Assembly: GCA_963699965.1 (NCBI GenBank)
Contig: CAVOVX010000007.1
Location: forward strand, 14 to 64,013
Direction of reading: 5' to 3'
Length of the DNA stretch: 64,000 nt
Origin: an uncultured Chloroflexia bacterium
GTDB lineage: Bacteria; Chloroflexota; Limnocylindria; Limnocylindrales; CSP1-4
The notes under the pieces are model-generated. The model was given only the letters and a program-made list of their open reading frames with translations, did no database searches and was not told the DNA's origin. Position numbers and translations under genes: made by a program. Shown piece after piece: positions 1 to 64,000 of the stretch (within the stretch, counting starts at the first letter, position 1; each line of letters starts with the position of its first letter).

Positions 1-338
1 ACCGCTCGCGACCTCCGTGGCGCAGGACCGCCCGCCCGCCGGCAGCCCGCACGTTCCGCACCCAATTCGAGTCCTCGCCGAGCATCGACACGAGGTAGCG
101 CTGGCCGCCGAGGTCGGCGACGACGAGCGGGTACGCGAGCGTCCGCCCGGTACGCCGCCCGGGCACCTCGAGGGTGACGAGGCGCGACGGCAACAGCCCG
201 GTCGCGTGGAGGACGGCCCCAGGCTCGGTTGAGCAGCCGCGCCAGGCGGTTCGGCCGACCGTCGGGATACATCCAGCGCTCGAGCCGTGCGCTCCGGTCG
301 CGCGGACGGTAGTCGGGGTATCGCTCGATGAGGCTCAC
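1..338 (-). CDS. F420H2-dependent nitroreductase family protein (DUF385/Ddn-like), N-terminal part; 3' end lies off the window; one frame break near 225
   Basis: Minus-strand translation from GTG at 338 gives VSLIERYPDYRPRDRSARLERWMYPDGRPNRLARLLNRAW. In another frame it continues LHATGLLPSRLVTLEVPGRRTGRTLAYPLVVADLGGQRYLVSMLGEDSNWVRNVRAAGGRAVLRHGG, which matches the DUF385 core as I remember it. Confidence 0.55.
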   Translation of the reverse strand, partial: MSLIERYPDYRPRDRSARLERWMYPDGRPNRLARLLNRAWGRPPRDRAVAVAPRHPRGARAAYRADARVPARRRRPRRPALPRVDARRGLELGAERAGCRRAGGPAPRRSRA

Positions 339-568
339 GTCACACCCCGACCGCTCGCAGGCGCTGCCCCACGGCGGCGCCGACAGACCGGGTGGCGCGG
401 CCGGGCAGGAACCGCGCGCCACGCTCGACAGTGTGCTCGAGGGCCGGAGCCGCCGGCCGTCGGTCCCTCCAGGTCAAGGCCGGCCGCCGAGAGCAGCAAC
501 TTCCGCGGCCGACTGACGACGAGCTCACTGGCCAGGCCAAACCAGGGTCGACGTGGTCAGGTTCGAGG

Positions 569-2329
569 TCAGCCGGGGCTGCCAGGTGTATTGAATGGCA
601 TCGGCTCTCGGATGGCCCGTTCCCGTTCGGATCCAGTCTCGCTGCCCACTTGCGCGCGGTAGCGGATCACTTGCTGCACGGCCGCCGAGCCCTCACCCAC
701 GGCCGCGGCGACGCGCTTGAACGAGCCGGAACGGACATCGCCCAGGGCGAAGACGCCCGGGATCGTCGTCTCATACGGGGAGCCGGAGTTGGCCCGGGCG
801 CCTGGACCGGTGGGCCGTCTTCGCCAGTCAGGACGAACCCCGGGTTGTCGCGGGCGAGCTCTGCTGGCAGCCAGTCGGTTCGTGGGACCGCGCCGATCAT
901 GACGAACAGACCGGCGACCGAGAGCTCGCGCGCCTCTCCGGACGTCCGATCGCGCACGACCACCCGGCGCAGCTGCTGGTCATCCCTCGCCTCGGCGATC
1001 TCGCTGTTCAGGTGGACCGTCACGTTGGGCAACGCCTCGACCTGTTCGACCAGGTAGTCCGAGGCGCCGTGCGCCAGTGTGCTGCCGCGAACGATGAGAT
1101 GGACGACACGGGCGTGGCGAGCCAGGTGGGCGGCGGCCTGGAGTGCCGAGTTCGGCTCCGCCGACGATCGCAACGTCGAGCGCCCCGGACATCGCCTGCG
1201 CGTCTCCTGCTGCATAGCCGTAGAACACGCCTCGGCCGATCAGGCGATCGACGCTGGGGACCTCGATTCGACGGTAGTCCACGCCGATCGCCAGAGATCA
1301 CGGACATCGGTCGTCACCTCGGGAACCGTCGTCCAACAGCACGACGTTCCGGCCTGCCGCCCGGCGAAGGCCTGGTCGCTCTTCGCCCAATTCGGCCAAC
1401 AGCGCCGAACGTGAGGGCCTGCGTCCAGGCGCGGCGCATCGTTCGGCGCCACTCACGCCGGCCGGGAACCAGAGGTAGTTCCTGATCATCGGGCTGGAGC
1501 TGGCCTGGCTGAACGTGTCGTTGATCAGGATGACGCGCATGCCCTCCGAGGCAGCGTTCACGGCGGCCAGAAGCCGGCGGGTCCCAGTCCGACGATCGCG
1601 ACGTCTTAGGTGGTTCAGCGCGTGTCACCCCGCGCCGACCATATCCGACACCTGGCCACCGTCGCCCCGGACAGGAACCTGCCGTCGGTCACCGCGACGA
1701 TAGGCAGCGGGCCATCGATCCCGCGCTCGGGCCAGGAATGTCCGGCCCTCGCGGCGTTCCCGCCACCGATCATGGAACCGGATAGGTCTGCCAGCGCTCA
1801 GCACCTCGCCCAACAGGGCGGATGTCGGGTCCCCACGCTCGCCGACGATGGTCATCGCGAGTCGCCGCGGCCGTTTTCGAAGGTCCAGTCGGCCAGGATG
1901 TCGCTGACGCGGCGAGCAATTGCTCATCGATCTCGCCCCACGGCAGATAGTCGAAGTGGTCGACCTCGCCCAGCGTTGACGATGCGCGATCGAGGGCATG
2001 ACCGAGTTGTCGCCGAAGTCGGCCAGGACAAGCCGTCGCGCCGTCGGGTAGATGTCGCGCGTGGTCGCCAGAAAGTCGGTCCCCGTCCCCGTGGTCAGAT
2101 GCTCGTTTGCCACGATCAGGGCGGCGTCAGCACCGGCGCCGCGCAATCGCCCGAGTTCGCTCCGGGCGGCCTCCGTGCCGCCGGGCACGACGACCTCGTA
2201 GTCGGATCCGAATCGTCGTCGAAGAGAATTGGCCGCGAATCCCCGCGTGGACTCCTGGTCATCGACGACGACCAGGACGGGGCGGCCACGACCAGCCGTC
2301 GCACGGTTGTCGCCATTGATCGACGTCAT
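569..2329 (-). pseudogene. Fused response regulator / thioredoxin-disulfide reductase family protein, frame broken at least 6 times in this sequence
   Basis: GGAGG lies 5 nt upstream of ATG 2329. Receiver-like N-terminus PVLVVVDDQESTRGFAANSLRRRFGSDYEVVV. TrxR-like blocks DVAIVGLGPAG, AAVNAASEGMRVILI, IRNYLWFPAGVSGAE, VDYRRIEVPSVDRLIGRGVFYG, NSALQAAAHLARHARVVHLIVRG and IPGVFALGDVRSGSFKRVAAAVGEGSAAVQQV are spread over all three minus frames. TGA stop at 569-571. Confidence 0.75.
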
Positions 2330-2613
2330 GGATGTCCTCCATTCCCTCGTCGACGCACTCTTGCGTCTCGAATGGAACGTCAGACCACGTTGCAAACGTC
2401 ACAACAAAGCGGCGGCAGGGCAGGGGTTTTGCGTGAGACTCACGCGGCGTGGCGATGCGCACCCTGCCATCGAACGCGACCCGGCCCAGATGAAGGCTCG
2501 TGCCGCCTACCTTGCGGCTGGCGGATCTGTCCCCGGATGCGGCCGCGCTCGCGGGCATTCGGCCGAGGACCGTGACGCGACCGCCGGGGATGTTCTTGTG
2601 AGACCCGGGCCGG

Positions 2614-2995
2614 TCAGGCCGGCATCGGCCTCGGCTGCCACAGCTCGATCTTCGTCCCTTCCGGGTCGAGGATGTGGGCGAAGCGGCCATTGGGCTCGTC
2701 GGGAAGAACGTTCGCCTCCACGCCATGCTCCGCGCAGCTCGCCAGGATGCCGTCGAGATCGTCGACCGCGAGATTGATCATGAAATCCTTGGTCGATGGC
2801 GCAAATAGGTGGTGTCGGCCTCGAACGCGCTGAACACCGTGGCCGGCGCCCGGATGGGCGGCCATCGCCTCGGGCCTAAGACGACGCCGCCCCAATCCTG
2901 CAATTCGAGGCCGATCACGTCGCGGTACCAGTTGTGAGCGTGCCAGGGTCCTTCGCCTTGAAGAACACGCCGCCAATTCCGAGAACTCTGGCCAT
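2614..2995 (-). pseudogene. VOC (glyoxalase/bleomycin-resistance/dioxygenase) family protein, at least 2 frame breaks
   Basis: GGAGGG RBS then ATG 2995. The sequence MARVLGIGGVFFKAKDPG..NWYRDVIGLELQDWGGVV..FMINLAVDDLDGILASCAEHGVEANVLPDEPNGRFAHILDPEGTKIELWQP was reconstructed across frames. Confidence 0.6.
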
Positions 2996-3194
2996 CTGAC
3001 CCTCCTGACCAGCTGAACATACCCGAGCGGCGGCCCGGAAGGAGAAGCAGACCTAATGCAACGCGATCTGCGAGCGGATCCCATTGCCTGGACCCGAGAT
3101 CGTCGGTGTCAGGCTGACCGCGGGCGACCTTACGCCTACTAGCAGCAAGGATCTCTGGTCGCGACGCCTAGACTTGGCGTCGTGACCGCCCTCG

Positions 3195-3753
3195 ATGACG
3201 CCCCGGAGGGTCGCGCTGAGATCGCGATACCTGGCGCGCGTGGTTGCAGGCGAACCACGCCGGCGCGACGGGCGTCTGGCTGGTGACCTGGCGCCGTCGA
3301 TCGGGGCGGATCGGGCTCGACTACGAGGCCGCGATCGAGGAGGCGCTCTGCTTCGGCTGGGTCGACAGCACCGGGGGCCGGGTAGACGACGAGCGCGGCA
3401 AACTGTATTCGCGCCACGCAAGCCGCGGAGTCCGTGGGCAGCATCAAACAAGGCGCGGGTCGAGCGATTGATAAGCGAGGGCCGGATGGAGCCGGCCGGG
3501 CTAGCGGCGATCGAGCGGGCGAAATCGAATGGTTCCTGGGAAGTTCCGACAGCGGCGAGCGCATGGAAGTGCCCATGGATGAGCCGCAGCCCTCAGGCGC
3601 GGCCGTCCGCCGCGTCCAACTTCGCCGCCTTCCGGCCGTCGGCGCGCAAGTCGCTGCTCGGCTGGGTGGCGCTGGCGGTCAAGCCGGAGACGCGCGCATC
3701 GCGGATCGCCGAGATCGCGGAGCAGCGGTCCGGAATCGGCGCGCGAGGGCTGA
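3195..3753 (+). pseudogene. YdeI/OmpD-associated family protein, at least 3 frame breaks; the 3' end is uncertain
   Basis: WRAWLQANHAGATGVWLVTWRRRSGRIGLDYEAAIEEALCFGWVDS, then FAPRKPRSPWAASNKARVERLISEGRMEPAGLAAIERAKSNGSWE, then FRPSARKSLLGWVALAVKPETRASRIAEIAEQ, each in a different plus frame. Confidence 0.5.
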
Positions 3754-4151
3754 CGTGGCGTCGCCCCGACCTGGCATATTCGCCCTCGGATCGCCGCCGG
3801 CCTCAAACTCGACCTCACAAGATCAACGATTGTCCAGTCGCTCCAGGAAGAGATCGTGGTCCGCGGGACAAGGTCGTCGCCTCGCGCTCGCCGTGCTGCA
3901 TAGCCCGGTCTCCGAGGACCTTGCGGCGGGTCGTGCCATCGACCGTGAGGTCGGCGTGGTCGCAGCGGTCCTAGTCGCCGGATCGGAGAAGGCAGCGGCC
4001 GCAGCCTCGGCCTGTCGCATTCGACCGGCAAGCACCACGTGGCGAATGCGCGGTCGAAGGTCGGCGCGACGACGACGGCGCAGCTCTGTGGATCCTCGCG
4101 GCGCGGCTACCGGAGCCGGAAGCACGCGCCGACGAACATCGATCGACGACT

Positions 4152-4642
4152 TCATGACCGTCCCGCGCTCGCGCCCAGGGTGACGAGAAGCTCGTCCAGT
4201 TGCTCGAGCGTCTCGGGCATCCCGGCCGTCGCCCCGGAGGCGATGGCACCGTCGAGAGCTTCCTTCGAGGGATAGAGGTCGTGCAGACCAGCAGCGTCTT
4301 GCCGCCCTTTTCCTCGAAGGTCACCGTGGTGACGGGCCCACCCTCATCCGCCTTCCTCGTTGGTCCAGACGAGGCGCGAGTGCGGCGTCACTTCGAGGTA
4401 CGTGCCGAAGAACGCCATGGGCTCGAGGCCTCGTGGCCGAACACGAGGCGGTACCTGCCCCCGACACGGACATCCATCTCGCAGGAAAGCAGGGACATGC
4501 CCAACGACTTCGGCACCCACCACCGCTTGAACAGCTCGGGCTTGGTCCACGCCTCGAACACGATGCGCGCCGGGCCGTTGAAGGTTCGCGTGACGACGAG
4601 CTCACGCTCGGACTTCCGTTCCACCGTCGTGCGGTTCTTCAT
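4152..4642 (-). pseudogene. SRPBCC (AHSA1/Aha1-like) family protein, 3 frame breaks
   Basis: MKNRTTVERKSERELVVTRTFNGPARIVFEAWTKPELFKRWWVPKSLGMSLLSCEMDVRVGGRYRLVFGHE / MAFFGTYLEVTPHSRLVWTNEEGG / ADEGGPVTTVTFEEKGGKTLLV / LHDLYPSKEALDGAIASGATAGMPETLEQLDELL. Sits immediately downstream of an ArsR gene, which is the classic pairing. Confidence 0.65.
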
Positions 4643-4652
4643 GGGGGTGGGC

Positions 4653-5018
4653 TCACTCTCTCTTCTTGCGTCCATCGACCTTCTCCTTCCGTTTCAGTTC
4701 CTCGACAACCTTGTCCAACTCGTCGAAGCGTGCGTCCCAGAGCTGGCGGTACTGCTCGATCCATGCCGTCTCTTCTTCGAGTCGGCGCGGGCCGAGCCGG
4801 CAAGTCCGCACGCGCCCGACCTTCTCCGTGGTGACGAGCTCGGCCTGCTCCAGGACGCCGACGTGCTTCCTCATGCCCGTGAGGGTCATGTGGAACGCTT
4901 GGGCCAGATCCGTGATCGAAGCGTCGGCACGTCCGAGCTGCTCCAGAACGCCGCGTCGGGTGGCGTCCGAGAGCGCGGCGAACGAGGCATCGAGTCGGCC
5001 GCTCGAATACTGAACCAT
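4653..5018 (-). CDS. ArsR/SmtB family transcriptional regulator (intact)
   Basis: MVQYSSGRLDASFAALSDATRRGVLEQLGRADASITDLAQAFHMTLTGMRKHVGVLEQAELVTTEKVGRVRTCRL is a winged-HTH ArsR pattern. The ORF extends to 5054, but the family-typical start is the ATG at 5018. Confidence 0.8.
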   Translation of the reverse strand: MVQYSSGRLDASFAALSDATRRGVLEQLGRADASITDLAQAFHMTLTGMRKHVGVLEQAELVTTEKVGRVRTCRLGPRRLEEETAWIEQYRQLWDARFDELDKVVEELKRKEKVDGRKKRE

Positions 5019-5030
5019 ACGGTTCAGTAT
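5007..5030. promoter_or_regulatory. Perfect 10-4-10 inverted repeat ATACTGAACC-ATAC-GGTTCAGTAT, candidate ArsR operator overlapping the ArsR start codon
   Basis: Read directly. The arms 5007-5016 and 5021-5030 are exact reverse complements. The ATG (cat at 5016-5018 on plus) straddles the end of the left arm and the spacer. Confidence 0.5.
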
Positions 5031-5138
5031 GCACCAACGAATCCGCGAATGCAAGGGGGCTCAACGAAGGCGGGGATGGCCGTCTCCGGGGACCCAAAGG
5101 GCCGCCGGTACGCCTCAGTCCGGCGGTGGGATCAGTAA

Positions 5139-5214
5139 TGGCGCGCCCGACAGGATTCGAACCTGCGACCTTCGGCTCCGGAGGCCGACGCTCTATCCAC
5201 TGAGCTACAGGCGC
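5139..5214 (-). tRNA. tRNA-Arg (anticodon CCG)
   Basis: The reverse complement folds as a cloverleaf. Acceptor GCGCCTG/CGGGCGC, D arm GCTC-AGTGGATA-GAGC, anticodon arm TCGGC-CTCCGGA-GCCGA, T arm GCAGG-TTCGAAT-CCTGT, then G-CCA. Confidence 0.9.
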
Positions 5215-5255
5215 GCGGACCGGCGATGATACCGGCTGATGAACGGGGAGTGCGG

Positions 5256-5699
5256 TCAGGTCGCGCGCCAGCGCTGCCGCTGAGGCCGCCCGTCGGCTCC
5301 GTACGTGGTGGAGAACGCCGACCCGATGCCGAGCTGGTACAGCAGGAACCGCTCGTCGCGCGGGAAGGCCGAGCCGGCGTTGGCCGCGGAGCGGCCATCC
5401 GGATCGTCGACACGCCGAGCGGTGCCCTCCACGCCGAACTCTCGCAGGTCCCATGGTCGGTCGCTCGTGGCCGTGGCGTGGAGCGCGTATCGCGGGTCAC
5501 GCTCGAGATCGCGGACCTTCGGTGAGGTGGCCTCCATGAACACGAACAGGCGCCCGACGGTGACCACGGGCCGGACGGGATGGAGGCGCGGCGACCCATC
5601 GGGCTTGAGGGTGGCCAGGTAGGCGACCTGATCGTGGAGCCGCTCGGCTCCGAACGCCGCCAGTTCGGGTGCCGCGTCGGCGAGGGCCTGCCAGCTCAT
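5256..5699 (-). CDS. Pyridoxamine 5'-phosphate oxidase family (FMN/F420-binding split-barrel) protein
   Basis: Intact 147-aa ORF. LATLKPDGSPRLHPVRPVVTVGRLFVFMEATSPKVRDLERDPRYALH is typical of the PPOX-class fold. Confidence 0.7.
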   Translation of the reverse strand: MSWQALADAAPELAAFGAERLHDQVAYLATLKPDGSPRLHPVRPVVTVGRLFVFMEATSPKVRDLERDPRYALHATATSDRPWDLREFGVEGTARRVDDPDGRSAANAGSAFPRDERFLLYQLGIGSAFSTTYGADGRPQRQRWRAT

Positions 5700-5713
5700 C
5701 GGCGGAGCCGTCC

Positions 5714-6648
5714 TCAGGCGATGGCTACGATGCCCCGCGGGTCGGCCGCCTCGACGTCGCGGAGCTGGGGCAGGACCCGGCTGCCCAGCAGTTCGATCAG
5801 CGCCGGGTCATTCGCCTCGGCGAAGTTGACGATGACGTGTGGACGCCCGCTTCGGCGAGGCGGCCGAACCGCTCGACGATCGCGTCCGGCGACTCTGGCG
5901 CACGGCTCCAGGCACCGGCGGTGCCGAGGCCGACGCCCTGCATGTTCGTCCGCTCGATCTCGGCGAAGTCGCGACCGACCGCGGCGCAGTGCTCGGCCAG
6001 GATCGCGTACTTCGCAGAGCTGGTCGGGGCCGCCGAACAGGTTCGAGGCGTCGGCGTACTGGGCGACGAGGCGAAGGGTCTTCTTCTCGCCGCCACCGCC
6101 GATGAGGATCGGCACCCGCGGCCGGGAGATCGACTGGGGGACGTTGAGGAGCCGGGTCGCGTGGAACTGGCGGCCGCGGAAGTCCTCCTCCGAGCCGCGC
6201 TCGCCCTGCCACATGCCGTGGGCGATCTGGAGCGTGTCCTCGAGCATCTCGAACCGGTCGGCTGTGCTCGGCCAGGGGAACCCGAGGCCCTCCGACTCGG
6301 CCTGGTTCCAGGCGGCGCCGATGCCGAGCCAGGCCCGGCCGCCGGAGAGGACGTCGAGGGTCGTCGCGGCCTTGACCCACAGCCCGGGGTTGCGGTAGTG
6401 GACGCCGCCGACCATCAGCCCGAGCCGGGCGCGTTGGCTGTGGGCGGCCATGAAGCCGAGCGTCGTCCAGCCCTCGAGCATCGGCTGCAGCTCTGAGCCA
6501 GGCGGGCCGATCTGCCAGAAGTGATCCATCACCCAGATGGAGTCGAAACCGACCTCGTCGGCGGTCCGACGGAGCGGGCGAGGGTCGGTCCGATCGCCTC
6601 CGGTCCGCCGGGCCAGGTGAACGAGTAGATCTGGAGTCCGAGCTTCAC
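5714..6648 (-). pseudogene. LLM-class (luciferase-like) F420-dependent oxidoreductase, 3 frame breaks
   Basis: VKLGLQIYSFTWPGGPEAIGPTLARS / DSIWVMDHFWQIGPPGSELQPMLEGWTTLGFMAAHSQRARLGLMVGGVHYRNPGLWVKAATTLDVLSGGRAWLGIGAAWNQAE...PILIGGGGEKKTLRLVAQYADASNLFGG. The GTG at 6648 overlaps the upstream stop (GTGA). Confidence 0.7.
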
Positions 6649-7616
6649 GACGTGGCTCCTTTCGCGTCGCCGCGCCAGGCGGCGGTGGCCCGATCGAGGG
6701 CCTCGATCTCGGCGGGGCTGAGCGAGAAGGCGAGGGCGCCGGCGTTGTCGGCCGCCTGGCGGCCGTTCTTGGCGCCCGGGATCGGCAGGACGAGCTCGTT
6801 CTCGATGAGCCAGCGGAGCGCGACCTGGGCCGGGCTCCGGCCGTGGGCGTCGCCGATCTCTCGGAGCAGCGCGACGACCGGGGTCGCGCCTCCCGCTCCT
6901 TGGCCGCGGAAGCGGGGCATGAAGCGGCGGAACCCGGAGGGCCTCGCCCCGGCCACGAACTTGCCGGTGAGGGCGCCGTTGGCCAGCGGCTGGTTGGCGA
7001 TGAGCGTGACCCCCAGCTCGCGGCAGGCGTCGAGGACGCCGTCGGTCTCGGGCTGGCGGTGGAGCAGCGAGTACTCGATCTGGTTCGAGGCGAGCGGGAT
7101 CCCGCGCTCGGCGAGCACCGCGTGGGCGAGTCGCATCTGGTCGGCCGAGTAGTTGCTGACGCCGACCGCCCGGACCTTGCCTTGCTCGACGGCGTCGGCC
7201 ATCAGGTTCATGAGCCGCGGGATCGAGACCCAGCGCGAGGGGTAGTGGTGCATGTACAGGTCGACGGTCGTCCGCTGGAGGAGCTCGAGGCTCCGCTCGA
7301 GCGCCCGGGGCATCGCGTCGGTCCGGGACAGCATGTTCGGCGGGAACTTCGTCGCGATGAGGACATCCCGCCCGTGGGCCAGCTCGCCGAGCCGGCGCTC
7401 GGAGGCGCCGGCGCCGTACATCTCGGCGGTGTCGAAGAGCGTCGCGCCGGCGGCGACGCTGGCGTCGAAGGCAAGCTGCTCCTCGTCGCGGCTCGCGGGG
7501 CCGCCACCGTAGGCGAGCTTCGCCGGGGTCCATCGGGCGCGGCCCGATGGGTCGCCCCAGGTCATGGCGCCGACGCCCAAACGAGGAACCGGAGGTCGCT
7601 CCTTCCGAGCGTCCAC
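6645..7616 (-). CDS. Aldo/keto reductase (intact)
   Basis: 323-aa ORF with LFDTAEMYGAGASERRLGE, IATKF, VDLYMHHYP, AVGVSNYS, SNQIEYSLL, LANGALTGKF and VALRWLI..LPIPGAKN. Confidence 0.85.
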   Translation of the reverse strand: MDARKERPPVPRLGVGAMTWGDPSGRARWTPAKLAYGGGPASRDEEQLAFDASVAAGATLFDTAEMYGAGASERRLGELAHGRDVLIATKFPPNMLSRTDAMPRALERSLELLQRTTVDLYMHHYPSRWVSIPRLMNLMADAVEQGKVRAVGVSNYSADQMRLAHAVLAERGIPLASNQIEYSLLHRQPETDGVLDACRELGVTLIANQPLANGALTGKFVAGARPSGFRRFMPRFRGQGAGGATPVVALLREIGDAHGRSPAQVALRWLIENELVLPIPGAKNGRQAADNAGALAFSLSPAEIEALDRATAAWRGDAKGATS

Positions 7617-7650
7617 GGTCGGTCATGGCTTGAGCATACGTCGGACTAGT

Positions 7651-7675
7651 CAATGATTGCAAGTGCCAACCATTG
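7651..7675. promoter_or_regulatory. Inverted repeat CAATGATTG-N7-CAACCATTG (8/9 match) in the AKR/MarR divergent region, candidate MarR operator
   Basis: Read directly in the 106-bp region between the AKR start (7616, minus) and the MarR start (7723, plus). Confidence 0.4.
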
Positions 7676-7722
7676 TCGTGTCGGATGAATGAGCAGGCCT
7701 TGCATCAGGGTAAGATGCGCGC

Positions 7723-8217
7723 ATGAGCGACACACCGACCGCGCGCGAGACCGCCGGTCTCGTCGACCTGATGTGGCTGGTCATGCGCCGCATCTGGGAC
7801 CACGCCGAGGAGCGCCTCGCCCCGTACTCGTTGAGCCTCAAGCACAACTGGGCACTCCATGCCCTCGACGAGCCGATGTCGATGAGCGCCCTCGCGGACC
7901 GACTCGGGATCGACGCGTCCTATGTCACGACGATTGCCGACCAGCTCGAGGAGCGCGGCCTCATCGAGCGCCAGCCGCACCGACCGATCGGCGCATCAAG
8001 AGCCTGGCCCTCACGGCGGAGGGGCGGCGACTCCGCGAGAAGCTCGCGGACGAGCTGTGGGTCGAGGTGCCGGTCCTCGATGCGCTCACGGCCGACGAAC
8101 GACGAGAGCTCTGGCGGCTACTCTCGCGGACCATCGACACGGCATCGGCGGACCAGCAGGGCCACGATGGGCGCGCCGATCGGCGCGACCACCGAGGGCC
8201 GCGGCGCCTCGTCGTGA
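7723..8217 (+). CDS. MarR family transcriptional regulator, one frame break near 7985; the 3' end is uncertain
   Basis: MSALADRLGIDASYVTTIADQLEERGLIERQPH, then in another frame PTDRRIKSLALTAEGRRLREKLADELWVEVPVLDALTADERRELWRLLS. Confidence 0.7.
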   Translation: MSDTPTARETAGLVDLMWLVMRRIWDHAEERLAPYSLSLKHNWALHALDEPMSMSALADRLGIDASYVTTIADQLEERGLIERQPHRPIGASRAWPSRRRGGDSARSSRTSCGSRCRSSMRSRPTNDESSGGYSRGPSTRHRRTSRATMGAPIGATTEGRGASS

Positions 8218-8231
8218 GCTCGACGCCGCTC

Positions 8232-8639
8232 CTAGCTCCCGGGCGGTTGGCATCGTCGGGCCCGAGCATGCTCGCGACCTGGATCAGGTTGCCGCAGGTG
8301 TCGTCGAAGACCGCGGTCACGACGACCCATCTCGGCCGGCTCCTGGACGAACCGGACGCCGGCCGACTTGAGCCGCTCGTAATCCTCGCGGGCATCGGCG
8401 ACGCCGAACGAGGTCCACGGAATGCCGTCGGCGACGAGCGCTTCCTTGAACGGTCGTGCAGCCGGATGGACGTCTGGCTCAGGGGAGCTCCGCCGTCTGG
8501 CTGTCGGGCGAAACGACCGTGAGCCACCGGTATTCGCCGGCGGGACGTCGGTCTTCTTCTGGAAGCCGAGCGTGTTCGTGTAGAACTGGAGTGCCTTCTC
8601 CTGGTCGTCGACGAGGACGCTGGCCGTCGTAATCCGCAT
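8232..8639 (-). pseudogene. VOC/glyoxalase family protein, several frame breaks
   Basis: MRITTASVLVDDQEKALQFYTNTLGFQKKTDVP / AGEYRWLTVVSPDSQTAEL / EPDVHPAARPFKEALVADGIPWTSFGVADAREDYERLKSAGVRFVQEPAEMG / VVTAVFDDTCGNLIQVASML. Confidence 0.55.
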
Positions 8640-8644
8640 GTCTT

Positions 8645-8922
8645 CGCTCCTCTCCGTCGAGCCATCGGTCGGCAAGGTGCCGGAGCGGCTCGCGTCGATC
8701 GAATGGAACTTGTAGCGGCCTTCGCGGCGGGTCGGATCAGGCCCGCCGACTCGAGGAAGTCGAGATGCTGGGAGATCGCCTGGCGGGTCGATGCCAGGCC
8801 ATGGTTGGTGATCAATCGCGAGCAGAGCTCGAAGAGTGTCCGGTCGTCGCGTTCGGCAGCTCGTCGAGGATCGTCCGGCGGGCTGGCTCGGCAAGGCATC
8901 TGAACACGTCCTCGTCGCCCAC
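8645..8922 (-). pseudogene. ArsR/SmtB family transcriptional regulator, several frame breaks. The boundary with the downstream VOC gene is unclear and the two may be fused.
   Basis: From GTG 8922: VGDEDVFRCLAEPARRTILDEL / ERDDRTLFELCSRLITNHGLASTRQAISQHLDFLESAGLIR / TRREGRYKFHSI / REPLRHLADRWL. Confidence 0.5.
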
Positions 8923-8931
8923 CGACCCAGA

Positions 8932-8955
8932 ATATGCAAGTCAGGACTTGCATAT
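8932..8955. promoter_or_regulatory. Perfect 11-2-11 palindrome ATATGCAAGTC-AG-GACTTGCATAT, candidate operator of the adjacent ArsR regulator
   Basis: Read directly. It lies 10 nt upstream of the proposed ArsR GTG (8922, minus) and about 120 nt upstream of the Gfo/Idh/MocA gene start (9074, plus). Confidence 0.5.
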
Positions 8956-9001
8956 CAAGTTCCCCCACCCTCGCCTCGGCGTGGTCCTTTGTCGTCCGTT
9001 G

Positions 9002-9015
9002 CGCAACCGATTTCT
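9002..9015. promoter_or_regulatory. Weaker copy (11/14, inverted orientation) of the LacI-type operator: CGCAACCGATTTCT, preceded by TTGCGCAA
   Basis: The reverse complement reads AGAAATCGGTTGCG and shares the AATCGGTTGC core with sites B and C. It lies 59 nt upstream of ATG 9074. Confidence 0.35.
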
Positions 9016-9073
9016 GGCGCACGTCCGGTTCGACTACGATCGGTCGCGACGAGCGCTTGACCGCGGAGGACAG

Positions 9074-10089
9074 ATGGCATCCCGGATCGGCCTGGCGATC
9101 ATTGGCGCCGGGCGGATGGGTCGCAACCACGCTCGGTTGATCGCGGCCGGCGTGCCCGAGCTGTCGATCGTCGCGATCGGCGACGTCGACGGCGCCGCAG
9201 CCGACCGTCTGGCCGACGAGATCGGGAGCGCGACGGGCTTCGCCGACCCGCTCGCCGCGATCGCGGCGCCGGGCGTCGACGCCGTGCTCATCGCAGTCTC
9301 TTCCGACCAGCATCGGCACGTCGTGGAGGCCGCCGCGGCCGCGGGCCGGGACATCCTGTGCGAGAAGCCGCTGGCGCTGACCTCGCGGGCACGGAGCGCG
9401 ATCGCGGCCGCGGAGCGGGCCGGGGTCCGCCTCCAGGTGGGGCTCATGCGGCGCTGGGACCCGGACTACGTCCGGGCGCGTGCCCGGATCGCGGCCGGCG
9501 ACCTCGGACGGCTGTTGCTCTTCACGCCGCTGCAGTACGACAGGGACCCTCCACCGCTCGCGATCCTCGACCCGGCGGTAGCGGCGGGATCATGCTCGAC
9601 ATGGGCATCCACGAGTTCGACCTAGCTCGGTTGCTGATGGGCGCCGAGGTCGTCGAGGTCCAGGCAACCGGCTCGATCGTCCAGGCCCCGAGACCGCCGC
9701 GTTCGGGGACGTCGACACCGCCGTGGTGAGCCTCCGGTTCGCCTCGGGCGCGATCGGGACCGTCGAGATGAGCCGCGGCGACGACGTACGGCGAGGACGT
9801 CCGGACGGAGGTCCACGGCACCGACGGGAGCGCGTTCATCGGCGGCCTGCCGATCGCTGGCGGGTCGGCGATCGGCCGGGAGGGCGGTATCAGCTGGGAT
9901 GCGACGTCGCCGTCGATGCCGCGCTTCGCCCCGGCTTACATCGACCAGGCACGCGCCTTCGGCCGGTCGATCCAGAACGATGAGCCGGTAAGCCCCTCCG
10001 GCGCCGATGGCCGCGCAGCCTTCGTCATCGCGATGGCTGCCTCGCGCGCCCTGCAGGAGGCGGGGACCGTGGCCGTTGACGTGGTGTAG
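9074..10089 (+). pseudogene. Gfo/Idh/MocA family oxidoreductase (inositol dehydrogenase-like), at least 4 frame breaks
   Basis: GGAGGA RBS then ATG 9074. MASRIGLAIIGAGRMGRNHARLIAAG...DAVLIAVSSDQHRHVVEAAAAAGRDILCEKPLALT / GGIMLDMGIHEFDLARLLMG / VVSLRFASGAIGTVEMSR / YGEDVRTEVHGTDGSAFIGG...ADGRAAFVIAMAASRALQEAGTVAVDVV, stop TAG at 10087. Confidence 0.7.
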
Positions 10090-10100
10090 CATCTCGTAGT

Positions 10101-10114
10101 TGCAAACGGTTGCA
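10101..10114. promoter_or_regulatory. LacI-type operator site A: TGCAAACGGTTGCA
   Basis: Fits the TGnAAnCGnTTnCA pattern exactly. It lies 25 nt upstream of the P450 GTG (10140), with GGAGGG at 10128-10133. Confidence 0.65.
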
Positions 10115-10139
10115 CGATCCACGACCGGAGGGCCACAGT

Positions 10140-11333
10140 GTGGCAACTCTCGATTCGCTGATGTCACCGGAGGCGCCGGTCCGGTGGGACCCGCTCCGGG
10201 TGGTCGACGATCCGTATCCGACCTATCGCCGGCTTCGCAACGAAGCACCCCTTTATCGGGACGAGGAGCGAGCGATCTGGGCTCTATCCCGCTTCGACGA
10301 CGTCCAGGCCGCGGCGCGGGACTGGAAGACGTTCTCGAGCAGCGAAGGCAACGATCACGACGACGGACACCAGCTGTTCGAGCCGGCGGGTGACGTCGCC
10401 GGGATCGATCCGCCCGACCACACGCGCTTACGCAAGGCCCTTCACAGTGCCTTCAGCCCGTCGGAGATCAGAGCCAGGTTCGAGCCGTCGGCTCGCCTCA
10501 AGGCGAGGAGCCTGATCGACGCGTTCGCCGATCTCGGCCGGGCCGATCTGGCGCGTGACCTGGCCAGGCCGCTCCCCGGCGCGATGGTCTGCACGTGGCT
10601 CGGCTTCCCGGAGGACGACCATCCGCAGCTGCTGGACTGGTTCGGGCACTTGCTCGACCGCGTGCCCGGCGAGCATGGGCTGCCGGCGTCCGCACTCGAA
10701 GCCCGAGACCGGATGCGCGCCTACGTCGAGGCAGCGGCGGCTGAGCGTCGGGTCGCGCCCCGCGCCGATCTGTTGACGGTGCTCGTCCAGGCCCAAGCCG
10801 ACGGCGCCATCAGCGGGGATGAAGTGCTCGGCTGCTCGCTGCTCCTCTTCCTGGCTGGCATCACGACCACATCTGGGCTGATCTCGAATTCGCTCCTTCA
10901 CCTCGACCGATTCCCCGACCAGCGCGAGCTCATGCGTCTCGAACCGGAGCGCATTCCGGCCGCGATCGAGGAGCTCCTTCGCTTCGAGGCGCCAATCCAG
11001 ACCCTGATCCGGACGACCTCGAAGGAGGTCGAGATGCATGGGACGATCATTCCCAGGGGTGCCCACGTGAGCCTCATCTGGGCGTCAGCGAACCGCGACG
11101 AGCGACGCTGGACGGATCCGGATCGGCTCGACATCGGGCGTGCGCCGGAGCGGCACGTCGCCTTCGGCGAAGGGATCCACCACTGCATCGGAGCGCCGCT
11201 CGCGCGCCTCGAGGCCCGGATCGCCTTCGAGGAGCTGTTCGCGCGGATCCCGACGTATGCCGTCACTGGACCGATCAGACGGGTCAGCACACCGACCGAT
11301 CGCGCCCTGGAGAGCCTGCCCGTGGAGTTCTGA
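10140..11333 (+). CDS. Cytochrome P450 (intact)
   Basis: Heme-binding loop FGEGIHHCIGAPLARLE, ExxR in EELLRFEAP, I-helix-like LLLFLAGITTTSG, N-terminal YPTYRRLRNEAPLYRDEE. The start is taken as the GTG 6 nt after GGAGGG. Confidence 0.9.
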   Translation: MATLDSLMSPEAPVRWDPLRVVDDPYPTYRRLRNEAPLYRDEERAIWALSRFDDVQAAARDWKTFSSSEGNDHDDGHQLFEPAGDVAGIDPPDHTRLRKALHSAFSPSEIRARFEPSARLKARSLIDAFADLGRADLARDLARPLPGAMVCTWLGFPEDDHPQLLDWFGHLLDRVPGEHGLPASALEARDRMRAYVEAAAAERRVAPRADLLTVLVQAQADGAISGDEVLGCSLLLFLAGITTTSGLISNSLLHLDRFPDQRELMRLEPERIPAAIEELLRFEAPIQTLIRTTSKEVEMHGTIIPRGAHVSLIWASANRDERRWTDPDRLDIGRAPERHVAFGEGIHHCIGAPLARLEARIAFEELFARIPTYAVTGPIRRVSTPTDRALESLPVEF

Positions 11334-11349
11334 GCGGACCGCCGCTCGC

Positions 11350-12216
11350 TCAGGCGGTCGTCGACGCGCCTTCCAGGAGCCCTCGGATCTGCTCGAACAT
11401 GAAGCGCGACGACTCCACGGCGCGCTCTTCCCAGGCGAAGACACAGCTCGTCAGGATCCCATCGAAGCCGACTCGCCGGAGCGCGTCGAAGCAGGCCACG
11501 AAGTCCACCTCGCCCTGGCCGATGTCGAGGTGCTGGTGGACGCGGGCCGGCGATCCGGGCGGGTTCACGATGTAGCGGTTGCCCGACGACGCCCGGTGGT
11601 TGAGCACGTCGGCGACGTGGACCTGGGTCAGGACGGGTGCGGCATAGTCGATCATCGCCCCGATGTCGTCGCCCAGGTAATAGGTGTGCGGCGCACAGAA
11701 CACGTAGCCGACGATCGGTGAGTCGATCCCTCGGACCAGGTCGACCGCCTCGGTGTTGCGCTCGATGAAGTCGTCCGGATGGGCCTCCAGGTTCAGCCGG
11801 ATCCCTTCCCGCTCGAAGATCGGCAGCAGCTCGTCCATCGAGCGCCAGAACTGCGCCTCGCTCCGGGCGGCCTGCTCCGGGCGACCGTTGAACTCGGAGT
11901 TCATGACCCCGCAGCCGACGTCGGCGGCGAGCTGGATCGCCCGCTTCCAGTAGCCGACGGCGGCCAGCCGCTCGTCTTCGTCCGGGCTCGACCAGCGGTA
12001 GAGGGGCAGGATCGACGCCAGCTCCATCCCCGTGTCGCGGAGCGCCGCCCGGAACTCCGCGACCTTGGCCCGATCCGCGCGCGGGTGCGTGAAGAACGGG
12101 ATGAAGTCAGGTCGTGGCGAGAGCTCGATCGAGTCGTAGCCGATGTCGGCTGCGATCCGACAGACCTCGGCGAACGGACGGTCGCGGAGCATGTACGGAT
12201 CGAGGGCGATCTTCAC
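11350..12216 (-). CDS. Sugar phosphate isomerase/epimerase (xylose isomerase-like TIM barrel), intact
   Basis: 288-aa ORF with IGYDSIELSP, MNSEFNGRP, RLNLEAHPDDF and HVHVADV..HLDIGQGEVDF. The start lies 2 nt downstream of the stop of the upstream large gene. Confidence 0.85.
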   Translation of the reverse strand: MKIALDPYMLRDRPFAEVCRIAADIGYDSIELSPRPDFIPFFTHPRADRAKVAEFRAALRDTGMELASILPLYRWSSPDEDERLAAVGYWKRAIQLAADVGCGVMNSEFNGRPEQAARSEAQFWRSMDELLPIFEREGIRLNLEAHPDDFIERNTEAVDLVRGIDSPIVGYVFCAPHTYYLGDDIGAMIDYAAPVLTQVHVADVLNHRASSGNRYIVNPPGSPARVHQHLDIGQGEVDFVACFDALRRVGFDGILTSCVFAWEERAVESSRFMFEQIRGLLEGASTTA

Positions 12217-12217
12217 G

Positions 12218-14823
12218 TCACGAGCTCTCCCGTTTGGCCGTACCGATCCGCCTGCGGAGGTCGGCTCCGCTCGCCGCGATCCGGTCCACCATCCGGGTCC
12301 GCTGAGCCGGGTCCGCGATGGTGGCCATGGAGTCCAGCCATCGTACGGTGCCGTCGATGACCGCGAGGATCGCCTCGGCGTCCGACGTGACGCACAGCGG
12401 CCGGTCGACGACCTCCACGTAGACCGGCGACGTATGGGCGGCCATGCTCGTGTTGTAGGCCGACCGGATCTCGTAGTCGCTGCGCGACCTGGCCGCGATC
12501 CAGGACCCCGCCGCGATGGAGATCTCGGCGGCGAGCTGGAGGTCGTCCGTCGCCCGGTCGACCGTTCGCTCGGCCACGACGCGACCGTTCACGACGAGCT
12601 CGACGGACCGGATGATCGATTGGGCCGCTCGAGCCCGGGCGTGCACGGTGAGCCGGCCGCCGCCCGCGGGCAGGACCAGGACGTCGCCGGGTTCGTGCCC
12701 ATCGACCGACAGCGCCAGCATCGGACCGGAGGTCGCAAACGTCCGTCCGGCACGAACCGCCGCGGACCAGGCGGCGAACGTCGCCGCCGCGTCGGGATCG
12801 AGCCGGGCGTAGGTCCGGATGGCGCCGACCGGCATCTCGGCCGACATCTTGTCGGTCCCACCCAGGACCGGCACCCGGTAGCCGCAATTGAGGAAGCGGT
12901 ACCACTCGCTGATCGACGGGTTGTCGAGGCCAGGAGCGAACGTCTGCATCTCGACGGCGTCGATCCGGCCGGCCACGATCTCGGCAGCGATCTCGGCGAA
13001 CGGCAACGGGAAGTGCGCCCCGACGACGAGGCCGCCCTCGGCGTGGCAGCGGTCCGCCCAGTCGCCGAGCAGCTCGGTGACGGCTCCCCCGATCCGGCCC
13101 TCGGGCCCGCCGCCCGAGGCGAGCGGAACGGTGGGCCGGCGCGCTCCGAGCAGGGCGAGATGGCCGAGCACGTTCTGGCGGTTCTCGGTCCCGACGATGA
13201 CGATGTGACGACCGTCGGGATCGGCCTGTGAGCCCCAGGCGAGGTCGGTGACGTTGGTGAACTCGTCGCCCAGCTGGGTCGCCAGCAGGTGGACGAACAC
13301 GACGTCCTCGGCGGCCGCCTGGAGGAGCGCCGTCGAGGGGGCCAGGAAGTGGACATGGGAGTCCGCGGAGCGCCAGCCGTCCGGCCGCAGATCGATCGCT
13401 CGCTCGAGCGCGACCGTGACGTCACGAGTCCCCGGCTCGACGACCAGCGTGCGACGCACAGGGCGGTGATCGAACCCCTTCACGACCTCGATCGCCACCT
13501 CGCCCAGCGGCAGGTCGATCGAGAACGCGCCGGGCACGTACGCGTAGGTGTCACCTCCGAGGATCAACCCGGCGCCAGAGTCCTCCAGGAGCCCCGGATT
13601 GATCTCCTCGCGGTGACCGAGCGGCGGCAGGTAGCGCCCGTCCGCGGCCACGAACCGCACCCGGGACGGCGTTGGCGCGTCGTCGGCCAGGATCCGGACG
13701 TCGACCCGGACCTCGGGCGTCGGCAGCGGACGGATCGTGATCCCGCCGTCCGGGCTCGTCGTCCGGGAGCCGAGCCCGGCGACCGCGACCTCCCAGTCGC
13801 CGAACGTCAGCCGCGCGTCGGGCGCTGCAGCGACGTCGAGGACTGTTCGCGCTGATCCGCCAGCTCGATTGGAGCCGTCGCGGGTGAGTGGCTCCGCGGA
13901 TCCCCAGCCGACCGGTCCACGGTCCGGGCCGTCGTCCGACCCGCGCGGCAGCGGGAGCGGTCGGGCCCCGATGGCGACCCCCAGGTCCACCTCGGGCAGG
14001 CCGTCTGCCGGGCCTTCGACCAGGAGCTGCCGGCGTGGCTCCAGGACGAGCGGGTCCGCGGTGCCCGCGAAGAGGGTCAGCGCCGCAAGGACGACCGCCG
14101 TGCCCGGACGGCCTCCGCCGAGCGGCACGAGACGCAGCTCGACCGGATCGCCATCGCCCAGCGGGATGGCGTGGAGCCAGTAGGTCGCGTCGTCGTCCGC
14201 GGTCGGGACGAAGTCGGCGATGCCCACCTGGGCAGCGCCCCACGAGCCGGGCAGCATCGCGAGCAGCCCGGCCTGGCCGGCGGCGACGCGGCGGCCCGGT
14301 TCCTGCCGTGGATGTGGGCCACGCCAGTCGAGCGTCTCGTCCGCCCGGTGACCGATCGCCGCGAACGGGATGAACCCCCAGCCGATGATCCCGTCTGCGA
14401 TCTCGAATTGACGGCGGATCTCGACGGCTCGGGTCGTGCCATCGGCGAACGTGATCGCGTACCGGGCGAGCCGCTCGCCGGTCGGCAGGACCCAGCCCAC
14501 GGGTGTTTCGGACGCTCGCTTCCCCGCGGCATCGCGCCAGCTGTCCGCGAAGTGGGCCACCACGAGGTGGCTGGCTCGGCCCTGACCCCGGAGGTCGATC
14601 GTCAGCTCGTCATCGAGGAGCAGCCAGCGCCGTCCCGCAGCCCGTCGTCCGAGCTCGAACGGGAGGCCCCGGAACACGACGGGGCCGTCGGGCAGCCGCG
14701 CCAGGGCGGACCGGTACGCGGATCGAGCCGTTCGCCCAATTCGGCATCGGACGCGTTCCACGCCGCCGACAGGTCCACCGGACGCGCCAGAGGCGTCGCG
14801 ATGCGGCCTCGCCCGATGGCCAT
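12218..14823 (-). CDS. Large (about 868 aa) uncharacterised protein, paralog 1. N-terminal half unknown; C-terminal metal-dependent hydrolase-like domain. One frame break near 14720.
   Basis: ATG 14823 (MAIGRGRIATPLARPVDLSAAWNASDAEL), then the 898-aa ORF frame. Motifs ADSHVHF, GTENRQNVLGHLALLG, VVGAHFPLP and GGTDKMS give an HxH...H...H...D pattern. About 50-70% identical to the gene at 27013-29588. Confidence 0.7.
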
Positions 14824-14879
14824 GGCTGCGACCCTCCCGACCGATATTGACGCGAGGAGAGTTGCGATGATACCTTCGT

Positions 14880-14893
14880 TGCAATCGGTTGCG
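14880..14893. promoter_or_regulatory. LacI-type operator site B: TGCAATCGGTTGCG, in the 83-bp divergent region
   Basis: 13 nt upstream of the iolD ATG (14907, RBS AAGGAGGG) and 56 nt upstream of the divergent large gene (14823). Overlaps the palindromic octamer TTGCGCAA (14889-14896). Confidence 0.65.
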
Positions 14894-14906
14894 CAAGGAG
14901 GGATCG

Positions 14907-16797
14907 ATGGACACCGTCCGGCTGACCGTGGGTCAGGCCATCGTCCGCTTCATGGCCAACCAGTACGCCGAACGAGACGGCCGCGAACAGCGCTTCATCG
15001 CCGGGGTCTGGGGCATCTTCGGGCACGGCAACGTCGCCGGCTTCGGCCAGGCCCTCGAGGAGCTCGGGGACGCCGAGGACATGCCCTACTACCGGCCCCA
15101 GAACGAGCAGGCCCAGGTCCATCTGGCGGCCGCGTTCGCGCGGCACAACAACCGCCTCCGGACATACGCCTGCACCTCGTCCGTCGGCCCGGGCGCGATG
15201 AACATGATCACCGGGGCTGCCGGCGGCGACCGTCAACCGGATCCCGGTGCTGCTCCTGCCGAGCGACTACTTCGCCAACCGGACGCCGGATCCCGTCCTC
15301 CAGCAGATCGAGCATCCGACCGAGCGCGACTTCGAGCGCCAACGACGCGTTCCGCCCGGTCTCCCGGTTCTTCGATCGGATCTCGCGTCCCGAGCAGCTG
15401 ATCGCCTCGCTGCCGGCGGCGTTTCGCGTGCTCACCGATCCGGCCGACACCGGGGCGGTCACGATCTCGCTGCCCGAGGACGTCCAGTCCGAGGCGTTCG
15501 ACTGGCCCGAGCGGTTCTTCGAGCGGCGGGTCTGGCGAGTTCGCCGACCGTTGCCTGAAGCGGCCGACGTGGCCGACGCGGTTCGCCTGATCCGGGCGTC
15601 GACGGCACCGGTGATCGTCGTCGGCGGGGGCGTGATCTACTCCGAGGCGACCGAGGCGCTGTCGGCGTTGGCGACGCAGTTCGGGATCCCGGTGGTCGAG
15701 ACGCAGGCTGGCAAGGGCGCCCTGCCCTGGAACCATCCAATGAATGCCGGCCCGGCGGGGACCAACGGCGGTCTGGCCGCCAACCGGCTCGCCCGCGACG
15801 CGGACCTGGTCATCTGCGTCGGGACGCGGATGGGCGACTTCGTGACCGCCTCACGCACGACGTTCCAGCACCCCGAGGCGAGGTTCATCGGCATCAACAT
15901 CGCGCCGATGGACGCCCACAAGCTGCGCGCGGTCCCGGTCGTGGCCGATGCCCGCGAGGCCCTGCGCGCGCTCGAGCGTGAGCTGGCGGCCGCCGGCTAC
16001 GCGGGGACCGCCGAACCGTATCGGCGGCGCGTCGCGGGGCTCAAGATGGAGTGGGACGACATCGTCACCAGCCTGCGAACGCGTGGATGGCGCTCCGGGC
16101 GATCTCGGCCAGGCCGAGGTCATCGGGATCGTGAACGACGTCGTGGGCGGTCACGCGACCGTGATCTGCGCCGCGGGCAGCCTGCCTGGTGACCTGCTCC
16201 GGCTGTGGCGACCCGAGGACCCCAAGGCCTACCACGTCGAATACGGCTTCTCGTGCATGGGCTACGAGATCGTGGCCGGGCTGGGCGTCCGGCTGGCCGA
16301 CCCGGATCGCGAGGTCGTCGTGATGGTCGGCGATGGCTCGTACCTGATGTTGAACTCCGAGATCGTCACCGCGGTCGCCGAGGGCCTCAAGCTCACGATC
16401 GTGGTCCTCGACAACCACGGGTTCCAGTGCATCCTCGCGCTCCAGCGGCTGGTCGGCGTGCCGGACTTCGGCAACGAGCTCCGCTTCCGCGACCGGTCGC
16501 GCAACCGGCTGACGGGCCCATACGTCCCGATCGACTTTCGGAAGCACGCCGAGGCGATGGGGGCCCTGGCGCCTCCAGGCGAACACGGCCGACGAGCTGC
16601 GCGCGGCGCTCGCCACGGCGCGCGCCGCCGATCGGATCGCGGTGATCGCGGTGCCCACCGAGCCGGAGAAGCGCGTCCCCGGCTTCGAATCGTGGTGGGA
16701 CGTCCCGGTGGCCGGTGCGAGCGAACAGGCCTCCGTCCGCGGCGCCCGGACGGCCTATGACGAGAAACGCCGCGAGCAGCGGACGGACATCCAGTAG
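14907..16797 (+). pseudogene. iolD: 3D-(3,5/4)-trihydroxycyclohexane-1,2-dione acylhydrolase IolD (ThDP enzyme), at least 4 frame breaks
   Basis: MDTVRLTVGQAIVRFMANQY...GIFGHGNVAGFGQALEE / [28 protein letters not shown] / [19 protein letters not shown]...VIVVGGGVIYS...ETQAGKGALPWNHP / GYEIVAGLGV..VVVMVGDGSYLMLNSEIVTA...LDNHGF / ...EKRVPGFESWWDVPVA, stop TAG at 16795. Confidence 0.85.
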
Positions 16798-16810
16798 ACA
16801 GGAGAAGCCC

Positions 16811-18049
16811 ATGCCTGGTCCCGGGATCGAGCTCATCGGTGCCGAAGAGACGGCCGAGGTCATGGAGGTGCTGCAGAGTGGCTACCTGAGTCGCTACGGC
16901 CCCTCGGACGATCCACGGTTCGGCGCCAAGGTGCATCACATCGAGCAGACGATCGCCGGCCTGACCGGCGTCCGCTATGGGCTCGGTCTCCACGGTGGTG
17001 GGTCGGCGGCGCTCTGGATCACGCTGCTCAGCCTCGGGGTGGGTGCCGGCGACGAGGTGATCGTGCCCGGCTTCACCTATGTCGCCTCGATCTCGGCGAT
17101 CGTCTACACCGGCGCGACGCCGATCCTGGCGGAGATCGACCAGACCTTTGATCTCGACCCGGCCGACGTCGAAGCCAAGATCACCCCTCGGACAGCAGCC
17201 ATCCTCGTCGTCCACATGCTCGGCGCCCCGGCCCGGATCAACGAGTTGAAGGCGATCGCCGACCGGCACGGGATCCCTCTCGTCGAGGACTGCGCCCAGG
17301 CGTTCGGGGCGACCTACGAAGGGCGGGGCGTCGGCGGGTTCGGGACGGCGGGGACGTTCAGCTTCAACGAGTTCAAGACGATCACGTGCGGCGACGGCGG
17401 GATGATCGTCACCGATGACGAGACGCTGTACGAGCGATGCTTCGCGATGCACGATCAGGGTCATGCTCCTGACCGGCTCGAGTCGAAGTACGCTCCGAGG
17501 CCATTCCTGGGCATGAACTTCCGGATGACGGAGCTGTCCGGCGCCGTCCTTCTCGGCCAGGTTCGGAAGCTGGACCTGATCACCTCGCACCTGCGGGCCA
17601 ACAAGGCGATCATCAAGGACATGCTCGAGGAGGTCCCGACGATCGGTTTCCGGACCCTGACCGATCCGGAAGGCGACCTCGCGACACACCTCGTGGTGGT
17701 GCTCCCGTCTGCGGAGATCGCCGCGAATGTCGCCGAGGAGGTGGGCTCCAAGCCCCTGTCCGAGTCGGGCTGGCATACCTACAGCCGGATGAACCACCTG
17801 CTCGAGAAGCGGACGATCACCGGCAAGGGCTGCCCATTCGACTGCGCCGACCCGAGCCATCCGCACGGCGACTATCGGGCAGGCATGCTGCCCCAGACCG
17901 ACGCTCTCCTGGAGCGCTCGCTGAGCATCGGGATCGGGGTGAGCGATCCCAACCTCGCGCCGTTCGGCCTCCGGATGCGCGACGGGGAAGCCGAGGCCAG
18001 GCAGGTCGGGGCCACCTTCCGCGATGCCGTGATCAAGCACCGGGCGTGA
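16811..18049 (+). CDS. DegT/DnrJ/EryC1/StrS family PLP aminotransferase (intact); candidate inosose/inosamine aminotransferase
   Basis: 412-aa ORF with a GGAGAAG RBS. GGGSAALWITLLSLGVGAGDEVIVPGFTYVAS, LVEDCAQAFGA, and FSFNEFKTITCGDGGMIV (lysine motif). Lies between iolD and iolC. Confidence 0.85.
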   Translation: MPGPGIELIGAEETAEVMEVLQSGYLSRYGPSDDPRFGAKVHHIEQTIAGLTGVRYGLGLHGGGSAALWITLLSLGVGAGDEVIVPGFTYVASISAIVYTGATPILAEIDQTFDLDPADVEAKITPRTAAILVVHMLGAPARINELKAIADRHGIPLVEDCAQAFGATYEGRGVGGFGTAGTFSFNEFKTITCGDGGMIVTDDETLYERCFAMHDQGHAPDRLESKYAPRPFLGMNFRMTELSGAVLLGQVRKLDLITSHLRANKAIIKDMLEEVPTIGFRTLTDPEGDLATHLVVVLPSAEIAANVAEEVGSKPLSESGWHTYSRMNHLLEKRTITGKGCPFDCADPSHPHGDYRAGMLPQTDALLERSLSIGIGVSDPNLAPFGLRMRDGEAEARQVGATFRDAVIKHRA

Positions 18050-18065
18050 CCGTCGGCGGCGCGCC

Positions 18066-19029
18066 ATGATCCAGGCTGTCGTGGTCGGCCGGGTCGGCGT
18101 CGACTTCACGCCAACGACGCCTCGGACGACCCTGGCCGCGGCCGAATCGTTCAGCCGGGCGGTCGGCGGCTTTGCCGGGAACATCGCGACCGGTCTGGCC
18201 CGACTCGGCATCCGCGCGGCGGTCGTGTCGGCCGTTGGCGACGATGGTCACGGCGATCACGTCCGAGGATTCCTCGAAGGCGAGGGCGTCGACGTCGGCC
18301 ACATCGTCACCCGGGCCGGTTCCAGGACCCAGGTGGCCTTCTTCGAGACCTGGCCGCCGGACCGCTTCCCGGTGACCTTCTACCGGCCGTCGCCGGCCCC
18401 GGAGACGCGGCTCACGGTCGCCGATCTGCCGGCGGCCATGCTCGAGGTCGCGCCGCTCGTGGTCCTTTCAGGAGCCCTGTTCGCCGAACAGCCGGCCAGG
18501 TCGATGGCGCTTGCGCTCCTCGACGTCCGACGAGCGTCGCGGGACCGGCGACGCGTCTCGACGACGATCCTCGATCTCGACTGGCGACCGACCCTGTGGC
18601 CCGACCCGAGTGAGGCGCCCACGTTGATGGAACGCGCGGCACGGCTAAGCGACATCGTCATCGGCAGCAGCGAGGAGTTCGCGGCCGCCGGCCTGCGACC
18701 CGAGACCGGCTCGGGCGGCGGACCTGACCTGGTCGTCCTCAAGCACGGATCCGATGGCGTTTCGCTGGTGACCGATGGCGAGCGGCGCTCGCTGCCCGGA
18801 AATCGACGTGGAGGTCGTGTGCGCCACCGGTGCTGGCGATGCACTCGCGGCCGCCTTCGCCGCCGGCCTCCTGAACGGCCTCGACCCGCTCGTCGCCGTC
18901 GAGCGTGGCAACGCCGCGGGAGCCATCGTCGCGACGAGGCTGATGTGCAGCACCGCGATGCCGACGCCCGCCGAGATCGACCGACTGCTCGCCGACCAGG
19001 TGGTCGAGTCGCACGGAGCCAGGCCGTGA
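18066..19029 (+). CDS. iolC: 5-dehydro-2-deoxygluconokinase IolC (PfkB family), one frame break near 18795
   Basis: MIQAVVVGRVGVDFTP..FSRAVGGFAGNIATGLARLG...DLDWRPTLW..., then in another frame EIDVEVVCATGAGDALAAAFAAGLL..GNAAGAIVATRLMCSTAMPT. The TGA at 19027 overlaps the iolB GTG. Confidence 0.8.
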
Positions 19030-19952
19030 CGGCCGCCGACGAACGAGCCGCTCCGGTCATCCATCCGGCCAAGCTGCCGCAGCGCCAGCCACCCGAGTCG
19101 CTTCACGTCCGCCCGGATCCCGACGGGGTCGTCGCGACTGACCCCGTCCGCGCCGGGTGGCGCTACCTGTCCTTCCGGGCGTTCGCGCTCGACGCGGATG
19201 AGATCGTGCTGCTCGACCGCCCGGAGCAGGAGGCGGCGATTGTCACGATCTCGGGCGGCGGCGTCGAGGTCGCACTCGACGACGGTGCCCGCCTCCAGCT
19301 GACCGGGCGACCCACGGTGTTCGAGGGCATGCCGTGGACGGCCTACGTCCCCGCCGGCACGACCGCCCGGATCGTCGGCCGACCGCTCCCGGGGCGACGC
19401 GCGGTCGTCGCGGTCGCCCAGGCGCCGCTCAGCGGCCGGCCGATCGGGAAGCTGCGCCCCGAGATCGTCCGACCCGAAGACGTGGAGATCGAGATCCGGG
19501 GCGCCGGCAACGCCACCCGCCAGGTCAACAACATCATGATGCCCGACTTCGCGGCCGATCGGCTCCTCATCTGCGAGGTGTTCACGCCGTCGGGCAACTG
19601 GTCCGGTTGGCCGCCTCACAAGCACGACATCGACGATCCGCCGCGGGAGGCCGTGCTCGAGGAGACCTACTTCTACCAGCTGAGCCGTCCCGAGGGCTGG
19701 GCAATCCAGCGGGTCTACCACCGCGATGGGTCGGGCGATCGGATGATCGTCGTCCGCCATGGCGACCTGGTGATCGTCGACCAGGGGTACCACCCATTCG
19801 CTGCCACCCAGGGCTACGACGCCTACTACCTCAACGCCCTGGCGGGTGATCGCCGGACCATGGCCAACACGGACGACCCCGACCTCGCCTGGGTCCGTTC
19901 GCTGTGGCCGGCGATGGCGCCGGATCCGCGGCTTCCGCTGGTCCACCCGTGA
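19026..19952 (+). CDS. iolB: 5-deoxy-glucuronate isomerase IolB (intact)
   Basis: GWRYLSFRAF, EIRGAGNATRQVNNI, LLICEVFTPSGNWSGWPPHKHD, EETYFYQL, VVRHGDLVIVDQGYHPFAATQGYDAYYLNALAG. Confidence 0.85.
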   Translation: MTAADERAAPVIHPAKLPQRQPPESLHVRPDPDGVVATDPVRAGWRYLSFRAFALDADEIVLLDRPEQEAAIVTISGGGVEVALDDGARLQLTGRPTVFEGMPWTAYVPAGTTARIVGRPLPGRRAVVAVAQAPLSGRPIGKLRPEIVRPEDVEIEIRGAGNATRQVNNIMMPDFAADRLLICEVFTPSGNWSGWPPHKHDIDDPPREAVLEETYFYQLSRPEGWAIQRVYHRDGSGDRMIVVRHGDLVIVDQGYHPFAATQGYDAYYLNALAGDRRTMANTDDPDLAWVRSLWPAMAPDPRLPLVHP

Positions 19953-20947
19953 CGCCGGCGTCCGGCGCGGCTGGCGGTCGATCGACTGCGACCGCTGCGC
20001 CGAGCAGCGTCGCCGCAGCAGCGGTTGGCCGGCAGCGCCGGCTGCTCCGGCTCGGCGGCCAGCGCGGCGTCATCGCCGGGATCGCGATCGATCACCGCGA
20101 CAGCCTGCGAGTGATGCTCGACCGACGGGGCTCGACCGGCCTCGGGACGGCCGAGCTCCGCTCGTTGAAGCTCGCCCTGACCCGAGCCCTGGCCCCGGCC
20201 GCGACCGCCGTCATGCTCGACGAAGAGCTCGGCGGGCTGGCGCTCGAGGCGGGCGCCGTGCCGGCCACGGTCGCGTTGATCATGCCGCTCGAAGCCCAGG
20301 GCTACGAGACGACCGGCGACGGGCCGGCGACCACGCTGCTGGACGACTTCTCGCCGGCCGCCGCGCTTCGCTACGGCGCGGACGCGTGCAAGTTGCTCCT
20401 CCCGTACCGGATCGACGATGCCGGCGCGGCCGCCGGGCAGGAGGCGCTGGTCAGCTCGACGGCCGCTGCCTGTCACGAGCACGGCCTGCCACTCGTCATC
20501 GAACCTGTCGCCTACCGCCGGACCGGTGAGACCGAGGCAGCCTACCGCCGCTCGTATCCGCAGCTCGTGGTCGGTGCCGTGGAGCGACTCCAGCCGCTGG
20601 GCGCCGATCTGCTCAAGCTGCCGTTTCCCGTGCTGGACCTCGAGACGGCCCCCGAGTCGGTCGCCGTCGATGCCTGCCACGCGCTCGGTGCTGCCTGCCG
20701 GGACACGCCCTGGGCCCTCCTCGGGGCCGGCGCTGACGCCGACACGTTCGTCGAGCAGATACGATTCGCCGGCAGCGCCGGGGCGTCCGGCTTCCTGGCT
20801 GGCCGCGGCATCTGGGGCGCGGCGCTGAACGCCGATCCGGCAGAGGCCGAGCGGATCGCGATCGAGACCTGCCGGCCCGCCCTCGAACGATGCCGCGCGG
20901 TCGCCGAACGGTTCGCGAGGCCCCTGGGCGGGGCCCCGTTCGGCTGA
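19949..20947 (+). CDS. Class I aldolase (LacD/YihT-like); candidate functional replacement for the DKGP aldolase IolJ
   Basis: The GTG overlaps the iolB stop (GTGA). IAGIAIDHRDSLRVML, GADACKLLLPYRIDD, LPLVIEPVAY, GADLLKLPFP, GASGFLAGRGIWG. The ORF track starts it at 19904. Confidence 0.65.
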   Translation: MTPASGAAGGRSTATAAPSSVAAAAVGRQRRLLRLGGQRGVIAGIAIDHRDSLRVMLDRRGSTGLGTAELRSLKLALTRALAPAATAVMLDEELGGLALEAGAVPATVALIMPLEAQGYETTGDGPATTLLDDFSPAAALRYGADACKLLLPYRIDDAGAAAGQEALVSSTAAACHEHGLPLVIEPVAYRRTGETEAAYRRSYPQLVVGAVERLQPLGADLLKLPFPVLDLETAPESVAVDACHALGAACRDTPWALLGAGADADTFVEQIRFAGSAGASGFLAGRGIWGAALNADPAEAERIAIETCRPALERCRAVAERFARPLGGAPFG

Positions 20948-20973
20948 CAACGGAACTCCGTCAGGAGCGGTCG

Positions 20974-21816
20974 ATGCAGCTCGTCTACAACTCCAACTCG
21001 ACGATGCACCTCCCCGTGCTCATGCAGATCCGGGTCGCCCGGGAGACCGGCTGGGACGGGGTCTTCCTCCGAGCGGAGCACATCCGTCGGTACCTCGCCC
21101 AGGGCTACGAGGCGGCGAGCCTGCGCACGGCCCTGGCCGGCCTGGGCCCGCTGAATCTCGGGGCACTGCCCGACGTCGAACGCTGGCGACCTGCCGAGCA
21201 TGCGGCCATGCTCCGCGAGGCGGCCGGCCTCACCGAGCTGGCCGCGGAGATCGGCGCGTCGTACGTCCAGCTGCTGACCGGACCCGTGGCGCCGGGCGGG
21301 GCGTACAGCGGACCCTCGAGCCTGTCCGACGCCGAGCTCATCAAGGTGACCGCCCGGGCGGTTCGCTCGGTGGCCGACCTGGGCGGCCCGGCCGGCCTGC
21401 GCTACTACCTCGAGCCGGTTGCCTGGACGCCGCTGTCGACCATCGCCCAGGCGGTCCGGGTGATCGACGCCGCTGAGCGCGACAACGTCGGGCTGGTGCT
21501 GGACTTCTGGCATCTCTGGCAGCGAGGCACCACCCCGGACGGCATCGCCCGTCTCGATCCCCGGATCATCTTTGGCGTCGACCTCGGGGACTCCCTGGGA
21601 CCGCCGGGCGCCGGCACGGCCGACCAGCGGAGCCGGTGCGTCTGGCCCGGCGATGGTGACATCCCGCTCCGCGAGTGGGTCGCCGCGGTCCGCTCGACCG
21701 GCTTCGACGGCTGGTGGGACAACGAGCTCTACAGCCCGCTCCACTGGGAGTCTGCTGACCCGTTTGCCGTCGGAGCGGGCTTGCTCGAGGTGCTCCGGAC
21801 GTTGCTGCGGGACTGA
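20974..21816 (+). CDS. Sugar phosphate isomerase/epimerase (xylose isomerase-like TIM barrel), intact
   Basis: MQLVYNSNSTM..., YVQLLTGP, RYYLEPVAWTP, GLVLDFWHLW, PGDGDIPLREWVAAVRSTGFDGWWDNELY. Confidence 0.8.
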   Translation: MQLVYNSNSTMHLPVLMQIRVARETGWDGVFLRAEHIRRYLAQGYEAASLRTALAGLGPLNLGALPDVERWRPAEHAAMLREAAGLTELAAEIGASYVQLLTGPVAPGGAYSGPSSLSDAELIKVTARAVRSVADLGGPAGLRYYLEPVAWTPLSTIAQAVRVIDAAERDNVGLVLDFWHLWQRGTTPDGIARLDPRIIFGVDLGDSLGPPGAGTADQRSRCVWPGDGDIPLREWVAAVRSTGFDGWWDNELYSPLHWESADPFAVGAGLLEVLRTLLRD

Positions 21817-21863
21817 CCCGCGGTTCACAATGTTGACGTTGCGCAGGGCCGATGCTACGGTTG

Positions 21864-21877
21864 CGCAATCGGTTGCA
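21864..21877. promoter_or_regulatory. LacI-type operator site C: CGCAATCGGTTGCA, upstream of the lacI-family gene
   Basis: Preceded by TTGCGCAA (21861-21868) and followed by AAGGGG, then GTG 21887 / ATG 21899 of a short ORF. Confidence 0.6.
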
Positions 21878-22070
21878 GCACAAGGGGTGCGGTCCACGAT
21901 GCGTGCTTCTCCGCGCGATTTCGCTGCGGTCGAGGTCGCGTGGTCGGACGACCCGCGCTGCCATCGCGGCGGGTCGCCGCACCTGGCCCGCCAGCGGTCC
22001 GAGCTGGGCACCGGCGAAGATCGGCCCGACCGCGCCGTGCGCGTCGCGGTCTAGGCGGAGCCGCCGGCCC

Positions 22071-23153
22071 GTGCCATCCAGCGACGGCCAGCGCCGGACC
22101 GACGGTCAACACCGGACGGGCGGCCCGCGTCGTCGGATCCTCCTCAAGGATGTCGCCCAGCGAGCGAACGTCTCGGGCTCGACCGCGTCGCGGGCCCTGG
22201 CCGACGACAAGCGGATCAGCGCTGCCACCCGGCAGCTGGTCAAGGCCGCCGCCGCCGAGCTGCACTACGTGCCGGATGCGACGGCCCGCAGCCTTCGGGT
22301 CCGGCGGACTCGGACGCTGGGTCTCCTCCTGCCCGACCTGCGCGACCCGGTCCACGGCCAGGTCGCGTCGGCGTTCGAGCAGGAGGCGCGCCAGCAGGGG
22401 TACGTCGTGATGGTCGTGGCTGGCGAACGCGACCTCGCGCGCGAGCGGCTCGCCTTGAGGGCCTTTGCCGAGCACGGGACCGATGGGGTTGCGGTCGTGT
22501 CCGGCGTGTTGCCGCCGAACGAGCTGCGCGAGCGGGTCGATCCCGACCGGCTCGTCCTCGTCTGGCCCGACCATCGGAGCCTGCCTCGACACGCTGGCCC
22601 TAACGTCCCGGGCGTCATCCAGACCGATGACGCGAGCGGCGTGCGGGCTGCGGTTGACCACCTGGTCGACAGCGGCTGCCGGCGGGTCGCCTATGCCGAG
22701 AGCGGGCGGCGCGCCTCGAACACGATCCGAGCCGAGACCGTCGCCGCGACCCTCCGCGATCGAGGCATCCGCGCTCCGCTGCGCAGGTTCCCCGCCCCGG
22801 TCGATTCGTGGCGGGCACCCGCGGCGCTCGCTGCGGAGATCGCTGCGGACCCCCCCGAGGCCCTCGTCTGCTACGACGACCAGCTCGCGCTCGGGCTCAT
22901 GGACGCGCTCCGTGGCCTGGGCGTCCGGATCCCCGACGACATGGGCATCGTCGGGTTCGACGGGATCCCCTTTGCCGCCATCTCGAACCCCCGGCTGACG
23001 ACCGTGGTGGTTCCGTCGGCGGAGATGGGCCGGGCTGCGGCGTCGTCGGCGATCCAGGCCGTACACGACGGCCGGCTGCCGGACGGCGTGCTGTTGCCGG
23101 TCGAGATGGTCGTCCGCGAGAGTACCCGGGTCGTGTCCGTGAGCCGTCCATGA
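22071..23153 (+). CDS. LacI family transcriptional regulator (intact core; start uncertain)
   Basis: HTH ILLKDVAQRANVSGSTASRALADDKRISAATRQLVKAAAAELHYVPDATARSLR, then a periplasmic-binding-fold effector domain. The start is taken as the in-frame GTG at 22071 with GGAG upstream. The ORF track opens at 21852. Confidence 0.85.
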   Translation: MPSSDGQRRTDGQHRTGGPRRRILLKDVAQRANVSGSTASRALADDKRISAATRQLVKAAAAELHYVPDATARSLRVRRTRTLGLLLPDLRDPVHGQVASAFEQEARQQGYVVMVVAGERDLARERLALRAFAEHGTDGVAVVSGVLPPNELRERVDPDRLVLVWPDHRSLPRHAGPNVPGVIQTDDASGVRAAVDHLVDSGCRRVAYAESGRRASNTIRAETVAATLRDRGIRAPLRRFPAPVDSWRAPAALAAEIAADPPEALVCYDDQLALGLMDALRGLGVRIPDDMGIVGFDGIPFAAISNPRLTTVVVPSAEMGRAAASSAIQAVHDGRLPDGVLLPVEMVVRESTRVVSVSRP

Positions 23154-23208
23154 TCGTCGACCGCCGGCCGCGGATGCCGACCGAGCTCCGCCTCGCCCGG
23201 TCGTTCCG

Positions 23209-24106
23209 TTGCCGCTGACACCGGATGGGGGCGTCGACCCCGGGGTCGACCTGGCCGACCTCGCCCGGCGCGGCCGGCTGCTCGTGATCGACTCGGTCGC
23301 GCACAGCGGTGCCGGGCACATCGGCGGCCCGCTATCCGCGATGGACCTCCTCGTCGCGCTCTACTTCAGGGTCCTGCGCATTCGTCCGGACGCACCCGAC
23401 TGGCCTGACCGCGATCGGTTCATCCTGTCGAAGGGCCACTCCGCGATCGGACTCTACGTGGTCATGGCCCTGCGCGGCTACTTCCCGGTCGAGGAGCTCG
23501 CGACCTTCGATGCGGGTGACAGCCGGCTGCAGGGGCACCCCGACATGACGCGGCTACCTGGGCTCGAGGCATCGACGGGTTCGCTCGGCCAGGGCCTCGC
23601 CGTCGGGCTCGGGATCGCCCTCGGAGCCCGCCTGCGCGGGCTCGGGTTCCACACGTTCGTGATGCTCGGCGACGGCGAGACCCAGGAAGGGATGGTCTGG
23701 GAGAGCGTGATGGTCGCGGCCAAGTACGGGCTCGGCAATCTCACCGCGATCGTCGACTGCAACGGCCTCCAGCAGTACGGCTGGCCGCCGGTGCCGGGCG
23801 AGGATGCGCGCGGCGACCGACGCGACCCGCTCGCCGGGACCCGCCTCCGCGACGCCCTCGAAGCCTTCGGCTGGCGGGTCCTGGAGATCGACGGGCACGA
23901 CCATGAGGCGATCGTGGCCGCCTGCGAGGACGCTCGCGGCGCTGGCCGGGCCGGCCGGCCGACGGCGATCCTGGCGGCAACCGTCAAGGGGCGGGGATTG
24001 TCGTTCACGGAGGGTCGCACCGAGTGGCACGCGCGCGTGGCGACGGCCGACGACGTTGCGGCGGCCCGAGTCGGAGCTCGGTCTCGCCGAGGACGCCGGG
24101 TCGTGA
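23209..24106 (+). CDS. Transketolase, N-terminal (ThDP pyrophosphate-binding) section. As written it is fused to the C-terminal section; a 1-nt shift near 24065 restores a stop at 24104.
   Basis: HSGAGHIGGPLSAMDLLVALYF, ILSKGHSAIGLYV, RLQGHPD, STGSLGQGLAVGLG, MLGDGETQEGMVWES, DCNGLQQ. The alternative frame ends ...ELGLAEDAGS-TGA. Confidence 0.75.
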
Positions 24107-25071
24107 CCCGCCCGATGCGTGACGCGTGGGCGGAGACCCTGCGCGAGCTGGCCGTCGACAACCCCGACCTGCTCGTCCTCGACGGCGACCTCGCCTCGTC
24201 GACCCGAGCCGATCGGTTCGCCGCCGCCCATCCGGACCGGTTCCTGCAGATGGGCATCGCCGAGCAGAACCTGGTCGGGGTGGCGGCCGGCCTGGCGACC
24301 CTGGGTTACGTTCCGTGGCTGTCGTCGTTCGCCGTGTTCTTCACCCATCGCGCGATCGACCCGATCAGGATGCTCGTCGCCCAGACCCATGCCAACGTCA
24401 AGATCGGTGCGGCGTACACGGGCCTCCTGACCGGCTTCACCGGGAAGACACACCAGGACGTCGAGGACCTCGCGATCATGCGGGCGATGCCGGGCATGAC
24501 GGTCATCGCCCCGTGCGATGCAAGCGAGTGCGTGGCGGCCGTGAGATGGGCGACCGAGACCCAGGGACCGGTCTATCTCCGCCTGGCGCGCGATGCGGGC
24601 CCGGACGTCTTCGACGACGCCTACCGGTTCGAGCCGAGCCGGGTCATCCGATTGCGCACCGGGTCCGACGTCCTGTTGGTCTCGACCGGTGTCCAGACGA
24701 CGCGGACCCTCGAGGCGGCCGCGATCCTCGCGTCGAGGGGGATCTCGGCCGGCGTCCTCCACGTCCCCTGCCTGAAACCGGTCGATGCGGACGCGATCGC
24801 CGAGGCGGGACGCGGCGTCCCGCTCGTCGTCACGACCGAGGAGCACACGGTCCTGGGCGGTCTCGGCGGGCTGGTCGCCGAGATCCTCGGCGAGCGCGCG
24901 CCGCGCCGGCTCGCGCGGATCGGGATCGCCGACACCTGGGGCGAATCGGCCCCAAACGCCTTCCTGCTCGACCGGCACGGGCTGTCGGCGGAGCGCGTCG
25001 CGGAGCGCGTGGCGCTCGAGCTGTCGCAGGTCGAGCTCGTCGAGGGTGCCGCAAGCGAGTCCGGACGATAG
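24103..25071 (+). CDS. Transketolase, C-terminal (pyrimidine-binding plus C-terminal domain) section
   Basis: GTG 24103 (overlapping the TGA) or ATG 24115. MRDAWAETLRELA, RFLQMGIAEQNLVGVAAGLA, GKTHQDVEDLAIMRAMPGMTVIAPCD, VTTEEHTVLGGLGG. Confidence 0.75.
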   Translation: MTRPMRDAWAETLRELAVDNPDLLVLDGDLASSTRADRFAAAHPDRFLQMGIAEQNLVGVAAGLATLGYVPWLSSFAVFFTHRAIDPIRMLVAQTHANVKIGAAYTGLLTGFTGKTHQDVEDLAIMRAMPGMTVIAPCDASECVAAVRWATETQGPVYLRLARDAGPDVFDDAYRFEPSRVIRLRTGSDVLLVSTGVQTTRTLEAAAILASRGISAGVLHVPCLKPVDADAIAEAGRGVPLVVTTEEHTVLGGLGGLVAEILGERAPRRLARIGIADTWGESAPNAFLLDRHGLSAERVAERVALELSQVELVEGAASESGR

Positions 25072-25087
25072 CGGTCGAGGAGATCAG

Positions 25088-26132
25088 ATGAGCGGATTCA
25101 GGGTGAAGAACCCGAGCAGCATCGGCGTCGCGTTCCTCGGCGTCGGACGGATCGGAACGTCCCACCTCCGGACGCTGGCCGGGATCGGCAACGCCCGGAT
25201 CGTCGTCGTCGCAGACCTGGATCCCTCGGAAGCCGAGCGCGGGCGGGAGATCGGGCGCGCCGAGCGGGCCACCGCCGATGCCCTCGACGCGATCGGCGAC
25301 CCGGCCGTCGAGGCCGTCGTCATCGCGACGCCGACCAGCACGCACGCGGGCCTCATCGAGGCGGCGCTGCGCGCCGGCAAGGCGATCTGGAGCGAGAAGC
25401 CGATCGCCCTCGACCTCGCCGAGACGACTCGCGTCGTCGAGCTCTGGCGCGAGACCGGCCTGCCGGTCCAGATGGGGTTCATGCGCCGGTTCGACCCTGG
25501 CTACGTTCGGGCCAAGGAGCTCATCGAGTCGGGGGAGCTGGGCCGCGTGGAGCAGTTCCGTGCCTATTCACGCGACACCTACCCGCCGCCGCCCAAGTTC
25601 ATCCGCGACAGCGGCGGGTCGTTCCTCGACATGAGCGTCCACGACTTCGACCTGGCCCGGTTCCTCGTCGGCGAGGTCGAGGAGGTGTCCGCCTGGGGCA
25701 GCAACATCATCGACAAGCGGTTCGAGGAAGGCGGCGACGTGGATACCGCGGTGACCATGCTCCGCTTCCGCAACGGTGCCCTCGGGGTGGTCGAGATGTC
25801 GCGCCGCTCCGCGTGGGGGTACGACATCCGGACCGAGGTCGCCGGCGCGCTCGGGCAAGGTCGTCGTCGAGGCCGCCCACAAGACGCCGCTGACCTGGTC
25901 GCGTCGGTTCGGCTTCGAGGGCGATCACTACGAGAACTTCCCCGATCGGTTCGAGGTCGCCTACCGGCTCGAGTTCGAGGCGTTCTTCCGAACCCTGGCC
26001 GAAGGCGGCACGCCGACGCCCGGGCCCGAGGAGGCCCTCGAGACGCTCCGACTCGCCCTCGCCGCCAAGCGGAGCTGGCTGGAAGGGCGGCCGGTCCGGG
26101 TCGACGAGGTCGCGGCCGGGGTGGATCGATGA
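25088..26132 (+). CDS. Gfo/Idh/MocA family oxidoreductase (inositol 2-dehydrogenase-like), one frame break near 25855
   Basis: IGVAFLGVGRIGTSHLRTL, AVVIATPTSTHAGLIEAALRAGKAIWSEKPIAL, GGSFLDMSVHDFDLARFLVG, then VVVEAAHKTPL...YRLEFEAFFRTLAEGGTPTPGPEEAL. Confidence 0.75.
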
Positions 26133-26967
26133 GCCCCGCCGTGACCCGCCACCTGCGCCCCAGGGGCAGTCTGGGGACGCATCCTCGAGATCACGCCGGA
26201 GAGCATCGGCTGGCGATACCTGTCGTTCCGGGTGCGTCGCCCTGGGACCCGGCGAGACGGTCGATGCCGACACGGGTGAGACCGAGGTCGCGCTGGTCCC
26301 GCTCGGCGGTTCCGGCTCGTTCACGTTCGGGGGCGCGACGTACCCGATCTCCCGCCGGGACGTGTTCAGCGAGAAGCCGCACGTCCTCTACCTGCCGCCG
26401 CGATCGGCGTTTGCGATCCGCGCCGAGGAGGCGTTCGAGGTCGCGATCGGGGCGGCTCCGGCCGTCGGTCGTTATCCCGCCCGCCTGTACCTGCCGGGCG
26501 AGCTGCCGAGCTTCGTCCGCGGCGGCGCCAACGTGAGCCCGCGGGGTGACCGCGACCCTCGATCCCGGGTTCCCGTCAGAGCGGCTCATCGCCTACGAGA
26601 TCCTCACCCCGAGCGGCAACTGGTCGAGCTTTCCGCCACATCGCCACGACGGTCGGTTCGGGACGACCTACCACGAGGAGACCTACTACTACCGGCTCTC
26701 ACCACGCGATGGCTTCGCGATCCAGCGCCTGTACACCCGCGACACCGAGCTCGACGTCTCGATTGCGGCGGCCGACGGCGACCTGGTGCTCGTCCACGAG
26801 GGCTATCCATACGGTCGCGACGGCGCCGGGGACAAACGCCTACTACCTCAACTTCCTCGCCGGTGACTCCAAGCCCGTGGTCCAGCTCAACGACCCGGCC
26901 TACGACTGGATCGTCGAGGACTGGGCAGGGCGGCCGATCGGCGATTCCGCTCGAACCGGCGACCTGA
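26129..26967 (+). pseudogene. Second IolB-like 5-deoxy-glucuronate isomerase paralog, at least 5 frame breaks
   Basis: The ATG overlaps the upstream stop (ATGA). ILEITPESIGWRYLSFRV / GETEVALVPLGGSGSFTFGG..DVFSEKPHVLYLPP / ERLIAYEILTPSGNWSSFPPHRHD..EETYYYRL..VLVHEGYP / GTNAYYLNFLAGD...DWAGRP / AIPLEPAT stop at 26965. Confidence 0.7.
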
Positions 26968-27012
26968 CCCGGGTTGCCGAGGGTGCGCGCCCCCGGCCGG
27001 GCCGGACCCGAG

Positions 27013-29588
27013 TCACCGGTCCAATCCACTGCGGCGACGGCGGAACGTCTCGAGGCTGGCGTCGAAGAAGCGCACCATCCGGGCGCGATCGGCCGGCTCC
27101 TGCACGGCCGCCAGCTCGGCGACCCAGGTCCTGGCGCCGGCGATGACCTGCTCGACCACGTCGCCTCCGCCGCCGGCGCGACGAGCGGCCGATCCTCGAC
27201 CTCGACGTAGACCGGCGACGTATGGGCCGCCATCGACGTCGCGAAGGCAGACCGGATCTCGGCCGGCTTCGCGACCGGGCGGCGATCCAGGCGCCGGCCG
27301 CGATCTCGACGGTCTCGTGGAGCGTCAGCTCGGCGGCGTCGGGCGAGCTCGTGGCCGCGACGACCCGCCCGTTGACGACCAGCTCCAGGTCGCTGAGCAC
27401 GGCCTGGGCGGCCCGCGCCCGGGCCACGACCTCGAGCCGGCCGCTCGATCGCAGCCGGATCACGTCGCCTGGCTCGTGGCCCTCGACCGTCAGCTCGAGG
27501 ATCGGACCCGAGGTGACGAAGGTCCGACCCGCTCGGACGGCCGACGCCCACGATTCGAACGTGAGCGGGCCGTCAATCTGAAGGTGACCGTAGGTGCGGA
27601 CCGCCCCGATCGGGACCTCGGCCGACATCTTGTCGGTCCCGGCCACCACCGGGAGCCGGTAGCCGAGGTTGAGGAAGCGGTACCACTCGAGCACGGACGG
27701 GTCGTCGAGCCCGGGCGCCAGCGCCTGCGTCTCGATCGCGTCGATCTTGCCGGCGACGATGTCGGCGGCGATCTCCGCGTAGGGCAGCGGGAAGTGGGCC
27801 GCGACGACGAGCCCCCCGGCCGCCCGGCAGCGATCCGCCCAGTCGGCCAGCAGGACGCCCAGGGCGCCGCCCAGCCGGCCCTCGGGCGGACCGCGCTGGC
27901 GAACGGGATCACCGGCCGGTGAGCGCCGAGCAGGGCCAGGTGGCCGAGCATGTTCTGGCGGTTCTCGGTCCCGACGACCACCATCCGGCGACCCGATGGG
28001 TCGGCCATCGAGCCCCACGGCAGGTCGGTCACGTTCGTGTACAGGTCGCCCCACTGGGCGGCGAGCAGGTTCACGAGGTCGACGTCCTCGGCCGCCGCCT
28101 GGAGGAGGGCGGTCGAGGGCGCCAGGAAGTGGACGTGGCTGTCGGCGGTGACCCAGCGCCCGCCGTGCAGGTCGATCGTCCGGTCGAGCGGGAGCTCGAG
28201 GTGGCCGGTCGACCGGTCGACCTCGATCCTGCTGCGATGCGGTGCCCGGTCGAACCCGCCGACGACCTCGACCTCGACCGCGCCGACCGGCAGCTCGATC
28301 GCGAACCGGCCCGGGACGTAGGCATAGGCCGACGATCCCAGGATGAGATCGCCACCGGTGTCCTCGTAGAACCCCGGGTTGACCTCGTCGCGATGGCCGA
28401 CCGGCGGCAGGTAGCGACCGTCGGCGGCGGTGAACCGGACCCGGCCGGGCACGCGTTCGCCGGTCGTGCCGTCCACGATCTCCACCTCGACCGGCACCCG
28501 CGCCGGCCGGAGGACCTCGATCGATCGCCGGCGGCCGGGGTCGTACAGCGGCGCTCCCGCCAGGAGGTCCGGCCCGGGGACGTCCCAATCGTCCAGGGTC
28601 AAGATCGCGTCGGGTGACAGCGCGAGGTCGACGAGGCTGGATCCGGGTCTCGCCGCCTCTGGATCGGCACGGGCCGTTCCCCATCCGACGATCTCCCCGC
28701 CTGGCTCGCCGGCCGGCAACGGCGCCGGGGCGGGCAGGGTACGGATGATCGTGCCGAGGTCGACATCCGGCGGACGCCCGTCGAGGCCGCCGATCCGGAC
28801 CTGGAGCCGCGGACCACGGGCGAGCGGGTTGGCGGATCCGCGGAACAGGGTCACCGCCGCCACGATCAGGTCGCTCCCCGGCCGGCCGCCGGCCAGTGGT
28901 TCAAGCCGGAGGGCGACCGGTTCGGAACCGGCGTCGAGCTCGATCGCGTGGAGCCACAGCAGGGCATCGTCGGTTGGGCTCGGGACGTAGTCGGACATGC
29001 CCACCTGGTTTCCGCCGTACGTTCCCGGCATGATGGTCAGGGACCCGGACTGACCGGTCGCGGCGTAGCGGCCGGGTCCCTGGGCGGCATGCGGCCCGCG
29101 CCAGTCGAGGATCTCGTTCTCCAGGTGCGGGATCGCGGCAAACGCGCCCGAGCCCCAGCCGAGGATGCCGTCGTTGACCTCGAACCGGCGCCGGATGATC
29201 CGGCTCGTCGTCCGTCCCGTCCGGTCGACGATCGTGTAGCGGGCGAGCGGCTCGCCGACCGGGACGACGTGCCCGACCGCCAGCCCGGCCGGTCTCGCTC
29301 CCAGCATCGTCCCGCCACGCATCGCACAGGTGGGCCACGACGACGTGGCTGGCGGCCCGCCAGCCGGCAGGTCGACGGCTGTCGTCTCCGTCGAGGAGGA
29401 TCCAGCGCTCGGCGTCCGGCGTCCGGTCCGAGCTCGAACGGCAGGCCGTGGAAGACGCGGCGCCCGGCTGGCAGGCGAGCCAGCGCCGGCCCGTACTGGG
29501 CGTGGAACCGGGCAGCGACCTGCCGCTCGGTTGCGTTCCGAACGGGACCGAGATCGACCGTCCTGGCGAGCGGGCTCGCGCGTCCCAT
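27013..29588 (-). pseudogene. Large (about 858 aa) uncharacterised protein, paralog 2, same architecture as 12218-14823; at least 5 frame breaks
   Basis: MGRASPLARTVDLGPVRNATERQV..RLPAGRRVFHGLPFELG / ERWILLDGDD..VVAHLCDAWRDDAG / ...RVRFTAADGRYLPPVGHRDEVNPG..ADSHVHFLAPSTALLQAAAED..GTENRQNMLGHLALLG / VVAAHFPLPYAEI..AGTDKMSAE / SMAAHTSPVYVEVEDRPL / VVEQVIAGARTWVAEL..FRRRRSGLDR stop at 27013. Confidence 0.7.
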
Positions 29589-29654
29589 CAGGCTCGCTTC
29601 GGGCGCTCGGAGCGAGCTCTGTATTGACGCGTCATGGGCCGGACGCTAGCATCG

Positions 29655-29668
29655 TACAAACGGTTGCA
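29655..29668. promoter_or_regulatory. LacI-type operator site D: TACAAACGGTTGCA, in the 95-bp divergent region
   Basis: 12 nt upstream of GTG 29681 / ATG 29684 (RBS AAGAGGG) and 66 nt upstream of the divergent large gene start (29588). TAGCAT at 29647-29652 is a possible -10. Confidence 0.6.
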
Positions 29669-29683
29669 CAAGAGGGTGCCGTG

Positions 29684-30928
29684 ATGCTCGCCTCCTGTCC
29701 GACGTCCCCGTCCGACGAGACGGGGACGCGGCGACGCGTCGGTCTCGATCAGCGCGATCCGGCTACCGCGGAGAACGGCTGGCGGTGGCCCTGGCCAGCC
29801 GGCCGACGGCGTGTGCGAGCGGCTCGACAGGGCTCGGACTTGGCTGAGTCGACACCCGCCATCGAGTTGCGCCACGTCACGAAACGCTACGGCGATACGG
29901 TGGCCCTCGACGACGTGTCGATGGACATCGAGCCCGGCGAGTTCTTCTGCCTCCTCGGGCCGTCCGGCTGCGGCAAGACGACGACCCTCAACCTCATCGG
30001 CGGGTTCATCCCGATGTCATCGGGCGAGCTGCGGATCGAGGGCCGGAAGGTCAACGACCTGCCGCCCCACAGGCGCAACGTCAACACCGTCTTCCAGAAC
30101 TACGCCCTGTTCCCCCACATGACGGTCGCCCAGAACGTCGCGTTCGGGTTGCGCATGGAGAAGCTGCCGACCGCGGAGATCGCCGTCGGACCGGCGAGTA
30201 CCTCGACCTCGTCGGGCTCGGCGGCTTCAACCGGCGGATGCCGTCCGAGATGTCCGGCGGCCAGCAGCAGCGCGTCGCGCTGGCCCGCGCCCTGGCCAAG
30301 CGTCCGGCCGTGCTGCTGCTCGACGAGCCGCTCGGTGCGCTCGACCTCAAGCTCCGCAAGCAGATGCAGACGGAGCTGTCGCGGATCCATCGCCAGGTGG
30401 GCACGACGTTCGTGTTCGTGACCCACGACCAGGAGGAGGCCCTCTCGATGGCGACCCGCATCGCGATCATGTCGGGCGGCAACGTCAGCCAGACCGGCAC
30501 CCCGCGCGAGGTCTACGATCATCCGGTCGACCGGTTCGTGGCCAGACTTCGTGGGCGAGACGAATTTCGTCTCGGGCGCGGTCACGACGGAGGACGGCCG
30601 GCGGATCTTCGCGATCCCGGGACGAGGCCGGGTCGGCGGCCCCGACCGGCTCGCCCGATGGGCCGGCGACGATCATGGTCCGGCCCGAGTACGTCGTGCT
30701 GCGACCGGCCGGCGGACCCGACCCGGAGCCGGGGATCCCCGGCCGGATCGCCAACGTCGCCTTCCTCGGCGACCACACTCGGATCACCCTGACGACGGAT
30801 GCCGGCGACATCGTTGCGGTCCGTCCCCACGGCACGAATGGTCGAATCGACTCACCTGGAGGAGGAGCATGGGGGAGGAGGTGTGCGTATGGTGGCCCGC
30901 GGACGACGCCGCATTGATCGACGACTGA
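29684..30928 (+). pseudogene. ABC transporter ATP-binding protein, PotA (spermidine/putrescine) type, at least 4 frame breaks. The true start could be TTG near 29841.
   Basis: [70 protein letters not shown] / [44 protein letters not shown] / [10 protein letters not shown] / [23 protein letters not shown]. Confidence 0.75.
29703..29728 (+). other. Perfect 10-bp stem / 6-nt loop hairpin CGTCCCCGTC-CGACGA-GACGGGGACG, in the transporter leader or in an N-terminal extension
   Basis: Read directly. It is followed by the self-complementary CGACGCGTCG (29733-29742). Confidence 0.3.
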
Positions 30929-30964
30929 CGCAGGTCCGACACGCGGACGATGGAAGGGACTGGA

Positions 30965-32160
30965 ATGACTGATCCGACGCGCGATATCAGCCGACGGGAC
31001 TTCCTCAGAGTGGTGGGAGCGGCCGGGGCAGTCGGTCGGGCTCGGCGGCATCGTCGCCGCCTGCTCGACGGCGGCCAGCAGCTCGGCACCTGCGGCCCCC
31101 AGCGCTGCGGCGGCTTCGGCCGCGGCGACCAGCGCCGCCGCCTCCCCGTCGGCGGCACGCAGCAGCGCCGACCGGCACGTTCAACTGGATGACCTGGGGC
31201 GACCACTGGTACCAGGCCCAGGTCGACGACATCGCCAGCCGCGAACAACATCAAGGTCAACAGCACGCTCTTCAGCGACAACATCGACGCGCTACACGAA
31301 GCTCAAGGAGGTCGGCGGGCAGCTCGACATGGTGTCGGGCGATGCGCTGTGGGTGCCCCACTACTTCGAGTCTGGGCTGATCGAGGCCTGGGACATCAAC
31401 TCGCTGGCGGTCGCCAAGCAGCTCTACTCGATCGCCCGGTCGTTCCCGATCTGGACGAAGCCGGAGGGCTACCTCGGCTACCCGTTCGGCTGGTCGCCCG
31501 TCCAGGTCTACTACGACCCGGCCAAGGTCTCGCCGGCGCCCGATTCCTGGGAGGTCCTCCTCGACCCGAAGTACAAGAAGCGGGTCGTCGTCGAGGACCA
31601 GCCGGTCGAGATCATGGCCTACATGGGCAAGCTCACCGGAGCGAAGAACGCCTACAGCATGACCCCCGAGGAGATCGCCAAGGCCAAGGAAGCCGCTCAA
31701 GCAGCTCAAGCCGAACGTCCTCACGCTGGCCAACCAGGCCACCGACACCATCGCCATGCTCAAGACCGGGGAGGCCTGGATCGCCACCGGCAACCTCGGC
31801 ACGGAGGCGCGGGTCAAGGACCAGGGCGGCCCGGACCTCAAGGTCTTCACCCCCAAGGAGGGGACCATCGGCTGGATGGACTCCGAGATGATCGTCAAGG
31901 GCGGCGCCAACAAGAAGCTCATCATGCCGTTCCTCGAGCTGGCCGAGCAGGCCGAGTACATCGCCGCCAACTTCCTGCTCAACGGCCGGCCGCTGTTCAA
32001 CGAGGCGGCCTACAAGATCCTGGTCAACCAGGGCCAGCAGGAACGAGCCGACCGGTTCCTGTACAACAAGCCCGAGACGGTCCAGACGATGGACCTCAAG
32101 GGCCCGGGCACCTCGACCCAGGCCGTCGATCGACGCCTTCAACGAGGTGTTCGGCGCTAG
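30965..32160 (+). pseudogene. ABC transporter substrate-binding lipoprotein, PotD/PotF (polyamine) type, with Tat signal; at least 4 frame breaks
   Basis: MTDPTRDISRRDFLRVVGAAGAVG / GGIVAACSTAAS (lipobox) / MTWGDHWYQAQVDDIA / YTKLKEVGGQLDMVSGDALWVPHYFESGLIEAWD...GYPFGWSPVQVYYD / IAMLKTGEAWIATGNLG..GTIGWMDSEMIVKGGANKK. Confidence 0.7.
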
Positions 32161-32186
32161 CCGATCGGCCGGGATCGGACTCAGGC

Positions 32187-33115
32187 ATGACGACCGAGAT
32201 CCGCCGGCGGGGCCGATGAGGCTCCGCTCGCCGGGATCGCGCGTCGGGGCTCGGCGCGCGACTGGGTCGGGCCGCTCCGTTCCTGCCGGGCCTCGCTCAT
32301 GCTGGTCGTCCTGTTCCTCGTCCCGATGGCGATCATGTTCGTCTTCAGCTTCTGGCGGACGAACGACGAACTTCGACGTCGTCCGCGACGTGGAACCTCG
32401 ACAACTACGTCAGGTTCTTCAACCAGCCCGACCTACGTCCGGACGTTCCTCAAGACGCTGGTCATGGGCGGCGCTGGTGACCGCTCGCCGGCCTGGCGCA
32501 TCGCGCTCGCCGTTCACCTACTTCCTCGTCCGCTACGTCAGCCGGCGCTGGCAGCGCGTCGTCCTGCTGGCGGTCATCGTCCCGTTCTGGACGAGCTACC
32601 TGCTGCGGGTCTACGCGTGGCAGGCGATCCTCGGTGAGACGGGCGCGCTCAACCAGTCCTCATGGGCCTCGGCCTCATCGAGGAGCCGTCGACGCTGTTC
32701 GTCTACAACGACGTCGGGGTCTTCATCGTGCTCGTGTACGTCTACTTCCCGTTCGCGGCGCTGGCCCTCTACGCGGCGCTCGAGAAGTTCGACTTCACCC
32801 AGCTCAACGCCGCCCAGGACCTGGGCGCGCGACCCGGACCAGGCGTTCCGGCACATCCTGCTGCCGCAGATCCGGACCGGGATCATCACCGCCTGCATCT
32901 TCGTGTTCATCCCGATCCTCGGCGAGTTCCTGACGCCCGACCCTGGTCGGCGGGGCCCAGGGCATCCTGATCGCGAACCTCATCGTCAACTTCTTCCGAC
33001 AGGCGCCAGATCCCGAGGGCGCCGCCCTGGCGATCGTCATCGCCGCGTTCGTCACGATCGTGCTCATCGTCTTCCGGCGATCCTGCGGGTCGAGGACGTG
33101 GTGGCCCGTGGCTAG
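32187..33115 (+). pseudogene. ABC transporter permease (PotB-like), at least 5 frame breaks
   Basis: MLVVLFLVPMAIMFVFSFW / NYVRFF / YVRTFLKTLVM / FLVRYVSRRWQRVVLLAVIVPFWTSYLLRVYAWQAILGETGALN / MGLGLIEEPSTLFVYNDVGVFIVLVYVYFPFAALALYAALEKFDFTQLNAAQDLGA / AFRHILLPQIRTGIITACIFVFIPILGEFLTP. Confidence 0.65.
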
Positions 33116-33138
33116 GCGGATCGAGCCCGCTCGAGACG

Positions 33139-33965
33139 ATGCCGGTCAGCCCGTACGCGCGGCTGACGCGCGGCCTGCTCGCGGTCCTGGCCGGCGCGAT
33201 CCTGGCGTTCCTCTACCTGCCGATCGCGTTCCTCATCCTGTTCTCGTTCGAGAAGGCGGACACGCCGGGCTTCCCGATCACCGGCCTGACCCTGCACTGG
33301 TACGAGGTGATGCTCGCCGACAGCGCCGATCCACTCGGCGCTGCTCAACTCGGTGCGCGGTGGCGATCGTCGTGGCGATCCTGGCGACGGTCATCGGGAC
33401 GATGGCCGCGTTCGCCGCTCGTGCGCGGCGGCATCCGCTTCGCCGGCACCGGCCCGGCTCGCTGTTCACCCTGCCGATCATGATCCCGGGCGTGCTGCAT
33501 CGGGATCGGCCTGCTGATCTTCTTCCGACGCGCGCTGGGGCTCCCGCTCGGGCTGCACACGGTCGTCGCCGGCCACCTCGTGTTCACGACGCCGTTCGTC
33601 GTGCTCATCGTGGCGGCCCGGCTGCAGGGCTTCGACCGACGCCTCGAGTGGGCGGCCGCCGACCTCGGGGCGAGACCGGGCCAGACCCTCCGCCACATCG
33701 TCCTGCCGCTCATCGCGCCGGCGATCATCGCCGGCGCGCTGCTCAGCGTGACCCTCTCGATCGACGAGTTCGTCATCACCTTCTTCACGATCGGGCCGCA
33801 GCTGACCCTGCCGCATCTACATCTACACGCAGATCAAGTTCGGGGTCACCCCCGAGGTCAACGCGGTGGCGACGGTCATCCTCGTCGCCACGCTCGGCGG
33901 CGTTCGCCATCGGCACGCTCCTGCTGAGCGGCGGGCGTCGCTTCCGCCGACAAGGGTCGGGATGA
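33139..33965 (+). pseudogene. ABC transporter permease (PotC-like), at least 4 frame breaks
   Basis: LAVLAGAILAFLYLPIAFLILFSFEKADTPGFPITGLTLHWYEVML / LNSVRVAIVVAILATVIGTMAAFA / FTLPIMIPGV / VVAGHLVFTTPFVVLIVAARLQGFDRRLEWAAADLGARPGQTLRHIVLPLIAPAIIAGALLSVTLSIDEFVITFFTIGP. Confidence 0.65.
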
Positions 33966-34017
33966 GTCCGATCGACGGGCCGGCTGCCGGTCGGCGCCGG
34001 CCGGATCGGTCCGGATC

Positions 34018-35052
34018 GTGACCGCGCCGACCGGAACGCCGCTAGTCCGTGGCGGGTTGCTCGGGCCGCGGCCGGATCCGAGCGAGCCGATCCGGATCGG
34101 TTTCCAGATCTGGGAACAGGCCGTCGCCTGGCCCGAACTGATGGCGGCCGGCGAGCGAATCGAGGCACTAGGGTTCGCCAGCCTGTTCGCCAACGATCAC
34201 TTCATGCCGATCCTGGGCGATGCTGACGGCCCGGTCGTCGGATCCGCCGGCTCCGTCTTCGAGGGCTGGCTGACGCTCGCGGCCTGGGCCGCTCGCACGA
34301 CCCGGGTGCCGCTCGGGATCCTGGTCTAGCTCGGTCAGCTACCGCAACGTCGGGCTGACGGTCAAGATGGCGACTACGCTCGATCACGCCAGCAACGGCC
34401 GGGCGATGCTCGGCCTGGGCGCCGGCTGGCACGCGCCCGAGCACTGGGCGTTCGGCTACGACCTGCTCTCGTTGGGCGATCGGGTGAGCCGCTTCGACGA
34501 GGCCAGCCGGGTCGCCCGGGGCCTGCTCGATGGCGAGTCGGTGACGTTCGATGGGCGCTGGGTTCGCGCTGCCGGCATGCGCAACGACCCCCGCCGGTCC
34601 AGGCGCGGATGCCGTTGCTGATCGGCGGCGAGCGGCGAGACGACGGACGCTGCGGATCGTCGCCCGCGACGCCGACATCTGGAACGGCGAGGGCGACCCG
34701 GCGACGTACGCTCACAAGTCCGCGCGTGCTGGACCGGCACTGCGCCGAGCTCGGTCGCGACCCGCTCGCGATCCGGCGGACCGTCGGCGTGCCACCGGTC
34801 TGCATCCGGGCGACGCGCGAGGCGGCCGTGGACGCGCTGGCGGCGACCTTCGAGCGCAACGGGAGCAGTCCCGCCGCCGCGCGCGCCTGGGCGGCGAGCT
34901 CCCCGCTCGCCGACTCGCGGGACGCCGTGGTGCGGCTGTTCCGCGCCTGGCACGCGGCCGGTGCCGAGGAGGCGATCATCGACCAGCCGTCGCCGCTCGA
35001 CGACGAGACGATCGAGCTCCTGGCCGGCTCCGTTCGAGAGCGTCTCGGGTGA
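34018..35052 (+). pseudogene. LLM-class F420-dependent oxidoreductase, at least 3 frame breaks
   Basis: IRIGFQIWEQAVAWPELMAAGERIEALGFASLFANDHFMP..EGWLTLAAWAARTTRVPLGILV / VSYRNVGLTVKMATTLDHASNGRAMLGLGAGWHAPEHWAFGY / MPLLIGG / ..LDRHCAELGRDPLAIRRTVG. Confidence 0.65.
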
Positions 35053-35081
35053 TGGCCGTGTCGAACTGGAGGTCCTGACCG

Positions 35082-36085
35082 ATGCGCGCCGCAGTCTACG
35101 AGGGCGAGGGCCGGCTCGTCGTGCGCGACGTGCCCGATCCGACGCCGGGTCCCGACGAGGTGCTGATCGAGGTCGAGGCGTGCGGCGTGTGCGGCTCGGA
35201 CGTCCAGATCATCAACGTCCCGCCGGGCCACCCATCGACCCCGCCCGTCATCATCGGCCACGAGTTCGTCGGCTGGGTCCGGGCGGCCGGATCGGCCGTC
35301 CGTGACGCCCCGATCGGGGCGCGGGTCGTCGTCGATCCCGATCCGAAGTGCGGCGCCTGCGAACCGTGCCGCGCGGGTCGACCGGCGAACTGCACGAACA
35401 TCGTGGCCCTCGGCGTCTATCGCGACGGGGCGCTGGCCGCGCTACGTTACCGCCCCGGCCAACAGCGTGTACGCCATCTCGCCCGAGGTTCCCACCGAGC
35501 TGGCGGCCCTGGTCGAGCCGCTGTCGTGCGTCGTCAACGGGACGAACCGGGCGGCGATCCGGCCGGGCGAATCGGCGGTCGTGTTCGGAGCGGGAGCCAT
35601 CGGCTGCCTGTTCAGTGCGGTGTTCCGCGCGGCCGGCGCGGGGCGGATCGTCGCCGTCGAGCCGAGCGCCCAGCGCGCCCCGGTCGCCCTGGCCGTCGGG
35701 GCCGACTACGTCCTGACGCCCGACGAGTGGACGGCCCGCCGCGCCGAGCTCCTGCCGAGCGGAGCGGACGTCGTGGTCGACGCGGTCGGCAGCGTCCTGC
35801 CCGACGCGATCTCGGCCGCCGGCATGGGCGCCCGGGTCGTGGTCTTCGGGATGAACGGGACGGCCCGCCCGCAGGTCCACCAGGTCGAGATCGTCGAGAA
35901 GGGTCTGACGATCCTCGGCTCGTACATCTCGAACTTCACGTTCCCCGCCGCGATCCGACTCGTCGAGAGCGGCAAGCTCGAACCTCGCTCCGCTGATCAG
36001 CGCGACGATCCCGCTCGAGGACACCCTCGCCGGGATCGCCCGGATCCGATCGGGCGAGGCAGTCAAGATCGTCATCAAGCCGTAG
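35082..36085 (+). pseudogene. Zinc-dependent alcohol/polyol dehydrogenase (MDR family), 2 frame breaks
   Basis: GGAGG RBS. MRAAVYEGEGRLVVRDVPDPTPGPDEVLIEVEACGVCGSDV..IIGHEFVG..DPDPKCGACEPCRAGRPANC / EPLSCVVNG..AVVFGAGAIGCL..VVVDAVG / LAPLISATIPLEDTLAGIARIRSGEAVKIVIKP stop at 36083. Confidence 0.7.
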
Positions 36086-36107
36086 TCGCGTCCCTGGAGG
36101 AACCCCG

Positions 36108-37033
36108 ATGCCCCCGCCCTGCGGGTCGCCAGCGCCCCGGTCTCATTCGGTGTCGACGAGATCATGTTGGACGACGCCTGGATGCCGGCCCCGGACGACA
36201 TGCTCGACTGGATGGTCGACATCGGGTTCGAGGGCACCGAGCTCGGCACTCCCGGTTACCTCGGCGACGCGAGGCAGGTCAACGAGCGCCTGTCGTCGCG
36301 CGGCCTGGAGTTCGTCGGTTCGTTCATGCCCCAGCACTTCAGCCGCGCGGAGAAGGCCGACGAGGATCGCGCCTGGCTGCGCGACAACCTCCGCCTGATG
36401 AAGGAGGGCTCGCCGGCCGGCTCGCGGCCGTTCGCGATCCTGTCCGACCAGTTCGACGAACCCGACCGCCGGGCCTTCTCGGGGCGGATCCCGGACCATC
36501 CCGAGACGTGGCTGTCCGCGACTCGGTTCGACACGCTCATCGACAATCTCCACCGGGCGGCCGAGATCTGCCGGGCCGAGGGGCTCGAGCCGGTTCTCCA
36601 TCCCCACGCCGGGACCTACGTTGAGACGGCGGACGAGATCGCCCGGGTCATGGACCGGATCGACCCGTCGCTCATCGGCCTCTGCCTCGACACCGGCCAC
36701 TTCCGGTTCGGTGGCGCCGATCCGGCCACCTCCGTCCATGATTACCACGAGCTCGTTCGGCACGTCCACATCAAGGACTGTCGGACCTCGGTCATGGATG
36801 ACGTCAAGCGAGAGGGCAAGGGTCTCGACGAGGCGCTCCGCCGAGGCGTGTTCTGTCCCTTGGGCGAGGGCGACGCCGGGATTGACGCCGTCATCGAGGC
36901 GCTGCGAGCGCACGACTACACGGGCTGGCTCGTGATCGAGCAGGACCAGGCCCTTCGATCGTCGGATACGCCCCAATCGGTCATCGCCGGGCAGCGAGGC
37001 AATCGCGAGTACCTGCGCCGGCTCGGGATCTGA
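36108..37033 (+). CDS. Xylose isomerase-like TIM-barrel protein, IolE (inosose dehydratase)-like; one frame break directly after the ATG
   Basis: GGAGGAA RBS then ATG 36108, then LRVASAPVSFGVDEIMLDDAWMP...GFEGTELGTPGY...LHPHAGTYVET..GLCLDTGHFRFGG..HVHIKDC..GWLVIEQD. Confidence 0.7.
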
Positions 37034-37097
37034 CCGCGCTGGCCGGCGGCCGACGATCGGTTCGGCGGCCAACGGGTCAGCCCGTCGCGACCTGCGG

Positions 37098-38477
37098 TCA
37101 GAGCACGTCCCGATACTCCTGGAGGAACGACGCCGTGGCCTCGACCAACTGGTCGACGTCGTCCTCGGTATGGGCACCGGTCAGGAACCCCCGGATCATG
37201 TAGTGCGGGTGGACGTAGATCCCCCGCTCGAGGAGCCAGTCCCGGTAGCCGCGCTGGACGGGGTGGTTCTTGTCCATCGCGAACCGGGCGAAGTCCCGGA
37301 AGCGTCGGATCGGCTCGTCGGTGAAGTAGATCGTCCAGACCCCGGCGATCGCGCGGACCTGTGCCCGCGCGCCGGTCTCATCGATGGCGGCCTGGATGCC
37401 CGAGGTCAGCCGATCACCGAGCCGGGCCAGGTGCTCGTGGATCGTTCCCTCGAGCACGATCCGCGTCACTTCGAGCGCGACCGCACAGTTCAGCACCTGG
37501 CCGGCGAACGTCCCGGCGAACAGGACGTCGCCCTTGGGGCCGAGGTGGTCCATGACGTCGGCTCGGCCGGCGAGCACCGAGATCGGGAAGCCGTTGCCGA
37601 TGGCCTTGCCCATCGTCGTGAGATCGGGCGTCACCCCATACCGGCCCTGAGCTCCGCCGGGACCGTGGCGGAAGCCGGTGATGACCTCATCGAAGATGAG
37701 GAGCGAGCCGGACGCCGTGCACGCCTCGCGCAGCGTCTCGAGGAAGCCAGGCTCGGGCATGACCGCACCGGCGTTGTGGAAGACGGGCTCCAGGATGACC
37801 GCCGCGATCGTCTCGCCGTCCTCGGCGAGAAGCTCCCGGACACCGGCCGAATCGTTGTACTCGCGGACCTCGACGAGGTCCCGGATGGCAGCCGGGATCC
37901 CGGCCGACGCGGCGATCGGCGTGGGTACCCCGCCGCCCTCGTCCGTCGCGAAGTGATGGCTCCACGCCACGTAGTCGTGCCAGCCGTGGTAGTTGCCCTC
38001 GAATTTCAGGATCCGTTCCCGCCCGGTGAAGCCGCGGGCCAGGCGGATCGCGTGGTAGGTCGCCTCGGTGCCCGTGCAGCTGAACACCACCCGCTCCGCG
38101 GACGGGATCATCGCGATGAGCCGCTCGGCAAGCTCCACCTCGAGCGGATTGGCCGTCGAGAACGACACGCCGTGCTCGTCCATCGCCCGGCGAACGGCGG
38201 CATTGATCCGCGCGTCGTTGTGCCCCAGCAGGACCGCCCCAAACGACGAGTGGAAGTCGATGAACTCGTTGCCGTCGACATCCCAGATCCGCGACCCCTG
38301 GGCACGGGTCATGAACAGGGGATAGGGGCTCGCGCTCCGTCCTTCGCCCTGGACGCCGCCAGGTGACACGGCAGTCGCCCGGGCAAAGAGCTTCTCGGAC
38401 TCCGTCGTCGTGACGGGCCAGCCCGACGCCGCCGGTCGGGTGGCCGCTCCACTTCGGGTCGGGTCGACGGTCGTCAC
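37098..38477 (-). CDS. Class III (aspartate aminotransferase superfamily, GSA-aminomutase-like) PLP aminotransferase, intact
   Basis: 459-aa ORF with GSRIWDVDGNEFIDFHSSFGAVLLGH, VVFSCTGTEATYHAIRLAR, ILEPVFHNAG, LLIFDEVITGFRHG and DLTTMGKAIGNGFP (PLP lysine). Confidence 0.85.
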   Translation of the reverse strand: MTTVDPTRSGAATRPAASGWPVTTTESEKLFARATAVSPGGVQGEGRSASPYPLFMTRAQGSRIWDVDGNEFIDFHSSFGAVLLGHNDARINAAVRRAMDEHGVSFSTANPLEVELAERLIAMIPSAERVVFSCTGTEATYHAIRLARGFTGRERILKFEGNYHGWHDYVAWSHHFATDEGGGVPTPIAASAGIPAAIRDLVEVREYNDSAGVRELLAEDGETIAAVILEPVFHNAGAVMPEPGFLETLREACTASGSLLIFDEVITGFRHGPGGAQGRYGVTPDLTTMGKAIGNGFPISVLAGRADVMDHLGPKGDVLFAGTFAGQVLNCAVALEVTRIVLEGTIHEHLARLGDRLTSGIQAAIDETGARAQVRAIAGVWTIYFTDEPIRRFRDFARFAMDKNHPVQRGYRDWLLERGIYVHPHYMIRGFLTGAHTEDDVDQLVEATASFLQEYRDVL

Positions 38478-38497
38478 GGTGCCTCCAATCCTCGATG

Positions 38498-39688
38498 TCA
38501 GAGCCCGGCGGGCAGCACGACTGCCGTGCGGGTGCCGCTCGCTGCCGCCTCGTACAGCGCGTCGAGGACGGCGCTGTCACGAACGCCATCCGAGAAGTCG
38601 GCGGAGCCCGGCCGGCCGCCCGCGATGGCGTCGACGAACTCGGCCCACATTGCGCACTCCTGGCCGAGCCAGCCGATCGACGTTCCATCGGTGCCGGCGA
38701 TGAGCAGCTCAGGCGCGCCCGGGTGGGCGGGGTTCACGAGGACCCGCCGGAAGCCGAACGTGAACGGGTCGCCGGGCAGGCAGACCCGGAACTCATCCGG
38801 TCGCTCGAGGTCCCAGTCCGCGGATCCGCGCGAGCCGAACACCTCGAGCTGGAGCGAGATCCGCTTGCCGATCGCGACGCGGCTCGCCTCGAGCACCCCA
38901 TAGGCGCCGCTCTCGAAGGTCACGAGCGCCGCCGCCGCGTCCTCGACGTCGACCGGTCCGGTCTCGCCCCGGCCCGATCGGGCGGCGTCGCCGCCGCGGT
39001 TGCCGACCGCATCGGCGCCGGGGAGCGGTCGCTCGGCGATGAACGTCGCCGCCAATGCCTGCACGGTCACGATCTCCCCGACCAGGAATCGGGCGCAATC
39101 GACGAGGTGATACCCGGTGTCGATCGCGATCCCGCCACCGGCGAACCGCTTCTGGAATCGCCACAGGAGCGGAACGTCTGGATCGGCGGCGTAGTCGAGC
39201 ATGAAGGCTGCCCGGATGCTGCGGATCGTTCCGAGCTCGCCCTCGCGGATGAGCCGCTCGATGGCGCGGACGGCGGGCGACCAGCGATAGCCCGCCCCGA
39301 GGCCGTGGAACACCCGCGCCGCTCGACAGGCACGAAGCATCAGGGCGGCGTCCTCGGCCGACTCGGCCATCGGCTTCTCACACACGATGTGCTTCCCGGC
39401 GGCGGCGGCGGCGAGCACGATGTCGCGGTTCAGGGCGGGCGGCAGGCAGACGACGACGAGATCGATATCGGCCGCGGCGATGACCGCATCGGCGTCGTCG
39501 GCGACCCGCTCGTAGCCGAAACGATCGGCCAGGCTGGTCGCGAGGCCCCGGTTCACGTCGGCCACCGCGACGAGGCGCGGTCGACGTGGGAGCTGCCGGT
39601 AGAGGGCCGCGAGGTTTGCCAGGGCCGCGCTGTGCGCACCGGCCATCGTGCCGGCCCCGATCATCCCGATCCGCAGCTCGTCGGTCAT
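38498..39688 (-). CDS. Gfo/Idh/MocA family oxidoreductase, intact
   Basis: 396-aa ORF with LRIGMIGAGTMAGAHSAAL, DLVVVCLPPALNRDIVLAAAAAGKHIVCEKPMA and GGIAIDTGYHLVDCARFLVG. Confidence 0.85.
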   Translation of the reverse strand: MTDELRIGMIGAGTMAGAHSAALANLAALYRQLPRRPRLVAVADVNRGLATSLADRFGYERVADDADAVIAAADIDLVVVCLPPALNRDIVLAAAAAGKHIVCEKPMAESAEDAALMLRACRAARVFHGLGAGYRWSPAVRAIERLIREGELGTIRSIRAAFMLDYAADPDVPLLWRFQKRFAGGGIAIDTGYHLVDCARFLVGEIVTVQALAATFIAERPLPGADAVGNRGGDAARSGRGETGPVDVEDAAAALVTFESGAYGVLEASRVAIGKRISLQLEVFGSRGSADWDLERPDEFRVCLPGDPFTFGFRRVLVNPAHPGAPELLIAGTDGTSIGWLGQECAMWAEFVDAIAGGRPGSADFSDGVRDSAVLDALYEAAASGTRTAVVLPAGL

Positions 39689-39806
39689 CGAAGCTCCAGA
39701 TCCGTGCGTCGGCCAGGTTGACCGGGCCAGAGCGTATCAAATGCGGGAACGATTGCACACGCCCCGGCTGGACGCTGGCCGGAGGCAGGTCGCCGAGAGG
39801 CGACCG

Positions 39807-40733
39807 TCAGGCGATCAGGGGCCGGATGAAGGCGGCGGCCTCCTCGACGCCTTCCACCGCGGGCTGATACGGATCCTCGTTCTCGATCGAGAGCGGGCCG
39901 TCGTAGCCCACCGACCGAAGAGCGGCGATGAACGAAGACCACCACGTTCGGTCATGGATGCGACCGACGGTTCGGAAGACCCACGCCCGATCGCGAGCGT
40001 CGCCAAACGCCGTCGTATCGAGCACGCCCGCCAGCGCCAGGCGATCGGGCTGCAGGCCGGTGTCCTTGAGGTGGACGTGCTGGATGGCCGTCCCGAGGGC
40101 CGCGATCGCGGCCAGCGGGTCCATCTGCTGCCAGAACAGGTGCGACGGGTCCATGTTCGCGCCGATGACCGGGCCGACGGCCTCGCGCATCCGACGCAGG
40201 GTCGGGACGTTGAACACGAGGTGGAGGGGATGGAGCTCGAAGGCGATCTGCTTGACCCCGCACGCGGTGGCGTGGGCCGCCATGTCCTGCCAGAAGGGGA
40301 TCGCCGCGTCCCACTGGCGGGCCTGGAGGGCGACGGCGTCGGCGGGCCAGGGGTAGAACACCCAGTCGACCGTGGTGGCACCCGGTCCGTCACCGGGCGT
40401 GCCGGACATCGAGACGACCGTTTCGACGCCGAGCTCACCGGCTAGCCGGATCGTGTCCCGGATGATCCGCTCCTGGGCGGGCCCGTGGGCCGGATGGAGC
40501 GGCCAGGCGGAGCAGTTGAGGGCCGCGATGCGCAGCCCGCGGGTCGCGAATGCACTGGCGAACGCCGTCCGCTTGCCCCGGTCGCCCAGGAGCACTCCGA
40601 GCTCGAGGTGGGGCGCCGAGGACTGGCCACCGCCGGCGATCTCGATCGAGCCGCAGCCGATCCGCGCCGCGAGGTCGAGGGCGGCCTCGAACGACAGCTC
40701 GGCCACCGAGTCCGTGTACAGGCACAGGTCCAA
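39807..40733 (-). CDS. Sugar phosphate isomerase/epimerase (xylose isomerase-like TIM barrel), intact
   Basis: 308-aa ORF with GCGSIEIAGGG, IAFELHPLHLV, GANMDPSHLFWQ, HVHLKD and GYDGPLSIENED. Confidence 0.85.
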   Translation of the reverse strand: MDLCLYTDSVAELSFEAALDLAARIGCGSIEIAGGGQSSAPHLELGVLLGDRGKRTAFASAFATRGLRIAALNCSAWPLHPAHGPAQERIIRDTIRLAGELGVETVVSMSGTPGDGPGATTVDWVFYPWPADAVALQARQWDAAIPFWQDMAAHATACGVKQIAFELHPLHLVFNVPTLRRMREAVGPVIGANMDPSHLFWQQMDPLAAIAALGTAIQHVHLKDTGLQPDRLALAGVLDTTAFGDARDRAWVFRTVGRIHDRTWWSSFIAALRSVGYDGPLSIENEDPYQPAVEGVEEAAAFIRPLIA

Positions 40734-40804
40734 GGCATGACTCCGTCTACGGGGCGCTGGCCGACCCGACGCGCGGCCCGTTCAGCCGGGGCAGCGCTCG
40801 GGCA

Positions 40805-41905
40805 TCAGGACCGGAGGTCCGGGTTGGGCAGGACGGCGTCGCCGACCTGGTGGAGGAGCTCGTGGTACGAGGCGATGAAGGCCCGGAGCGTGCGGACGGT
40901 CGGCGGGAATCCGTCGAACTCGTCGACAGTCAGTCCATCCGGTTCATAGGCCCGCACGAAGTCGGGAAAGTGGCGGGCCAGCTCGCCGACGATCGCCGGG
41001 TCGACCGGTTCGTCCATGCGCGGGCGAACCTCCACGTCGGAGGCGTTGAAGCGGCGTTGCCAGACGGACGGCAGGGTGACGATGACGTCGCCGCCGATGA
41101 GCTGGCTCCAGTGGTAGTGGTGGCGGATCGCAGCGCCGAGCAGCCGCGCCCGGAGGCCGCGCGTCCGGAAGATTTCGTACGCCCGCTTGAACACCGCGAC
41201 CCCCGACCAGGGCAGGGCGACCGGATCGACGACGATCCCGTCGCGCTCGGTCTGGACCCGGAGCCAGTCCTCGATCCGGCCCATCATGATCGTGATGACC
41301 GGACCCATCCGGTCCACCGGCAGGCCCTCGTTCTGGCGCCGCTGGAGGCCACGCTCGACGGCCTCGGCCGCCGCGACGGCCTGGCTGACGCTGAAGCTCA
41401 CGGTGCAGTTGACGCTCACCCCGCGATAGGTCGCCTCTTCCATGACCGCGATCCCGACCGAGGTCGCCGGGAACTTCACCACGATGTTCGGGGCGAGCCC
41501 GTCGAACCGGACGCCCTGGGCGAGCATCTGGTCGGGCGTTCGCCAGAAGGTCGGGTTCGTCTGGACCGACAATCGACCCTGGCGCCCCTCGAACCGATCG
41601 AATGCAGGGAGCAGGAGCGGAGCGGCCCGGACCGACATCGCCTCCACGATCGCCCAGGCCAGATCGACTTCGGTCCACCCGGGATGCTCCGTCGCCAGGC
41701 CCGCCGTCACGGCCCGCCAGTACGCCGGATCCGCCTTCCAGACGTCGTGGACGATCGTCGGATTGGCCGTCGCGCCGACCGCACCGTTCGCGATCGCGTA
41801 CTCCAGCTCGTCGACGGCGCACGAATCGTTCCAGATGTCCGTTGCGGTCTCGGCCACCGTTCGGGCTAACGGGCTGAGCGCGGTCGTGTCCACCTGGCTA
41901 CCCAT
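40805..41905 (-). CDS. tal: Transaldolase family protein, intact
   Basis: 366-aa ORF with DIWNDSC, GATANPTIV, GRLSVQTNP, NIVVKFPATSVGI (Schiff-base lysine context) and GVSVNCTVSFS. Confidence 0.8.
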   Translation of the reverse strand: MGSQVDTTALSPLARTVAETATDIWNDSCAVDELEYAIANGAVGATANPTIVHDVWKADPAYWRAVTAGLATEHPGWTEVDLAWAIVEAMSVRAAPLLLPAFDRFEGRQGRLSVQTNPTFWRTPDQMLAQGVRFDGLAPNIVVKFPATSVGIAVMEEATYRGVSVNCTVSFSVSQAVAAAEAVERGLQRRQNEGLPVDRMGPVITIMMGRIEDWLRVQTERDGIVVDPVALPWSGVAVFKRAYEIFRTRGLRARLLGAAIRHHYHWSQLIGGDVIVTLPSVWQRRFNASDVEVRPRMDEPVDPAIVGELARHFPDFVRAYEPDGLTVDEFDGFPPTVRTLRAFIASYHELLHQVGDAVLPNPDLRS

Positions 41906-42203
41906 CGACCGACACGAGAATCGGCCCGGCGTCGGTCTCCATCTCGATGTGCTGACGAACGCCTGCAGCCGCGAGCCAGTCGCGGAACCGTTCCGCCCCC
42001 GGCGTGCCCTGGTCGGCCAATTCCCATTCGGCGACGGCGATGGTCGTTCGCGGTCCCGCGCGCATCAGCCGATAGCGGACGAACCCGGGTTGCGCTCGGA
42101 ACACCGTGCTGCCGTCCCGGGCGATGAGCTCCACGAGGTCACGGCCCGCCTCGCTGTCCAGGTCGACATCCCAGGTCGCACGCGTCGTGCGCAGGTACCT
42201 CAT
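41898..42203 (-). CDS. Small ABM/Dabb-fold (antibiotic biosynthesis monooxygenase-like) protein; first gene of the minus-strand operon
   Basis: 101-aa ORF whose end overlaps the transaldolase start by 8 nt. GFVRYRLMRAGPRTTIAVAEWELADQ is reminiscent of the ABM fold; the assignment is weak. Confidence 0.45.
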   Translation of the reverse strand: MRYLRTTRATWDVDLDSEAGRDLVELIARDGSTVFRAQPGFVRYRLMRAGPRTTIAVAEWELADQGTPGAERFRDWLAAAGVRQHIEMETDAGPILVSVDG

Positions 42204-42245
42204 GTCGCATTCTAGGCTCGGCGCGATGGCTCAGAGAGGCGCGCG

Positions 42246-42695
42246 TCAGCGAGCGCGACCCTCGCCCAGGGTGGCGACCGACCTGGCGATCCGCCGCTGG
42301 CGCGTCTCGTCGGTCTTGGCGCCCTCGACCTGGAGGACGTGCCATTGCCGGTTGCTGTACGACAGGCCGTCAAACGTGCGCCTGGCTGGAGGCTCGGCGT
42401 CGAGCGCCGCCGCGAAGTCAGCCGGCACGGTCACCTCGCGCGGTGCGCTATCGAGCTCGATGTCGACGTCGACCTCGTCGCCGCCGGCGACACCGGCTCC
42501 GGCCCGGTGCTGGGCGCTCACGCCGACCCAGAACTCGCCGCCCATCACGGCGATCGTGTTGCGATAGGTGTAGCCCTTGATCGTCACCCGGACCGGTGGG
42601 CGCTTGCCCGCCCCGAGTCCCTCGACGATCTCGTCAGGCACCCGGATCCCGGTGGCCGTGCCGTCGCTCTGATGGATGGTCGTGCGGAATCGCAT
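42246..42695 (-). CDS. DUF1905 plus YdeI/OmpD-associated domain protein
   Basis: GAGGAG RBS. MRFRTTIHQSDGTATGIRVPDEIVEGLGAGKRPPVRVTIKGYTYRNTIAVMGGEFWVGVS...FDGLSYSNRQWHVLQVEGAKTDETRQRRIARSV. Confidence 0.65.
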   Translation of the reverse strand: MRFRTTIHQSDGTATGIRVPDEIVEGLGAGKRPPVRVTIKGYTYRNTIAVMGGEFWVGVSAQHRAGAGVAGGDEVDVDIELDSAPREVTVPADFAAALDAEPPARRTFDGLSYSNRQWHVLQVEGAKTDETRQRRIARSVATLGEGRAR

Positions 42696-42788
42696 CGTGC
42701 CGCTCCTCGAGGTCGTGGTCCGTGTCAAGGGATCGAACACCAGATTGGCGCGGTCGTCTTGCACCTTAGCGGGGTGCGACAGTAGTCG

Positions 42789-43367
42789 ATGAAGCGCATT
42801 GGCCGCTTCGCGCATCTGGTAGACATGAGCGGGATCGCACCGAGTGCGGCGATCGAGCGGTCGGACGTCGAGCTGGCGGCCGAGGGTGACGAGAACGCCT
42901 TCGCCCGGCTCGTCGCGGTGCACCACGCCGACATGGCGCGGGTCGCGTACGTCGTCACCGGCGATGGCGCTCTGGCCGAGGACGCCGTCCAGTCGGCCTG
43001 GGTCATCGCCTGGGAGAAGCTCCCGTCGCTTCGGGATCCGCTGCGCGTCCGCTCGTGGCTCCTTTCGATCGTCGTCAACGAGGCCCGCCAGATCGTTCGT
43101 CGTCGGCGGCGGGTCACGATCGTCGAGATCGACTCGGAGCTCACGGCCGCCCAACAAGCCGACCCGGCCACCACGATCGCCCGCCTGGATCTCGTCCGGG
43201 CGCTCGGGCAGATCTCTCCAGACGATCGCGCTCTCCTCGCGCTCCGCTACGTCATGGGCCTCGATGCGGCCGAGCTCGGGGAGCTGACCGGTCGATCGGC
43301 CTCCGGAACCCGGGCCCGCCTGTCCCGGCTCACGGCTCGTCTCCGACAGGAGCTCGGCCATGATTGA
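42789..43367 (+). CDS. ECF-type RNA polymerase sigma-70 family factor
   Basis: FARLVAVHHADMARVAYVVTGDGALAEDAVQSAWVIAWEKL (region 2) and LGQISPDDRALLALRYVMGLDAAELGELTGRSASGTRARLSRL (region 4). The start could instead be ATG 42825. Confidence 0.85.
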   Translation: MKRIGRFAHLVDMSGIAPSAAIERSDVELAAEGDENAFARLVAVHHADMARVAYVVTGDGALAEDAVQSAWVIAWEKLPSLRDPLRVRSWLLSIVVNEARQIVRRRRRVTIVEIDSELTAAQQADPATTIARLDLVRALGQISPDDRALLALRYVMGLDAAELGELTGRSASGTRARLSRLTARLRQELGHD

Positions 43368-44502
43368 GCGCAACGCCTTCGACCGCCGCCTCGCGGACGC
43401 CCTGCTCGACTACGCATTGGAGGCTCCGACTGAGATCGATCCGCTCGATCTCGCTCGGTCCGTGGCGCGCAGCCATCCGAGGACGTCGGGCTGGTCGCGG
43501 ATCGTCCGAGGCCATCCGCTGCTGGCCTGGGCTGTTCTCGGCACGATCCTCCTGCTCGCCTCGATGCTCGCGCTCGCTGTCGTGGGTGCGGTCTGGAAGC
43601 ACGCCGATCCCGTCACGATCGACCAGCGGATGCTCGTGAGCGACGAGTTGTACGGAGACTGGCAATCCGAGATTCCGGCTGCCGGATTGACCGTGCCGGC
43701 CGGCCGCTACCGAATGAACCTCGGTGCCGTCCCGCTCATCAGCGGCCCAGACAACCTTCCCCTCGAGTGGGTCGGCCGCGTGACCAGGTTCTCGTCAATC
43801 GGACCTGGAGCCTGGGAGCTGGAAGTCATGTCGCAGGGGTCGTGCGGCGACGGGCGGTACGTCGTTCGCCGCTACGGCGACGGGCTGCGCTTCACCGACC
43901 CGATCGACACCTGCCAAGGTCGCGCCGCGATCCTGGTTGGCGCGTTGATCTGGTCTCGTCCGGAAGCACGAGTGCCCCTGACCGCCGGCGAGATCTATGG
44001 GTCGTGGACGTTTCCGGAGCCGTTCCACTTCATCATGCCCGCGATCCAGGCCATCATGGATCCCGACGATCAGCATGGGGTCCTGCACGTCCAGCACGGC
44101 TGTTGCTGGGTGATGACGTTCCTCGACGACGTCCAGCTACGCCTCGACGATTGCGATCCGACCCGGACCCTGCCTGACGTTCCCGCAACGCCCGAGGCCG
44201 TTGGTGAGTGGCTGCGGTCGAGCCCAGGAATGATCGTCTCCGACCCGGTCGCGATCACTGTCGACGGTCGGACCGCGCTCCGCTTTGACGTGCGGCGCAC
44301 GACAACGTCATGCCATCAGCCCGCGACTCCAGTCCAGGTCCCAAACCTGATGCTGGGGGACGGCAATTCGTCCTCCAGCCAGATCTTCGCCATTCCGACG
44401 GACGACGACGTGATCCTCCTCGTGGCCTGGGCAGACCGAGGCAGCCGCTCCGACGTCGAACGCGCGGCCGACCAGATCGTCCGCTCCATGACCTTCGACT
44501 AG
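43360..44502 (+). CDS. Putative anti-sigma factor / membrane sensor: one transmembrane helix and a Cys-containing extracytoplasmic domain
   Basis: The ATG overlaps the sigma stop (ATGA). Short cytoplasmic N-terminus, TM helix LLAWAVLGTILLLASMLALAVVGAV, about 300 aa outside. No HxxxCxxC zinc motif seen. Confidence 0.5.
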   Translation: MIERNAFDRRLADALLDYALEAPTEIDPLDLARSVARSHPRTSGWSRIVRGHPLLAWAVLGTILLLASMLALAVVGAVWKHADPVTIDQRMLVSDELYGDWQSEIPAAGLTVPAGRYRMNLGAVPLISGPDNLPLEWVGRVTRFSSIGPGAWELEVMSQGSCGDGRYVVRRYGDGLRFTDPIDTCQGRAAILVGALIWSRPEARVPLTAGEIYGSWTFPEPFHFIMPAIQAIMDPDDQHGVLHVQHGCCWVMTFLDDVQLRLDDCDPTRTLPDVPATPEAVGEWLRSSPGMIVSDPVAITVDGRTALRFDVRRTTTSCHQPATPVQVPNLMLGDGNSSSSQIFAIPTDDDVILLVAWADRGSRSDVERAADQIVRSMTFD

Positions 44503-44512
44503 GGACTGTGAG

Positions 44513-45286
44513 GTGACCCTCATGAACACGTCGGGCCGGATCTCGCTGGGTGGAGCCGCGCTTGTCACGGCGATCGTCGTGATCGCGTGCTCGTCCAGCG
44601 AGGCCGTGACGAGCCCTCCAGGAACTGCGCCCCTCGCCGGCCCAGCCTCGTCCGGCAGCCCATCACCGACTCCGACGAGTCCACGACCGACTTCGACGCC
44701 GCTGGCACTCCCGAACGATGCGCCGGTCGCGCCCGGGTCGTACATCCTGGCCGCTGACAACCCCAACGGCGTGGCGCCGCTCCGGATCGCGTTCGACGTA
44801 CCGGCGGAGGGCTGGGACTCGTGGGGTCCCGGGATCAGCAAGGACGGCGGCGGGCTCGTTGGGATCGGCTTCCTGGCAGTCGCGAACCTGTACAAGGACC
44901 CATGCCATCGGAACCAAGGGCGGCTCGACCCAGCGGTGGGTCGAGCCGTAGCCGATCTGGCCGCCGCCCTGGCGAGCCAGCCGGGGATCAGGTCAACGAC
45001 GCCGACCGAGGTTACCCTCGGCGGGTATCCGGGACGCTACGTCGAGCTGAGGGTTGACCCGCCTGTCGCCTTTGCGGATTGCGACGACGACTTCTTCAGC
45101 GCCGGCTGGATCACGACCGGGGGCGACAGCGTGCCCGTGCTCGATCCGGGGCAGGTCTCCGGGTTCTGGATCCTCGACGTCGCGGGGACGAGGCTCGTCG
45201 TGACCACCTTCCATCAGCCTGCGGCATCCGAGCGTGACCGAGCCGAGCTCCAACAGGTGCTGGACTCCATCCGCATCGAGCCCTGA
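44513..45286 (+). CDS. Lipoprotein of unknown function, sharing a domain with 43360-44502 and 46541-48049
   Basis: Signal peptide plus lipobox AALVTAIVVIACSSS, Pro/Ser/Thr-rich linker, then AFDVPAEGWDSW...VTLGGYPGRYVELRV...WILDVAGTRLVVTTFHQPAASERDRAELQQVLDSIRIEP. Confidence 0.55.
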   Translation: MTLMNTSGRISLGGAALVTAIVVIACSSSEAVTSPPGTAPLAGPASSGSPSPTPTSPRPTSTPLALPNDAPVAPGSYILAADNPNGVAPLRIAFDVPAEGWDSWGPGISKDGGGLVGIGFLAVANLYKDPCHRNQGRLDPAVGRAVADLAAALASQPGIRSTTPTEVTLGGYPGRYVELRVDPPVAFADCDDDFFSAGWITTGGDSVPVLDPGQVSGFWILDVAGTRLVVTTFHQPAASERDRAELQQVLDSIRIEP

Positions 45287-45322
45287 GGGCAGCGTCCCCC
45301 AGCCCTGACGTCGTCAGCCCGT

Positions 45323-46444
45323 TCAGCTGGCGGGGGCGAACCGAACCGCGTGGATCTTGGAGTCGGCCGCGACGAAGTCCAGCAGCCGCTCGCCCTCCTC
45401 GGACAGCTCGGCGCGCGTCCTGGCCGTCAACCGATCGAGCGGCTCGATCTCGAGCGTGGCCGAGCCCTTCTCCCGAGCGATCCGCCAGAACCCAGCGACG
45501 AACCCGTCGACGAGGACCGTCGGTCGGCCGAGGCTCGTGACGACCAGGTTGCGGTGCTCGTCCGGGATGATCCTCGACCGGTCGGCGTAGGCCACGAGGA
45601 CGTTGTCGAATTCGGGCAGGAACCGGATCGGGACCGCCGCGTCCGGGTCGGGCAGCGGTCCGTCCGGGACGTCGAGCAGCTCACGGCCGCGCTCGTCGCG
45701 GAACGTTCGCAGGCGCGGCCGCAGGCGTTCGACCATATCGCGCACGCCGTTGAGTCCCGACCACGCGCGGATGTCCGCGATCGAGGCGGGACCGAACGCG
45801 GCCAGGTAGCGTTCGATCGCCCGATCCGGAGCTGGGTCGGGGTCGAGCGGCCGACCGAGCCATGACTCGAGCGTGGTCAGCGCAGCTGGCCCCGACTCCT
45901 TCCACAGGCCACGCGGCGGCACCTGGACGAGTGGGACGAGGTAGCTGATCGAATAGGCCATCGATCCGGGATCCCGATCCGGCCAGCGCTCTCCGAGCAG
46001 GCGAGCGAGCTCGGCACGAGTGCGCGGCCGGTCGGCGAGGATCTCCCGGCCGACGGCCAGCAGCAGCTCGAGGTTCATCCCGGCAACCGGCCGGGCGAAT
46101 GGGCTGCCGGTGTAGAAGCCGCGCTCCATCGCCGCCTGCATGACCGGCCGGAGGGCAAAACTGTCCCGTGCCGTGACGAGATGGAGGGTCGCCCGCATCA
46201 GGCCCATTCGCACGGCGCGCCGGTCCGCAATGGCCCCGGACAGCTCGTCGGGACGGAAGTCGACGAGGCGTGACCAAAGCCCGACGTAGGGTGCCCGGGG
46301 TACCTGGGCCTGCATCCCCACGAGGTGCTCGACCGCCTGGAGGGCGTCCAGCTCCTGGCGTCGGACCAGCAGCTGCCTCTGGAGCAGGGCTCGATTGAGC
46401 GCGCGCGCGGTCAGGACGGTGGTAGATGAATCGACGATCGTCAC
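45323..46444 (-). CDS. Winged-helix DNA-binding domain protein (YcaQ/DUF1006 family, interstrand-crosslink glycosylase-like)
   Basis: 373-aa intact ORF with [55 protein letters not shown] and [18 protein letters not shown]. Confidence 0.7.
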
Positions 46445-46540
46445 CCCCTGATGGTGGCACGACCGACGGTCAGGAGCTGACCGGAATCAAGGACCGGCTG
46501 TGCACCGCGCCGGAGCAGGTTCGGAGCGATCCCGGGGCGC

Positions 46541-48049
46541 TTGGCGTCGAACGCGGCGACCGCGTGGCCTGCAGCGGCCAGCCAAGTCGGCGGCGCGTAT
46601 CATGCAGCCACCTCGCTGGTGAGTGCGTTGACCGGACCGTCGTCCACGGGACCCTTGACCCACGGTTTCCTGTTCGCCGACCTGCGCGGGTACACCGCGT
46701 ACGCCGAGCAACGCGGCGACGCGGCGGCGGCCGATCTGCTGGATCGGTATCGCGTCCTGGTCCGCAACGTGGTCGCCCAGACCGGCGGCGCCGAGATCAG
46801 GACCGAAGGCGATAGCTTCTATGTGGTCTTCCCGTCGGCGTCCCGAGCGGTCGCGGGCGGTCTCGCGATCGTGGCGGCCGCGCACGAAGCGACCGCCGCC
46901 GACCCGACCCACTCAATCGAGGTTGGGATCGGTATCCACGCCGGTGAGGCCGAGGAGCGGCCCGATGGCTACGTTGGCTCCGCGGTCAATCTCGCCGCCC
47001 GCGTATGCTCGGTGGCTCAGCCAGGCGAGGTCCTGGTGACCGAAACGGTCCGCGTCCTGACTCGGACTAGCGGCCGGTATCGATTTACCGCCCGCGGCAA
47101 GCCGACGCTGAAGGGCATCGTCGAGCCGGTCGCCCTGTTCCGGGTCGATCCGATGGGTGAGGCCGCGCACGGGGCACGACCGAGGACGCTGCCACGAGTT
47201 CGCATCGTCAGCGCCGGCGCACTCTTGCTCGCGAGCGCGCTCGTCTTCGTTGGCGTCGCCTTCGTCGCCCGTGGGAGCTCCAGGGCGACGCCGCCTCCAG
47301 GCCCCTCGACGGGGGCCGGAGCAGGAGCGGCCCTGAGCCCATCAGCGAGCTCACTCAAGACCGGATCCTCGCCGCTTCCGTTGATTGGCGGACAGAACGA
47401 GCCGGGGACCCATTGCTCGACGACCTTCAAGCCGACGGTCTGCCTCACGCTCCCAGAGGGATGGTCCGTGATCTCCGAACTGGCCAGCGAGATCCTGATC
47501 AGCGACGAGCCGGCAGTCCTGGATCAGTATCAGGGGGGTGCGCTCACGGGGGGCCGGATCTATCGGGCGCCCGAGATGGGCAAGCACTGGAAGTCGATCA
47601 CGATCTCGCGGCCGTCCTTCTCGGTTGTTCCGTGCTCGAGCTACCCGCCGGCTGGGCCCGGATCCTTGCGCGCGCCCGTCACGGTCCCGATCGGGTCGAC
47701 GCGGGAGGCATTCGCGGCTCAGCTGCGAGACCGCCCGGGATTGCAGGTCAGTGCAACGGTTCCGTCTCAGCTCGGCGCCAACGATGCCTTCGTCGTCGAC
47801 GTTTCGCTGATCAGGTCGTGCGGCGCCGTCCCGATCGTGTACCTCGACTGGTTCGGCCCCTGCTCGTGTCCGGATGGGCTTCCCGACTATGCTGGTTTTG
47901 CTGCGGTCACGGGTGCCACGAGCCGTCTGTTCATGTTGGATCACGAGAACCAGACCATCGTGATCGCCGCCACGGCTCCGACCAGCGCGTTCCCTACCTA
48001 CGTCGAGACCGCCAAGGCGGTCCTGTCGTCGCTCACGTTCGCACCCTGA
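46541..48049 (+). CDS. Membrane-anchored class III adenylate/guanylate cyclase with an uncharacterised extracytoplasmic C-terminal domain
   Basis: GFLFADLRGYTAYAE, IRTEGDSFYVVF, GIGIHAGEAE..GSAVNLAARV, TLKGIVEPVALFRV, then TM helix AGALLLASALVFVGVAFV and about 250 aa of Cys-containing domain. The exact start is uncertain. Confidence 0.75.
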   Translation: MASNAATAWPAAASQVGGAYHAATSLVSALTGPSSTGPLTHGFLFADLRGYTAYAEQRGDAAAADLLDRYRVLVRNVVAQTGGAEIRTEGDSFYVVFPSASRAVAGGLAIVAAAHEATAADPTHSIEVGIGIHAGEAEERPDGYVGSAVNLAARVCSVAQPGEVLVTETVRVLTRTSGRYRFTARGKPTLKGIVEPVALFRVDPMGEAAHGARPRTLPRVRIVSAGALLLASALVFVGVAFVARGSSRATPPPGPSTGAGAGAALSPSASSLKTGSSPLPLIGGQNEPGTHCSTTFKPTVCLTLPEGWSVISELASEILISDEPAVLDQYQGGALTGGRIYRAPEMGKHWKSITISRPSFSVVPCSSYPPAGPGSLRAPVTVPIGSTREAFAAQLRDRPGLQVSATVPSQLGANDAFVVDVSLIRSCGAVPIVYLDWFGPCSCPDGLPDYAGFAAVTGATSRLFMLDHENQTIVIAATAPTSAFPTYVETAKAVLSSLTFAP

Positions 48050-48097
48050 TCCGGCGTTCGACGAGCCGCCTCATGGCTCCCGCCAGCGCAGCAGAGA

Positions 48098-48370
48098 CTT
48101 GGTCCGGGGCCCCCGAAAAGGTTCGGAGCGGTCTCCCGAGGGAAACCGCTCCGATGCTGTCCCGGTGAAGGTGTCCGCCGAAACGGACTCTTCTGCCACG
48201 CCACAAAGGCATCTATCACGTCGGCTGCACCGACTACCCTGACCCTACCTACCCATGACCTTGAAGCTGGGGCAGCAGGCTGCACAAGCAGCACCCTTAC
48301 TGTACCGATTGGAGAGCCCGAATCCAAGGGTTTTGTCAGGTTCTGCGGTGAAAATTCCTTAACCTAACCG
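48098..48370. ncRNA. Candidate structured non-coding RNA or long structured 3' UTR; family not identified
   Basis: 350-bp gap between convergent genes. My hand counts of three 60-nt lines give 48-60% GC against about 70% around it. Local hairpins at 48124-48153, 48173-48188, 48220-48234 and 48279-48292. Possible long-range pairing 48098-48126 with 48318-48328. No credible ORF. Confidence 0.25.
48116..48153 (-). terminator. Terminator-like hairpin on the minus strand: CGGAGCGGT..ACCGCTCCG followed by AACC-TTTT
   Basis: 9-bp GC-rich stem (48124-48132 / 48145-48153) with further inner pairs. A four-T run lies 4 nt downstream on the minus strand. The tail is weak. Confidence 0.35.
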
Positions 48371-48400
48371 GCGTCACAGCCAGCCGTCCGCGCGAGCGGA

Positions 48401-48892
48401 TCAATCGTCCGTGATCGTCACGCCGGTGATCGCGACCGGCTGGTCGGGCAGGTCGCGCGAGTTGCGCGGAGCGGACACGATCTTGTCGACGACGTCCATG
48501 CCCTTGGTCACCTGGCCGAACAGGGTGTAGTTCTTGGGCAGCCTCCCGGTCAGGTCGTCGGTGCAGACGAAGAACTGGCTGCCGTTCGTGTTCGGGCCCG
48601 AGTTGGCCATCGCCAGCGCTCCGCGGACGTAGTCGCCCTTGACCGGTTCGTCCTCGAACTTGTAGCCCGGCCCGCCGGTCCCGACCCGACCGGCGTTGAG
48701 CGACGACTTCTTGCCGTGCTCCCCGTCGCCGCCCTGGATGACGAACCCCGGGATCACCCGGTGGAAGATCACGTCGTCGTAGAAGCCCTTCTGGGCGAGG
48801 TCCACGAAGTTCTGGGCGGCCTTCGGGGCGCTGTCGGTGAACAGGTCGACCTCGATGTCGCCAAGCTCGGTCGTGATGATCGCGTGGGTCAC
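48401..48892 (-). CDS. Peptidyl-prolyl cis-trans isomerase, cyclophilin type (cytoplasmic)
   Basis: 163-aa ORF with FHRVIPGFVIQGGD, GGPGYKFEDE, GALAMANSGPNTNGSQFFV and FGQVTKGMDVVDKI. Confidence 0.9.
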   Translation of the reverse strand: MTHAIITTELGDIEVDLFTDSAPKAAQNFVDLAQKGFYDDVIFHRVIPGFVIQGGDGEHGKKSSLNAGRVGTGGPGYKFEDEPVKGDYVRGALAMANSGPNTNGSQFFVCTDDLTGRLPKNYTLFGQVTKGMDVVDKIVSAPRNSRDLPDQPVAITGVTITDD

Positions 48893-48928
48893 GGGTGCTC
48901 CTCTCTTGGGCTGGGCCGGCGCGGCCCG

Positions 48929-49710
48929 CTACTGGCTGACGGTGACCTTGGTCATCGGGACCGGGTCGATCGCGGCGTTGCCCGCGGCCTCACCGGCGTT
49001 CGGCATGGCTGCGATCGCGTCGACGACCTCCATCCCCTCGGTCACCTTGCCGACGATCTGGTAGGTGTTGTACGAGGCCAGGATGTCACCAGCCTGATCG
49101 TCGAGCACGATGAAGAACTGCGACCCGACGGAGTCCGGGGCGTCCGTCCGGGCCATCGCCACCACGCCACGGCCGTACTTGGCGGTGACCTCCTCGTCCT
49201 TGATCGTGTAGCCAGGGCCACCCTGACCGGCCTTCCCGGAGTCGGCCAGCTTGCCGTCGGCGCCGATCCGGCCGAACTCACCGTCCCCGCCCTGGATCAC
49301 GAAGCCAGGGACGAGACGGTGGAAGACGACACCGTCGTACCAGCCACACTCGGCGAGCGCGACGATGTTGCCGGCGGCGATCGGCGACAGCGCCCCGTCG
49401 ATCTCGATGACGATCGGGCCCTTGGACGTGTCGATCGTGAGGTCCGCTTCTGGCCCGCCGGGAGCGGAGCGGGCTGGCTCTTCGGGCAGTCGGACAGGTC
49501 GACCGAGGCGCCCGGTGCGGCCGAGCCCTGAGCCCCGGCCGAGCCCGGTGCCGAGGAGGTCGACGGGGCCGTGCTGAGCGGCGTGGTCGCAGCGGACGAT
49601 GGAGTGGCCGAGCCGGCGCCCGCTCCGGTGCACCCGGCGACGAGCAGAACAACAGCGGCCAGCGTGCCGAGCGGCAGTGGGACGAGACGCAGGGATGGAC
49701 GACGGGTCAT
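48929..49710 (-). CDS. Cyclophilin-type peptidyl-prolyl isomerase lipoprotein, one frame break near 49470
   Basis: MTRRPSLRLVPLPLGTLAAVVLLVAGCTGAG (lipobox), Ser/Ala/Pro-rich linker, then in another frame IDTSKGPIVIEIDG..FHRLVPGFVIQGGDG..GVVAMARTDAPDSVGSQFFIV..VGKVTEGMEVVDAI. Confidence 0.75.
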
Positions 49711-50408
49711 GCGGCGGCCTCCAGGGCGGCGGGGAAGTCGATGGCTCCGGACAGGAGCGATTCTCCGAGGATGAGGCCGGCCACGCCCGCATCGCGGATG
49801 CGCGAGATCGTGGCCGGGTCGCTGGCTCCGCCGGCGACGAGGATCTCGGCATCGTACGACCGAACGAGCCGAGCCAGCAGATCGAGGTCCGGACCGGACC
49901 GGCCGTGGCCGAGGACGAGTCGCCGGACGCCGTGCCCGACGAGCTCGGTGACGAGCGTCTCGAGCGTCGGTGGGGTGGCCCGCTTCCAGGGGAAGGCCGT
50001 CAGCCGCTCGGGGCGCGGATCGAGACCGACCGCCAGCCAGTCGCCGGCGACCTCGAGACATGCCCGCAGGCGGTCCGGGTCCTCGACGATCGACATCGCC
50101 AGCACGGCCCGGGTTGCTCCCGCGGCGAAGGCGAGCCGGATCCCGTCGGCGCTCTCCAGCCCCCCGGCAACCTGGAGCGGGACGGCCACCCTGGCTGCGA
50201 CCGAGCCGATCGCCTCGAGGTTCACCGGCTCACCGGCCCGGGCCCCATCGAAGTCGACCAGGTGGATGATCCGGGCGCCCTGCTCGACGAACCGCGCCGC
50301 GATCCGCTCCGGCCGGTCGGTCGGTGTGCCGACGCCGGCCGAGGCCCCCGGCCACGAGACGACTCGCGAGCGCCCGCTCTCGAGGTCGATCGCCGGGATG
50401 ATCTGCAC
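49707..50408 (-). CDS. HisA/HisF family TIM-barrel protein (ProFAR isomerase-like)
   Basis: 233-aa ORF with MQIIPAIDLESGRSRVV, IIHLVDFDGA, VPLQVAGGLES, VGLDPRP and ILVAGGASD. Its end overlaps the next start (ATGA). Confidence 0.7.
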   Translation of the reverse strand: MQIIPAIDLESGRSRVVSWPGASAGVGTPTDRPERIAARFVEQGARIIHLVDFDGARAGEPVNLEAIGSVAARVAVPLQVAGGLESADGIRLAFAAGATRAVLAMSIVEDPDRLRACLEVAGDWLAVGLDPRPERLTAFPWKRATPPTLETLVTELVGHGVRRLVLGHGRSGPDLDLLARLVRSYDAEILVAGGASDPATISRIRDAGVAGLILGESLLSGAIDFPAALEAAA

Positions 50409-50417
50409 CGGCGACGG

Positions 50418-52152
50418 TCAGCGCGCGGCGGCGCGATCGGCGCCCGATCCGCCGCCGAGCTGGGCCGCGCCGCCTTCGCCGGCCAGGAGCCTGCGCTGGA
50501 AGCTGATCGGCAGGCTGCCGTTGCGAAGGAGGGCATCGTGGAACCGGCGGAGCGAGAACCCGGCGCCGAGCCGGGCCGACTCGTCGGCACGGAGCTGGAG
50601 CAGGAGCACCTTCCCGAGCAGGTAGCTCAGCTGGTACGTCGGCGTGTAGGTGTAACGGAGGATCTCGGCCCGGGCGTTCGGCTCCTCGAAGCTCGTCTGG
50701 TCGACCATGAACCGGATCGCGTCCTCGACCCCGATCTCGCCCCGGTGCATCCGCACGTCGAGGATGATCCGGCACGCCCGCCAGATCGCGTCGGTGTACA
50801 TGTTCAGGCGGAAGTTCGGGGCGTCGTCGAAGCCCTGCTCGCGCATCATCTGCTCGGAGTACATGCCCCAGCCCTCGACGAACTCGGGAGCGTTCGTGAG
50901 CGCCCGGGTCAGGCTGGGGTGCTTCCCGGCGACCGACAGCTGGAGGTGGTGGCCGGGATACGCCTCGTGGATGCTCGTGTTGCTGATCGAGCTGTAGTTG
51001 TGCTCGCGCATCGCGTTCGGGTCGTCGCCGACCGACGGCGTGACGATGTAGATCCCGCTCGGGTTCGCGTCGAACTTGGGCGGGTCGAAGTACGCCGCGA
51101 ACGGGATGACGTTGCGGATGTACTCGGGGGTCGGGATGACCTCGATCCGTTCGTCGTCGGGGACGGTCACGATGTCGCGATCGATGAGGTGCTGGCGGGC
51201 CCGGAACATGACGTCCCGATAGGCGTCGAGCGCGGCCGCGAAGGTCGCCGGATGGTCGCTCTTGATTCGGCCCACGACTGTCGGCTCGTCGACGGATGGA
51301 TCGATCTCCCTGGCCGCTGCGACCCGGGCCGCCCGGTTCAGCTCGAGCTGCTCGAGACCGACCTCGAGGATGTCGTCCGCGTCGAGGCTGTCGAACGCGC
51401 GCAGGCCGACGAGCTCGTCGTAGCGCTCGCCACCGAGCGCCCAATCGTCGGTCCCCCCGGCCAGCGTGCTCTCGAGCCAGGTCCGATAGTCGATGACGGC
51501 GGCCCGCGCCCCGTCGGCAGCGGCCCGCAGCCGGCGCAGGTCAGCCGGCCCGAGGATGCCCTCGCCGGCCGCGACGACCTCGTCGAACAGGGTCGGGATC
51601 TCGCCGGCGGTCTCGATCTCGATCGCCTGCCAGAGGCGGACCTGGGGGACGACCGCCCGGCTGCGCGAGGCGTCGAGGAAGGCCGGGGTCGCCTCGAGCC
51701 GGCTGGCGATCGCATCGAGCCGCTCGTCGAGCGGGGCGAAGTCACGGGCAAACAGCGCGAACAGCGGATCGCCGACGCCGTCGAGCGCAGTCGACCGGCG
51801 TTCCCAGACCCGGACGACGTCGGTGTCGAAGATGTCCCGGCGGACGTTGTGGATCTCGAGATCGCGCTCGAACCGGGCCTCGGCCGACAGCCCGGCCGGA
51901 TCGAGCGCCTCGATCGAGAGCGAGATGGGCGCGGTCGGCGGCGACCTCGCCGAGCACGGCATCGCGCTCCCCGTTGGCCAGCCGGTGGTCCTCCGAGTGG
52001 ATCCCCACGAACGTGGCGAAGTCCGGGTGATCGCGGACGATCCGCCGGAAGCGGTCCTCGACGAGACCGTAGAACCGGTCGTCGAGCGGGCCCCGGTCGG
52101 CAGCCGGTCCGGGCCTGGTGAGCGCGATCTCGTCGAGCGTCTGGCGGGTCAC
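50418..52152 (-). CDS. DUF885 family protein (putative metallopeptidase-like), one frame break near 51930
   Basis: GGGGAGGA RBS then GTG 52152. DDRFYGLVEDRFRRIVRDHPDFATFVGIH, then the 514-aa frame with IHEAYPGHHLQL, FVEGWGMYSEQMM, and RYTYTPTYQLSYLLG. Confidence 0.8.
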
Positions 52153-52189
52153 GTCGGTCCTCCCCGACGGCCGGTCCGGCAACCGAACG

Positions 52190-53297
52190 TCACTGTGCCC
52201 CGGCGGTGGCCGGTGCCGTCTCGCGCAGGACGGCGGCCACGGCCGCCAGGGTCGTCTCGATGTCGGTCGCGTCGATCCCGTAGTGGGTCACCGCGCGGAC
52301 CTGACCGTGCGGATATTCCACCATCAGCACGTTCCGCGCACGGAGCGCCTCGAGGAACGCGGCCCGGTCGCGGGCAACCCGGAAGACCACGAAGTTCGTC
52401 CGGACGCGAGCCGGATCGAGGGGGCCCGGATCGGGCTGGGTGATGCCGCCGGCCGACAGGATCCCGTCGAGCTCGGCCAGGCCGTCGGCCAGCCGGCGGG
52501 CGTTGGCATGGTCCTCGGCGAGGCGCTCGATCATCCCGGCCGGGCCGGGTCGCAGGGCGAGCAGCCCCGGGTGCGGCGAGGACCCCGGCCTGGCGCATGC
52601 CGCCGCCGACGAGCTTGCGCCCGCGGCGCGCTCGCCAGATGACGTCGCGGCTCCCGACGACGACCGAGCCGACCGGACAGGCGAGGCCCTTGCTCAGGCA
52701 GAACGTGACCGTGTCGGCCGGGGCGGCCAGCTCGGTCGGCGTGACCCCGAGCGCGACGACGGCGTTGAAGAACCGGGCACCGTCGACGTGGAGCGGAACC
52801 GCGTGGCGATGGGCCACCCCCGCGACCTCGGCGGTGTACCCGACCGACAGCGGCTGGCCCATCGAATGGGCGTGGGTGTTCTCGATCGCGACCAGGCCGC
52901 TGATCGGCTCGTGCGGGTCGCCCGGGTCGCGGAAGGCATCGTCGATCTCGGCCGGGTCGATGGTCCCGTCCGGCCGCTCGCGCAGGGTCCGAACGCTCGT
53001 CCCGACGATGACCGCGTGACCGGCCGCCTCGTCGAGCACGACGTGGCTGCTCGCTGCCGCGATCGTCTCCTGGCCCCGGGCGAGGTGGGCCAGCTGGGCG
53101 ACGAGGTTGCCCTGGGTCCCGCTCGTCACGAACAGGCCGGCTTCCTTGCCGAGCAGCTCGGCCGCCCGCTCCTCGAGCGCGTTGACCGTGGGATCGTCGC
53201 CGAACACGTCGTCGCCGACCTCGGCTGCGGCCATCGCCCGACGCATCTCGTCGGTCGGCTTCGTGACGGTGTCCGAGCGCAGATCGATCCGGTCCAT
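52190..53297 (-). CDS. ltaE: Low-specificity threonine aldolase / beta-eliminating lyase family, one frame break near 52555
   Basis: MDRIDLRSDTVTKPTDEMRRAMAAAEVGDDVFGDDPTVNALE, SGTQGNLVA, LVAIENTH, HVDGARFFNA, FCLSKGLACPVGS, then MIERLAEDHANARRLADGL. Confidence 0.8.
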
Positions 53298-53377
53298 GGG
53301 GGACCGAGTATAGGTCGCCGGCCGGTCAACCAAGGACAACCGGGGTGCCACCTGCTATCCTCCGCATTCGCCGCACT

Positions 53378-53454
53378 GGACCCGTGGTGTAGCGGCCCAA
53401 CATGCCAGCCTGTCACGCTGGAGATCGCCGGTTCGAATCCGGTCGGGTCCGCCA
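53378..53454 (+). tRNA. tRNA-Asp (anticodon GUC)
   Basis: Acceptor GGACCCG/CGGGTCC, anticodon arm CCAGC-CTGTCAC-GCTGG with GTC at 53412-53414, T arm GCCGG-TTCGAAT-CCGGT, then G-CCA. Confidence 0.9.
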
Positions 53455-53469
53455 TCGACGCTTCTACCC

Positions 53470-53506
53470 AACGCCCCGTCCCCCGCCCGGACGGGGCGTT
53501 CTTCAT
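53470..53506 (+). terminator. Intrinsic terminator after tRNA-Asp
   Basis: Perfect 12-bp stem AACGCCCCGTCC / GGACGGGGCGTT with a 7-nt loop, followed by CTTC. Confidence 0.6.
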
Positions 53507-53548
53507 GGTCGGGCCGACCAGAACCCGTCCTTCTGGCAGACTCCACCA

Positions 53549-55243
53549 GTGACCCCGCCACGTCGCCGACCGCGCACGCACGCCCACCGCCTCGTCGAGG
53601 GCACGCGGCGCCCGACGGTCGGTCCGGTCGCGATCGCCGTGGGAGTCGTCGCGGTCCTCGCCGTCGCCGTCATCCTGCTGGCCGGTCCGAGCTCGGCGCC
53701 GAGCGCCTCCCCGCAGCCGAGCGGCTCGGTCGCCGCGGCTTCGCAGGTGGCGGTCGGATCGCCCGCTCCGTCGGTCGCGCCGGTCGGCTCGCCGGTCGCC
53801 AGCCCCTCGGCGGGCTCGTCAGGCGGCGGCGCGGCCGCCGTCCCGATCGTCCCGGTCGTCGACTTCCGGTCGACCGAAGGGTCGGTCAAGGCGTCCGACG
53901 TGACGGCCACGCTCGGCACGGGCTCGGGTCGGTACGAGGCCCTCGAGCTCATCGCCGACGACGCCGATCGGATCCTCGCCGCGCTCGGCGCCTCGCGGCC
54001 GGCGACCGCCAGCCGATTGATCCTGGCCAAGGACGCGTCGACGCTGGCCAGGGACCTGGCCAAGCACCGGAACCGGCTCGCGTTCCTTCGAGCGGACCAG
54101 GTGACCCCGGCCGTCCGGGCCCTCGCCTGGGGCGCCAGGAGCCTGTTCGGGGTCGATCGCGTGTCCAAGGCGTCCGACTGGCCGCTCAAGGCCGAGCTGC
54201 CGAGCTCGGACGGTGCCGCGGCCTTCGATCCGGCCGCCACCTGGACGATCGTGGCCGCCGGCGACATCATGCTCGACCGCGGCGTGGCCAAGGTCGTCAA
54301 GCTCCAGGGCAAGGGCTCCGACTTCCCGTTCAACGGCGGCTCGGCGACGATCACCGGCAGGACCTGCTGCTCCGCCCTCCACAACCCGGTCCCGGTGACC
54401 CGCCGAACTGGAGGAGCCGGCGCCGTGCGCGACCTCCTGACGTCGGCCGACCTGACCGTGGCCAACTTCGAGAACCCGGCTCCGGACGCCTTCCGGTACC
54501 ACACCCAGGGCACGGTCTTCTCGGCCGATCCCAAGCTCATCGCCGGTCTCAAGAAGGCCGGCTTCGACGTCGTCTCGATCGGGAACAACCACATCCGGGA
54601 CGCCGGCGCCAAGGGGATCCTCGACACGATCAAGAACCTCAAGAAGTACGGGATCAAGTCGACCGGTGCCGGCGCGAACCTGGCCGCCGCCCGGAAGCCG
54701 GCCGTCGTCGAGACCCACGGCCAGAAGGTCGCGATCCTCGGCTACGACACGATCGCCAAGTACTACGCCGCGGGGCCGTCGACCGCGGGCAGCGCCCAGC
54801 TGTCGAAGTCGGTCGTGCGAGCGGACATCAAGAAGGCCCGGGCCGCCGGCGCCGACGTCGTCATCGTCTACCCGCACTGGGGCACCGAGTACACGCCGAG
54901 GCCGTTCGCCGCCCAGCAGGCGCTGGCCCGGGCGATCATCGATGCCGGCGCCGACATGGTGATCGGCAACCACGCCCACTGGGTCGGGGCGATGGAGGTC
55001 TACAAGGGCCGTCCGATCTGGTACGCGCTCGGCAACTTCGTGTTCGACCAGGACTGGTCTGAGCCGACGATGGAGGGGATCACGCTCGAGCTGACGTTCA
55101 GCGGCGCCGACCTGGTCCAGGCCCGGATGCGGCCCCACGTGATCCTCGACAAGTCCCAGCCGAACTTCATGGACCCGGCCGGCACCGGCCGGGTCGTGAT
55201 GGGCCAGCTCTACGACGCCTCGAAGCGGTTCCTGCCCTGGTAG
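53549..55243 (+). CDS. CapA family protein (poly-gamma-glutamate capsule synthesis-like metallophosphoesterase), membrane anchored
   Basis: GTG 53549. TM helix VAIAVGVVAVLAVAVILLAG, Ala/Ser/Pro linker, IVAAGDIMLDRG, ADLTVANFENP, VVSIGNNHIRDAG, VIVYPHWGTEY, MVIGNHAHW. Confidence 0.75.
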   Translation: MTPPRRRPRTHAHRLVEGTRRPTVGPVAIAVGVVAVLAVAVILLAGPSSAPSASPQPSGSVAAASQVAVGSPAPSVAPVGSPVASPSAGSSGGGAAAVPIVPVVDFRSTEGSVKASDVTATLGTGSGRYEALELIADDADRILAALGASRPATASRLILAKDASTLARDLAKHRNRLAFLRADQVTPAVRALAWGARSLFGVDRVSKASDWPLKAELPSSDGAAAFDPAATWTIVAAGDIMLDRGVAKVVKLQGKGSDFPFNGGSATITGRTCCSALHNPVPVTRRTGGAGAVRDLLTSADLTVANFENPAPDAFRYHTQGTVFSADPKLIAGLKKAGFDVVSIGNNHIRDAGAKGILDTIKNLKKYGIKSTGAGANLAAARKPAVVETHGQKVAILGYDTIAKYYAAGPSTAGSAQLSKSVVRADIKKARAAGADVVIVYPHWGTEYTPRPFAAQQALARAIIDAGADMVIGNHAHWVGAMEVYKGRPIWYALGNFVFDQDWSEPTMEGITLELTFSGADLVQARMRPHVILDKSQPNFMDPAGTGRVVMGQLYDASKRFLPW

Positions 55244-55277
55244 CCCTCGGCTAGCGTTCTGCGCGAGCGCGATCTGA

Positions 55278-55297
55278 GCCGTCGGGCGAGCGACGGC
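55278..55297. terminator. Hairpin GCCGTCG-GGCGAG-CGACGGC between convergent genes
   Basis: 7-bp stem read directly, with no U-tract. Weak evidence. Confidence 0.3.
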
Positions 55298-55302
55298 GTC
55301 GG

Positions 55303-56247
55303 TCAGCCGAGCTCGGCGAACAGGCTCGTCTCGGGGAGCAGCGGCTCGAACCGGCTCTCGCGCAGGATGAAGGTCTCGGTCGACCACCAGCGGCGCCAGC
55401 CGTCCAGCCCAAACAGGATGAACGGCGACTGGTCGCTGATCTGGGTCACGTGCTCGCGCATGGCGGCCCACTTCGCATCGACGTAGGGTTCCACGTCGAC
55501 CCGGGTCGTGATCGCGTCGTCCGGCACGAGCAGCTTCGCCATGTACTCCTCGTGCTCGGCGATCTGTTCGGGCGTGGCGTCCTCGGGCGGCATCCAGAAC
55601 GAGCGCTGGCCGAGCGCCTCAAGTGCCTCGTTCATCGCGTTGCGGACGGACGCCGGAAAGGCCTGCTCGTAGAGCTTCGACGGAGCCCATGGGGCGAGAC
55701 CGCCGTCGGCCTCGGCCAAACCCGTCCCACCGTGCTCCGGGGCGAGCTGCCCGGCGTAGCGGGCCGGGTCGCCTGCTCGCTCGTACGCTCCGACGGCCAC
55801 GAGGTGGGTCCGGATGTGGTCGGGGTGACCGTAGCCACCGAACGCGTTGTAGGTGGTCACGACGTCCGGGCGATGGCGCCGGATCAGCCAGACGAGCCGG
55901 CCGATCGCCTCGTCGAGGTCGGCCTGCCAGAAGGCCCGTGGGTCGATGTTGCCGGCGGTCCCCATCATCCCCGAGTCGCGGTAGCCGAGGTTCTCCCACT
56001 CGGTCACCCCGAGGTGGGCCATCGCCCGCTCGAGCTCGCCGGCCCGGATCTCGCCGAGCCGGCGGTGGTTGTCGGGCGTGTCGAGGTCCGGCACGACGAT
56101 CTCGCCGAGCTCGCCACGGGTGCAGGTCACCAGGACCACCCGGTGGCCTTCGGCGACGGCCTTGGCCATCGTCCCGCCGGTGCCGATCGCTTCGTCGTCG
56201 GGGTGGGCGTGGACGGTCATCAGGGTCGGGGGTCGTGGGTCAGCCAT
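55303..56247 (-). CDS. PIG-L/LmbE family deacetylase-amidase, Mca/MshB (mycothiol conjugate amidase)-like
   Basis: MADPRPPTLMTVHAHPDDEAIGTGGTMAK, VVLVTCTRGELGEI, YRDSGMMG, GGYGHPDHIRTH. The ORF track extends to 56433; the family-typical start is ATG 56247. Confidence 0.7.
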   Translation of the reverse strand: MADPRPPTLMTVHAHPDDEAIGTGGTMAKAVAEGHRVVLVTCTRGELGEIVVPDLDTPDNHRRLGEIRAGELERAMAHLGVTEWENLGYRDSGMMGTAGNIDPRAFWQADLDEAIGRLVWLIRRHRPDVVTTYNAFGGYGHPDHIRTHLVAVGAYERAGDPARYAGQLAPEHGGTGLAEADGGLAPWAPSKLYEQAFPASVRNAMNEALEALGQRSFWMPPEDATPEQIAEHEEYMAKLLVPDDAITTRVDVEPYVDAKWAAMREHVTQISDQSPFILFGLDGWRRWWSTETFILRESRFEPLLPETSLFAELG

Positions 56248-56308
56248 GGTGGCATCGTACCCGGGCTCGTCCGAGCGGGCCGGCGCGGCTACCATCGGCG
56301 GCGTGCCC

Positions 56309-57566
56309 ATGCTTGACCACGCCAGCCATCCACCCGGTCCCCTCGCGGGGATCGTCGTCGCCGACTGCTCGACGGTGCTGGCCGGCCCGTACTGCACGAT
56401 GCTCCTCGCCGACCTCGGGGCGGATGTCGTCAAGGTCGAGCCGCCTGACGGCGACGGGACCAGGGCCTGGGGGCCGCCGTGGGTCGGAGCGGGGCGGCTG
56501 GGCCCCGACGATCCAGGCGTGGCCGCCTACTACCTCGCGGTCAACCGGAACAAGCGCTCGATCCGCCTCGACCTCAAGACCGAGCCGGGACGGGCCATCC
56601 TGCGGCGTCTGCTCGCCCGGGCGGACGTCCTCGTCGAGAACTTCCGGGTCGGCGGCTTCTCCGGGCTCGGCTTCGGCGACGACGTCCTCGAGACCATCAA
56701 TCCGCGACTCGTCCACCTCGCGATCAGCGGTTACGGACCGACCGGTCCCGAGGCCGCCAAGCCCGGCTACGACTTCGTGATCCAGGCGGCCGCCGGGTTG
56801 ATGTCGATCACCGGCGGCGCCGGACGAAGCCGGCGGTGAGCCGACCAAGGTCGGCGTCGCGATCGCCGATATCGTCACCGGGCTCCACGGGGCCGTCGCG
56901 GTGCTCGCCGCGCTGTCCGGCCGGGATCGTGCTGGTGCGCCGGGCGCGGGCCGCGGGCAGCGGATCGACGTCTCGATCCTCGAATCGACCCTGGCGGTTC
57001 TCGTGAACCAGGCCCAGAACGCGTTCGCCACCGGCGTCGCGCCGACGCGGCGCGGGAACGCCCATCCGAACATCGTCCCGTACGAGACCTTCGCCACGGC
57101 CGACGGCCAGATCGCGGTCGCCGTCGGCTCGGAGCGCCAGTGGTCGCGGTTCTGCGCGGCGCTCGGGCTGGGGTCGCTGGCGACGGATCCGCGCTTCGCG
57201 TCGAATGCCGGGCGAGTCGCCAATCGTGAAGCCCTGCGATCCCTGCTCGCTGCGCGCCTGTCGGTCGAGTCGTCCTCGACCTGGCTCCGCCGGCTCGAGG
57301 CCGCCGAGGTCCCGTGCGCGCCGATCAACGACGTGCTGGCCGCGCTGACGAGCCCCCAGGCGCTGGCCCGGAACATGGTCGTCGACGTCGACCATCCGGG
57401 CCTCGGGCCGATCCGGCAGGTCGGCGTTCCGGCCAAGCTCGCAGCCACTCCGGCCACGATCCGGTCCGCGCCGCCGCTGCTCGGCGAGCAGACCGACGAA
57501 GTCCTCGCCGAGCTCGGCTACGACCGGGACGAAGTCGCCAGCCTGCGAGCGGCCGGGGTCATCTGA
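56309..57566 (+). CDS. CaiB/BaiF family CoA transferase, one frame break near 56830
   Basis: LAGIVVADCSTVLAGPYCTMLLADLGADVVKVEPPDGDGTRAWGPP, YYLAVNRNKRSIRLDLK, DVLVENFRVGG, GYDFVIQAAAGLMSITG, then VGVAIADIVTGLHGAVAVLAAL..NAHPNIVPYETF. Confidence 0.8.
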
Positions 57567-57579
57567 TCCGGGTGGCCGG

Positions 57580-58354
57580 TCAGAGCTCCTGGTGACGGAA
57601 GGAGAGCCAGGAGCCCAGCCCGGCGAGCACGATGAGACCGATGCTCCCGGCGATCGCCGTGGCCAGCTCGCCGCTGGCCAGGCCCTCGATCCGGTCCGTC
57701 GCCAGGGCAAGCGCCGGGCCGTCGAGCCCCGGTGGCAGGAATCGGCCCGACGACCGGGATCGCCGAGATCACCGACAGGCCGATGAGCGCCGTCACGCCG
57801 ATCACCGCGGCGGCCGCGGCCGAGTCGAAGACGGTCGAGGCCAGGAACGTGATCGCCGCCCAGCTGGCCAGCCCGAGCCACAAGAGAAGCGCGAGACTGG
57901 CCCAGCCGCCGATCGGCTCGGGCTCGAACAGGATCGTCGTGTAGATCCAGCCCACGACGACCGCGACCAGCGTGGCCAGCGCGAGGACGAACCCGAGGCT
58001 GAGCAGCTTGGCGCCGAGGAAGGCTCCGCGGCCGACCGGGTTGGTCAGGATGAATCCGGCCGTCCCTCGCTCCTTCTCGCTCGATACCGCGCCCATCGCC
58101 AGGACGATCGCCGCGAAGGCCCCGAGCTGGCCGAGGTTCTTCTGGAGCTGGAGCACGGCATCGGCCGGCGTCGGAGTGGGGATCGGCACGGTCAGCTGGT
58201 CGCCGAGCGCGGCCTTGACGATCTCGGGGAGGTAGCGGGCAGTGAGCGGCGACAGGATTCCGATCACCGCGAACATGACGAGGACGGCCGGCAGGCGGCG
58301 CGATCGCCACGCCTCGCGGAGCTCCTTGCGAACGAGGATCGAGAGCCCGCTCAT
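57580..58354 (-). CDS. ABC-2 type transporter permease, one frame break near 57740
   Basis: MSGLSILVRKELREAWRSRRLPAVLVMFAVIGILSPLTARYLPEI plus five or more further hydrophobic segments. The C-terminus was reconstructed as ...LIVLAGLGSWLSFRHQEL with stop at 57580. Confidence 0.65.
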
Positions 58355-59694
58355 GCGGCGGACTCAGTCGGTCGTGCGCCGGTCAGCTGGAGGAAGACGT
58401 CCTCGAGCGTGGGCCGGACCCGCTCCACGCCGGCCACGGCAAGGCCGGCCGCGACGATCGCCGGCAGCAGCTCGCTTGCCGCCCGTCGCGGGTCGTTGAC
58501 GGTCACCCGGATCAGCCCCAGCTCGACGCTCACGTCGGTCGCCCAGCTCGTCGCCCTGAGGGTGGCGACGAGTCGCTCGACGGCCTCGGTCTGGCCGCGT
58601 TCGGGCTCGACCCGGTAGATCGGCAGGGCGTAGCGGTCGAGCAGCTCGGCGAGCGGGCCCTCGGTGACGAGCCGGCCGTGGTCAAGGATCGCGATCCGGT
58701 CGCAGATCCGCTCCACGTCGGCCAGGACATGGGTCGAGAAGAGAACGGTCGCGGAGCCGCGCAGCTCGGAGATGAGGGCCAGCAGGTCGCGCCGCCCCTC
58801 CGGGTCGAGGGAGCTGACCGGCTCGTCGAGGATGAGGACCGGCGGTCGATGGACGAGCGCCTGGGCGATCCCGAGCCGCTGGCGCATCCCACCCGAGTAT
58901 GTGCCGATCCGCCGATCCGCCGCCTCGGCCAGGCCGACCCGGCGGAGCACCTCGTCGACGCGTGCGGCGAGGGCCGCCCCGGTCAGGCCGTGGAGCTCGC
59001 CGACGAGCCCGACCAGCTCGCGGCCGGTCGACCAGCCGTAGTAGCGCGGGTCCTGGTCGAGGAACCCGATCCGCCGGGTCAGCTCGGCGCCTCCGAGCGC
59101 GATTCCGGCGACACTGGCCGAGCCGGTCGTCGCCCGGGCGAGGCCGACGAGGAGGCGCAGCGTGGTGGTCTTGCCCGCACCGTTGGGACCGAGCAGTCCG
59201 AAGACGGATCCCTGCGGAACCTCGAGATCGAGCCGGTCGAGGGCCAGGACGCCGCCCGGGTAGCGCTTGGTCAGCCCGTGACTTTCGATGGCGAGCGGTC
59301 CCGGCTCACGGGTCACCGGGAGCGCCGCCCTGGCCGCCGTCGGCGGGACGGCGAGCGGCGTCGGGATAGCCGCCTCCGTGGAACCAGCATCGACGAGAGG
59401 CGCGACCAGCGCCGGCGGGGCCACTGGAGCCGTGGGCTCCGCGACCGCGGGCGCCGCCGTGGGCCAGCTCCGCGGTTCGGGCTCGGCGTCGCCCTCTTGG
59501 CGACCGATGACGAGGTAGAGGATCGGTCCGATGAGCGAGACGAGCAGGATGATCAGGCCCCACATCAGCCGGCTCTCACCGCGCACCCGTCGGCCCGGCC
59601 GAGTCAGGTCCCAGAGCGCCCAGATCGCGAGGCCGATCTCGAGGAGGACGAGCGGCGCCAGCAGGGCGATCAGGCCTGGATCGACTCCGGTCAT
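58351..59694 (-). CDS. ABC transporter ATP-binding protein with an N-terminal PLDc_N-type two-helix membrane domain
   Basis: MTGVDPGLIALLAPLVLLEIGLAIWALWDLTRPGRRVRGESRLMWGLIILLVSLIGPILYLVIGR, Ala/Pro linker, then GLLGPNGAGKTT, SGGMRQRLGIAQAL, and VLILDEP. ATGA overlaps at both ends. Confidence 0.8.
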   Translation of the reverse strand: MTGVDPGLIALLAPLVLLEIGLAIWALWDLTRPGRRVRGESRLMWGLIILLVSLIGPILYLVIGRQEGDAEPEPRSWPTAAPAVAEPTAPVAPPALVAPLVDAGSTEAAIPTPLAVPPTAARAALPVTREPGPLAIESHGLTKRYPGGVLALDRLDLEVPQGSVFGLLGPNGAGKTTTLRLLVGLARATTGSASVAGIALGGAELTRRIGFLDQDPRYYGWSTGRELVGLVGELHGLTGAALAARVDEVLRRVGLAEAADRRIGTYSGGMRQRLGIAQALVHRPPVLILDEPVSSLDPEGRRDLLALISELRGSATVLFSTHVLADVERICDRIAILDHGRLVTEGPLAELLDRYALPIYRVEPERGQTEAVERLVATLRATSWATDVSVELGLIRVTVNDPRRAASELLPAIVAAGLAVAGVERVRPTLEDVFLQLTGARPTESAA

Positions 59695-60368
59695 GTCCGT
59701 TCGCCGATCTTGAGCTTGGCCGGATCGGCCTTCCAGACCTGGTAGGAATAGACGAAGGAGACGACCAGGACGACGACGATCCCGCCGATCAGCACCGCGA
59801 CGAACGCGGTCGTCCCGCCGACCACGCCGGCGACGATCGTGGCTAGCCCGAGCAGCACGAAGAGGCGGCCGACGAGGCGGTGGGTCTTGTTCCACGAGAG
59901 ATCGCTCGACAACGTCCACGGGGTCCGGACCCCGAACATGAAATTGCTCCGGACCTTGCCCAGGACGTTGCCGATGACGATCAGCAGCAGTCCGGTTGCC
60001 ACGCTCAGGATGAGATTGATGTCGAGCGGCGAGCCAACCGCGGCCAGGACCACCATCAGCTGGAGCGCGACCATCAGGACGAGCAGCGCGACGCAGACCT
60101 GGACGTACGCTGGCCCCGACTGGGCGAGGTTCTGGGCCCGGGGCTCGAAGCGCGGCAGGTAGTAGAGCAGGGCTCCAAGGAAGACGGTCAGGACGGGGGT
60201 CAGGAGCAGGGCCAGCTCCTTCGAAGCGAAGCCGTCCGGTTGCCCGTCGATCCCCCAGTGGATCGGGACCCGGGCTGCGGGCGGGATCTGCGTCCAGGCC
60301 CAGGCCGCCAGGCCGAGCATCGCCCCGACCGCGACGACGCCCGCGACCGCAACTGGACGAAGGTTCAT
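59691..60368 (-). CDS. sdpI: SdpI family membrane protein (DUF1648 plus SdpI immunity-like domain)
   Basis: 225 aa. VPIHWGIDGQPDGFASKE, NFMFGVRTPWTLSSDLSWNKTHRLVGRLF, and multiple TM segments. Confidence 0.75.
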   Translation of the reverse strand: MNLRPVAVAGVVAVGAMLGLAAWAWTQIPPAARVPIHWGIDGQPDGFASKELALLLTPVLTVFLGALLYYLPRFEPRAQNLAQSGPAYVQVCVALLVLMVALQLMVVLAAVGSPLDINLILSVATGLLLIVIGNVLGKVRSNFMFGVRTPWTLSSDLSWNKTHRLVGRLFVLLGLATIVAGVVGGTTAFVAVLIGGIVVVLVVSFVYSYQVWKADPAKLKIGERT

Positions 60369-60658
60369 CGATCGGACCTCCCCGGATCGAGCTTGAACGC
60401 ATCCATCAGCGCCATCATCGCTTCCTCGAGGACGGACAGGTTGAGTCGGTAGGTGATCGTCGAGCCGTGGCGGTCGGCCTGGACGAGGCCGGCAGCCTTG
60501 AGGACCGCGAAGTGACCGGACATCGTCGGCGCCGCCAGCTCGAACTCCGCGGCGAGCTCCCCCGCTGTCATGTCGCCCTCTCGAAGGAGGGCCAGGACGC
60601 GTCTCCGGGTCGGATCGGACAGCGCCCGATAGACCTTGTTCATCGTTTCGTCGACCAC
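60365..60658 (-). CDS. sdpR: SdpR-type autorepressor (ArsR family)
   Basis: MNKVYRALSDPTRRRVLALLREGDMTAGELAAEFELAAPTMSGHFAVLKAAGLVQADRHGSTITYRLN. The start is GTG 60658 or ATG 60643. Confidence 0.8.
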   Translation of the reverse strand: MVDETMNKVYRALSDPTRRRVLALLREGDMTAGELAAEFELAAPTMSGHFAVLKAAGLVQADRHGSTITYRLNLSVLEEAMMALMDAFKLDPGRSDR

Positions 60659-60659
60659 C

Positions 60660-60681
60660 TAATTTGGCAAACGACAAATTA
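60660..60681. promoter_or_regulatory. Inverted repeat TAATTTG-N8-CAAATTA directly upstream of sdpR, candidate SdpR operator
   Basis: Read directly. It is an AT-rich island in a GC-rich region. Confidence 0.45.
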
Positions 60682-60860
60682 GCGCTCGGCATGGTTTACC
60701 GTCAAGCGATTCTCGCTGGGCGGCGGCAGCCCCGGTGGCCGGTCAGATCCGTGCACCGATGCACGGACTGCGGGGTTGAGGCCGACCTACCGCTGCTAGA
60801 CTCGGTCAACCGGGATCCCCGTGGCCGCCGCGCCGGCCCTCGACGGAGGCACGAACGCCG

Positions 60861-61682
60861 ATGACCGACGATCGCGAGCGCTGGGCCGTCATCCTCGGCG
60901 CGTCGTCCGGGATGGGGGAGGCGACCGCCAGGGCGCTGGCCGGGGCGGGCTATCGGATCTTCGGCGTCCACCTCGACTTCCGGGCCGGCCTCGCCCACGT
61001 CGACGAGGTCAAGGCAGCGATCGAGGCTGCCGGCTCCGAGGCGCTGTACATCAATATGAACGCGGCCGACGACGAGAAGCGCGCGAGCGCCCTGGCCACG
61101 CTCCGGGCGCGGTTCGATCGGTCGACGACCGAAGGCCGCCACTCGTACGTGCGGGTCGTGATGCACTCGCTCGCGTTCGGCTCGCTCGTGCCGTTCATCG
61201 CCGACGACCCGAAGGAAGCGGTCGATCGCAAGAAGATGGAGATGACCCAGGACGTCATGGCGAACAGCCTCGTCTACTGGGTCCAGGATCTCTACCGGGG
61301 CGGGTTCCTCGAGCAGGGCTCGAAGATCTTCTCGATGACGTCCGAGGGCTCGAGCCGCGTCGTTCCCTCGTACGGCGTCGTCTCGTCGGCCAAGGCGGCG
61401 CTCGAGTCCCACACCCGACAGCTGGCGATGGAGCTGGCCCGAACCGGCAGGGGGATCACGGCCAACACGATCCGGGCCGGCGTGACGGTGACCCCGGCGC
61501 TGCTCAAGATCCCCGAGCACGAGCTGATGATCGAGATCACGAAGAAGCGCAACCCGACCGGGCGGATGACCACCCCGCAGGACGTCGCAGCCACGATCGT
61601 GGCGCTGAGCGGCGAGGGCGTCGATTTCATCAACGGCGAGACCATCGGGGTCGACGGCGGCGAGTTCATCACCGGCTCGTGA
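60861..61682 (+). CDS. SDR family oxidoreductase (enoyl-ACP reductase-like)
   Basis: 273-aa ORF with AVILGASSGMGEATARALAGAGYRIFGV, YGVVSSAKAALES (YxxxK) and ITANTIRAGVTVTPA. Confidence 0.8.
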   Translation: MTDDRERWAVILGASSGMGEATARALAGAGYRIFGVHLDFRAGLAHVDEVKAAIEAAGSEALYINMNAADDEKRASALATLRARFDRSTTEGRHSYVRVVMHSLAFGSLVPFIADDPKEAVDRKKMEMTQDVMANSLVYWVQDLYRGGFLEQGSKIFSMTSEGSSRVVPSYGVVSSAKAALESHTRQLAMELARTGRGITANTIRAGVTVTPALLKIPEHELMIEITKKRNPTGRMTTPQDVAATIVALSGEGVDFINGETIGVDGGEFITGS

Positions 61683-61689
61683 CCGCCCG

Positions 61690-62667
61690 GTGAGCGGCGG
61701 CCGCGTCGTCGTCGTCGGCTCGGTCAACGTCGACCTGGTCATCCGCGGCGAGCGACTGCCGTCGCCCGGCGAGACGGTGACTGGCGACGCATTTGAGCAG
61801 CACCACGGAGGCAAGGGCGGCAATCAGGCGGTCGCTGCCGCCCGGCTCGGTCGTCCGGTCTTGTTCGTCGGGGCGGTCGGCAACGACGATTTCGGGGCCG
61901 ATGAGCGAACTGCGCTGGCCGCCGAGGGCGTCGACGTCTCGTTCCTCGCGACGCTCGAGGGCAGCCCGACCGGCGTGGCCCTCATCCTCGTCGACCGGCG
62001 TGGCGAGAACCTCATCTCGGTCGCGCCCGGTGCCAACGCCAGGGTCGCGCCGGAGTGGGTCGGGTCGTCGCTCGAGCGGATCGGGATCCGGGCCGGCGAC
62101 ATCCTGCTCGTCTGTCACGAGCTGCCGACGGCAACGGTCGGCGCAGCGCTTCGCGCGGGGCGGACGGGCGGCGCGCGGACCGTGCTGAACCCGGCACCTG
62201 CGGACGGCCTCGATCGAACAGTGCTGGCCTTCGCCGACGTCATCAGCCCCAACCAGGGCGAGCTGCTGACGCTTGCGGCCACCGACGCGCGGCGCTCGGG
62301 CCGGCTCTCGAGCGCGGGTTCTGCCGCGGCCGCGGACGTCGCCCGGGCAGCCGCGTCGCTCCTCGAGACGTCGGCGGTGGGCCCCGGCGTTCGGGAGGCG
62401 GTGGCCGTCACGCTCGGACCGGCCGGCGCTCTCCTGGTCACGCCCGACGCGACCGTCGACGTGCCGTCGTTCCAGGTCGAGGCGGTCGACAGCACCGGCG
62501 CCGGGGACGCATTCAACGGCGCCCTGGCCGCAGGACTGGCCGAGGGACGCGAGATCCACGAAGCCGTCCGTCGGGCGGTGGTCGCCGGTGCCCTCGCCAC
62601 GACGAAGGCCGGAGCGCGCGAGGGCCTTCCGACGACGCTCGAGCTCGAGGCCGCGCTAGCCCGCTGA
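61690..62667 (+). CDS. rbsK: Ribokinase (PfkB family)
   Basis: VVVVGSVNVDLVIR..LPSPGETV, HGGKGGNQAVAAARLG, VLNPAP, DSTGAGDAFNGALAAGLA. Confidence 0.85.
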   Translation: MSGGRVVVVGSVNVDLVIRGERLPSPGETVTGDAFEQHHGGKGGNQAVAAARLGRPVLFVGAVGNDDFGADERTALAAEGVDVSFLATLEGSPTGVALILVDRRGENLISVAPGANARVAPEWVGSSLERIGIRAGDILLVCHELPTATVGAALRAGRTGGARTVLNPAPADGLDRTVLAFADVISPNQGELLTLAATDARRSGRLSSAGSAAAADVARAAASLLETSAVGPGVREAVAVTLGPAGALLVTPDATVDVPSFQVEAVDSTGAGDAFNGALAAGLAEGREIHEAVRRAVVAGALATTKAGAREGLPTTLELEAALAR

Positions 62668-62699
62668 CGACCGAACCGGCTTGCCGGTCGGCGGGCGGG

Positions 62700-63698
62700 T
62701 CAAGCCTCGGCGGCCAACCAGGTCGTCCTCGCCCGGGCGGCCGCGGTCATCTCCACCCGGCCGTCGTCGAGGACCCACCAGGCCGCGAGGCCGCGCGCCC
62801 GGGCCGTAGTGGCGATCCCCGCTGCCCCGCACAGGAACAGGCTCTTCGACCAGACCTCGGCCCAGGCCGGATCCGGGCCGGCGACCGTGACCGCCAGCAG
62901 GCCGGCCCCACCGGGCTCGCCGGTTCGCGGATCGACGAGATGGTGGACCGCTCGACCGTCCGGGCCGGTCCAGCGATGGACGAGGATCGACGAGGTGGCC
63001 AGCGCGCCGCTCGGGACCGCGACCGTCGCGACCGGTTCGCCGCCTCCCTCCGGATCCTCGATCGCGATGATCCACGGCCCGCCCTGCGGCGCCGGACCGC
63101 CGGCCACCAGGTCGCCACCAGCCTCGAGCAGAGCCCCGCCCTCCGCATCGACGATGCGGGCCCGCTCGAGGCGCCGCCAGGCCCAGCGCAGCGCGAGGCC
63201 CTTGCCGATCCCACCGAGATCGACCGGCTGGGCGAGCGCAACTGCCGTCGACCGCGGATCGACGGCCAGCCAGCGTCGCTCCCAGCCGGGTCGGGCGCCA
63301 GCTCCCCGGAGCAGATCGGCAGGCAGGGCATCAGGTCCAGCGTCGGGCCCGGGCTCGAGCCCGACGCCTTCGTAGCCGAGCCGCTCGAGATCCGCCACGA
63401 CCCGGGCGTCGAACAGCCCGTCCGTGATCCGGCCGGCCCGGTCGGCCGCGACCAGCGCGCGCGTCAGCCGTCGATCGACGCAGATCCGGCGCCCACTGCC
63501 GGCGGCACGGTTGATCCTCGTCAGATCGCTCGACTCCCGGAACCGCGACATCGCCTGCTCGGCGAGCTCGAACTCATCCGAAACCGCGCGCCACGCGTCG
63601 GCGGCGGCCCCCTCGGCGGCGCCGACGATCGTCAGCCGGAGCGGCGAGCCCATCGCCCGGCGCTCGAAGCGTTCGCCGGCGTCGAACGAGCCGGTCAT
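62700..63698 (-). CDS. apbE: FAD:protein FMN transferase (ApbE family)
   Basis: MTGSFDAGERFERRAMGSPLRLTI, MSRFRESSDLTRINRAAG, DLGGIGKGLAL, ALATSSI, HHLVDPRTGEP. The ORF track extends to 63971 through an Arg-rich, non-coding-looking extension. Confidence 0.8.
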   Translation of the reverse strand: MTGSFDAGERFERRAMGSPLRLTIVGAAEGAAADAWRAVSDEFELAEQAMSRFRESSDLTRINRAAGSGRRICVDRRLTRALVAADRAGRITDGLFDARVVADLERLGYEGVGLEPGPDAGPDALPADLLRGAGARPGWERRWLAVDPRSTAVALAQPVDLGGIGKGLALRWAWRRLERARIVDAEGGALLEAGGDLVAGGPAPQGGPWIIAIEDPEGGGEPVATVAVPSGALATSSILVHRWTGPDGRAVHHLVDPRTGEPGGAGLLAVTVAGPDPAWAEVWSKSLFLCGAAGIATTARARGLAAWWVLDDGRVEMTAAARARTTWLAAEA

Positions 63699-63762
63699 GG
63701 CCGCGGGTCTCCGCGCCGGCCATCGATCGGGCCGTCCGCGGGCCGGAGTCGTGGCCGGTCGG

Positions 63763-64000
63763 TCAGTGGCCGGATGCTCCGGTCGAGCCGTTGGAGGCCG
63801 GCTTGGACGCACGTGGGGCGCTGCGCGACACGCTCGGCATGCGAACCGACGGTGCGACCCACGAGGCACTCCCCTCGACCTTCGAGACCTGGCCGGCAAG
63901 CTTCCCGAGCCGGTCCTCCAACCGGGCGAGCCGGTCGGTGATGTCCGAGTATGCGGCCGCCGTCGTGCCATACGTCGCTCCGGCGGAGGTGAGCCGTGCC
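63763..64000 (-). CDS. Partial ORF (C-terminal 79 aa) of a hypothetical protein with a short coiled-coil-like segment; 5' end off the window
   Basis: ...YSDITDRLARLEDRLGKLAGQVSKVEGSASWVAPSVRMPSVSRSAPRASKPASNGSTGASGH, stop at 63763. No family recognised. Confidence 0.3.
   Translation of the reverse strand, partial: ARLTSAGATYGTTAAAYSDITDRLARLEDRLGKLAGQVSKVEGSASWVAPSVRMPSVSRSAPRASKPASNGSTGASGH

Follow-up and report, generated by a model that had tools for sequence, protein, structure and literature searches.

A five-gene block at the edge of a LacI-controlled inositol island in an uncultured Chloroflexia bacterium consists of three separately inherited pieces

The window analysed here, 64,000 nt of a contig from an uncultured Chloroflexia bacterium (Limnocylindria, Chloroflexota), carries next to inositol-catabolism (iol) genes a compact block encoding an ABM-superfamily protein (ABM), a transaldolase-like enzyme (TAL), a TIM barrel (TIM), a Gfo/Idh/MocA dehydrogenase (GFO) and an aminotransferase (AT; Table 1). 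A preliminary description took the five genes for a self-contained amino-sugar or aminocyclitol conversion module. This raises the question of whether the block is a single unit, and of what its enzymes would contribute to the organism.

Table 1 Features of the block and its surroundings in the window
Feature	Position	Strand	Description
Strain-variable island	8144–40766		32.6 kb; absent between the same flanks in L001/G506
AT–importer gap	37034–37097		64 nt between the stop codon of AT and that of the facing importer operon
AT	37098–38477	−	Class III aminotransferase; 459 aa; PF00202 at 220 bits
GFO	38498–39688	−	Gfo/Idh/MocA dehydrogenase; 396 aa; PF01408, PF02894, PF22725
Operator-like site and extended −10-like element	39744–39757 and 39731–39739	−	TGCAATCGTTCCCG and TGATACGCT; upstream of GFO, in the TIM–GFO gap
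TIM	39807–40733	−	Xylose-isomerase-like TIM barrel; 308 aa, TTG start; PF01261 at 95 bits
TAL–TIM gap	40734–40804		Holds the right island boundary, 40766/40767 (blastn of L001 versus the window, junction sequences)
TAL	40805–41905	−	Transaldolase-like; 366 aa; PF00923 at 117 bits
ABM	41898–42203	−	ABM-superfamily protein; 101 aa; not tied to the pathway
DUF1905/OmdA gene	42246–42695	−	PF08922 and PF13376 (Pfam); 149-aa gene call in L081

Layout and inheritance of the block

An ORF check of the window found five intact reading frames at 37098–42203, all on the minus strand. The ABM and TAL frames share 8 nt and the remaining gaps measure 71 nt (TAL–TIM), 118 nt (TIM–GFO) and 20 nt (GFO–AT), identical to the 8-nt overlap and 20–118-nt gaps of the preliminary description; its coordinates, strand and family assignments (ABM fold, transaldolase family, TIM barrel, Gfo/Idh/MocA and class III aminotransferase) are likewise borne out, as is the convergent arrangement, with the stop of a plus-strand importer operon at 37033 facing the block. 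GC3 is 0.83–0.89 and the protein lengths match those of homologues. The neighbouring genes are frame-broken and the five themselves intact; a second assembly of the contig (L081) agrees, with zero indels across 36.5–42.3 kb versus 77 elsewhere. No canonical terminator was found in the gap between AT and the importer operon, and no terminator-like site within the five-gene block. The DUF1905/OmdA gene, present in the window, L001 and L081 only, shares the strand of ABM, starts off the row 42 nt before it and is possibly a sixth cistron. ABM is a real ABM-fold gene: its match to PF03992 (18.5 bits) is under the Pfam cut-off (23.1), yet 34 of 34 homologues match this family, the AF2 model (pLDDT 96.7) has a TM score of 0.76 versus SnoaB, and dN/dS is 0.08 (versus L001). 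Among its 373 homologues, those at 66–67% identity occur in unrelated contexts; ABM and the DUF1905 gene are lineage-specific passengers.

TIM, GFO and AT form the right end of an island that further contains iol genes, including those for ring cleavage, both CehA/McbA-like large genes, LacI repressors, their operators and two ABC importers that have binding proteins, among them the PotD-type importer operon. The sister genome G506 retains ABM–TAL and lacks the island together with TIM–GFO–AT; neither AT nor IolB was found in that genome. The full set of five is confined to the window and L081, two assemblies of the same contig, and in other lineages the parts separate, TAL mostly preceding IolB and GFO–AT occurring without TAL in L086 and L087. 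The block is made up of three separately inherited pieces—the passenger, TAL and the dehydrogenase/aminotransferase part—rather than being the single, self-contained cassette that had been proposed.

A transaldolase-like enzyme of iol clusters

TAL in Limnocylindria is an iol-cluster gene. The next gene is IolB in 57 of 68 loci and TIM in only two (L002 and L003), 49 of 73 loci have IolD/E/G upstream in divergent orientation, and LacI-type operators are located 50–70 nt upstream in L002, L003, L005 and L082. Every NCBIfam transaldolase model scores TAL below its cut-off. Alignment to 3r5e and inspection of invariant columns showed that the Schiff-base Lys144 is kept, as are Arg210 and Arg261, with Gln115 in place of the catalytic Glu and Met207 in place of Phe/Tyr. 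In Escherichia coli transaldolase B (TalB) these active-site roles belong to Glu96 and Phe178, and in FSA to Gln59 and Tyr131. TAL shares with both the PF00923 fold, the Schiff-base lysine of the V-K-F-P-A-T motif and the distal arginines; Gln115 occupies the position of TalB Glu96, as FSA Gln59 does, and Met207 that of TalB Phe178 and FSA Tyr131, a signature that, as aligned, is neither transaldolase-type nor FSA-type.

From this context TAL is predicted, most likely, to cleave the IolB product 2-deoxy-5-keto-D-gluconate without a kinase. Malonate semialdehyde would be split off through the Lys144 Schiff base and the C3 unit freed as dihydroxyacetone or handed to glyceraldehyde-3-phosphate, a step that would serve as a shortcut around both the IolC kinase and the aldolase. 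No kinase or aldolase was found within 8 kb in 80 loci. Canonical IolC is encoded by 40 of the 42 class genomes with IolD and without TAL versus 2 of 17 with both (10 of these 17 have no IolC-like gene), an anticorrelation that tracks family boundaries (f3 versus f1/f4) and is confounded by phylogeny. As a mechanistic model we propose sulfofructose transaldolase (sulfo-TAL pathway; BmSF-TAL, PDB 8bc3), likewise a transaldolase fold in a catabolic cluster, which acts on an unphosphorylated, 6-substituted analogue of a ketohexose, cleaving it and sparing a kinase step. The two match at 34 bits only, however, SF-TAL being short and decameric and TAL 366 aa long, and the predicted TAL substrate is a keto-deoxy-aldonate. 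The window genome encodes a second, short-type TAL and also an IolC-like kinase and a LacD-type aldolase, so TAL would be dispensable there for finishing the pathway. Since in G506, which has neither IolB nor AT, TAL remains intact and under purifying selection (dN/dS 0.09), the enzyme may have an iol-independent role.

The dehydrogenase–aminotransferase pair and its likely promoter

By sequence GFO belongs to the levoglucosan dehydrogenase/scyllo-inositol dehydrogenase clade: its best solved relative is levoglucosan dehydrogenase (LGDH; 6a3f, 255 bits), scyllo-inositol dehydrogenase (5ya8) matches at 188 bits, and the scores against the LGDH model NF052479 (302 versus a cut-off of 650) and the IolG model (130 versus 355) stay below threshold. 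AT is predicted to be a true transaminase of the GSA-aminomutase-like subfamily, passing the PRK00062 cut-off (404 versus 398) and remaining below that of the hemL equivalog (381 versus 527). Compared with HemL (PDB 2gsa; ~290 bits), it has the same fold and the PLP lysine; by residue counts on the alignment, an equivalent of Arg32 is also present, whereas Ser29 is missing, Ile-Arg stands in place of Glu406 and the gating loop differs. The distribution of AT is patchy and always within iol islands. TIM matches 2zds at 72 bits and 8ro4 at 30 bits, and the IolE model at 25.6 bits versus a cut-off of 290. The nearest structures to its AF2 model (pLDDT 89) are SCO6571 and AtHYD, a keto-sugar hydratase (TM 0.81 and 0.80, versus 0.63–0.65 for IolE), with 20–26% identity to structural neighbours (20% to AtHYD). 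TIM is predicted to be an isomerase or (de)hydratase acting on a keto-cyclitol or keto-sugar. An SD-like GGAG in the TAL–TIM gap precedes its start codon.

Of 151 class genomes, 6 have an AT orthologue; of 401 phylum genomes, 2 do. The preliminary description had singled out conservation in genomes without iol genes, with linkage to a different known pathway, as evidence against its reading; instead, all six class genomes with AT carry TAL and a true IolD (>820 bits) within ~20 kb, in the same 35-kb neighbourhood. In 13 of 14 loci GFO is the gene immediately before AT, and in 11 of 14, including L086 and L087, the pair converges on a TIM barrel/ZnADH/SBP_bac_6/PotA operon, of which the TIM-barrel gene is the last. 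In the window this convergent operon encodes the PotD-type ABC importer (its binding protein is weakly PotD/PotF-like, with a PotD match of just 42 bits), an F420-type LLM, a Zn-ADH and an IolE-like TIM barrel. A DegT aminotransferase, also encoded in the window island, is a constant member of the importer module; AT is missing from 8 of 14 loci with the DegT/ZnADH/importer module, which makes GFO–AT an optional add-on. To call AT evolutionarily unrelated to this other aminotransferase, as had been done, is too strong: both weakly match Aminotran_1_2 and both are of PLP fold type I.

The weak operator half-site previously noted in the largest internal gap is present. It has three mismatches to the operator consensus and is alone at chance level (7 sites found versus 2.0 expected); the same element, with its −10, recurs ahead of the GFO gene in L086 (GTGCAATCGTTCC...TGATAGGCT), and a full operator site occupies this place in L087 (TGCAATCGTTTGCC...TGCTAGGCT). 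Operator and −10 element upstream of GFO are conserved across three lineages, and 39731–39757 is likely an internal repressible promoter from which GFO–AT would be transcribed under its own repressor control.

Possible roles of the block

With modest confidence, we read the block as a mosaic transcription unit at the right edge of a LacI-controlled inositol/amine island, providing an accessory branch of amino-cyclitol deamination and oxidoreduction into inositol catabolism. For substrates and reaction order we infer that TIM, GFO and AT would cooperate with the convergent importer operon: AT would convert the amine of an imported amino-cyclitol or related amino-polyol to a carbonyl, GFO would interconvert ring hydroxyl and ketone in the manner of a scyllo-inositol-type dehydrogenase, and TIM would hydrate, dehydrate or isomerise the keto intermediate to an inosose or inositol that enters IolG/E/D/B. 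The earlier link to an amine-bearing cyclitol or sugar is reasonable; the self-contained character proposed for the block is not supported.

With Bacillus subtilis-type myo-inositol catabolism (IolG, IolE, IolD, IolB, IolC, IolJ and IolA) the island shares IolG-like and IolE-like proteins, a true IolD, IolB, an IolC-like kinase and LacI-type repression, and the block is physically and regulatorily attached to it. In contrast to that pathway, no class II IolJ was found among the scanned island ORFs, where an aldolase of the LacD type and a member of the transaldolase family take its place; and two aminotransferases, additional Gfo dehydrogenases, an amine-type importer, an F420-type LLM, a Zn-ADH and large metallohydrolases are extra. 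Catabolism of rhizopine (scyllo-inosamine) by moc genes is iol-dependent and employs a Gfo/Idh/MocA dehydrogenase, an IolE-like TIM barrel, an aminotransferase and a Zn-ADH. Known inosamine aminotransferases are DegT-type, and we know of no class III aminotransferase that acts on inosamines; AT differs in this respect from the moc and aminocyclitol enzymes. Unlike moc, the block has no Rieske demethylase and a PotD-type importer, and organism and gene order are unrelated. The enzyme combination around an inositol core is nevertheless similar to that of moc and, on the biosynthetic side, of aminoglycoside aminocyclitol enzymes (StsC/BtrS, NeoA; PMC6668481).

Oxidative glycoside cleavage is an unlikely alternative. 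Following LGDH/LgdB and AtOGE/AtHYD, GFO would oxidise C3 of an inositol or amino-sugar glycoside (for example, the pseudo-disaccharide GlcN-inositol or an aminoglycoside fragment), TIM would eliminate or hydrate, inositol would be freed and AT would take the amino-sugar half. The likeness of GFO and TIM to their closest relatives suits such cleavage equally well. LGDH or Paracoccus scyllo-inositol (L-glucose) dehydrogenase and AtHYD-type hydratases represent the same pairing on keto-sugars or keto-cyclitols, AtHYD being partnered with a Gfo reductase (PMC10628242), and the island supplies an amine-type importer as well as a large hydrolase of the CehA/McbA type. However, GFO is far under the LGDH cut-off, TIM and AtHYD are distant in sequence, no eliminase homologue was identified, and the block couples the pair to an aminotransferase, with GFO adjoining AT in most loci and TIM on the opposite strand.

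We regard as improbable a funnel for inositol isomers, with GFO as a scyllo- or D-chiro-inositol dehydrogenase (IolX/IolW-like), TIM as an inosose isomerase (IolI-like) and AT serving some unrelated end, for instance to scavenge nitrogen from small amines. GFO's match to scyllo-inositol dehydrogenase, the superfamily shared by TIM and IolI/IolE, and the occurrence of GFO without AT in L014, L036 and L043 would fit, but GFO precedes AT almost invariably, the two under one likely promoter/operator, and the partner importer is amine-type, with a second aminotransferase constant in its module. Quite improbable is the iol-independent, self-contained five-gene module: common strand, tight overlapping packing, the missing internal terminator and intactness amid broken neighbours suggest it, and co-occurrence solely on one contig, the island boundary between TAL and TIM, the likely internal operator/promoter that divides the block and the constant company of AT with iol genes argue against it.

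That AT is HemL and TAL the pentose-phosphate transaldolase, placed together by chance, is scarcely credible: AT passes the subfamily cut-off and no better hemL was seen in the window genome (70% complete), but the sparse distribution of AT largely refutes this, as do its hemL score and lost Glu406, and TAL lacks the catalytic Glu in a genome with a second TAL. Pairs of a dehydrogenase and an aminotransferase introduce amino groups in aminoglycoside biosynthesis, and PctV and CrmG are among the relatives of AT; production of an aminocyclitol or amino-sugar natural product is equally hard to credit in an island equipped with importers, LacI operators and ring-cleavage genes and devoid of glycosyltransferase, cyclase and resistance genes. 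On the preferred reading of an accessory branch into inositol catabolism, the dehydrogenase/aminotransferase pair probably aids this uncultured soil bacterium in using an amine-bearing, inositol-like compound.

Coding content of the gene block and its position in a variable island

The minus-strand block contains open reading frames (ORFs) for a class III aminotransferase (AT), a Gfo/Idh/MocA dehydrogenase (GFO), a xylose-isomerase-like barrel (TIM), a transaldolase-like protein (TAL) and a member of the ABM superfamily (ABM). All five ORFs lie exactly where the preliminary description had placed them and are as tightly packed as it stated (ABM and TAL overlap by 8 nt; the remaining gaps are 71, 118 and 20 nt). 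In a window with a GC content of 70%, third-position GC values of 0.83–0.89 mark all five as coding. The family labels first given to AT, GFO, TIM and TAL are backed by Pfam and NCBIfam profiles, and that of ABM by homologue matches to PF03992 and its predicted fold. The window's ABM protein itself scores 18.5 bits on PF03992, under the cut-off of 23.1, and the profile is matched by all 34 of the 34 aligned homologues (n = 373 homologues). Its AF2 model (pLDDT 96.7) has a predicted ferredoxin-like β-α-β-β-α-β fold with SnoaB (TM 0.76), RslO4 and MhuD as top Foldseek matches, and superfamily membership follows from the homologue profiles together with this fold.

Coordinates of the ORFs of the block and of the strain-variable island
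Feature	Coordinates	Strand	Type	Length	Remark
AT	37098-38477	-	ORF		
GFO	38498-39688	-	ORF		
TIM	39807-40733	-	ORF		
TAL	40805-41905	-	ORF		
ABM	41898-42203	-	ORF		
Island	8144-40766			32.6 kb	absent between the same flanks in L001 (sister genome G506)

The block is intact, as originally described, with 0 indels at 36.5–42.3 kb relative to a second assembly of the contig. Across the aligned ~21 kb (30779-51898), 280 mismatches and 77 indels separate the two assemblies, concentrated at 31–34 kb, 42.5–44 kb and 48.5–51.5 kb. The frames of the importer, ADH, cyclophilin and DUF885 genes are broken at different positions in the two, which points to assembly or polishing noise or a strain mixture; given the absence of indels within the block, we attribute the broken frames flanking it to assembly noise. 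Contig sets containing the stretch derive only from soil and freshwater DNA, and the search found it in no RNA run. Immediately upstream of ABM (42204-42245), a TAGAAT hexamer ends 5 nt ahead of the ATG and a Shine-Dalgarno sequence is absent; the ABM transcript may start leaderless or, alternatively, ABM may be expressed by read-through from the DUF1905 gene 42 nt upstream.

Comparison with the sister genome G506, whose flanks are 94–96% identical to the window at the nucleotide level, revealed that the block straddles a boundary. By blastn, its locus is colinear with the window through DUF1905, ABM and TAL to 40767 (38 nt past the TAL stop codon, within the TAL–TIM gap) and then resumes at 8143. 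The island missing there holds the iol (inositol catabolism) genes, both CehA/McbA-type large genes, the amine-type importer operon and TIM-GFO-AT; a search of the G506 genome found neither an AT orthologue nor IolB. TIM-GFO-AT thus belongs to a strain-variable island, with ABM-TAL on its flank. The junctions have only short CGTCGA-like microhomology, and either a deletion in G506 or an insertion in the window's genome is compatible with them. The dN/dS values of TAL and ABM between the two genomes (0.09 and 0.08, respectively) indicate purifying selection. Two further genomes, G507 and G508 (loci L002 and L003), have the same island architecture, with two iolB copies 10–18 kb from AT.

We examined synteny in 80 genome loci encoding TAL relatives, nearly all labelled as Chloroflexota/Limnocylindria metagenome-assembled genomes (3 carry other phylum labels), adding several contigs with gene calls and mapping reference proteins onto all of these by tblastn; greedy ORF clustering of the loci was dropped because antisense shadow ORFs swamped the signal in DNA of 70% GC. 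The idea of a self-contained five-gene cassette did not hold up: TAL, GFO-AT and ABM show three independent linkage behaviours. TAL is directly followed by IolB in 57 of the 68 loci that extend far enough, and this IolB is bona fide (TIGR04378, 241–267 bits; cut-off, 205); 49 of 73 loci have IolD-like, IolE or IolG genes upstream in divergent orientation. TIM directly follows TAL in only 2 of the 68 scored loci (L002 and L003), an order also present in the window, its re-assembly and one short contig (L006). AT occurs in 14 of the 80 loci, with GFO directly upstream in 13 and, in 11, the pair convergent with the TIM-barrel gene that ends a Zn-ADH/importer operon. Only the window and the G506 locus have ABM ahead of TAL; ABM homologues (66–67% identity) adjoin copper oxidase and beta-lactamase genes, or amidohydrolases. 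The block is therefore most aptly regarded as a mosaic lying on the edge of a variant island for inositol catabolism. In three genomes of another genus (G149, G128 and G131; loci L096-L101), TAL, IolB, DegT, Gfo370, GFO and AT form one operon, convergent with TIM, Zn-ADH and importer genes and with a true IolD, a large metallohydrolase and an LLM 10–20 kb distant, so that gene content is conserved relative to the window and order is different.

A divergent transaldolase-family protein linked to IolB

TAL carries the TAL_FSA domain (PF00923, 116.6 bits; gathering score, 27) and the Schiff-base lysine, K144, in VKFPAT, which aligns with IKIPAT of 3r5e and is invariant in 15 homologues. The catalytic Glu96 and Phe178 of TalB are replaced by Gln115 (GRLSVQTNP versus GRVSIEVDP) and Met207 (ITIMMGR versus SFFVSR), both invariant in the family, and two distal arginine residues are retained. 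TAL does not reach any NCBIfam transaldolase cut-off (best, PRK03343, 89 bits versus 367). Nor is it a fructose-6-phosphate aldolase (FSA)-type enzyme: the Gln is present, Met207 occupies the position of Tyr131, the protein has 366 rather than ~220 residues, and it scores 42 bits on TIGR00875 (cut-off, 246). The roles given here to the TalB Glu and Phe and to the FSA Tyr are those of published TalB and FSA work. The window's genome has a second, short-type transaldolase, split over two frames (C6:517493-518046), which is probably the housekeeping enzyme, frameshifted in assembly.

A survey of AT, TAL, IolD and IolC in a sample of 151 genomes of the class showed that canonical IolC is present in 40 of 42 IolD-positive genomes without TAL and in 2 of 17 with it, 10 of these 17 having no IolC-like gene at all; this anticorrelation follows family lines. 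No kinase or aldolase gene was found within 8 kb of TAL in the 80 loci. The IolB product, 2-deoxy-5-keto-D-gluconate, resembles fructose in configuration at C3/C4 and carries a distal anion. By analogy, TAL would most economically be read as cleaving this compound in a transaldolase- or aldolase-type reaction to malonate semialdehyde and a C3 unit, for which sulfofructose transaldolase is the closest mechanistic model. This reading is qualified by the family-bound pattern of the anticorrelation, by the presence of an IolC-like kinase and a LacD-type aldolase in the window's genome, and by the retention of TAL without IolB in G506. Ring opening of an inosose by TAL as a retro-aldolase is chemically possible and is a minor possibility, as the tight coupling of TAL to IolB favours the IolB product. 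We found no description of a transaldolase in inositol catabolism in the literature searched.

The count of many TAL genomes lacking IolD at E <= 1e-100 is misleading, because the TPP enzyme adjacent to TAL falls just outside that threshold. In type I loci this enzyme (L082:8036-9853) is a divergent IolD/ALS-like protein whose TIGR04377 score of 309 bits lies under the cut-off of 715 and is exceeded by its scores on acetolactate-synthase models; in most type I loci the TPP enzyme encoded divergently from TAL-IolB is not a true IolD. IolG and IolE beside it are also under their cut-offs, and the seemingly plain type I TAL-IolB cluster may be a variant pathway too. A type II cluster (L088:14903-18829) encodes AcoAB-like E1 alpha, E1 beta and E2 proteins and a cyclase-family protein, adjoining LacI; these might represent another TPP-dependent cleavage of the ring diketone. 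The fetched 21-kb locus of this cluster contains no IolD, and related type II genomes have a true IolD ~17–18 kb from TAL.

The dehydrogenase–aminotransferase pair and its partner operon

AT is a class III aminotransferase (PF00202, 220.6 bits; gathering score, 30.5) whose PLP-binding lysine, in TTMGKAIGNG, aligns with that of glutamate-1-semialdehyde (GSA) aminomutase. It scores ~290 bits against solved GSA aminomutases and narrowly exceeds the PRK00062 cut-off (404 versus 398 bits), and it falls well below the hemL equivalog cut-off (TIGR00713, 381 versus 527 bits). Ser29 is lost, Glu406 is replaced by Ile-Arg, and the gating loop differs from that of GSA aminomutase. We found orthologues in 6 of the 151 genomes of the class and in 2 of 401 genomes of the phylum. 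AT thus departs from HemL in equivalog score, in Glu406/Ser29 and in its non-housekeeping distribution, and the lost residues, altered loop and patchy occurrence together lead us to predict a specialized transaminase rather than HemL. A phylum-wide search returned matches of only 42–46% identity outside Limnocylindria, and only 42% in G023, a genome of the same family; we took these as paralogues, and no independent context was gained from them. No hemL gene reaching the TIGR00713 cut-off was found in the window's genome (70% complete), in which the two best matches are AT and C6:262114-263376 (362 bits). Nothing relevant on catabolic inosamine aminotransferases was found in the literature searched. 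In the class survey, the six AT-bearing genomes are the TAL-positive genomes with a divergent IolC-like kinase, G098 and G113 excepted. This kinase scores 183–260 bits, under the cut-off of 300, and may belong to an amine branch rather than to plain inositol use.

GFO has the N- and C-terminal Gfo/Idh/MocA domains (Pfam). Its best NCBIfam model is levoglucosan dehydrogenase (NF052479, 302 bits), far below the cut-off of 650, and on IolG (TIGR04380) it reaches 130 of the required 355 bits through the N-terminal domain only; among solved structures, its relatives are levoglucosan dehydrogenase (255 bits) and scyllo-inositol/L-glucose dehydrogenase (188 bits). TIM has an AP_endonuc_2 domain and scores 25.6 bits on IolE (TIGR04379; cut-off, 290). 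[quoted passage not shown] AtHYD partners a Gfo reductase (PMC10628242), and oxidative glycoside cleavage by GFO and TIM is a serious rival to the amine-bearing cyclitol or polyol route proposed below.

The convergent plus-strand partner operon, in the order found in L086 and L087, encodes a PotA-like ATPase, an SBP_bac_6 protein, two permeases, in some cases an F420-type LLM, a Zn-ADH and an IolE-like TIM barrel; in both loci GFO-AT faces this operon without TAL nearby. The importer binding protein is weakly PotD/PotF-like (42 bits), the Zn-ADH is similar to L-threonine 3-dehydrogenases, the LLM is of the F420 Rv1855c type, and a DegT aminotransferase is a constant member of the importer module. 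Judged from sequence, the operon and DegT are consistent with import of an amine-bearing cyclitol or polyol, which would then undergo deamination and redox adjustment step by step before entering the iol core. The DegT/Zn-ADH/importer module occurs without AT in 8 of the 14 loci that carry it, indicating that GFO-AT is an optional add-on, which would contribute a second dehydrogenase/aminotransferase step.

Strong matches to the LacI-type consensus palindrome TGCAAWCGWTTGCA lie in four promoter regions of the island (10101, 14880, 21864 and 29655). The site at 39744-39757, before GFO, has 3 mismatches with only its left half intact and is by itself at chance level. The corresponding TIM-GFO gap of L086 retains GTGCAATCGTTCC, with position and left half kept, and L087 has a full site, TGCAATCGTTTGCC, ~70 nt before GFO. 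The site in the window, L086 and L087 is followed after 3–5 nt by TG(A/C)TA(C/G)GCT, an extended -10-like element, and the two elements probably form an internal, repressor-controlled promoter for GFO-AT. A promoter and terminator consensus scan of 36.8–42.5 kb, which is uninformative for a Chloroflexota genome, found no site; as to a single operon, the block has no terminator-like site that we could find and a likely internal promoter before GFO. A LacI-type operator precedes TAL by 50–70 nt in several loci, among them L002 and L003, the closest relatives in synteny. Our scan of the window found none before ABM or DUF1905, suggesting that TAL and TIM may have escaped LacI control in this lineage.

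Proposed pathway and its implications

The block lies outside the HemL, TalB/FSA, LGDH, IolG and IolE equivalogs, failing every cut-off or defining residue tested. It most resembles the iol pathway, with added steps for amine removal, and the chemistry proposed for it is plausible. A bolder reading, which we regard as unlikely, is an undescribed pathway of soil Limnocylindria that would consume diamino-cyclitols of the streptamine or 2-deoxystreptamine types, the cores of aminoglycosides, through import, two deaminations, iol ring opening and kinase-free C–C cleavage. In such a pathway, the PotD-fold importer would bring the compound in, its two amines would be removed in turn by DegT with Gfo370 and, optionally, by GFO with AT, and the iol enzymes would then open the ring. 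The last C–C cleavage, of 2-deoxy-5-keto-D-gluconate, would proceed without a kinase, catalysed by a new Lys/Gln/Met class of the transaldolase fold.

To the textbook pathway of inositol catabolism, a transaldolase-fold enzyme that ends it without a kinase and an entry branch for amine-bearing cyclitols would, if confirmed, both be new additions. The automatic labels ‘transaldolase’, ‘glutamate-1-semialdehyde aminomutase’ and ‘levoglucosan dehydrogenase’ are probably wrong here. Limnocylindria are uncultured and abundant in soil, and a strain-variable island for inositol- and amino-cyclitol-type substrates suggests enrichment substrates for their cultivation and points to a sink for phytate-derived inositols and possibly aminoglycoside cores.
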